This document shows positions 1-40,206 of a stretch of DNA of 40,206 nt, piece by piece. The notes under the pieces were generated by a model. That model was not told the DNA's origin. It did no database searches and worked only from the letters and a program-made list of their open reading frames with translations. The translations under genes and the position numbers were made by a program. Numbering within the stretch: position 1 is the first letter of the stretch; every line of letters starts with the position of its first letter. Source of the stretch: Octopus sinensis (taxonomy: Eukaryota); assembly GCF_006345805.1 (NCBI RefSeq), contig NW_021835359.1:1-40206 (forward strand), read 5' to 3'.

Positions 1-31
<31 letters not shown>

Positions 32-294
32 ACATATGTGCAAACGGTAAAAAGAACTTTCACCTAATAAAATACACTCTCCCTTACTTAAATTATTTTG
101 TCAGCATTTTCTTCATTTCCTTTTTATATATATATATATCAAATTAATCAAAGGACATACTAAGTATGTCTGCCTGCTGGAAATAACAGGCACAATTCTT
201 ATTCACATCGCCAAAAATTACACTGAGGATAACTACAGAAATCAACCGAAGCAGATTAGGTTAATAAAATCTCTCAATGTACATTTAGTCATAA

Positions 295-374
295 GGTCTC
301 AAGTGGACCGGTTTCTGTACTGGCAAAATAAATTACCTCAACGTCATCAGCACGTGTTGCCATGAAAAGAGACC
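295..374 (-). ncRNA. Type I hammerhead ribozyme motif (Penelope-like pattern), stem II partly decayed
   Basis: The minus strand reads CACGUG-CUGAUGA-(28 nt)-GAAAC-CG-GUC^CACUUG-AGACC. Core boxes are intact and stem III is the palindrome ACCGGU. Stem I is CACGUG/CACUUG, extended by GGUCUC/GAGACC (295-300 with 369-374). Stem II pairs only distally (GGUAA/UUGCC). Confidence 0.6.
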
Positions 375-893
375 CAACAACCCGTATTGAAGTCTGAACT
401 GCAACTGATTCGTTTTGCACCGAAATCAAATTACATTCACCAGTGAGAAATGCCGGAACACCGACAAAAGCATAACAGTCACAATTGAGGCTAATTAACG
501 AAATTTGGGTAATTTAAGAATTAAGGAAGCTATACTCATACACAGACTAGGGTCCCAAATTAACAACAGGCTGGCGGCTGGTAATCAATATTATCTAGAT
601 ACATCTGGATGCGTGTAGGTTCATTTTTGATAATATGCTCATCTATTGTTTATAACAAATAAAAAGAGAAGACGAAAAAAGGAAAAAAGGCAGCTGCACG
701 TATAATGCATAACTTAGAAGCAGCGCTACGGATGCACCAGCACACACGAGACTGAGACATGGCCGACCTCACGCACTACTCATGAGGAATTCTGGAAGGA
801 ACTTCGTGAGACCACTGCTGAGACGTTTCCGAAAAAATGAAAAAGATATACCGTTGGAAAACCGATTATAGCAGTGACTCCATCTAAGAATAT

Positions 894-925
894 CTGAAGA
901 AGGAATTTTATTCCGAAATATTATC
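894..925 (+). ncRNA. Decayed hammerhead-like motif
   Basis: Reads CUGAAGA-A-GGAAU(UUU)AUUCC-GAAA-UAUU-AUC. Core boxes and a 5-bp stem II are present, but stem I does not pair next to the core. Confidence 0.35.
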
Positions 926-1008
926 AAACTATGGATGACTAAATTACAACAAGTATATAGCCCATTGTTTGTATTAAAGTGCATTGTTGTGCCATTCAAA
1001 AACTTTAT

Positions 1009-1051
<43 letters not shown>

Positions 1052-1247
1052 AAGGGTACTACATGAGTACCTATATCGCTTATTATAGAAGTCAAAAAAT
1101 TCTTCCGTACCACTGTATAGTCACAAATCAATTACAGACAAGATAGGAAAAAATATATTGTATGTATGTGTGTTATTAATTTGCCTGTACGGCTGATAAT
1201 TCGCTTACTACTTGTGATGGTATTTTAATATTACCATCCCTATATTT

Positions 1248-1299
1248 ATATATATATATATATATGTGATATATATATGTGTGTGTGTATGTATATATA

Positions 1300-1390
<91 letters not shown>

Positions 1391-1406
1391 TGTATGTATG
1401 TATGTA
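1248..1406. repeat. (TA)n/(TATG)n compound microsatellite
   Basis: Direct reading. Confidence 0.95.
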
Positions 1407-1526
1407 TTCAATACAATATTAATACCTCTATATAGGTATATGTATCTACAGCATTAATACAGATATATATATATCTGTATGTATATAAAAATATATACAA
1501 ACACTACTTTAATACATATATACATA

Positions 1527-1743
1527 CGAAGGGTGCTAAAAATTTCCTGGCTTTTGGGTAAAAGAAAATACAGTAGAATTAGTTAATTATGATTTTATTC
1601 AACATATTCCCCTCTCAGATTCATACAGTTATTGCAACGTTCCTTCAGTTTTTCTAATCCTTGTTAAAGAACTCGGAAGGTTGGACCTCTAGCTAGGCCT
1701 TTCGCGACGCTCTTAAAGCCAGGAACCTTTCAGCACACCCTCG
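1527..1743. mobile_element. Mariner-type MITE, 217 bp
   Basis: Imperfect TIRs: TA|CGAAGGGTGCTAAAAATTTCCTGGCTTT versus the reverse complement of the right end, TA|CGAGGGTGTGCTGAAAGGTTCCTGGCTTT. TA flanks both ends (1525-1526, 1744-1745). No ORF. Confidence 0.85.
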
Positions 1744-1872
1744 TATATGTCATTAATAGATATGTATATAACTATATAGAATTAAATGTTGGGGAAATAA
1801 AATGATGTTAAAGATTGAGTTAGAACTAGCAAGTAAAAATCATATACTTACTATAATATAGTAAAATATTAT

Positions 1873-2163
1873 CACCATCATCATCACGTGACCGACCAGT
1901 CCATCAGATGTAGTTACACATCGCTGGTCACAATGCGTTGTTTTAGCCTTCGAATGACACCACCCCGCTGGCTAAGCGAGCAGGCCAACAGAAGAAAGAG
2001 TGGTGAAAGAGTACAGCAGGGATCACCACCCCCTGCCGGAGCCTCGTGGAGCTTTTAGGTGTTTTCGCTCAATAAACACTCACAACGCCCGGTCTGGGAA
2101 TCGAAACCGCGATCCTACGACCGCGAGTCCGCTGCCCTAACCACTAGGCCATTGCGCCTCCAC
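1873..2163 (-). mobile_element. tRNA-derived SINE, family C, full length
   Basis: The minus strand has an A box TGGCCTAGTGG, a B box GGTTTCGATTCC and a (GAT)n tail. A perfect 10-bp TSD AAAATATTAT lies at 1863-1872 and 2164-2173. Confidence 0.9.
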
Positions 2164-3730
2164 AAAATATTATATTATATTATATTATATTGTATTCCAT
2201 TAAGTTTGGAGTCAATTATTAACCATGTTTATTTATATTTTTCTGTTGTTTGTGTGTAGATTGGCTGATTCTACGTTGATGAAATCCGGTCGAGCGCCGA
2301 AAAAATTAATTTCGTGTTTAAATCTTGCTATGGTCGACTTTGCATTTCACTCTTCCGAGGACAATTTAACAGTTGTACTTGTTGTTATTTCAACTCTGAT
2401 CTACCAACCAAAAATATTTCGGCCATGACCTTCCCGTTAGTTTGTTGTTTATCAGACTGTTTATCTATGACAAACATTATTCGATATTTATCAGACACTT
2501 GTTTGTGATTTGAGGACGAGTTGACTGTTGTATCAAGTAAGTCTAGCGACTGCTTAAATTTTCCTTCAGTTATTGAAGTTCGACATAATTGATCACGGCC
2601 CTCGAGACCCAATAAATAAATAAACCGGTAAAAGAATTTAAAAGGACCCTGTTCAATATTTTTTGACATATTATTCCAATGTTATTTCCAATAACCGTTT
2701 CTCTCTTTGCGGTGTCTAATTTGTTTTTGACGTTTGTCTATTCTTTTTCCTGTTATTTCTCTGTCTTTGTGATCAGACAAAAGTTGAGCAAATACAAAAA
2801 TGAAAAGAGCAGAAGATAGACAAACAGTGGGAAACATTTCAATAGACCGCCATTGTTGTTTTTGTTGACCATAACATATGTCCGTTTTATTTTTTATTCT
2901 ATTTTACTTTTAATCTTATTTACAATCATAGGTGATCACTAGAATTCGAAGAGAGTGGGGCGCTGCTACTACTGCTGCTGATGTCCTTGTTTATAGTGAA
3001 ATTTTCTGATTGGCAAAAGTCGATATTGTAAACGTAGATTGTGAGTTAAGCTACTTCGCCGGAAGAAAAGATATCGAACGATAAAATCAAAACCTTTGTT
3101 GCAAAATGAGAAAAAAAATGAACACAATCTGTTAAAAGATAGCACGGCTTTGAGATGGAGTGAGAGGAGAAAGAAAGATGTCTTGTTTAAGATATTTGAA
3201 AGATATTGCACGTAGATGAAGATGTGAATTAATCATAAATAGTTCGATGTCTGGAGTAAATAAGAATACGTTGATTACGGAGAAATACAAACGGAATACT
3301 AAAGATATAAGCAGATATGGGATGGTTTATACCAAAGAAGGAATTATCTAAGAAAACATTTAGAAGAGGAAGGACTGAGGAAGAGTATGTAGAAAAGAAG
3401 CGACCGTAACGAGGAAAATATAAGAGAGAAAGCATAATAGGGGAAAGTGTATAGAAGAAAAAAAAAAACGGATTTTATGATGCAACATATTGCAGATAAG
3501 AGATTATAGGATAAAATATAATAAAGTGTTAATGGAGCAGAAAGAAGGTTACTCGAAGTGATTAAATATCTTTTTTAATTATCTTTAATGTTATTAACTG
3601 AAGTGATTTTTAAGATTCTTAAGCTTGAGGTGTATGAATGTGTAACAATGATTCAATCTGTTTACCGAAGGACAATAATGTCTTTCCATCAATACATGCC
3701 CACCCAAAATACCAAAATGGATTGGGGTCC

Positions 3731-5220
3731 CTTCTATTCCAAACTTGAAGTTCCACGTATTATAGAAGCAGTAGGTCTTGACTACGTGAAAGAGTTGAGG
3801 CCGAACGATATAACACCTCAAGGCGGCGAGCTGGCAGAAACGTTAGCACGCCGGGCGAAATGTTTAGCGATATTTCGTCTGCCGTTACGTTCTGAGTTCA
3901 AATTCCGCCGAGGTCGACTTCTATTCCAAACTTGAAGTTCCACGTATTATAGAAGCAGTAGGTCTTGACTATGTGGAAGGGTTGAGGCCGAACGATATAA
4001 CACCTCAAGGCGGCGAGCTGGCAGAAACGTTAGCACGCCGGGCGAAATGTTTAGCGATATATCGTCTGCCGTTACGTTCTGAGTTCAAATTCCGCCGAGG
4101 TCGACTTCTATTCCAAACTTGAAGTTCCACGTATTATAGAAGCAGTAGGTCTTGACTATGTGGAAGGGTTGAGGCCGAACGATATAACACCTCAAGGCGG
4201 CGAGCTGGCAGAAACGTTAGCACGCCGGGCGAAATGTTTAGCGATATATCGTCTGCCGTTACGTTCTGAGTTCAAATTCGCCGAGGTCGACTTCTATTCC
4301 AAACTTGAGTTTCCACGTATTATAGAAGCAGTAGGTCTTGACTATGTGGAAGGGTTGAGGCCGAACGATATATAACACCTCAAGGCGGCAAGCTGGCAGA
4401 AACGTTAGTACGCCGGGCGAAATGTTTAGCGATATTTCGTCTGCCGTTACGTTCTGAGTTCAAAATCCGCCGAGGTCGACTTCTATTCCAAACTTGAAGT
4501 TCCACGTATTATAGAAGCAGTAGTCTTGACTATGTGGAAGGGTGAGGCCAAACGATATAACACCTCAAGGCGGTGAGCTGGTAGAAACGTTAGCACGCCG
4601 GGCGAAATGTTTAGCGATATTTCGTCTGCCGTTACGTTCTGAGTTCAAATTCCGCCGAGGTCGACTTCTATTCCAAACTTGAAGTTCCACGTATTATAGA
4701 AGCAGTAGGTCTTGACTATGTGGAGGGTGAGGCCAAACGTATATAAACACCTAAGGCGGTGAGCTGGTAGAAACGTTAGCACGCCGGGCGAAATGTTTAG
4801 CGATATTTCGTCTGCCGTTACGTTCTGAGTTCAAATTCCGCCGAGGTCGACTTCTATTCCAAACTTGAAGTTCCACGTATTATAGAAGCAGTAGGTCTGA
4901 CTATGTGGAAGGGTTGAGGCCAACGATATAAACACCAAGGTGGCGAGCTGGCATAAACGTTAGCCACGCCGGGCGAAATGTTAGCGATATATCGTCTGCC
5001 GTTACGTTCTGAGTTCAAATTCCGCCGAGGTCGACTTCTATTCCAACTTGAAGTTCCACGTATTATAGAAGCAGTAGGTCTTGACTATGTGGAAGGGTTG
5101 ATACAAACGATATAACACCTCAAGGCGGTGAGCTGATAGAAACGTTAGCACGCCGGGCGAAATGTTTAGCGATATTTCGTCTGCCGTTACGTTCTGAGTT
5201 CAAATTCCGCCGAGGTCGAC
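3731..5220 (+). repeat. Tandem array of 8 x ~187-bp units (about 90 bp of flank plus about 97 bp of SINE-A 5' head)
   Basis: Units start near 3731, 3918, 4105, 4291, 4480, 4665, 4851 and 5035 and are near-identical. The last unit runs on into the complete SINE. Confidence 0.97.
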
Positions 5221-5354
5221 TTTGCCTTTCATCCTTTCGGGGTCGATAAATTAAGAACCAGTTACGCACTGGGGTCGATGCAAACGACTTAATCCGTTTG
5301 TCTGTCCTTGTTTGTCCCCTCTGTGTTTAGCCCCTTGTGGGTAGTAAAGAAATA
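5122..5354 (+). mobile_element. tRNA-derived SINE, family A (A1 tail), full length
   Basis: Head GGCGGTGAGCTG..GAGTTCAAATTCCGCC, body GCCTTTCATCCTTTCGGGGTCGATAAA, tail GTAGTAAAGAAATA. A 13-bp TSD GATATAACACCTC lies at 5109-5121 and 5355-5367. Confidence 0.92.
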
Positions 5355-5785
5355 GATATAACACCTCCAACTTGGAAATGAAGTATTGGTCTCATTCGGA
5401 GCACGACACTGACCGACATTTTCTCAGAGTTTCTCTGGACCTGAGTGCAACGGGGGATGCCTACACGACTAGCAGGAACTCAACTTCCAAGATTCTCTCT
5501 GAATTGAAACTGATGTTATCTGAGGTGTTGGACGAGTCCTTGAAGGCCACTCTGCTCCGCTGCAACAAAAGATTTCAACTCCTAACACAAGGGAGCAGTT
5601 CGATGTATCTCTTCTTCTTGTGCTGTCGCAATATGAAATACCAAATGAAAAAAATAGGAAGATAAAAACTGATGAGTTTGGAACAGGGTTTTCTCTTCAG
5701 TTTCATTTCTTAGAATCTACAAGAAAAACAAACCAAACATCAAAATGGTAACCGGCGTAACAAATACAAGATTACTGAATTTAGC

Positions 5786-5820
<35 letters not shown>

Positions 5821-5838
5821 GGTGGTGGTGGTGGTAGT

Positions 5839-5932
<94 letters not shown>

Positions 5933-5962
5933 TAGTAGTAGTAGTAGTAGTAGTAGTAGCAG
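5786..5962. repeat. (TAG)n/(TGG)n/(CAG)n compound microsatellite
   Basis: Direct reading. Confidence 0.95.
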
Positions 5963-6244
5963 TAATGTGCTTTTCAAAAATGTACCAACAGCCTGACAAT
6001 GTGCAACAGTTTGTGACATTATCGGTTTCAGAAAGTGTGATTTATTGCATAAGAGCGGCAATTTAATTGTCACAAAGTGATTATAAAATAACAATTTAAT
6101 GAATTTAATGAATAAAATGAATTGATAATTCCACATTCAACTAGTTTGGTGGGTTTTGTAAGTTCTCGTTATAATCTCTACGCAGTTATTATCAGCTTTT
6201 GAGAAAATTCATAAGAAAAACACACACACACATAAATTATACAT

Positions 6245-6258
6245 GTGTTCGCGAGTGT

Positions 6259-6297
<39 letters not shown>

Positions 6298-6473
6298 TGC
6301 GTGTGTGTGCGTGTGTGCTTGTGTGCGTGCGTGTGTGTGTGTGTGTGTGCGGGTGTGTGTGAGTGTGTATGAGTGCGTGTGTGTATGTGCGTGTGTGTGT
6401 GTGTGTGTGTGTGTCTCTGTGTGTGTGTGTGTGTGTCTCTGTGTGTGTGAGTGTGTGTGTGTGTGTGTGTGTG
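6245..6473. repeat. (GT)n microsatellite
   Basis: Direct reading. Confidence 0.95.
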
Positions 6474-6754
6474 TAAAGTGGTAGAATTATAAATTCTAAA
6501 ACATCTGGAAATACATTCTGAATATCTGTTTGGAATAAATAAAATAATATTTCTGTTTTGATAGCTGTATGTTACTTTATATATTTTTGTGGTATTAATT
6601 CGAAGTATAAAAAAGCTTTTTTCCCATCACCTAAAGTTTTTCCACAATTTAATGAAAAGCATACCATAATTTGTAGGTAAATCCAGGTATGGGAGGACAA
6701 AATAATAAAATAAATAATAAACATGATTTTGATATTTTAAAAATAATAAATATT

Positions 6755-7156
6755 AGGCGCAGGAGTGGCTGTGTGGTAAGTAGCCATCTAACCAACCACA
6801 TGGTTCTGGGTTCAGTCCCACTGCGTGGCATCTTGGGCAAGTGTCTTCTGCTATAGCCCCGGGCCGACCAATGCCTTGTGAGTGGATTTGGTAGACGGAA
6901 ACTGAAAGAAGCCTGTCGTATATATATATGTGTGTGTGTTTGTGTGTCTGTGTTGTCCCCCTAGCATTGCTTGACAACCGATGCTGGTGTGTTTACGTCC
7001 CCGTAACTTAGCGGTTCGGCAAAAGAGACCGATAGAATAATTACTGGGCTTACAAAGAATAAGATTTGGGGTCGATTTGCTCGACTAAAGGCGGTGCTCC
7101 AGCATGGCCGCAGTCAAATGACTGAAACAAGTAAAAGAGTAAAAGAGTAAAAGAGT
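6755..7156 (+). mobile_element. tRNA-derived SINE, family B, full length
   Basis: A box TGGCTGTGTGG, B box GGTTCAGTCCC, internal (TA)n(TG)n and a (TAAAAGAG)n tail. Four other near-full copies occur in the window. Confidence 0.92.
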
Positions 7157-7479
7157 ATTAATGTGGCACTTTATTTAGCAAAATAAAATGGCACAAACGC
7201 AATTGAAAGGTGAGAAATATATTTTTGCAGGGGTTCCATTTATTATTCTTTTTTGTTTAGGTTCAGCACCTTGAATCTAAACTTGGAAACTAAACCTGAA
7301 TCTCTTTCACTTGGGAGCATTTTATAGATATTCATGTTGCAACTGTCAGCCATCTTATTACCATTCCTACTTCCCTGACATCTTTCCATTTCCTTTTTGT
7401 CTTGATGAAACATTCCCCCGCCCCCCCCGTTCCTTAGGGCTGTAACTTATGCCAAACTTTACCATTAGTCTTGATGGAT

Positions 7480-7885
7480 CTCTTTTTTTACTCTTTTTAC
7501 TTGTTTCAGTCATTTGACTGCGGCCATGCTGGAGCACCGCCTTTAGTCGAACAAATCGACCCCGGGACTTATTCTTTGTGAGCCCAGTACTTATTCTATC
7601 GGTCTCTTTTGCCGAACCGCTAAGTGACGGGGACGTAAACACACCAGCATCGGTTGTCAAGCAATGCTAGGGGGACAAACACAGACACATAAACACATAC
7701 ACTTATATATATACATATATACGACAGGCTTCTTTCAGTTTCCGTCTACCAAACCTACTCACAAGGCATTGGTCGGCCCGGGGCTATAGCAGAAGACACT
7801 TGCCCAAGATGCCAAGCAGTGGGACTGAACCCGGAACCATGTGGTTGGTTAGCAAGCTACTTACCACACAGCCACTCCTGCGCCT
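7480..7885 (-). mobile_element. SINE family B, full length
   Basis: Reverse complement of 6755-7156 at high identity; it interrupts the transposase relic. Confidence 0.92.
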
Positions 7886-8048
7886 GTACAATAAACCAAA
7901 TCATTTTCTTGAGCAAAATAAAGAAGAAATTCTTTTTTTGCGGTCACGATACTAAACGAATGATGCTCGAGGATCTAAAAAGGTTCTTGGATTTGTGTCT
8001 GGAACCTAAAATCTCTACTGACTCATTCTTTTGCAAGTCCTAAGTCCC

Positions 8049-8170
8049 TGTTGTCTGGACCCCCCCAGACGATGAAGTAGGCTAGCCCAATACGTAGATA
8101 TAGAGGGAGAAATCTAGACGTCAGAGTAGTGTGGAGTTGAGTAGAGGTCATCCGAATGTGCGACATAACA
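8049..8170. mobile_element. 122-bp TG...CA insertion (short solo LTR/TRIM-like or MITE)
   Basis: Ends are TGTTGTC...GACATAACA with a 5-bp TSD GTCCC at 8044-8048 and 8171-8175. Removing it restores ELNDPARD-LGL in the transposase. Confidence 0.75.
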
Positions 8171-8594
8171 GTCCCTCGCGGGGTCATTTAATTCACACCG
8201 GTTGAAAAGTCGAGGTTCTTCACCTTCACTGCCATTGATGTCTTCATCGTCATTGCTATTTCTACTTTCTGACTCAGAACTCAAGTGCATGTCTTCGAGG
8301 TTAGTCATGAGACTGGAACGTCTGATCCATGGATCACAGGTCGCAGTGCAAATGGAAGATTTGAATAAACAATGTGTTCCCACTCTCCGAATTGTGTCTT
8401 TACGCTTTACATTAGAAAAAATTGCAGTCATCAGTGGGAATTTCAGACTCTCTCCGTCTCATTGAAACACCAAAAACGAAAAACACACAAACTGAGCTGG
8501 GCTTATGAGGAGCCACTTTTTATCTTGATCTCCAATTTCACACCAAAGTAGGCACAGTTAAAGTTTTTGACCAATTTGGTAATGTTCCTCTCCC

Positions 8595-8853
8595 TTTACT
8601 CTTTTACTCTTTTACTTGTTTCAGTCATTTGACTGCGGCCATGCTGGAGCACCGCCTGTAGACGAGCAAATCGACCCTGGGAGTTATTCTGTGTAAGCCC
8701 AGTACTTATTCTATCGGTCTCTTTTGCCGAACCGCTAAGTGACGGGAACGTAAACACACCAGCATCAGTTGTCAAGCAATGCTAGGGGAAACAAAACACA
8801 GACACCAAACACACACAAATAATATATATAATATATATATATATATATATAGA

Positions 8854-8892
<39 letters not shown>

Positions 8893-9060
8893 TACGACAG
8901 GCTTCTTTCAGTTTTTCCATCTACCAAATCCACTCACAAGGCATTGGTCGGCCCGGGGCTATAGCAGAAGACACTTGCCCAAGATGCCACGCGGTGGGAC
9001 TGAACCCGGAACCATGTGGTTGGTTAGCAAGCTACTTACCACACAGCCACTCCTGCGCCT
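8595..9060 (-). mobile_element. SINE family B, full length
   Basis: Homologous to 6755-7156. CCTCT is repeated at 8587-8591 and 9058-9062, and removal restores the codons KHQRNITKLV. Confidence 0.92.
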
Positions 9061-9474
9061 CTGATGTTTCTTAGTCGTAAACTCGCCACAAATGTAGCAA
9101 GGGTTCTCCATGCTTAATACATACCTTGTTTCATTGCATCATGTGTTACACTTCAATACTTCTTTGGTGATATTATGTACGCATGTAGATGTTTAAATCA
9201 AATATAGGCTGATGACGGGACTGGAGTGTCTGGTCTATGGGAAAATTCAGACGTAATGGTAAAATACAATGATCGATTTTGTGAAGAAACTGTAGCGGAG
9301 AGGATCATTTCTTTGTAATTTTTTGAAATCAGCAGATAAAAACTGATCGATTTCACCCAACGAACCTGAAACAATTCTTGAAGTCGCTGACCTGTGTTAT
9401 CAGATCTGCAGATAGTTAACATATATGAGACATGAATGTTTAAAATTAGTTCAATCGCATAGACACAAGTTTGC

Positions 9475-9493
9475 ATTATTATTACTATTATTA

Positions 9494-9539
<46 letters not shown>

Positions 9540-9743
9540 CATTATTATTATTGTTATTACTTTTTTTTTTCTTCTTTCAAATTTGCTTCCATTTCTTGCC
9601 GAGTGTCTTCCCGACTCCTAGGGCAAAGAAACTCATAGTATACATTGGTAGGCCATTAAACCAAACTCAATAGTTCGTTCATTTTTATTTTTTTTAAGTT
9701 AAATTAAAATACATGAGCAGCAACAGTTCTCACATCGACAATT

Positions 9744-9822
<79 letters not shown>

Positions 9823-9871
9823 CATTATTATTATTATTATTATCTATTTATTATTATTGTTATTATTATTA

Positions 9872-9902
<31 letters not shown>

Positions 9903-9945
9903 CATTATTATTATCATCATCATTATTATTGTTATTATTATTATT
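9475..9945. repeat. (ATT)n microsatellites (9475-9560 and 9741-9945)
   Basis: Direct reading. Confidence 0.95.
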
Positions 9946-9946
9946 T

Positions 9947-10159
9947 AGGCGGTGAGCTGGCAGAATCTTTAGCACGCTGGACGAAATGCTTAGCGGTATT
10001 TCACCTGTCACTACGTTCTGAGTTCAAATTCCGTCGAGGTCGACTTTGCCTTTCATCCTTTTGCGGTTGATGAAATAAGTACCTGCCGAGTACTGGGGTC
10101 GATGTAATCAACTAGCCCCCTCCCGCAAAATTTCCGGTCTTGTGCCTATAGTAGAAAGG

Positions 10160-10211
<52 letters not shown>

Positions 10212-10218
10212 TATTATT
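9947..10218 (+). mobile_element. SINE family A with alternative (A2) 3' end and (ATT)n tail
   Basis: Same head and body as 5122-5354, but the 3' part is CCCCCTCCC..TTGTGCCTATAGTAGAAAGG followed by (ATT)n. Confidence 0.88.
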
Positions 10219-10330
10219 GAGTGAGAAAGCAGTGCATGCCATCAAAGTGACACTGAGGTAAGATATACGAAGCCCAGTATAACCATCATGACTACCCGTC
10301 TGATAAGGGTCACACTTGGCACATGCATCA
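10219..10330 (-). mobile_element. Truncated copy of the (AAT)n-embedded element D
   Basis: Matches 35971-36080, including the same GAGTGAG terminus next to (ATT)n. Confidence 0.85.
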
Positions 10331-10716
10331 TAAAGCTTCCCTTTATCAAATATAGTAGAAAATAATCAAAAGAGTTCGGAGAAATATTGTTTTTGTTGTT
10401 AGGCCTTTCTTGAGCGTTGCGAGATGGAATGTTTTAGAAACATTTTTAATTAGCAAGGTGTGACATGAAAGATTTTTTCCGAAGATACCAACTATATGAA
10501 GACGAAGGACTAAGAAATAAACATTCAAACTGAATTGCAGAATTGACTTGCCAGACAACTCACCTGTTATTTTATATCACTCAAGGGATATAACACAATA
10601 TGTACAGGTACAAAGAAAGGAAACTGACCCACAAAGCGAGGGAGATTTTCATTTGACCTCCTAGATATGGCAGCAAGATCTACTTCTAGTTACATCCAAC
10701 TAATTTATATAAAGAA

Positions 10717-10748
<32 letters not shown>

Positions 10749-10819
10749 ATATATATATATATATGTATGTGTATATAGTACAATAAACTTGATATTAAAA
10801 AGTAACATTAATGAAACAA

Positions 10820-11900
10820 AATTAATACACACAGACACACGCAAATATATACACAAGCACAGACATGTACACACAAATAAACACAAAAATAGTTATACAC
10901 ACATACGCACATACTCGTACAGATGTACACCAACACACGCAAGCATATACACATACACAAACCGCACATTCATACAGAAAGACGTACATACACAGACATA
11001 CACTCATACAAATATACACGTATATACACACACATACACATACACAAAGACACATACATATGTACGTATATTCATACACATATAGACGTACATACCTATA
11101 CATACTCACATAAACTAAGCACACCCGTACTCATAGAGATATACACGTACACATGCACACGTATATACATAATCACATATACACAAACATAGATACACAC
11201 TCACATTCATACACACACATAGATACATACACACATATATAGATACATACAATTACACTTGTCTACATATACACACTGATATATACCTATACATACAAAT
11301 ATATAAGAACTCACAGAACTATACGCATATGTACACACAAACACATACATACACACATACACATACATACACACATACACACATACATACACATACATAC
11401 ACACATACACACATACACATACATACACACATACACACATACATACACATACATACACACATACACACAAACACATACATACACACATACACACAAACAC
11501 ACACACACATACATACACACATACACACATACACACAAACACACAAACACATACATACACACATACACACAAACACACAAACACATACATACACACATAC
11601 ACACATACACACAAACACATACACACAAACACATACATACACACATACACACAAACACATACATACACACATACACACAAACACATACATACACACATAC
11701 ACACAAACACATACATACACACATACACACAAACACATACATACACACATACACACATACACACAAACACATACATACACACATACACACAAACACATAC
11801 ATACACACATACACACAAACACATACATACACACACATACACACACAAACACACACACACCTACACACAAACACATACATACACACATACACACAAACAC
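10820..11900. repeat. (CA)/(CATA)-rich tract with a ~26-bp higher-order unit ACACATACACACAAACACATACATAC
   Basis: Direct reading; the higher-order unit is clearest at 11330-11900. Confidence 0.9.
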
Positions 11901-12928
11901 AAACTTTTTTTTTTATCATTTGTTTTTTATTCCCTCGTCTATTTGTTGATGTCTATTAATTTATAGATTTTATTAAATTGTTGCTTCGCATCTTTGTTTT
12001 TTGTTGTTTTTGTTGTTTTTTGTGTCATGGTTCTTTATTTAGGTCGAAGCGCCAAGCAGGAAATCCTAAATTTCATAGATTGACACTACGACACACATAT
12101 ATTCTATTGCTGGCTAATTTTTTTATGTAGATTAAGGAATTTAAATAATATAATGCAAGAACACAGAATAAAACCCAACGGAAGGTGACCGTAAAATTCG
12201 CAATAAACAGAATTGAAGATTCCACAATGAAACGATGTCTTCATTATTCTATTTTTTTATTTCGGCTTTCTGTTTTCGTTTTAACCGTGTTCCTGAATAA
12301 GTAAAGCTAAAAGATCCAACCATGATATTGAATATTTATCGATTATCTATAGAATTTTGGTGTTGATTTTTCGAAATATAACTTTTCAATGGTCTATTGG
12401 GGAGTATTATTGTTGAGGAAATTAGAAGCAACTACAACAAAAGTAATACCAATAGTTTTAGTAAGTTTTGATAGTCACGACTTGTTAATGGAGTTGAGCA
12501 ACTTTTTGACTTCCGACAGACAGTTCCACGTTTCATATGGCGAATCTGGAGTTGCGCACTTCAAGACATTTAATCAATTCTCTCACACTACCAAAACCAA
12601 TTCTACCGACCGTTGCTGTTATTGCCATTGTTCATACTAAGGTCAAATCTAATAACACAGAGCTATTATCAAAAGTAGTCCCATTGTGGCCATCCAGATG
12701 ACATTATTCACTGTGTCCTGTATTTAAGATCATGGACGTATGAGTGGCTGAATGGTTAAAACGTCCACTTCGCAATGACGAGGTTATCGATTCGATGTCA
12801 CTGTGGGACATCGAATTGAAGTAAGTAACATTGAAACCCAACTTCGGGTAGCCTCAGGCCACTTCACCCAGGCTGGACAAAAGGAAAGCTTTTGCATCAC
12901 TTTCGGTACAACCATTTGAGCATATGTA

Positions 12929-13136
12929 TACTCTTTTACTTGTTTCAGCCATTTGACTGCGGCCATGTTGGAGCATCGCCTTTAGTCGAGCAAATCGACC
13001 CCGGGACATATTCTTTGTAAGCCTAATACTTATTCTATCGGTCACCTTTGCTGAACAGCTGAGTTACGGGGACGCAAACACACCACCATCGGTTATCAAG
13101 CGATGTTCGGGGACAGACACTGACACGCAAACATAT

Positions 13137-13223
<87 letters not shown>

Positions 13224-13384
13224 TACGACGGGCTTCTTTCAGTTTCCGTCTACCAAATCCATTCACAAGGCTTTGGTCGGCCTGAGGCTATAATAGAAAA
13301 CACCTGCCCAGGGTGCCACGCAGTGGGAATGAACCCGGAATCATTTGGTTGATAAGCACGTACTACACAGCCTCTCCTGCGCCT
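12929..13384 (-). mobile_element. SINE family B with expanded internal (TA)n
   Basis: Homologous to 6755-7156 but more diverged. Confidence 0.9.
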
Positions 13385-13386
13385 AC

Positions 13387-13427
<41 letters not shown>

Positions 13428-13449
13428 CGTATGTATGTATGTATGTATG

Positions 13450-13524
<75 letters not shown>

Positions 13525-13782
13525 AGAGAGATTCAGATGAATATGGTACTTAAGTTGGGGCACCAGAAATGTAGTATGTTATTACCCATACAATTTAAAA
13601 TAAGGTGATTATAATCAAAATAAGCAACAAGGATATCCAGAAGTAATGCAGTACGATCGTTTAATGCGACTCCATTTAATTGAACAATGCAAATATTACA
13701 TGTGAAAGAGGATACGTCCTCACATGAAGAATCTTGCAAACCAAATCCGAAAACGAAATTATTATTATTATTATTAATTATT

Positions 13783-14114
13783 GTTCAGTAGTTTTATTTT
13801 TATAGCGTGCTTTCACTTCACTACCGAGCGCAGCTCTGTGTGCCTTGGGTATGTGCTGTGATTTGTTGTGATGCTCTGATGGTTATTGTATGGAAAGTGT
13901 TCTGCGTAGGATGTGTGCAGTGCCTAGTAGTGCAATTTTCTGTATGGTATATGTGTTTGTAAGTCCTGGTGTTTTTGTTATGTATTTGTCTGAATATTTT
14001 TTTATCATGCCTAATGCACCTACTATGATAGGAATTGTTTCTATTTTTAGTTTCCACATTCTGGTTACCTCTATTTCCAGGTCTTTGTATTTTGAAAGTT
14101 TCTCCATTTCTTTT
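13783..14114 (-). mobile_element. 5'-truncated R4/Dong-clade non-LTR retrotransposon (restriction-like endonuclease C-terminus plus 3' UTR)
   Basis: ORF 13883-14107 reads EKLSKYKDLEIEVTRMWKLKIETIPIIVGALG..IQKIALLGTAHILRRTL, the K..KY.DL..E..RMW and P.V.GALG motifs of R4-clade elements. It is flanked on both sides by (AAT)n, the known Dong target. Confidence 0.88.
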
Positions 14115-14371
14115 TATTATTATTATTATTATCATTAAGTCCAAAATGTTGCTTTTTCAGAAAACGAAAAACATTTTCAATATTCCATAGCAAAACCCTT
14201 CTGCTACAGTTTGACAATTTTTGATATCTTGAGATCTAAAGCAGCTGGAGATATGTTAGTTTGGCCAAAATAACCGGCTATTGCAAGTAAAAATAGGTAT
14301 TGAAAAAGACACATTTGTCCAAATCTGGAGCTGTTGGAGGTGCTATTGTTGTTGCTTAAAAGTGGTGGATT

Positions 14372-14580
14372 AACTGACCTGTTAGAACATCACAAAAGAT
14401 ATTTTAATGTGTTTCTTTGTGCTCTTCGTATTCTAAGTTCAAATCCAACGAATGGCAGCCTTCCCTTTTTCAAACTCATCTGATCGATAAAACAAAGAAC
14501 CAATCGAGTTTTAAATTCGATAGTGTCGAGTAACCCCTCCCCTTAAAATTGTTGTTTTTGTGTCTAAATTGAAAACACTT
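14372..14580 (+). mobile_element. Decayed SINE family A
   Basis: Remnants GTATTCTAAGTTCAAATCC, CGATAAAACAAAGAACCA and CCCCTCCCCTTAAAATT. Confidence 0.55.
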
Positions 14581-16133
14581 ATTATTTAAAGATTAATTAC
14601 GTTTGATTTTTTTTCTTTTTTTTGATTTTTCTTAGAAAAACGTAAATATTTTTTTCTCTCAATCACATTTACGTCTTAATTATTGCGTTCTTAATTAAGA
14701 AACACCACAAGTAAATTAATTATATCTTTAGCATGGACGCATTGTTATAATCGATTTATTTTTTCAGACAGGAAATATTATTTGTCTGGTATATGTTTTT
14801 CTCTGAATAAAAGTCTCGTATGAGAGACCTTATCTCAGGCGTAACGGTGGTGATTTTGATCAAAACTGTGGACTTAATCATATTCTTGAGTAGAAATTGT
14901 CGTCTTTCGATGTGGCATCGTCTATTCCACAAAAGAACTTTATTTGAGAGATGCTATTTGAAATGTGTTAAGATCGGTTCAAAAAAGATACTTGCTTCGG
15001 GCGTTTTCTGAAGTACTTCTTTGACATCAGGGAAGAATTGGTCACTCATAGAAATATCTGGAATTAAAAAGTGAACTGGTGAATTGAAAAGAATGTAAAA
15101 GAGTCTAACCCTTTAAGTGCAGAGAAAAGATGTTAAATAAGTACCAACATATGGTATTTATAGTAAATCACGTTGCCTCGATAACTTGACACATTTTGGC
15201 AACAAAATAGTTTCGAACATCGCATTCTTCAACAAAAGATAGAATGATATAGAAAACTGCTTTCTGCAGTTAAGGCGAATAAAATTTAGAGTGGATGTAT
15301 CAGATTTCTAGGGTAAAAGGGTTAATGCATCTGGAAGCTGAAACCATCTTTGAGGAGGACGGGGAGGACGAAGAGGAGGAGGAAGTGGAAAAGGATGGGA
15401 ACGGGGAGTGGGGAAAACGACGACAATGAGAACGAAGAGGACGAAGAGGACGAAGAGGACGAGGAGGAGGAGAAGAACGACGAGGAGGAGGACGGGGAGA
15501 AGCGTGAAAAACGGGGATTAGGTGAAGGAAGAAAAGGAAGACGACAACGAAGAGAAAGAGAAAGGAAAGGGGGTTAAGAGAGATGAAATAGAATTATCGA
15601 TTAAGTAAATATCATTTACGTTTATGGAAGTCTGGATGTTCGGGTTGAACAATTCAGAGGTGAACGTTTCGTGATTTCTCAGCAGCAAGAAAGTTGTATC
15701 AGTGACGGCCAACGCTTAACTGTTTCGTGCTCCAGTCCACAATCACATTTGTAGCTTATGTATGCTGATACATTTCTTTATTTCTAATACAATTGACAGA
15801 GTTACTCCAGCACGGCTGCAGTCCAATGGTTGAATCGTGTAAAAGAGTTTTAACAAGCCGTTTCCCAATGTTGGCTTCACTATGTCTGACGTCCTGTCCA
15901 AGAAGCAATTTCTGTTTCATCCGGTGAAGTCTTTGAAAGCTGAGATTTGATTAAATATTGATTGATATAGATCAATATTTGATAGAATCTACCGCATTAC
16001 ATAACACCAAGTAGACAAGTATGTGGTCGTTTGATCAGCAAGAAATGGTAGCCAAATATCTCTCAGGTCACAATTTAAAGGACACCTTGGAAAATATAGT
16101 CCGAGGTACACTAGGTATGCGACAAAGGTTCTA

Positions 16134-16460
16134 CAGGGTGAGCGTAAAGTCTGGATAAAAAGGGGGAAATGCTGATTTCCAATAATGTAACATTTTCAAC
16201 ATGTTTTTCTTTTTCATCGTTAATGTTGTGCTTTGCAGTATTCACATCAATCCGATGCAGTAAATCCGGATTTCCGTCAGTTTGAGCATATCCATGATGC
16301 GCTCCTTCAGATGATTTGTGTCTGTGATTTTCATTGAGATACACCTTACCTTTCTGTATACCCCAGAAAAAAAAGAGTCGAGGGGATTGATATCTGGTAA
16401 ACGAAGAGCCCATCCCTCGCGGCCACGTCTCCTAATCCATTTAGGGAATTTGCCATCCAG
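16134..16460 (-). mobile_element. 3' end of a Tc1/mariner (DD41D/rosa-like) transposon, pseudogenised
   Basis: The minus strand encodes LDGKFPKWIRRRGREGWALRLPDINPLD/FFWGIQKGKVY, compared with FP.RWIGR.G..WPPRSPDLTPLDFFLWG..K.KVY. The terminus TA|CAGGGTG lies at 16132-16140. Confidence 0.75.
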
Positions 16461-16708
16461 TCACTATCCAAACTTCATGGACATTAAGGCTGAAATGTGT
16501 TCGATCTGTTATATAAATCTGTTCGATCAGAGGTGATCTGGAGCTAAACAACGTTATTACAATTATCGTCACCGGGTGGGTGGGGGGATGAAAAAGTTGA
16601 CTCCCACAAGTTTCGAACTCACACTGTAACAGGAACCGCTTAAATATTATTTAAATTTTATTCTAATTTCTTCCGTTTCAGATTCCAATCCACTGCCTTG
16701 AGAAAGAA

Positions 16709-17351
<643 letters not shown>

Positions 17352-17822
17352 AATTTCTTAATAGCATGTTGTTGTTATATTTTTGTAACATTAACGGTTT
17401 GTTTCTAATTGTTTTGTTTCGCTGTACAATACACGTGGTTCTGCACATTTAAGTTCACTCAGCCGCGGAGAAACAACTTCAAGAATCGAAGAATGCTTTA
17501 TCTGAAAGCATAATTTACATATATTACGCAAACTAGCATCTCATTAGCGACGTTTAATCATGTGAAATATGTAAATTGATACAACAGATTAATTATATAT
17601 TTAGGAAAGTTAAAAGTTACTCAGTCATAGAGTTTCCTTGAAAATAGAGAGAAGAATGAAATATTTCTTCCATCAATCAAAATATTTCTAAACTATTTTA
17701 GAATATTTTAAACAAAAGTGTATAAACTCTTTAAAATGCATGATCTGTAGTTTTCATTATCTTGTTTTTCTTCTCCTCCAGATCAACTTTGACTGAGGAA
17801 ACCAACAAGCTAAGCTGTATAT

Positions 17823-18241
17823 ACCTATTTCTTTACTACCCACAAGGGGCTAAACACAGACGGGACAAACAAGGACAGACATAGGTATTAAGTCGATTAC
17901 ATCGACCCCAATGCGTAACTGGTACTTAATTTATCGACCCCGAAAGGATGAAAGGCAAAGTCGTCCTCGGCGGAATTTGAACTCAGAACGTAACGCCAGA
18001 CGAAATATGGCTACGCATTTCGCCCGGCGTGCTAACGTTTCTGCCAGCTCGCCGCTAAGCTGTATATACCTAGTCATATTTTTTCGGTGACATTGCACGT
18101 TGGACCACCTTATCCTTGTTGAATGCAATAACCTACGATTTGAGGGAGATTTGGTTACTATTTCTTGTAATTTCAGCAACCGTGTAGACGCTATCTATCT
18201 ATCTATCTCTTTTTTTCTCTCTCTCTCTCTCTCTTTCTCTC

Positions 18242-18285
<44 letters not shown>

Positions 18286-18705
18286 CTTTTAGCCTCGAAC
18301 TGATTATTTGAATTTTATTAAATGTTAACCTATTTCATTATTACCCACTAGGGGCTAAACACAGAGGGGACAAACAAGGACAGACATAGGTATTAAGTCG
18401 ATTACATCGACCCCAGTGCGTAACTGGTACTTAATTTATCGACCCCGAAAGGATGAAAGGCAAAGTCGACCTCGGCGGAATTTGAACTCACAACGTAACG
18501 CAGACGAAATACCGCTAAGCATTTCGCCCGGCGTGCTAACGTTTCTGCCAGCTCGCCGCTAAGCTGTATATACCTAGTCATATTTTTTCGGTGACATTGC
18601 ACGTTGGACCACCTTATCCTTGTTGAATGCAATAACGTACGATTTGAAGGAGATTTGGTTACTATTTCTTGTAATTTCAGTAACCGTGTAGACGCTATCT
18701 ATCTA

Positions 18706-18754
<49 letters not shown>

Positions 18755-18791
18755 CTCTCTCTCTTTTCTCTCTCTCTCTCTTTCTCTCTTC

Positions 18792-18831
<40 letters not shown>

Positions 18832-18879
18832 CTCCTTTTAGCCTCGAACTGATTATTTGAATTTTATTAAATGTTAACC
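17823..18879. repeat. Tandem duplication of SINE-A plus 5' flank (second SINE copy at 18331-18557)
   Basis: Two units (17823-18330 and 18328-18879) share an identical SINE/flank junction. The unit junction has ACC microhomology, and (CT)n length differs between copies. Confidence 0.93.
17828..18053 (-). mobile_element. SINE family A1, full length
   Basis: A 19-bp TSD GCTAAGCTGTATATACCTA lies at 17809-17827 and 18054-18072. Confidence 0.92.
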
Positions 18880-19192
18880 GTACATTCACTTATAAGAAAT
18901 TCAGAACATAATATAATCGGAAACTTTATTTAATTTCTTCCCTCACACAAATCTCAGAGGAAGACAAAGACAAAACTCATCGCGAGAGACGTCGAAATAT
19001 CACAGACAGCTGGAAGACATATCACCATTCTTCGAACATTGAATAGCATCCTTGGAGAGAAATCTTTTACATAGAAATATTTCCGTAAAGGAATACTTCT
19101 GATCCGTCAATTCATGTTTAGTTTTATCGGAATTATACTCAAAAAAGGGAAAGCTATTGTCTTACTGACACAAGAATGAAAAGCATATTGTA

Positions 19193-19350
19193 CAGGACGG
19201 CCGAATGGTTAAATAAGACTGCTTCGCAATAACCAGGTTCCATGTTCGATTTCAGTGTGCGTCGCCTTGGATAAATGTCTTTTACTATGGCCTTGGGTCA
19301 CCCCATACATGTGAATAAAATTGGATAAATGGAAACTGTACAGAAGCTCA
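19193..19350 (+). mobile_element. Decayed SINE-B-related head
   Basis: Reads GGCCGAATGGTTA..GTTCGATTTC..CCTTGGATAAATGTCTTTTACTATGGCC..ATGGAAACTG. Similar remnants occur at ~12740-12810 (+) and ~29270-29410 (-). Confidence 0.6.
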
Positions 19351-19689
19351 TTAAATAGGTTGCTGCACTTGCAATTCAAGAGCCCGAGGTTGTTAACTTA
19401 TCTTATACTCATTTCAAAGGGGAATTCAGATACAGGGCCACGTGTTTGTGGGATATACAACTGTTTATAATTAGGAGGTAATTCAGTTGCCCGGACAAAT
19501 GAATAATCATCGTCGAAACAGACGGAGGTTTATTACTTGAATTAAGAAACTAGGACAGATAAAAAGTAAAGCTGAATGATGGTCGAAACCACAAAAAATC
19601 CAATCCGTTCCTCTTCGATTCTGCTATTGATTGATTTTGGGAGGGGGTGTCTTGCGAAGTTCCAAAACATTTTCCTAAAATTTGCTTGT

Positions 19690-19876
19690 AATTAAGGAAC
19701 ATGGTGGGCAGTTTTTAGGGGGAGGACGCTAGTCAATCAAACCTACCCCAGTAATTAACTGGTAATTTTTTTATCAGCCCCGAAAGGATGAAAAGCAAAG
19801 CTGGCTTTGTAGCATTTGAACCCAAAAGAAATGTCACTAAGCCTTTTCTCCCGAAGTGTTGGCAATTCTGCCACTA
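19690..19876 (-). mobile_element. Decayed SINE family A2
   Basis: Reads CCCCAGT..ACTGGT..TTTATCAGCCCCGAAAGGATGAAAAGCAAAG..ATTTGAAC..ATTCTGCCA. Confidence 0.7.
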
Positions 19877-20143
19877 TTATGGTTGGGTCATGTTAAACAT
19901 TTGAAACACACACGCACTAATAACCTTTTGCATTGTATTTCGGTGATAAAGAGGGCAGCAGATTATCAATGACCAGGTCGTAGATTTAGAAAGACAGACA
20001 TCGATAGAATTTTAAATTAAATAATATAACCTAGAACGTCATTTGTATGTTTTATCTGGCCATGATGTCTGCCACCACGATGCAGTCTTTGCACTTTTAA
20101 CCCGTGACATTAGATTAACTCCCTTGTCAAATAATTACAACTA

Positions 20144-20370
20144 TCGTATTTTCCGATATACAAGTCGAATTTTTCAGATCAAAATTTACAGCTAAAATAG
20201 GTATGTCGACTTTAGGGGACCAAAACGAGTTTGGGGGACGAAAATGACTTTTGGGGACTAAAACTCATGTTGAAATGCAGTATGGTTCAGAAAGATAGTA
20301 CAGGTGTTTGAATGTTTACCTTGCACGCTTATGTCGTATACTACGTCGACTTGTATGCCGGAAAATACGG
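20144..20370. mobile_element. Tc1/mariner-superfamily (pogo/Tc2-type termini) MITE, 227 bp
   Basis: 25-bp TIRs match at 22 of 25 positions (TCGTATTTTCCGATATACAAGTCGA and CCGTATTTTCCGGCATACAAGTCGA). TA flanks both ends, and there are three internal TTTnGGGGACnAAAA repeats. Confidence 0.88.
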
Positions 20371-20551
20371 TATTAAATTGATTTTCCCATCAGTTAAAAG
20401 TATTTTTACACTAATTGCGTAAATTTGTAGTATTTATAATGAACATTTTCTTACTATGGAAAAAATCAGGAACGTCTCCAAAATGTTTCCCGGGTTCTTG
20501 GAAACCTTAGAATTAGTGGGGAAAAATACAATATTTTACTGAAAGACAGAC

Positions 20552-20592
<41 letters not shown>

Positions 20593-21070
20593 CAGACAGA
20601 GAGAGACAGAAATAAAGAAAGAGAGGGAGACTATGAAGTAGGTTACCAGTAAAGAAAAGATAACAAAACATTGGAGAAAGTGAGATTTTAGTTCTTATGC
20701 ACTGAACCTTTCCTAATCCCCGGCTTAGAACGGACTTCGTAAACCGAGACGGTGTGGTTAGGGCTTTTGAATATCCTTTCTTGTGATATTTGTATTAATG
20801 GTAACTGAGTGGGATAATGTGATTTATGGTTGAGAGAAACTAACTGTTGTTGTAGAACTCACTGTGTCTGTGTGAAAGGAGATGTATGTATGTATAAACG
20901 TGTATTGTATGTGTGTGTGTAGTATTGTGTGCTTTGCTATGTGCTTAACCTCTCTTTCCTACATCCCACTTTTTCTCTCTCCCTTCCTTCTCTCTCTCTC
21001 TCTCTCTCTCTCGCTGTTTTCTATTTCTCCTCCTTCCTCCCTTCTCTTTCTATATCACTCGCTCTTTTTC

Positions 21071-21072
<2 letters not shown>

Positions 21073-21111
<39 letters not shown>

Positions 21112-21112
21112 T

Positions 21113-21159
<47 letters not shown>

Positions 21160-21234
21160 GTATATATGTATATATATATATACACACACACACACATATA
21201 TATATATATATGCACACATACACACCACACACAC

Positions 21235-21307
<73 letters not shown>

Positions 21308-21320
21308 TATATATATATAT
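21073..21320. repeat. (TA)n/(CA)n microsatellite
   Basis: Direct reading. Confidence 0.95.
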
Positions 21321-21656
21321 ATTATCCATACACGTAAATGATGGATAGCTACAAATACACGCACACACACGCACACACACACATATAGATGATGAATGTT
21401 TAAAAATGTGTAACGTTTTATATAATCAATACATGGACACATACACGGCAGTACACATAAACATATACATAAGTCTATTAGCTTATCCATATCTCTGTGT
21501 GTGTGTGTGTGTCTCTGTGTGTATGTAGCGTAAATGATGGATGCTTACAAACGTGTAAACTTTTATAAATCAACACACACATATACATCACATATACATA
21601 TGTTATATCAACTTAACTTATGCATACATACATACATACATACACACATAATGCTT

Positions 21657-21701
21657 TAGATAGAATGAACTTCTTTTTCGGATATATGAACTGCTAGCGA
21701 T

Positions 21702-21738
<37 letters not shown>

Positions 21739-21799
21739 TATATATATATATATATATCGCTAGTAGTTCATATATCCGAAAAAGAAGTCATTCTATCTA
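21657..21799. repeat. Inverted repeat with ~47-bp arms around a (TA)n centre
   Basis: Arms at 21657-21704 and 21753-21799 differ by one indel and one substitution. Confidence 0.93.
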
Positions 21800-21819
21800 T
21801 ATATTATATATATATATAT

Positions 21820-21912
<93 letters not shown>

Positions 21913-22374
21913 TATATATATATATATATCGCATCGTTTCTAAATTACGTGCTCGGAAACCTATTGATATGAACACCGTAAGTAATAACCCCGGTGACTC
22001 TTTCAAAGATTCTATAGAGATATAGTCTTAATTTTTGTTTTGGTGATTTGCCTGAACATTGTGCATCTCAATACTCTGGTGTTTCAAAAGTCAAATAAAA
22101 ATGTTCCTTCTTCATTTCGCTTTCTTGCAAACGTCTTCTTCTTTGTGCTCTTCACAAAAGAACATTTCATTCGGATCTAATTCACTGGAATTCTTCCGAT
22201 CAAAAGATCTTATTATTCACCATTCTATGACGTTTAAAGTGAAGGCTTGAAAAAATAGAGACATCTGCTTTCGGTTATTTTCACTGTAACATTTCTTTTG
22301 TTTATAATGCATGGCGATTGTCGTCTGGCGGCTTTGAATTCGGATAACATAACAATATGCAGAAAATTTCACCC

Positions 22375-22788
22375 CTCTCTCTTTCTTTCAGTCGCTCTCC
22401 CTATCTCTTTCTCGCGCGCGCGCTCTTCCTCTCTCTTTCCCTCTCTTCCTCTCTGTCTCTTTTCCTTTCTCTCTCTCTTTTTCTTTCTCTCTCTCACCCT
22501 CTGTTCCTCTCTCTCTTCCTTTCTCTCTCCCTCTCTCGCTTTTCCTCTCTCACTTTCTCTCAGTCTCGCTCTCGCTCTCTTCCTCTCTCTCTCTTTTTAC
22601 CTCTCTCTCTTCCTCTCCCTTCCTCTCTCTCTTCCTCTCTCTCTCTTCCTCTCTCCCCCTCTCGCTTTTCCTTTCTCTCTCTCTTCCTCTCGCTCTCCCT
22701 CTTGCTCTCAGCCGCTCTCCCTCTCTCTCTTTTCTTCTCTCTCTTTCTTCCTCTTTCTCTTTTCTTCTCTCTCTCTCTCCCTCTCTCT
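22375..22788. repeat. (CT)-rich polypyrimidine tract
   Basis: Direct reading. Confidence 0.93.
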
Positions 22789-22972
22789 GATTGTAATTTA
22801 CTTTGACGTAATCGCTTAGTATTCCATTTCTTGGAACCATAGCCTCGTGCTGCAAACACCGAATTCCGGAGTTCAATACCGTTTGAGTCGTTGTTGTCGC
22901 AGGGAGGACTATATTTTCATTCTCCATATTTTAAGAAAGATGATTCTGAGCCTCAGTCAACAATATATATAT

Positions 22973-23137
22973 AGGAGTGGCTGTGTGGTAAGTAGCTTGT
23001 TTACCAACCACATGGTTCTGGGTTCAGTCCCACTGCGAGGCATCTTGGGCAAGTGTCTTCTACTATAGCCTCGGGCCGACCAAAGCCTTGTGAGTGGATT
23101 TGTAGATGGAAACTGAAAGAAGCCCGTCGTATATATG

Positions 23138-23193
<56 letters not shown>

Positions 23194-23427
23194 GTGTGTG
23201 TGTGTGTGGTGTGTGTGTGTGTGTGTGTGTTTGTCCCCCTAGCATTGCTTGACAACCGATGCTGGTGTGTTTATGTCCCCGTCACTTAGCGGTTCGGCAA
23301 AACAGACCGATAGAATAAGTACTGGGCTTACAAAGAATAAGTGCCGGGGCCGAGTTGCTCGATTAAAGGTGGTGCTCCAGCATGGCCGCAGTCAAATGAC
23401 TGAAACAAGTAAAAGAGTAAAAGAGTA
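22973..23427 (+). mobile_element. SINE family B with expanded internal (TG)n
   Basis: Homologous to 6755-7156 and ends in a (TAAAAGAG)n tail. Confidence 0.92.
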
Positions 23428-23477
23428 ATATCAAAAACAACATCACTACGCTATCACAGCAAAGGAAAAGCGGTATG

Positions 23478-23690
23478 TCGGCAAAATCAACGAACGCCGG
23501 AAAAAATGAGAAATTTCATCCGTCTCTTTCTGTTCTGGGTTCAAATCCTAACCCAGTCAGCTTTACATTTCATTCTTTCCAGGAAGATAAAATAAAGTAC
23601 CAGTCAAGTACTAAAACGGATGCAATCGGCTGACACCTTCGCCTCAGAACTGTTATCCTTGTTTCTCAATTAAAGATAGTTCTATGATTA
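23478..23690 (+). mobile_element. Decayed SINE family A
   Basis: Reads GTTCTGGGTTCAAATCC..CTTTACATTTCATTCTTTCC..GATAAAATAAAGTACCAG. Confidence 0.65.
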
Positions 23691-24187
23691 ATAGAAATAA
23701 ATTTCAACTCCACAATCCTCGTGTTGTTGTTATTGACTGCGCAGACCTATGACCGAACACGTCGAAACTATGACCACTCTGTCATTTCCTCGGGAACATA
23801 ATGCTATTTAAAATTATCATTCTTGTCTCCTTTTTAAAATAGTAGAATGTGGTTATGGATGATTTGGTTGCAATTTCTAGCAAATCTTAGTGTGTAGCTA
23901 TTTATAGTTCAGTTGAGTGATTCAGTTCAGTAATTAAGTGAAACAATAGGATGCCGTTGATGGGATTCGAACCTTTAACATTTCGATATCCTATTGACTC
24001 GAATAGGCTCGAATCCCAAAGGAGAGGTAGTCAGTTTAACAGACGCCGTTCTTTCTCAAACTAGTTATTGAGAATGAAAATTACAAATAATGAGAGAAAA
24101 CAAATGCCTTTCCTGGAAATCGAAACCTTTATCCTAAGTTCTCTTTGTTAGCAACTTACACCACACCACAATTCAGGCACATATATT

Positions 24188-24571
24188 CTTTTCTACTCTA
24201 GGCACAAAGCCCAAAATTTTGGGGGGAGGGGCCCAGTCGATTAGATCTACCCCAGTACGCAACTGGTACTTAATTTATCGACCTCGAAAGGATGAAAGGC
24301 AAAGTCGACTTCGATGGAAATTGAACTCAGAACGTAAAGACAGACGAAATACCTATTTCTTTACTACTCACGAGGGGCTAAACACAGAGGAAACAAACAA
24401 GGACCGACAAACGGATTAAGTCGATTACATTGACCCTAGTGCGTAACTGGTACTTAAGTTATCGAATCCGAAAGGAGGAAAGGCAAAGTCGACCCCTGCG
24501 GAATTTGAACTCAGAACGTACCGCTAAACATTTCGTCCGGCGTGCTACCATTTCTGCCAGCTCGCCGCCTT
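24188..24571 (-). mobile_element. Dimeric SINE: full A1 monomer fused to a 5'-truncated A2 monomer
   Basis: The junction near 24353 reads ..AAAGAAATAG|GTATTTCGTCTG.. on the minus strand. One degenerate 18-bp TSD (24170-24187 and 24572-24589, 15 of 18 matching) brackets both monomers. Confidence 0.85.
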
Positions 24572-25672
24572 AATTCATACACAAATATTGCAATCCATAT
24601 AGAAATATAGGAACTTCATTTTCGAAAATTAATATTTCGAATTTGGTTGGTTAGACAGACGTAGCGAAGTATCTGTTGACCATGTAGTATCTCCGAAATG
24701 AGAATCTTTCTGAAAGATTTCCTGAATAATTATACGCAGAACAAGAGATTTGATATTTCAGGTAACAAGTATTAATATCATAATGAAAAATTTCGTGTAG
24801 ATGTGTGTCTTCTATACTAAGAACGATGGTTCCAGATAAAGATTAAGGAACTTTTTGTTCTGTTTCTTCATTTCAACTATGCACAATGGGAAACAAATAG
24901 TAATCTTTTCATGTAAAAAATAAGATCAACGCCATTTTCGGTGTGTTAGGATTACGTCTATTGTTAAAAAAGTTAATGCAATTTATTTAAGAGATGTTCA
25001 ATAGAGTTATTAACCAACTGTACTAAATTACCCTTGTCGATCATTCTTTGAACGTATTGACTATTCTTAATACTTTCCTTATATGTTCTGTGCAGCAAAA
25101 AGGTTTGGAATCACCAGACAACGCTGATGTCTTTTATTTAGAAAATTTTGCCTTTAAATTGTAAATACGAACGCGAGCGACTCTAACAAGAAAGAAAATA
25201 ATAACAGACAAGGATTCTGGATTATTTTTCCTGTTCTTTTACTTAATTTTTGAGACTCGGGTTCATTTTTAGTATTCTCGTATGTATGTATGTATGTATG
25301 TTTGTATGTATGTATGTATACATGTATGCATTTATGCATGTATATCAATATTCTTTATTAGCTAATTCTTTTGGTGACAATGATAACTATTAGTCATTTC
25401 AAATTGTTAATATCTCCTTTCATTTCTTTTCTTTTCCCCGCTAATAATTCTTTGAACGTATTGACTATTCTTAGTACTTCCCTTATATTTTCTGTGCAGC
25501 AAAAAGGTTTGGAATCACCAGACAGCGTTGGTGTCTTTTGACAATACATTTCTTCCGTCTTTTATTTAGAAAATTTTACCTTTAAATTGTAAATACGAAT
25601 GTGAGCGACTCTAACAAGAAAGAAAATAATAACAGACAAAATAAGTATCATAGAAAGAGACAAAAAAGAAAA

Positions 25673-25973
25673 TCTATATATATAAAACTGTAGTTGTGTG
25701 AGTGTCTATCCCCTTCGATTTAGATTCCTAACTACTCCCACATTTTGCGGTGCAGTTTAACCAAATTCGGGTATCTTATAGTCGTGATTCATATCGAGCC
25801 CGTCTGAGTATTAGCGCGCGTCTACGATGAGTCTACGATTTAAAAAAAAATTACCATCATTTTTTTTTCCATTTTTAATGCATTTTTTGGCTATTCTTTG
25901 GCTATAACTCTCTAAAAATGCTTATATAGTTATTTCCCTTACAAACCCGAGCAACGCCGGGCGATACTGCTAG
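25673..25973 (+). mobile_element. Non-autonomous Helitron, 301 bp
   Basis: 5' end A|TCTATATAT, subterminal hairpin CCCGAGC-AAC-GCCGGG and 3' end CTAG|T, with no TSD. Confidence 0.88.
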
Positions 25974-25992
25974 TGAAGAATAAAACAATAAT

Positions 25993-26232
25993 TAAGGGGA
26001 GGTATTATTTTTAGTCGTGTTTGTTTGTTTGTTTGTTTGTTTGTCCGTGGACAAGATATCTCAAGAACAGCTGGATGGATTCTAACGAAAGTTTTTGGTA
26101 CGTTTGGTCTCGTGACTGGCATGAACGGATAAGATTTGTTTGATCGATCCGGTACCGGACAAGGATTCTGGATTATTTTTCCTGTTCTTTCAGTTAATTT
26201 TTGAGAGCCTCGGGTTCATTTTTAGTATTCTC
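25993..26232 (+). mobile_element. Helentron-associated (HINE/DINE-like) non-autonomous element fragment
   Basis: Reads AAGGGGAGGTATT..GTCGT(GTTT)nGTCCGT..GATATCTCAAGAAC..GATGGATT..GATCCGGTACCGGA, an architecture I recall from HINE-type repeats. Confidence 0.5.
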
Positions 26233-27352
26233 GTATGTATGTATGTATGTATGTATGTATGTATGTATGTATGTATGTATGCATGTATGCATGCATGTAT
26301 GTATGTATGTATGTATGTATGCATGTATTCATGTATGCATGCATGCATGTATGTATGTATGTATGCATGCATGTATGTATGTATGTATGTATGTATGTAT
26401 TTGTATGTATGTATGTATGTATGTATGTATGCATGTATGCATGCATGTATGTATGTATGTATGTATGTATGCATGTATTCATGTATGCATGCATGCATGT
26501 ATGTATGTATGTATGCATGCATGTATGTATGTATGTATGTATGCATGTATGCATGCATGAATGTATGCATGCATGAATGTATGTATGTATGTATGTTTGT
26601 ATGTATGTATTCATGTATGCATGCATGCATGTATGTATGTATGTATGCATGCATGTATGTATGTATGCATGCATGTATGCATGCATGAATGTATGCATGC
26701 ATGAATGTATGTATGTATGTATGTTTGTATGTATGTATGTATGTATGTATGCATGCATGCATGTATGTATGTATGTATGCATGCATGCATGTATGTATGT
26801 ATGTATGCATGCATGCATGTATGTATGTATGTATGTATGTATTTGTATGTATGTATGTATGTATGTATGTATGCATGTATGTATGTTTGTATGTATGTAT
26901 GTATGTATGTATGTATGATGCATGTATTCATGTATGCATGCATGCATGTATGTATGTATGTATGCATGCATGTATGTATGTATGTATGTATGCATGCATG
27001 TATGCATGCATGAATGTATGTATGTATGTATGTTTGTATGTATGTATGTATGTATGTATGTATGTATGCATGCATGCATGTATGTATGTATGTATGTATG
27101 CATGCATGCATGTATGTATGTATGTATGTATGTATGTATGTATTTGTATGTATGTATGTATGTATGTATGTATGTATGTATGTATGTATGTATGTATGTA
27201 TGTAGTTTGTATGTATGTATGTATGTATGCATGTATGTATGTATGTATGTATGCATGTATGTATGTATGTATGTATGTATGCATGTATGTATGTATGTAT
27301 GTATGTATGTGTGTATGTATGTATGTATACATGTATGCATGTATGCATGTAT
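26233..27352. repeat. (TATG)/(CATG) tetranucleotide tract, ~1.1 kb
   Basis: Direct reading. Confidence 0.96.
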
Positions 27353-27605
27353 ATCAATATTCTTTATTAGCTAATTCTTTTGGTGACAATGATAACTATT
27401 AGTCATTTCAAATTGTTTAATATTTCCCTTCAATTCTTTTTCTTTTTCCCGCTAATAATTAGCATATGCCATTTCCATTACAAAATAATATATTTCTAAT
27501 ATATTTCCTCCAGCAATTTCAGTACTGGTATTCTTATCCCTTTAAATTTCAATATCTTTATCGTTAACGATATAGATATCAACGAATACCTCAGTGACAT
27601 TATTA

Positions 27606-27669
<64 letters not shown>

Positions 27670-28039
27670 TCTCTGCTTTGCTGCCGTCTTGTATAGATTT
27701 TTTTATCTTATCGGCAACGAACAGAGAGTGATTATGTTATTGTTAAAATTTCTCAAGAAAATATTATCCATTATTCTTTACTCTAATCTCCCTTATGTAT
27801 TACGTATCTAAAACTGAAAACTTTTCTGTGATTATTACAAAGTGTTTCTAAATGTCATTGCCAGAAAAGGCAGCTGAAATACGGTGATAGCTGCTGATAT
27901 AAGAACAATCATATCTATAGAGCTTATCTTTTGATTGGTGATGTTTTAAAATCGTTTAACTAAAATATATGACATGATGACAAAAAAATTTCGAAGGATA
28001 CAATTTGGTCCTTGCGTACGACTGAAATTCGTATACGGT

Positions 28040-28170
28040 TTCCAATTTTGGCAAAGGCCAATAATTTTGAGGGGACAGTGTATTACTTGTATTACTCGGT
28101 ACTGTCCACCTGAGCACTTCACTGGTACTTTATTTTATCGACTCAGAAGGATAAAAGGCAAATTTAACTT
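28040..28170 (-). mobile_element. Decayed SINE-A body and tail running into the minisatellite
   Basis: Reads ACTGGTACTTTATTTTATCGACTCAGAAGGATAAAAGGCAAA. Confidence 0.7.
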
Positions 28171-28390
28171 CGATCAAAGTTAACCTCGATCAAAGTTAAC
28201 TTCGATCAAAGTTAACCTTGATCAAAGTTAACCGCGATCAAAGCTAAACGTGATCAAAGTTAACCGCGATCAAAGCTAAACGTGATCAAAGTTAACCTCG
28301 ATCAAAGTTAACCGCGATCAAAGTTAACCTCGATCAAAGTTAACCGCGATCAAAGCTAAACGTGATCAAAGTTAACTGCGATCAAATTTA
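28159..28390. repeat. 16-bp minisatellite (GATCAAAGTTAACCTC variants), ~14.5 units
   Basis: GATCAAA recurs exactly every 16 bp from 28172 to 28380 (14 times). A 32-bp higher-order dimer occurs three times. Confidence 0.96.
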
Positions 28391-28839
28391 GCGACAACTT
28401 ATGCTTTTAATGTCATTTAGCAAAGGATAAATATCACATCTTCCATTTACTGTTCCCCAATCAAAAGAAACAAACATGCGTTTGGCAATGGTCAGCTGAA
28501 ACGCGAATGGTCACGACACGGTTTCAATTCCTAGTTTTAAATATTTCACTTCATTTTGTTTCGTTTGGAATTACATGTCTTCAAAAGAGCCATCACTTCA
28601 ATAAATTCCTATTTCTCCCATAGAAATCAATATTTGCATAAATAAAGGAATCTTGTCGATATTTCCTGTCGTTTGAATTGTAATCCGGTTCGAAATGGGG
28701 AATCTTTCGGTATCTTTTTTTTATATTTTATTACCCGTCGATTTTCGGGAAGAGGGTCAATATGGGATCGAATGTTTTTTTGTTTTTTTAATGGATTGGT
28801 CAAATGAGGAAAACAAATGTCCGGGTTTGTCTTTGGATG

Positions 28840-29132
28840 CAGGAAGGAAAGAGAGGAACGAAAGAACAAAGAGAAGAACGAAGGAACGAAGGACGAAAGA
28901 AAGAAAGAAAGAAAAAAAGAAAGAAAGAAAGAAGGAAGGAAGGAACGAAGGAAAAAGAAAGAAAGAAAGAAAGAAGAAAGAAAGGAAGAAAAGTTGGCAG
29001 TAAGGAAGGAAGGAAGGAAGGAAGGAAGGGAAAAAATGAAAGAAAGAAAGGAAGAAAAGTTGGAAGGAAGGAAGGAAGGAAGGAAATAGAAAGAAAGAAA
29101 GAAAGAAAGAATGAAAGGAAGGAAGGAAGGAA
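28840..29132. repeat. (GAAA)/(GAAG) purine tract
   Basis: Direct reading. Confidence 0.93.
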
Positions 29133-30394
29133 GTTAACCCCCCAAAACCTAGCTTGAATGCTTGCCACAGCATCGACTCCAGTAAAGATAGTCAACGACC
29201 GGGTAAGGATGAGATGTTAAACTGGTTGATGAATGAAGTCCAGCAACGAAAACCAACCAACGACGGTCTATCCGATGGCTTCCGCCCAGTTGAGAAAACT
29301 TGAAATGACCTGATGGTGTGTTAAAAGACACCAAACCGAGATAACACAGAGCGGGACTCGACCCCGAAACCACCCGGTTTTCAGAATGAAACCATTGACC
29401 ATGCAGCAGCCGTTTATTCTCTTTCCTTATCAAGTACGATTTTCATTCCAGTTGGGAAGAAAAATATGTCTTTGATCAAAGGAAACAACGTTGGCCGGAT
29501 TAGTTGTGAACTTGGTGTTGAATCCTGTCAAAATATTTTCTATCATTCTCAGAAATATTCTAAGTTCAAAATCTAAAGAATTTGGTTAAATAATGACTAT
29601 TTCTGGAAGAATTATTGAGTTCCAGTCAATGAAACCAATATATATGCGTCGTAGGAAATGCAATATGTCTGGTCTGTGTGCGTCGATCTAAGATATGCAG
29701 TGTGTCGTGTATGTGTGTTTCTATACCAGGAACCATATTCCTCGAAGTTATACAATATGTCAGTGTGTGTTTCTCTAAGATATGTAATATGTCTGTGGCA
29801 TTTTGACCAACATCTCGGAACATTACCGATCAGGATTTTCTAAATAGACAATATCTTTCACCAGTTACTTTGTCCAGCCACATGCTGTGTAAACTGATGA
29901 CCGCAACATATCGATTTTGAATGTTTATTAATGCGTTCACATCTTGATGATGATTCATACAGTAGAATTGTCATCTTATGTATGTGCTACATGTTACATA
30001 TTTTACATGTCCCTGAACAATTCCCTCTAATTAAACGACTCTTTTTCATCTCCCGTCTTTTCCAATGTTTCTGTCTAATGCCAGCGAAGGACGAATTGTC
30101 AGGATCATAAAAGTCGATTTATTAAATGACTAAGAATATTGATATTCGCCAGAACAATCTTTTACATTTGTTTCATTTGTCTCTCATTCCACTGAGGTCG
30201 GCTTAACTTTCATCCTCCAAAGTCTGATGGAAATAAATACAAATAAAACACAGGAAGCAATTCACCTCACTCCTCACCTTCCTCGCGTTTACAATTGGCA
30301 TATCGCTTATGAAAAGTTTCTCAATGACCGAGTCTGTAATACAGTTTTGATTCGCGTTTGAAAAGATTTCCCTAATGCTTTGAGGAAAGACATC

Positions 30395-30557
30395 ACAGGG
30401 ATATGTGGCAAGAAGCTTGCTTCCCAACCACATGGTTCCGGTTTCAATCCCAGTGCGTATCACCTGGAGCAAATGAATTCTAGTTTAGCCTCCGGTTTGT
30501 GAGTAGATTTGGTAGACGGAAACTGAAAGAAGTCTGTCATGTATATATATATATATA
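30395..30557 (+). mobile_element. 5' half of a decayed SINE-B
   Basis: Reads CCAACCACATGGTTCCGGTTTCAATCCC..GATTTGGTAGACGGAAACTGAAAGAAG, then (TA)n. Confidence 0.8.
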
Positions 30558-30745
30558 GTAGTTGAATGAATTATCCTAGTATGGATAATTCGGTTAACCG
30601 ATACCCGGATAGCAAATTCACGTCAGAAAAACACGGTTGAAGCTGCATGCCAAGGGCAGAGATCACGTGCTTTCGTGTGGAAATTTGTGTTTTTTCATTT
30701 ATACAAATAAATGAAAGAATGGAGTTGAATGACGATTTAACAAAA

Positions 30746-30844
30746 TTCCTTTATTCTCGACATATGTTTCGAAGACTGCATATTCCTAATTTCGAAGGAA
30801 TAAGGGGTGCATTATGCCGCCTTCTCATCAGGAAAGACAAGGAA
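30746..30844 (-). ncRNA. Type I hammerhead ribozyme motif (Penelope-like pattern), apparently intact
   Basis: The minus strand reads UUCCUUGUCUUUC-CUGAUGA-GAAGGCGGCAUA..UAUGCAGUCUUC-GAAAC-AUAU-GUC^GAGAAUAAAGGAA. Stem I is 4 bp, a 3x3 loop, then 6 bp. Stem II is long and stem III is the palindrome ACAUAUGU. Confidence 0.82.
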
Positions 30845-31226
30845 CTTATGTCGGCATCATGATGAACAAAAACTTTTAGATGACTGCCCACGCGGAGTCC
30901 ATAGCGATAATGAGTGTCTCTTTAAAATATTCCGTTATAAGCAGTGACGTCAAAAATGGTTGAATTTAGAAGATTCTAGAAAGTTCAAGAGTTCAAATAA
31001 GGCTGGAAGGGGAGAGATTACATAACAGTAACATAACAACAGAATCGAAAGATGCTGGTTGTCGTCATCTTTCATCTTTAAAGATTTGAAATGGAATATC
31101 GACACGTTGTGTCATCGTTTCTGCCCTCGTCTTGACAGAAAATTGAGATGTGCTGCGCAATTAGACACAAAGGCAGACATCTGTGCACACAAACATTCTC
31201 AGACATAGACACATGCATACACACAT

Positions 31227-31270
<44 letters not shown>

Positions 31271-31294
31271 CCACAAGTAAAAAGATATGCGAGG

Positions 31295-31327
<33 letters not shown>

Positions 31328-31368
31328 GCTATGAGTGCAGAAGGATAGAAAACGAAGATAGATTGTTC

Positions 31369-31683
<315 letters not shown>

Positions 31684-31875
31684 AACAGAAAATTACTCAA
31701 TCCAGAAAGAGATAATCGATTGCCAAAGTCGAAACTCAGGGAAACTCAATAAAAGTCAGTTCAATAACCAATTTTAATAGATTAGAGTCTGAGAAGTAAT
31801 CTAAAGCAACGCTGGTTACGTCGCATCACTTCCGGAAGTTACTGTGTGGAGCTGCCATTATGGACGTTTTATATT

Positions 31876-32347
31876 TCTCTTTTTCTCTTTCTCACTCTCT
31901 CTCCCTCTCTCTTTTCTCTCTCTCTCTAGCTATCTATCTTTCTCTATCTATCTTTTGCTCTATATATCTTTCTCTCTCTTCTTCTCTGTCTCTCTTTTCT
32001 TTCTTTCTCTCTTTATTTTTTCTCTCTCCCTCTTTCTCCCTTCCTCTCTCTCTCTCTCTCTCTCTAGCGTCTTCTCTCACTTCCTCTCTTTTTCTTTTTG
32101 CCTTCCTCTCTCTTTCTATCTCTATTTTTCACTCTCTTCCTCTCTCTCTTTTCTTTTCTTTCTTTCTCTTTTTATTTCTCTCTCTCTCCCTTTTCCTCTC
32201 CCTCCTTCTCTCTCTCTATCGTCTTCTCTCACTTCTCTTTTTCTTCCTGTCTTTCTCTTTCTATCTCTATTTTTCTCTCTCTTCCTGTCAATCTCTATCT
32301 ATCTATCTTCCTTTCTCACTTCCTCTCTCTCTTTTCTTTTCTCTCCT

Positions 32348-32394
<47 letters not shown>

Positions 32395-32415
32395 TTCTCT
32401 CTCCCTCTTTCCCTC
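31876..32415. repeat. (CT)-rich polypyrimidine tract
   Basis: Direct reading. Confidence 0.93.
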
Positions 32416-32839
32416 TTGTATAAAACACGTACGGAAACTGCACATCACGTGGCCTTCGTGTGATCAATCCCACTTCAAGAACGAGCTAATCAAACCTTAC
32501 TCAAATCAAATCCTGCTGTCATAGAACAGTATGACAATCCAAACACATAAAAGACATGGTGGTCATGGTAGGAATGCATTTAGTGATAGATCTCCTGGAT
32601 CAGATTGATTTGGAGGGAAATCATGAAAACAATATAGGAAAGACTTACCTACATTATAATACAACGAGTGTAATTTTCTATATAAATGTCTTTATTTAAT
32701 GGTTCATCGATTAATGGTTCATCGATATCCATCGACCTAAAGATAATGAAAGGTACATGATTCACGACATCAATACCAAGAATTAATTAACGATACCTGA
32801 ACGTTTCCTTTAACTTCGATAATAAAATTTGGTCCTCAT

Positions 32840-33900
32840 TTCCGACTGCTGGGTGTTACGTGAGGAAAGCAGTAAAACCAAAGGAAAAAGAAAAACCTGA
32901 ACAAACTATTTAGTTCCGTCTTGCTCACGATTAGGAATTGATGTCGTGGTATAAGTTGTAGGTGTGTTATTTTTGCTGCAAAGACAAGCTTAGCGTAGCC
33001 GAACCGAAAGATGCTTTCAGGGTTTCTGTTCGTGGAATCATTACAGGATTGATGCGTGGGGGTCCCCGATGCATGGTTGGTGAAAATTAGGGAAGAATAA
33101 GCAAGTAGAACCATCTGAGGGAAAATAGTTGGTGGAGGGGGAAGCGAGTAGGTGATTAATAATATACAGAAGGAAGTGATCAGCGGACGAAACCAGACCC
33201 AGGGACATATCAGAATTAATAGGGTCTATGTAATGAGGAGCTACATCAATACACACTGTGAAAGTGCGATTTAATGGGAAGCTGTTGATCCATGTAAGCG
33301 TGCAGTTTCGATTGAAGATTCACCTACCAGAAAACACCAAATACCTTTTAAATGATGACCCGTTGGTGGTTCACACAGAAGACTATAACTTTTTGTGATT
33401 GTGCTCTATGAAAGCCATAATGATGGCCATTAAGATGTGGGGTTTTAGGCATTGCGGAACGTCAGGATTATTAGATATCTTAACTGGGAATGGATGTAGT
33501 AGGACGGTAGTATTCAGATCAGAGATTTTGCCCTCCTTGATAACGAGACGCATTATAGGATATTTCCATAAACCAGGGTAGATCAATGTAGGGGAGAAAG
33601 ATTATAGAGGCTAGCTTTGGGATACAATGATTGAGGGTAATTTTAGGGACACTGTTTAGAGCCAGCAAACTTGTTGGTTTTTTTTGAAGCGACCCAAAGT
33701 AATTTTGCTCTTCACGTATATGTCTGTGAGGTACCTGGAGGCGTGGAAAGGGAGATTTGAAGTCCATTACCCGTAAATATGTTGTACGGAGTTGAGGAGA
33801 AAGAGAATTCTGTAAAGCTGGAAGGGATTTTGCTGAAAAATAACCGGAAAAGACCGCAAGAAACGATGGCAGTTTGAGCGATATGACATACTAACTACGC
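32840..33900 (-). pseudogene. Decayed LINE (CR1/Jockey group) reverse-transcriptase region
   Basis: Frameshifted fragments VPKITLNHCIPKLASI, WKYPIMRLVIKEGKISD, LTWINSFPLNR..V.ID and INSDMSLGLVSSADHFLLYIINHLL..FPSDGST follow the LINE RT motif order IP..VLK.CAPELA / WK.A...PI.KKG..SD / WI..FL..R / INSGVPQGSVLSP.LFLLYINDL..FADDST. Confidence 0.7.
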
Positions 33901-34117
33901 TATGACCGAAAGGATCCTTCACGTCTCCAGCAGCGGTCTTGTGGGAACTGCATTAATGGCTAAAGGCCGACAATTTTTCTTTTTTTTGTTTTTTTTTGTT
34001 GGGTATTTCTAAACATTGTGGGTTTCGTCTATATTTCAAAGGGATTAAGTCACTATAATCCATATTGAAAATAAAGAAATGAATACAGATGTAGTTGTGT
34101 TTGTGTATACGTGTGCG

Positions 34118-34155
<38 letters not shown>

Positions 34156-34189
34156 AAGAGAGAATGGTTTACCGACTTATAATTTTATC

Positions 34190-34546
34190 TATGCACGTAT
34201 ACATGCATGTATGTATGTATGCACGTATGTATGTCATTTTGTGCGACTATGTATGTATGTATGTATGTATGTATGTATGCACGTATGTATGCACGTATGT
34301 ATGTATGTATGTATGCACGTATGTATGTATGAATGTATGTATGTATGTATGTATGTATGTATGTATGCATGTATGTATGTATGTATATATGTATGTATGA
34401 ATTTATGTATGTATGCATGCATGTATGTATGTATGAATGTATGTATGCATGTATATATATATGTCTGCCTGTTTGTATGTATGTATGTATGTATGTATGT
34501 ATGCATGCATGTATGTATGTATTTATGTATGTATGTATGTATGTAT
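34190..34546. repeat. (TATG)n tract
   Basis: Direct reading. Confidence 0.95.
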
Positions 34547-35505
34547 AGGAGGGCCTATTTTTTTTCTGCAAATGTATGCTTCTATGACATTTTACATGTT
34601 GCCTTTGTTACAAAATGGCGACACACATCTAACATGGCCGCCATTCAGCAGTTGTGTGGCTTTTATAGCTATCAGTTGTTGCTATTTGTCCTGCTTTTCA
34701 AACTTCCGGCCCAGAGTTTGAGCAATTAATCTTCGTATTACTTTCCAATTCTTCATTTCGTTATTTCGTTATTTTATCGATAGTCACCATTCTGTCTGTC
34801 TAGTTGAGTTTTGCTGGGGTTTTTTTAATGTTTTTATCTTCCTTAACGTTTTCGTTTTATAATATTTATGTTGTAAAGTTTTAAATGGATTTTAACGTTA
34901 ATTTTTCTTATTCTTGTTGTTGCTGTTTTGTTAACACGTGGCTATTGTGGTTATTATTTTAAGCATACACACACCACACACACACACACATACACACATG
35001 TATTTATGTATATATACGTGTACATACTTGTGTATGTGTACGTACATATTTGTGTATATATGTATGTATATGTAAAATCGCTCCTAGTGATTTCTCTCTT
35101 GCCAAACATGCTTAATGTAATTATATTTCGCCTGGAGTTTATCTCTTTATCTTGGCGCCGAGGGCTTCTCCAAGAGCCGTCCATTTAAATACTTTCACCA
35201 TTCCTTCCTTGTTATTTATTCATTTCTTAATTAAAACATTCCACTTACCATCATACGGATGCTGTATTATCATCATCCTTACCATCGTCGTCATCATCAT
35301 CATCATCATTATCATTGTTGTTGTTGTTGTTATTTGAATTTTTTTATTTTTACATCTTTTATTTTGCTTGACTTCTGTACACTCGACGTCAGCCTCCTAT
35401 CCCGCAACCAACCGTTTGTATCTTGGTTTATATTTCGTCCTTGTATGTCCAAAAGGTTTTGGACACTTGCGAGCAATAAACGAAATTGATATTATTGTAA
35501 CTAAT

Positions 35506-35717
35506 AAGGCGGTGAGATGGCAGAGTTATTAGCACGCCGGGTGTTCAATGCTTAGCGGTATTTCGACCATCTTTACGTTCTGAGTTCAAATTTCACCGAG
35601 GTTAACTTTGCCTTTCATCTTTTCGGGGTCGATAAAATAAGTACCAGTGAACGATTGGGGTAGATAAAATCGACTATCCCCCTCCTTCAAATTATTGGAT
35701 TGTTGTTATTATTATTA

Positions 35718-35752
<35 letters not shown>

Positions 35753-35970
35753 GTTATTATTATTTTATTATTATTATATTCATCAATCATTATTATTATT
35801 AGATTATTATTATCATTATTATCATTATTATATATATTATATTATTATTATTATTATTATATATATCTTATCATTTCATTATTAATTATTATTATTATTA
35901 TTATTTTATTATTATTATTATTATTATTATCATCATTATTATTATTATCATTATTATTATTATTATTATT
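35506..35970 (+). mobile_element. SINE family A2 followed by an expanded (ATT)n tract
   Basis: Reads AAGGCGGTGAGATGGCAGA..GAGTTCAAATTTCACCGAGGTTAACTTTGCCTTTCATC, with (ATT)n at 35700-35970. Confidence 0.85.
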
Positions 35971-36520
35971 GAGTGAGCGAGCAGAGCATGCCATCAAAGT
36001 GACACTGGGGTAAAATATACGAACCCAGTATACCCATCATGACTACCCGTCTGATAAGGGTACACCAGGCACATGCATCACAACCATATGTGCACGACAT
36101 GGTGATCTCATATCAAGATAAACAGCACATGACCTTGCAGGTGGAGCCCAGTTAGAATTTTCTTCAGATCGAGTAACCCATCCCGCTCAAAAGGTCCCTG
36201 AATAAGGGTTGTTAAGGACGTTGAACGAAACACCCATGTTTCCAGAGGTGAATTATTCAAACCCCAAAGAATCCTTCTCAAACATGGCTATGATGCTCCC
36301 CCACTACTTCTGCGTGATCAGAGATGCACATATCGTCAGCCACTAAGGGACATGCTCAACTGGTTAAGGTCAAACAACTGACAAGCAAATCTGTGGTATT
36401 GAGCAGAATATTTGCTGTAGCCCATCTTTTATACCAAGACAAAACAATGTACATGATAACACTTCCAATCAGTTAAGATCAGAAGCCATGAGAGCCACTG
36501 CCTGGTACTGCATCAGGGCA
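35971..36520 (-). mobile_element. Element D: 550-bp non-coding repeat embedded in (AAT)n
   Basis: Sharp boundaries with (ATT)n on both sides and a second truncated copy at 10219-10330. I see no ORF, TIRs or Pol III boxes. Strand is inferred from the truncation polarity. Confidence 0.75.
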
Positions 36521-36533
36521 TATTATTATTTAT

Positions 36534-36566
<33 letters not shown>

Positions 36567-36618
36567 ATTAATTATTATTATTATGATTATTATTATTATT
36601 ATTAATTATATTATTAAA

Positions 36619-36656
<38 letters not shown>

Positions 36657-36702
36657 TATTATTATTATTATTTCATTATTATTATTAATATTATTATTAT
36701 TA

Positions 36703-36786
<84 letters not shown>
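36521..36786. repeat. (ATT)n microsatellite
   Basis: Direct reading. Confidence 0.95.
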
Positions 36787-36787
<1 letters not shown>

Positions 36788-36950
36788 GGCAAATTAGCAG
36801 ACTCGCTGCCGCTTAGTAGCATTTCTTCCGACTCAATACGTTTTTAGTTCAAATTTCGTCAAGGTTGACTTTACCTTTCATCCTTTCTGGATCGATAAAG
36901 TAAGTACCAGTTGAACACTGGAATCTACGTAACCGATTTACACAACCGGC
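36788..36950 (+). mobile_element. Decayed SINE family A
   Basis: Reads AGTTCAAATTTCGTCAAGGTTGACTTTACCTTTCATCCTTTC..CGATAAAGTAAGTACCAG. Confidence 0.75.
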
Positions 36951-36970
36951 CTTCTGTCGAGATTTGAAAC

Positions 36971-37033
<63 letters not shown>

Positions 37034-37040
37034 CAGCAGC
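36971..37040. repeat. (TAG)n(CAG)n microsatellite
   Basis: Direct reading. Confidence 0.95.
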
Positions 37041-37041
37041 A

Positions 37042-37129
37042 CAGCTCAGGACGCCAGTATACTACCAGACACCGTGTTTCGATCTCATGCGATCTCCTCA
37101 GTGACGAATACCCCGAGCGTTCAGAGCTG
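37042..37129 (-). ncRNA. Type I hammerhead ribozyme motif at the tip of a long hairpin
   Basis: The minus strand reads CAGCUC-U-GAACGC-UCGG-GGUAU-UC-GUCA-CUGAGGA-GAUC(GCAUGA)GAUC-GAAAC-ACGGU-GUC^UGGU-AGU-AUACU-G-GCGUCC-U-GAGCUG. All core nucleotides are present, stem II is 4 bp and stem I has several paired segments. Confidence 0.8.
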
Positions 37130-37614
37130 AACCGAAAATACTTGCTCCGATATAGAAATCGATAAAGACAACATTCACTGATTTGTGCGCAAGTTAGGCC
37201 AGGCTCCAAATGATTCTGGCTCACAGCGTTCAGAGTATTCGTTACAGATGAGATTTGGTGTGATTTAACAGCTATTTCTAGCATCTCTACAGACCAGGCA
37301 ATGGTTTTCTTCCAGGCTGGGAAGAAAGGAGGGGGGGGGTCTTCGTTTGCTATTGTTCGTGTTCTTGTATCTATCTTCTTTCTTAGTGTTAAGTATTGTT
37401 ACTTTGGTGCTGCCATTGTTATTTCCGCCCTTTGTTTTTAAAATGAATTACTAATACCATTTTTTAAAGAAAATTCCTTGCGATATAAACAAAAATAATA
37501 GATAAAAATTAGTATTATATTCAGATATAATTGAAAAGGTATCTTTCCCTTTGTTTTAATAGAACTAAAGTTCATGCATCTTTGAAAGCGTATGCAGCGT
37601 GTGCGCATGCGCAT

Positions 37615-37985
37615 TCATACATACATGCATACATGAATACATTCATGCATACATTCATACATACATACATACATACATACATACATACATACATACATAC
37701 ATGCATACATACATGCATACATACATGCATGCATACGTACGTACATACATACATACATACATACATGCATACATGCATACATGCATACATACATGCATAC
37801 ATACATACATACATGCATGCATACATACGTTCATACATACATACATTCATACACACATACACGCATACATACAAGCATGCATTCATACATACATACATAC
37901 ATACAAACATGCATTCATACATACATACATACAAACATGCATACATACATACATGCATTCATACATACATGCGTACATATATGCA
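37615..37985. repeat. (CATA)n tract
   Basis: Direct reading. Confidence 0.95.
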
Positions 37986-38433
37986 TTGGCAGTACCAGTG
38001 CTGATTCTAACATTTGGAATACTTGACTGATTTGTAGAAGAAATCCACTCTACAGACGTTAAAACCTGCTAGATACATCAATTGGAAACCTCTCCAGAAA
38101 TAGTGATGTCAACAGGCTCTACCCTAGAAGAGATGAAATGGGTAGGGGCTTAAAAGAGATCCGTGCAGACAGCCTTCTAATGTCGTATAGTCTCTCGTAG
38201 ACAGCACTTGCTATACAACAGCAGCAAAAATAAGTATATTAATTTAATGCCGAATGGTGGGGAGAACACTATCCTACGTATCGGAAGTACTCTCTTCCTC
38301 CTGACCTCTCATACCAACCCCAAACAGACAGACTAACATACCTCAAAGAAGACCTCGATACGAAACGCTCAGCTTACCAAAACAAAATCATGCATAGGTA
38401 TGTTTCCTGAACATTTGAAGAAGGCAGTAATAT

Positions 38434-38648
38434 TGGTTTCAAATTTTGGCACAAATTCCAGCTCTTTCAGGAAGGAGTTAAATTGTTTAAATCGAGCTCA
38501 GTTTTCAACTGGTATTTATTTTATCGACCCCTAAAGGATGAAAGACAAAATCGACCCCGACCGCATTTGAACTCCGAACATGAAGACGGATGAAATGCCG
38601 CCAAGCATTTTCCCGGCATACTAGCAGTTCTGCCAGCACGCCACCCTT
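38434..38648 (-). mobile_element. Decayed SINE family A2
   Basis: Reads ACTGGTATTTATTTTATCGACCCCTAAAGGATGAAAGACAAA..ATTTGAACTC..TTCTGCCAGCACGCCACC. Confidence 0.8.
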
Positions 38649-39517
38649 GAAGAAGACGGTAGTATTGACATGACGCGAAACCTCTCTCGGACTAGTGACC
38701 ACTACATCACATCACACTTCGAAGGCTGTGCGTTTGCAATATAAAAACAAGAGATTGCTACCAAATACCCAATAAACAACAAAAAGAACGGTTAGGCTCT
38801 TGGCGTTCTAATGCAACTTGGAAAAGTAGATTATGTATTTCTGTGGTAGACATTTATGCCGATAAATATTGGAACACTTGGTTTTGTAAGCAAATGCCTG
38901 TTAGTATGGATAAGCTTGGATTTTCAGAAAAGAAATCGACCAGCCGATTCACACATTACAAATACTGCCTGTAAGCGAAACAGTAAAAGTATGCAAGGCT
39001 TTTCTTAGATTTAAAATGTGACATTGTTTTCGTTATCTACATTCCAAAGGTGCAGCTTCGTATATTTGTTAGAAAGCTGCTCCTTCCTGGCAAGAAGAGT
39101 TTAATTAATCGAAAACAAAAAAGAACATACATATGAAAAATGTGTACAATTCTCTAGGGACCCCAATTCATGTGTATTTGCTGGGGCAGACATACGTGGA
39201 AATGGCATGAGTGAACACACATAGAAATAACGGTGAAGCATAGATTTTTGTTTATTGAAATGAAACGAATATGTCCCATACAAACACAGGCTATCCATGA
39301 GCAGAAACATGCTTATATACACACACATATCAACCAATTCAGGCAACCACAAACCAATCCCTGCCACCCACCTCAACACCTGTCTTAAACTGAAATAAAA
39401 GAGCCTTTCCACTTGTTGGTGTGGAGCCAGGTTTGAATTCTCCAAAATAAAAACAAATTTAATAAATCCTACAGAAAACACATACACACAGACAAAGCTA
39501 CATAATCCATACATACA

Positions 39518-39566
<49 letters not shown>

Positions 39567-39604
39567 TTCATGTAGAATGAAAATATAACCGTTTTAACCT
39601 ACCC

Positions 39605-39654
39605 CCTTCTTTCTCCTCTCCTCTCTCTTCTCTCTCTCTCTTCTCTCTCTCTCT

Positions 39655-39690
<36 letters not shown>

Positions 39691-39698
39691 CTCTCTCT
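39605..39698. repeat. (CT)n microsatellite
   Basis: Direct reading. Confidence 0.95.
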
Positions 39699-40206
39699 CG
39701 ATTTTCTTTGTCTTTCTCTAACTCACGTCTCTTCTTTTTTCCAACGATTATTAGAACGCTGGTCTTCCTTTGTAACACAACTATATTTAGCAAATGTATT
39801 AACAGTTATCCTTCTCCAGATATAGATTTCCTTTTTTTCTTTTTATAAACAGTCGAACGTTTCAGAATTTCTCCATAATCAGTGGATTTTTGTAAGGTTT
39901 AAAGTTCAAATTTACGTTTAAATAGATTTACAGGAAATTATTTTCATTCTTCTATTTCAAGTGAGTAAACCCGTGTATAACAAGACGGATGAGAAAAAAC
40001 CATTATCCGTCGAGATACGAAACTTAGAAGATTTCTTGTTTACTTGAGTGTTTGGGGGTGAAATCTGTAACAGAAGAGTTAAATAATGAAGAAAACAAAA
40101 AAAAAAAGAAAATAAGTGGAATGGTTTTAGGTTGGATATTAAAACTTTGTTCTGTCTTCAATTCTTAATAGACAAAATCCATTCATACAAAGTTATAATA
40201 ATACAG

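What the first reader, a model, noticed from the sequence alone, without database searches (positions are those of the whole stretch)
3731..5367. Satellite of eight tRNA-like SINE heads alternating with a fixed spacer, with no Pol III terminator
Seen: each ~187-bp unit is ~90 bp of the original upstream flank plus the SINE-A head, cut at GAGGTCGA|CTT with CTT microhomology. Only the eighth unit keeps the SINE body and the second TSD copy, so amplification came after insertion. Each head keeps an A-box-like TGGCAGAAACG, the B box GAGTTCAAATTC, GGCGG/CCGCC acceptor-like pairing and a ~12-bp hairpin (CGGGCGAAATG..TATTTCGTCTG). I find no TTTT on the plus strand until 5419. Inference: this is a cluster of eight internal Pol III promoters/TFIIIC sites. 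It could give nested multimeric transcripts that RNase P/Z might cut into ~90-nt spacer RNAs, or act as an insulator. The spacer may come from a dead transposase, so such RNAs would be transposon-derived.
Basis: partly seen in the sequence, partly recalled or inferred. Interest (0 to 1): 0.75.

Follow-up and report, generated by a model that had tools for sequence, protein, structure and literature searches.

The report
Young SINE-head tandem repeat, one locus
In this assembly, the front of one very common jumping repeat (SINE) and the 90 bases before it stand eight times in a row at a single place; this is likely a recent, neutral copying accident of a kind already described in reptiles and humans, and likely not a working set of promoters or an RNA-cutting device.

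Summary
The array is in the assembly as described: eight ~187-bp units of ~90 bp left flank plus ~98 bp SINE head, one fixed joint with CTT microhomology, and body and second TSD only after unit 8. It was found at one locus. The motif claims are overstated: the exact A box is in 4 of 8 units (consensus 7 of 8), the B box misses consensus in all 8, and all five motifs co-occur in 1 of 8. The head lacks a tRNA acceptor/T-stem stack. A 33-mer of the head occurs 15,912 times in the genome, so the boxes belong to the family. Lack of TTTT is unremarkable, and 7 of 8 heads hold TGTTT, a non-canonical human terminator. No transposase match was found. Four other flank-plus-SINE duplications turned up; 4 of 5 joints show 2-3 bp microhomology. 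Contig depth suggests several copies in one sample and one per chromosome in two others; no contig bridges the joint. The units mix two variant types that look allelic elsewhere. Best reading: microhomology-mediated duplication, then unequal exchange, giving an early SINE-derived satellite. The scan noted a similar SINE-head satellite before on other DNA.

The parts
3731..5222 (+). Tandem array, 8 units of 184-189 bp (flank + SINE head), ending in the shared CTT
   Evidence: TRF; unit starts and alignment
3731..3819 (+). Original left flank, the template of the spacer; continuous with unique upstream DNA; found at one locus in the genome
   Evidence: contigs of other runs run through it from the left flank
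3731..3733 (+). Left microhomology arm CTT (right arm 5220-5222)
3807..3819 (+). Left target-site duplication GATATAACACCTC, copied into the spacers (exact in 5 of 8)
3820..3917 (+). SINE head of unit 1 (family positions 1-98)
3832..3842 (+). A-box-like motif of unit 1 (exact in 4 of 8 units, consensus in 7 of 8)
3852..3881 (+). Long predicted hairpin of the head; holds TGTTT (3861) and TATTT (3871)
3894..3905 (+). B-box-like motif of unit 1 (exact in 7 of 8; last C of GWTCRAnnC displaced in all)
4480..5219 (+). Stretch holding the type-B units 5, 6 and 8, which share A3803, T3827 and T3835 (unit-1 numbering); unit 7 between them is of the other type
   Evidence: the same type appears as a contig
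5122..5354 (+). The one full-length SINE (head of unit 8 plus body), about 93% like dispersed copies; its A box misses consensus
5355..5367 (+). Right target-site duplication
5419..5422 (+). First TTTT on the plus strand after the array

Best explanation
This is a single-locus tandem repeat of 187 bp made of a SINE's own left flank and its first 98 bases, likely born after the SINE inserted by one microhomology-mediated duplication at CTT, likely expanded by unequal exchange, and likely neutral. Steps: (1) An ordinary copy of a very abundant SINE inserted and left a 13-bp TSD (shown). (2) The segment between the CTT in the flank and the CTT just behind the B box was doubled at DNA level (joint and microhomology shown; slippage or repair is inferred). 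(3) The doublet grew by misaligned recombination. At least one exchange was probably between homologous chromosomes, because the array mixes two linked variant types that look like single-copy alleles in other samples (mixture shown; allelic status inferred from contig depth). (4) The A and B boxes and the hairpin came along as passengers and show no sign of being protected (inferred from few changes).
For: The same joint stands in all 7 junctions, and the spacer equals the upstream flank over about 90 bases. One TSD pair encloses the last copy. A3870 is in 8 of 8 units but in 11 of 145 family heads, so all units come from one SINE copy. The spacer and the right flank were each found at one place. 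The same architecture recurs: L027 (about 71 flank + 109 head, x2, 99%), L067 (TSD + 125, x4, 99%), L021 (12 + 167, x2) and a 504-bp duplication in this window. Exact microhomologies are 3, 3, 2, 3 and 0 bp, so 4 of 5 joints have at least 2 bp, against 0.16-0.18 per joint by chance (my binomial arithmetic gives about 0.003-0.004; small, hand-picked set). In run X3 the spacer splits at 3803 into contigs with 3 and 6 differences from unit 1, the substitution counts of unit types 2/3 and 5, at depths 79.4 and 66.7 against 59.5 for the flank contig. In X2 the same 75-nt type-B contig has 29.8 against 51.2. In X8 one 885-nt contig runs through at 56.5, like unrelated contigs of 566-1,545 nt at 54-56. 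Four of 9 head substitutions fall in the 23 box bases. Known kind: PMC10702118, PMC3389668, PMC13167724.
Against: No listed contig bridges the head-to-spacer joint in any of the 4 runs laid on it, and no go-back joint is listed. The tables were cut and contigs drop rare links, so this is not proof of absence, but the joint has no support outside the assembly. X3's summed depth suggests about 5 copies per diploid genome rather than 9-16. The tool warns that contig depth is no copy number, and X3 may be the source sample. The three bases peculiar to unit 1 were not seen in X1 or X3. Twelve indel columns in units 3-8 look like long-read error, so unit order and some variants may be wrong. The one differing base in the X7 and X8 contigs was not named by the tool. 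A single 3-bp microhomology arises by chance 5% of the time. Neutrality is inferred: no RNA or ChIP data were examined.
Confidence: 0.78

Rival explanations
1. The array is wholly or largely an assembly artefact: two alleles of one SINE insertion, or a short array, were strung out by long-read assembly and polishing.
For: No contig bridges the joint in 4 of 4 runs. The two unit types look allelic in X2. There are 12 indel columns, and the unit-1 bases are unseen in X1 and X3. The window is a whole 40-kb contig.
Against: In X3 both types are each deeper than the flank contig (79.4 and 66.7 against 59.5), unlike X2 (29.8 against 51.2). Joining two alleles would give two units, not eight with one fixed microhomology joint. 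The same architecture with microhomology lies at four other loci.
Confidence: 0.12
2. One reading: a functional cluster of Pol III promoters or TFIIIC sites that gives nested read-through RNAs cut by RNase P/Z into spacer RNAs, or acts as an insulator.
For: 7 of 8 heads fit the A-box consensus, the A-to-B start distance is 62 nt, and there is no T4 before 5419. The GGCGG/CCGCC helix and the long hairpin are predicted with p about 0.97. tRNA-like tandem repeats of amphibians are transcribed in vitro (PMC10702118 Background).
Against: There is no acceptor/T-stem stack, which human RNase P recognises (PMC10424219 passage). No tRNA was called. The B box misses consensus in 8 of 8. TGTTT is in 7 of 8 heads. 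The family has 15,912 identical head 33-mers. The array looks absent in X2 and X8. In humans only a tiny share of Alus is estimated to be Pol III-transcribed (PMC4333407 abstract).
Confidence: 0.05
3. The array was built by repeated nested SINE insertion or by RNA-level multimerisation, as earlier scan notes propose for multimers in this genome.
For: Head-to-head dimers with 0-5 bases between are common among the fetched loci.
Against: Here every unit carries about 90 bp of this locus's own upstream flank, which lies before the SINE start, and a private head base. Only 2 of 61 loci passed the flank-duplication test automatically, and 4 with the two short-flank cases read by eye.
Confidence: 0.03

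Closest known systems
SINE-derived satellites (sSat1-3) of squamate reptiles, Vassetzky et al. 2023, PMC10702118 (read parts 1-4 of 5 of the text; supplements not opened)
   Same: Tandem units of 70-290 nt that cover part of a tRNA-related SINE, with a longer terminal unit reaching the SINE end. Sat3Gja2 repeats the 5' part plus about 30 nt of unknown origin. Short, locus-specific arrays, mixed sub-variants and copy-number differences at orthologous loci are all reported.
   Different: This one is in a mollusc (likely an octopus; from earlier scan notes and recall, not tested). The extra sequence is traced to the element's own flank and TSD. It is one locus, not a homogenised multi-locus family. 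The two variant types look like alleles.
Human TE-derived tandem repeats, Ahmed and Liang 2012, PMC3389668 (abstract and passages)
   Same: At least 7,276 tandem repeats derive from TEs; 136 repeat a partial Alu (mean 88.6 bp) next to a full Alu, discussed as duplication at the element's 5' end; growth is by local duplication.
   Different: Whether those units include flank was not stated in the passages I read. Here the unit is half flank and has eight copies.
Microhomology-mediated tandem duplication (MTD), Wei et al. 2026, PMC13167724 (abstract and section 10)
   Same: A single-copy segment between short microhomology arms doubles and may expand. Expanded loci are enriched for microhomology, and most evolve neutrally.
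   Different: Their expansion data are from microbes and reach 2-3 copies. The mechanism here is inferred from the joint alone.
tRNA-like tandem repeats of amphibians (PolIII/TAN, OAX, Rana/polIII), as summarised in the Background of PMC10702118 (originals not read)
   Same: Tandem units with tRNA-like Pol III promoter elements; PolIII/TAN is transcribed in vitro.
   Different: Those are described as repeat families (Rana/polIII up to 10% of the genome) with no confirmed parent SINE. This is one short array with its parent SINE attached and no evidence of transcription.
Octopus tRNA-derived SINEs of Ohshima and Okada 1994 (seen only as a reference and one mention in PMC4758252; the family name OK is recalled)
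   Same: From recall, this SINE resembles the OK family.
   Different: Not tested: no SINE library was available, so the family name is a lead only.

Membership tests
SINE-derived satellite (sSat, PMC10702118) | Head-to-tail repeat of a SINE portion, with a unit shorter than the SINE | tested here: met
   187-bp unit holding SINE positions 1-98 of about 235
SINE-derived satellite (sSat, PMC10702118) | A longer terminal unit that runs to the SINE end | tested here: met
   Unit 8 continues into the body and the right TSD
SINE-derived satellite (sSat, PMC10702118) | At least four middle monomers | tested here: inconclusive
   Six in the assembly; contig depth suggests several copies in X3 but no contig bridges the joint
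Mature multi-locus sSat family | The same unit spread and homogenised over many loci | tested here: not met
   The spacer was found at one place; filed as an early single-locus array only
Mature multi-locus sSat family | Subtelomeric location | not testable with these tools
   The window is a whole 40-kb contig with no chromosome context
Microhomology-mediated tandem duplication | A single-copy segment bounded by microhomology arms, with one arm at each joint | tested here: met
   Exact CTT; 5% chance for one joint
Microhomology-mediated tandem duplication | The 1x state exists in other individuals | tested here: inconclusive
   X2 and X8 contigs look single-copy by depth only
RNase P/Z-processed tRNA-like RNA | Acceptor stem stacked on a T arm | tested here: not met
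   3 of 7 and 3 of 5 pairs; forced fold +6.4 against -31.1 kcal/mol
RNase P/Z-processed tRNA-like RNA | Recognised as tRNA by a model | tested here: not met
   ARAGORN found 0 genes (run with the bacterial code); Rfam found no tRNA at E up to 10
Pol III type-2 promoter cluster | A box TRGYnnAnnnG and B box GWTCRAnnC | tested here: inconclusive
   A box fits in 7 of 8; B box pattern GTTCRANNC fits in 0 of 8, but the same B variant is in 115 of 145 fetched family heads, so it may work in this animal
Pol III type-2 promoter cluster | TFIIIC/Pol III occupancy and locus-specific transcripts | not testable with these tools
   No ChIP data; no RNA run was laid
Transposase pseudogene (spacer origin) | Similarity of the flanking reading frames to a transposase, or other copies in the genome | tested here: not met
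   P0001 and P0002: no Pfam family, no homologue among longer proteins, no other locus in the genome; P0002 gave one 20-residue hit to a repeat protein at E 9e-4. These are weak negatives for short, old fragments.

The most novel reading that the evidence does not exclude
A satellite caught just after birth: some animals carry one SINE at this site and others a stack of heads built by exchange between two alleles, with up to seven A-box-compliant promoters. If the stack is bound by TFIIIC or transcribed in proportion to copy number, it is a natural dosage series for how a SINE promoter cluster becomes a new Pol III locus or insulator, and the unique spacer serves as a barcode for its RNAs.
Probability: 0.06. 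Interest if true: 0.55.

Novelty: new member of a known kind. Interest (0 to 1): 0.17.

Why it matters
It matters little as a function. Its modest value is as a clean case of satellite birth: the parent insertion, TSD, breakpoint and microhomology are all readable, 2x and 4x versions of the same architecture lie elsewhere in the genome, and the units seem to record exchange between two alleles. The unique spacer also makes the locus testable for Pol III activity, which dispersed SINE copies rarely allow.

Tried and rejected
(1) tRNA identity of the head: ARAGORN found 0; Rfam gave two chance snoRNA hits outside the array, far below their cut-offs. Folding z-scores were -1.3 to -2.0 for heads and 0.0 for the spacer. 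(2) Transposase or gene origin of the flank: searches found nothing beyond the window and one repeat-protein hit. The protein Atlas gave no answer, so that look-alike check is open. Nine other frames of the window had no Pfam family. (3) Raw reads: X22 and X23 gave no depth on the flank and only 4 and 27 reads in all, at the SINE head, from about 3% of each run, so they are uninformative. (4) X7 and X1 are too shallow to judge (depth 12.7 and 6.6). (5) Expression: five RNA-guessed runs held 0.14-0.16 of the words and one RNA run 0.05. I did not lay them; they are no evidence either way and may reflect the SINE head alone. (6) In one search the printed 'all five' probability does not apply, because L021 has no exact microhomology (one search had scored it 3 with a mismatch allowed). 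One search's value for the window array was a script failure and was redone. (7) The first classification missed the first head in many loci and was replaced. (8) A look-up of earlier findings by sequence returned nothing. (9) Literature: 7 searches were answered. No title or abstract start listed was about a cephalopod SINE-derived satellite; this covers only the open-access library and those terms. Supplements of PMC10702118 and PMC3389668 were not opened and may show flank-containing units.

Full report
OBSERVATION. The window is a whole contig of a 2.7-Gb genome, rich in simple repeats and likely from an octopus (earlier scan notes, and my recall of the SINE; not tested). TRF finds a 187-bp period, 8.0 copies and 95% matches at 3731-5222. 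Units start at 3731, 3918, 4105, 4291, 4480, 4665, 4851 and 5035, and differ from each other at 1-19 aligned positions. Each is about 90 bp of left flank, ending in the TSD GATATAACACCTC, plus positions 1-98 of a SINE about 235 bp long. Only unit 8 continues into the body and the right TSD at 5355-5367. The joint shares exactly CTT between flank and SINE, next to a GGTC common to both. The first TTTT is at 5419.

MOTIF CLAIMS. The exact A motif is in 4 of 8 units, the B motif in 7 of 8, the 3' hairpin arm in 5 of 8, and all motifs together in 1 of 8. Against the consensus in PMC4333407 (passages), 7 of 8 fit the A box (unit 8, the full SINE, does not) and 0 of 8 fit GTTCRANNC. That B variant is in 115 of 145 family heads from fetched loci (a set biased by my search pattern), so it may function here. 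A 33-mer spanning the A box occurs 15,912 times exactly, with a control of 0: the boxes and hairpin belong to the family, not to this array. Of 25 substitution alleles, 16 lie in the spacer (some are alignment noise near indels) and 9 in the head, 4 of these in the 23 box bases. There is no sign of protection, on small numbers that may include sequencing error.

TERMINATORS. Lack of TTTT needs no explanation: 75% of 10,000 spacer shuffles, 243 of 437 window tiles and 3 of 3 other SINE copies checked lack it. TGTTT stands in 7 of 8 heads and TATTT in 5 of 8; both appear as non-canonical human terminators in Table 3 of PMC4333407. TATTT is the family state and must be read through by master copies. 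TGTTT rests on T3863, present in 9 of 145 family heads. Whether either stops this animal's Pol III is untested.

tRNA MIMICRY. ARAGORN and Rfam find no tRNA. In tRNA register the acceptor stem pairs 3 of 7 and the T stem 3 of 5. That fold costs +6.4 kcal/mol against -31.1 for the best fold, with pair probabilities of at most 0.007. Human RNase P recognises the acceptor-T stem stack (PMC10424219, passage), so cutting by RNase P is unlikely; for RNase Z this is my inference from recall.

SPACER ORIGIN. The spacer and the right flank were each found at one place in the genome (the tool notes that no match does not prove rarity). The open frames on both sides (80 and 101 codons) match no Pfam family, no longer protein and no other locus. 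A full HMMER scan with the right-hand one gave a single 20-residue hit to a repeat protein. A transposase origin has no support, though these negatives are weak.

ORIGIN. All 8 units carry A3870, seen in 11 of 145 family heads, so they descend from one insertion. They carry its upstream flank, so the duplication was in DNA. Three pattern searches for a head end followed 20-110 bases later by a head start gave 22, 32 and 13 matches. Loci were given for 65 of the 67. I dropped 4 (three second hits at one locus, one with the same coordinates and printed sequence as another) and classed 61, which still include one overlapping pair. Two of 61 passed the flank-duplication test (this array and L027); L067 (TSD + 125 SINE bases, 4 copies) and L021 fell under my 15-base cut-off and were added by eye. 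Ten of 61 have at least 2.5 copies by TRF; the next longest has 5. These counts are lower bounds, because exact motifs were required. A further duplication of about 280 bp flank plus a whole SINE lies at 17816-18893 in this window. Exact microhomologies at the five joints are 3, 3, 2, 3 and 0 bp; at 0.16-0.18 per joint, 4 or more of 5 has a chance of about 0.003-0.004 by my arithmetic. This fits microhomology-mediated tandem duplication (PMC13167724, abstract and section 10).

OTHER SAMPLES. Of 24 runs listed I laid 7: two raw-read runs, both uninformative, and five contig sets. Units 5, 6 and 8 share A3803, T3827 and T3835; units 2, 3 and 7 share A3874. In X3 the flank contig (depth 59.5) ends at 3802 and splits into contigs with 3 and 6 differences from unit 1, the substitution counts expected for unit types 2/3 and 5. 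Their depths are 79.4 and 66.7, together about 2.5 times the flank. In X2 the same 75-nt contig has 29.8 against 51.2, as for one allele. In X8 one contig runs from flank through spacer into the SINE at 56.5, like unrelated contigs at 54-56; eight copies would imply a flank depth near 35. This suggests an insertion shared by these samples, two alleles of it, and an array in only some animals. Against this: no listed contig bridges the joint in 4 of 4 runs, the tables were cut, contig depth is not copy number, X3 may be the source sample, the bases peculiar to unit 1 were not seen, and 12 indel columns suggest long-read error. I put a full or major artefact at 0.12 and treat 'eight' as unconfirmed.

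KNOWN KIND. PMC10702118 (parts 1-4 of 5) describes SINE-derived satellites in a survey of 56 reptile genomes: units of 70-290 nt, a longer terminal unit reaching the SINE end, a 5' variant with about 30 nt of unknown origin, mixed sub-variants, and copy-number differences at orthologous loci. PMC3389668 (passages) reports 136 human cases of a partial Alu repeated beside a full Alu. This array fits the early, single-locus stage and is not a mature family. An earlier, unreviewed scan note describes a 112-unit SINE-head satellite elsewhere in this genome; I did not check it.

VERDICT. The structure is as described, the mechanism is ordinary, and the functional reading is unsupported. What is slightly unusual is how readable the history is, including a probable mixture of two alleles. 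New member of a known kind; interest 0.17.

Noticed in passing
window 17816-18893 (minus strand): A second tandem duplication of about 504 bp: about 280 bp of upstream flank with a (GA)n run plus a nearly whole SINE, two copies 94.5% alike, GGT microhomology, TSD closed only after the last copy.
   Followed up: partly
L027 (G000:C10393), L067 (G000:C7), L021 (G000:C27): Flank-plus-SINE duplications at 2x, 4x and 2x; L027 and L067 are 99% identical between units, so probably young.
   Followed up: partly
L034-L063: Many truncated heads joined to a following head at SINE positions about 104-125 with 0-5 bases between, often at an A-rich joint; possibly a preferred insertion site in the SINE body.
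   Followed up: no
L023 (G000:C30) about 829-1702: Five copies of a 176-bp unit holding SINE positions 1-163, 96% alike.
   Followed up: no
L066 (G000:C7): A SINE interrupted at the same point as this array (position 98, after GAGGTCGACTT) by 65 unrelated bases and another head.
   Followed up: no
window 24235-24569 (minus strand): A SINE followed directly by a second piece starting near position 49-50, a joint also seen in several fetched loci.
   Followed up: no
window 28159-28390: A 16-bp minisatellite, 14.5 copies, 85% matches.
   Followed up: no
window 6746-7151, 7486-7885, 8595-9060, 13215-13394, 22973-23428: Copies of a second interspersed repeat, 85-96% alike, probably another SINE family.
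   Followed up: no
L022 1-989: An unrelated 148-bp satellite, at least 6.6 copies at 97%, near a SINE pair.
   Followed up: no
window 25280-25449 and 27289-27460: A direct repeat of about 170 bp, 95% alike, on either side of a long (GTAT)n tract.
   Followed up: no

What the first reader, a model, noticed from the sequence alone, without database searches (positions are those of the whole stretch)
36971..37129. Compact hammerhead ribozyme capping a long hairpin and followed by a (CUA)n tail
Seen (minus strand): CUGAGGA (37101-37095), stem II GAUC/GAUC, GAAAC, a near-palindromic stem III ACAC-G-GUGU, and GUC with predicted cleavage between 37068 and 37067. Stem I continues through four helices (GUCA/UGGU, GGUAU/AUACU, GAACGC/GCGUCC, CAGCUC/GAGCUG) and then runs straight into (CUG)n(CUA)n. 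It is unrelated in sequence to the other two motifs. Inference: a third ribozyme-bearing family whose 3' cleavage product would be ~26 nt plus a simple-repeat tail, possibly targeting or generating (TAG)n.
Basis: partly seen in the sequence, partly recalled or inferred. Interest (0 to 1): 0.72.

Follow-up and report, generated by a model that had tools for sequence, protein, structure and literature searches.

The report
Fossil retrozyme fragment beside SINE tail
This is a real self-cutting-RNA (hammerhead) motif inside a truncated, likely dead copy of an old 320-base jumping-RNA family of a known animal kind, and the CUA run after it is most likely the tail of an unrelated neighbouring repeat, not part of the element.

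Summary
The hammerhead is real: canonical type I core, palindromic stem III, cut site 37068/37067. It lies in a fragment (37212-37044, minus strand, 84% identical to the family majority) of a dispersed, old, non-coding 320-nt repeat (105 segments in 65 other loci, a lower bound). The family has partial tandems, head-to-head pairs (12 of 65 loci) and 3' ends clustered about 135 and 175 nt past the cut site: a non-LTR retrozyme with a Penelope-type insertion footprint. The tail idea fails. None of 78 other hammerhead-bearing copies is followed by (CTA)n. The (TAG)n starts at the 3' end of a plus-strand SINE-like repeat, and six other copies of that repeat carry the same tail without any hammerhead. 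This copy is solitary, has an altered loop II and stem I bulge, and is predicted to misfold as a monomer, so it is likely inert. No autonomous partner was found; cleavage and expression are untested. The scan has already reported younger families of this kind elsewhere in this genome. New member of a known kind; low interest.

The parts
37044..37212 (-). Fragment of the 320-nt hammerhead repeat family (about monomer positions 178-320 plus 24 nt past the cut site)
   Evidence: nhmmer with a profile of other copies: 37212-37039, E=1.4e-48; blastn 37205-37044, 84% to the column majority
37062..37107 (-). Type I hammerhead: core CUGAGGA 37101-37095, stem II 37094-37081, GAAA 37080-37077, palindromic stem III 37077-37069, predicted cut 37068/37067
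   Evidence: sequence; Rfam RF00163 22.7 bits, E=0.0039; descriptor versus shuffles
37044..37129 (-). Extended stem I hairpin, a family feature, partly broken in this copy
   Evidence: folds; pair counts on 20 copies
36971..37043 (+). (TAG)21 then (CAG)n microsatellite, most likely the 3' tail of the SINE-like repeat
   Evidence: TRF; same junction in 6 other SINE-like copies; pure CAG run in other runs
36788..36970 (+). SINE-like repeat (label from recall) ending in TTTGAAAC directly before the microsatellite
   Evidence: many homologues in the window and loci, several with simple-repeat tails after the same end motif
37217..37253 (+). Possible short inverted (head-to-head) arm of the same family; uncertain
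   Evidence: E=0.014; 1 of 500 shuffles scores as high; but its last 9 nt also belong to another repeat that starts at 37245

Best explanation
The finding is a solitary, 3'-truncated copy of an old non-coding 320-nt repeat that carries a type I hammerhead motif, was likely pasted in by a borrowed Penelope-type reverse transcriptase and is likely inert today, and the adjoining (CUA)n is likely the reverse strand of a neighbouring SINE-like repeat's tail. Shown: hammerhead core, dispersed family, 320-nt period, partial tandems, head-to-head pairs, clustered 3' ends, no (CTA)n after other copies, the same TAG tail on other SINE-like copies. Inferred: tandem transcripts were cut by the hammerhead (in pairs, through the palindromic stem III) into monomers that could circularise; a Penelope-like RT/GIY-YIG protein nicked AT-rich DNA and began reverse transcription inside the RNA at two sites about 135 and 175 nt past the cut site; this copy later lost its last 110-150 nt when the SINE/microsatellite cluster landed or a deletion joined them, and has since drifted.
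For: Family: 105 segments in 65 of 66 non-redundant other loci, median 79% to the majority, monomer 320 nt, 41% GC. 31 of 105 segments exceed one monomer (longest 791 nt); 7 loci hold two hammerheads in tandem. Head-to-head pairs in 12 of 65 loci, tail-to-tail in 0. Of 88 3' ends at 25-185 nt past the cut site, 18 fall in 171-182 (6.6 expected; scan-corrected p=0.005) and 22 in 128-145 (9.8 expected; p=0.012); only 5 of 105 lie within 30 nt of the cut site. This matches the partial tandems, inverted 5' copies and 30-40 bp tail described for Penelope-like elements (PMC8557442) and two internal RT start sites in an AC-rich loop downstream of the ribozyme (PMC11167929). Two sister copies pass Rfam's gathering score (2 of 20 loci). 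Decay looks neutral: CpG letters changed in 39% on average against 16% of others; little covariation. Tail. This copy: 6 of 11 letters of loop II plus the 3' bulge differ from the majority; the hammerhead-competent fold costs 8.9 kcal/mol against 2.0 for the majority; no sister copy within 3 mismatches of its 3' strand.
Against: No autonomous element sharing this repeat was found: 0 of 20 GIY-YIG loci examined (of 147 hits; 1.5 kb flanks only) contain it, so the mobiliser is inferred from the footprint. The 128-145 peak weakens under other alignment scores (16 of 109), and both end windows were chosen after seeing the data. No array longer than about 2.5 units was seen. This copy keeps more CpG than most (3 of 23 changed; only 1 of 65 others as low), keeps 24 of 27 pairs (6 of 51 others as high), has one compensatory pair in stem II and an intact core, and its stem III self-duplex is predicted at -9.3 kcal/mol, so it could still cut as a dimer. 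The missing 3' part was not found in the window, so how the junction formed is not shown.
Confidence: 0.8

Rival explanations
1. The repeat is the pseudo-LTR of an extinct autonomous Penelope-like element, and the copies are 5'-truncated insertions of it rather than of an independent small RNA.
For: The same end signature and inversions are expected; retrozymes and pseudo-LTRs are related in frogs (bioRxiv 10.64898/2026.07.22.740005); the genome has many GIY-YIG hits (147).
Against: Upstream of the hammerhead, long copies repeat the monomer rather than entering unique sequence. Shared 5' flanks among the 83 segments then held were, by inspection, only inverted family arms or other common repeats. 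None of 14 picked ORFs (of 77 listed) matched RT or GIY-YIG. The motif is the canonical form with stem III, whereas metazoan PLEs usually carry minimal forms.
Confidence: 0.1
2. This copy is a maintained or re-tuned ribozyme (a rare younger subfamily or a domesticated single copy) that still cuts a transcript running into the repeat.
For: Intact core, low CpG decay, one compensatory pair, and changes clustered in loop II and the stem I bulge, the two presumed tertiary partners; the core is unchanged in 4 runs under at least two organism labels.
Against: Overall non-CpG divergence equals that of other copies (22 of 138 against a mean of 16%); it shares at most 7 derived letters with any copy, like the background best-partner value; 21 of 51 other copies also keep the core; three stem pairs are broken; predicted misfold; no close sister.
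Confidence: 0.07
3. One reading: the element targets or generates (TAG)n, and the 3' cleavage product carries a simple-repeat tail.
For: The junction is real in other runs; some Penelope-like clades prefer microsatellites.
Against: 0 of 78 and 0 of 101; genome-wide pattern hits only the window; no (CTA)n on the 5' side of this copy; the run begins exactly at the SINE-like end motif, as in 6 of 7 other genome hits, none with the family nearby.
Confidence: 0.03

Closest known systems
Metazoan non-LTR retrozymes (coral, mussel, axolotl: PMC7229834; vertebrate survey: bioRxiv 10.64898/2026.07.22.740005)
   Same: Canonical type I hammerhead in a protein-free unit of about 300 nt with GC below 45%, in dispersed monomers and short tandems; highly self-paired unit (majority monomer z=-5.8).
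   Different: Old and decayed (about 21% from the majority); longest array seen about 2.5 units; this copy is a half-monomer; circular RNA and cleavage untested; no cephalopod description seen in searches.
Penelope-like elements and their pseudo-LTRs (PMC8557442, PMC11167929, PMC4209133)
   Same: Hammerhead upstream of the 3' end, partial tandems, adjacent inverted 5'-truncated copies, two 3' ends about 40 nt apart, the first AC-rich.
   Different: No ORF; canonical rather than minimal hammerhead; no autonomous partner identified.
Rfam Hammerhead_1 (RF00163; Schistosoma and newt satellite type)
   Same: Core, 4-bp stem II with a 6-nt loop, short palindromic stem III; the family's loop II resembles the Rfam consensus loop.
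   Different: The window copy scores below the gathering score and departs in loop II and the stem I bulge.

Membership tests
Type I hammerhead ribozyme | Conserved core (CUGANGA, GAAA, UH) | tested here: met
Type I hammerhead ribozyme | Stems I, II and III, open at stem I | tested here: met
   All can form; stem I proximal has 4 pairs, two of them G-U; not the minimum-energy fold
Type I hammerhead ribozyme | Rfam gathering score (34 bits) | tested here: not met
   22.7 bits for the window copy; met by sister copies L043 and L034
Type I hammerhead ribozyme | Loop II to stem I tertiary-contact letters | tested here: inconclusive
   Family loop resembles the Rfam consensus; window copy differs at 6 of 11 letters; the structural paper was not held, so the contact map is recalled
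Type I hammerhead ribozyme | Self-cleavage | not testable with these tools
   needs an in vitro assay
Non-LTR retrozyme | Non-coding unit of 150-450 nt, GC below 45%, with a type I hammerhead | tested here: met
   320 nt, 41% GC; no attached RT ORF among those scanned
Non-LTR retrozyme | Tandem units with two or more hammerheads (family level) | tested here: met
   7 loci with two hammerheads 240-417 nt apart; 31 of 105 segments longer than a monomer
Non-LTR retrozyme | This copy is an active unit (two consecutive hammerheads, the definition) | tested here: not met
   one hammerhead, about half a monomer
Non-LTR retrozyme | Expressed as linear and circular monomer RNA | not testable with these tools
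   only DNA contigs were laid
Penelope-mobilised element | Partial tandems and adjacent inverted 5' copies | tested here: met
   12 of 65 head-to-head, 0 tail-to-tail
Penelope-mobilised element | Two 3' ends 30-40 nt apart (tail), internal to the RNA | tested here: met
   peaks at 128-145 and 171-182; windows chosen after the fact, first peak broad
Penelope-mobilised element | Autonomous RT/GIY-YIG partner sharing the terminal repeat | tested here: inconclusive
   0 of 20 GIY-YIG loci examined, of 147 hits and 5029 candidates
Microsatellite-tailed or (TAG)n-targeting element | Copies consistently abut (CTA)n/(TAG)n | tested here: not met
   0 of 78, 0 of 101

The most novel reading that the evidence does not exclude
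This single copy is a retrozyme hammerhead that the host kept and rewired: it escaped CpG decay, held its catalytic core across populations, swapped both tertiary-contact partners together, and cuts a host transcript just before an antisense SINE tail.
Probability: 0.07. Interest if true: 0.6.

Novelty: new member of a known kind. Interest (0 to 1): 0.22.

Why it matters
As a locus it matters little: a fossil fragment next to a SINE tail. The family adds one more line of evidence on an open point, which enzyme mobilises animal retrozymes. The papers read propose Penelope-like elements from co-occurrence and sequence kinship and leave the mechanism open. Here an old protein-free family carries the Penelope insertion footprint, with 3' ends far from the ribozyme cut, which suggests priming inside the RNA. 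Earlier scan notes claim the same for younger families in this genome, and those are better material. The tail hypothesis that drove the first score is disproved.

Tried and rejected
Whole-window Rfam scan by E-value was swamped by microsatellite-driven miRNA matches. An apparent peak of 5' ends near monomer position 174 was partly an artefact of a poor first majority sequence; after refinement it is weak (10 of 105 against 3.9 expected, uncorrected p=0.006) and is not used. Covariation on 20 copies, 19 of them picked for a complete hairpin, is slight (82.0% paired against 80.3% shuffled, 8 of 500; pairs with two-sided change 11 against 9.2, 95 of 500): expected for neutral decay of one master, and no support for selection on copies. 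The rest of the truncated copy was sought on the far side of the SINE and AAT cluster and not found. The sequence upstream of 37212 has no family homologue except a different repeat. The inverted arm at 37217-37253 was downgraded to uncertain. A younger subfamily for this copy was sought and not found. No RNA holder listed in the run search; this is no evidence on expression. No tRNA gene in the window. Look-up of earlier scan notes by sequence found nothing. The structural paper on tertiary contacts was not held. Repbase and Dfam could not be searched and no supplements were opened, so the family may already be catalogued.

Full report
Observation. The minus strand reads as described: core CUGAGGA at 37101-37095, stem II GAUC/GAUC with a 6-nt loop, GAAAC, the palindrome ACAC-G-GUGU and GUC, giving a predicted cut between 37068 and 37067. 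Rfam Hammerhead_1 matches at 22.7 bits, E=0.0039 in a 411-nt scan, under the gathering score of 34. A strict descriptor hits once in the window and never in 60 shuffled windows; a relaxed one adds a long-stem-II motif at 30831 and a doubtful one at 23793. The stretch is held by runs of 5 studies, one possibly the source. Of 4 non-source runs laid, 3 span 37022-37560 in one contig, and none lists a changed letter in 37044-37125. All 4 differ at 37040-37041 in a way that makes a pure CAG run. The window is a 40-kb contig of a 2.7-Gb, microsatellite-rich genome. The label octopus-like is from recall of its SINEs and from earlier scan notes, not from a call of mine.

The family. Three DNA searches of the own genome returned 40, 44 and 40 matches from 86, 164 and 100 candidates, of which only 40 were scored and 30 fetched each time, so counts are lower bounds. 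Non-self matches are 68-83% identical to the queries. With 2 loci, 91 loci were held; 25 were dropped as duplicates or as the window itself, leaving 66, of which 65 hold the repeat. The column-majority line repeats with a period of 320 nt, 41% GC, and folds far better than shuffles (z=-5.8, 0 of 200; a majority sequence, not a real copy). There are 105 segments, median 79% identical to the majority; 31 exceed one monomer and the longest is 791 nt. Seven loci have two hammerheads in tandem, 240-417 nt apart. Two of 20 loci scanned pass Rfam's gathering score. The window copy covers 37212 to about 37044, 84% to the majority, and ends 24 nt after the cut site. No coding partner was seen: none of 14 picked ORFs of 77 matched RT or GIY-YIG, and 0 of 20 GIY-YIG loci, of 147 hits, contain the repeat within 1.5 kb.

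Insertion footprint. Head-to-head pairs occur in 12 of 65 loci and tail-to-tail in none. 3' ends avoid the cut site (5 of 105 within 30 nt) and cluster downstream. The queries favoured copies covering monomer positions 185-320, so I tested only the 88 ends at 25-185: 18 lie at 171-182 (6.6 expected) and 22 at 128-145 (9.8 expected), with scan-corrected p of 0.005 and 0.012. The first site is AC-rich and the second AT-rich. The upstream peak is broad and drops to 16 of 109 under other scores. Passages of PMC8557442 describe partial tandems, adjacent inverted 5'-truncated copies and a 30-40 bp tail as Penelope features. PMC11167929 (passages and the second part of the main text) shows reverse transcription starting at two internal sites, in an AC-rich loop downstream of the hammerhead and without homology to the target, with ribozyme cleavage not needed in vitro. 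That a Penelope-type enzyme made these insertions is therefore an inference from likeness.

The tail. None of 78 other hammerhead-bearing instances has (CTA)4 or (CTG)4 within 90 nt of the cut site, and none of 101 segments has (CTA)4 or (TAG)4 within 60 nt of an end (before the majority was refined). A genome-wide pattern for hairpin end plus (CTA)3 hits only the window. On the plus strand the run starts directly after TTTGAAAC, the 3' end of a SINE-like repeat at 36788-36970 whose other copies often carry simple-repeat tails at this point. A pattern for that end plus TAG units hits 7 other places against 0 for the reversed control; 6 of 7 are ends of the same repeat, one with mixed TAG/CAG units, and none has the hammerhead family within 1.5 kb. 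Whether the run is tail or target of the SINE-like repeat is not settled; either way it is not part of the hammerhead element. The lost 3' part of the copy is not in the window.

State of this copy. The catalytic letters are intact, as in 21 of 51 other copies. Loop II and the 3' side of the stem I bulge differ from the majority at 6 of 11 letters, turning the bulge into a plain helix; the majority loop resembles the Rfam consensus loop. That these two parts make the rate-enhancing contact is stated in general in PMC6155905 and PMC4209133 (passages); the detailed map is recalled. A changed letter in loop III lets the core mispair. The hammerhead-competent fold costs 8.9 kcal/mol, against 2.0 for the majority and 2.1-18.7 for the 16 of 70 instances that keep core and closing pairs; the window ranks sixth of these. 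Short palindromic stem III motifs need a second copy (PMC4209133), and none lies in cis. In favour of remaining activity: the stem III self-duplex is predicted at -9.3 kcal/mol; 24 of 27 pairs are kept with one compensatory change; only 3 of 23 CpG letters changed, where the mean is 39% and 1 of 65 copies is as low. Against a distinct subfamily: ordinary non-CpG divergence, no excess of shared derived letters, and no close sister by pattern. Uneven methylation among loci would explain the CpG retention (own knowledge, untested). In the vertebrate survey 8 of 9 predicted dimers did not cleave.

What is known. PMC7229834 (passages and Discussion) defines metazoan non-LTR retrozymes as tandem units of about 300 nt, GC below 45%, with type I hammerheads, expressed as circles, and names Penelope-like elements as candidate mobilisers. 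bioRxiv 10.64898/2026.07.22.740005 (parts 1-3 of 5) links them to pseudo-LTRs in vertebrates. The family meets the sequence criteria; expression and cleavage could not be tested; the window copy fails the two-hammerhead criterion for an active unit. Searches listed no paper on a cephalopod retrozyme (listings only); supplements, Repbase and Dfam were not seen. Searches gave context listings. Earlier scan notes report several younger families with the same footprint in this genome; my reading was noted beforehand and their claims were not re-tested.

Verdict. Real hammerhead, new member of a known kind, likely inert, with a coincidental tail. Interest 0.22.

Noticed in passing
window 30831-30759 (-): A second type I hammerhead motif with a 54-nt stem II hairpin and a short stem III; not matched by the profile of this family.
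   Followed up: partly
window 3731-5222: Eight tandem 187-bp units, 95% matches, apparently including a SINE-like head.
   Followed up: no
window 35971-36520: A 550-nt repeat-like stretch with (AAT)n arrays on both sides, between two SINE-like copies: a nested stack in a microsatellite.
   Followed up: no
window 37245-37309 (+): Fragment of another multi-copy repeat (81% to L032; raised contig depth).
   Followed up: partly
L019:2949 (+), L027:2942 counted on the - strand: A different hammerhead-bearing repeat with a longer stem II, near-identical in two loci.
   Followed up: no
L002:677 (+), L017:2334 counted on the - strand: A further hammerhead-like repeat shared by two loci.
   Followed up: no
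own genome, e.g. L073, L074: GIY-YIG hits in open frames of 780-883 aa, many with identical scores, suggesting young Penelope-like elements.
   Followed up: partly
L025:388-1242 (+): Open frame with a von Willebrand factor A domain near a family copy; probably a host exon.
   Followed up: no
window 28159-28390: 16-bp minisatellite, 14.5 copies.
   Followed up: no
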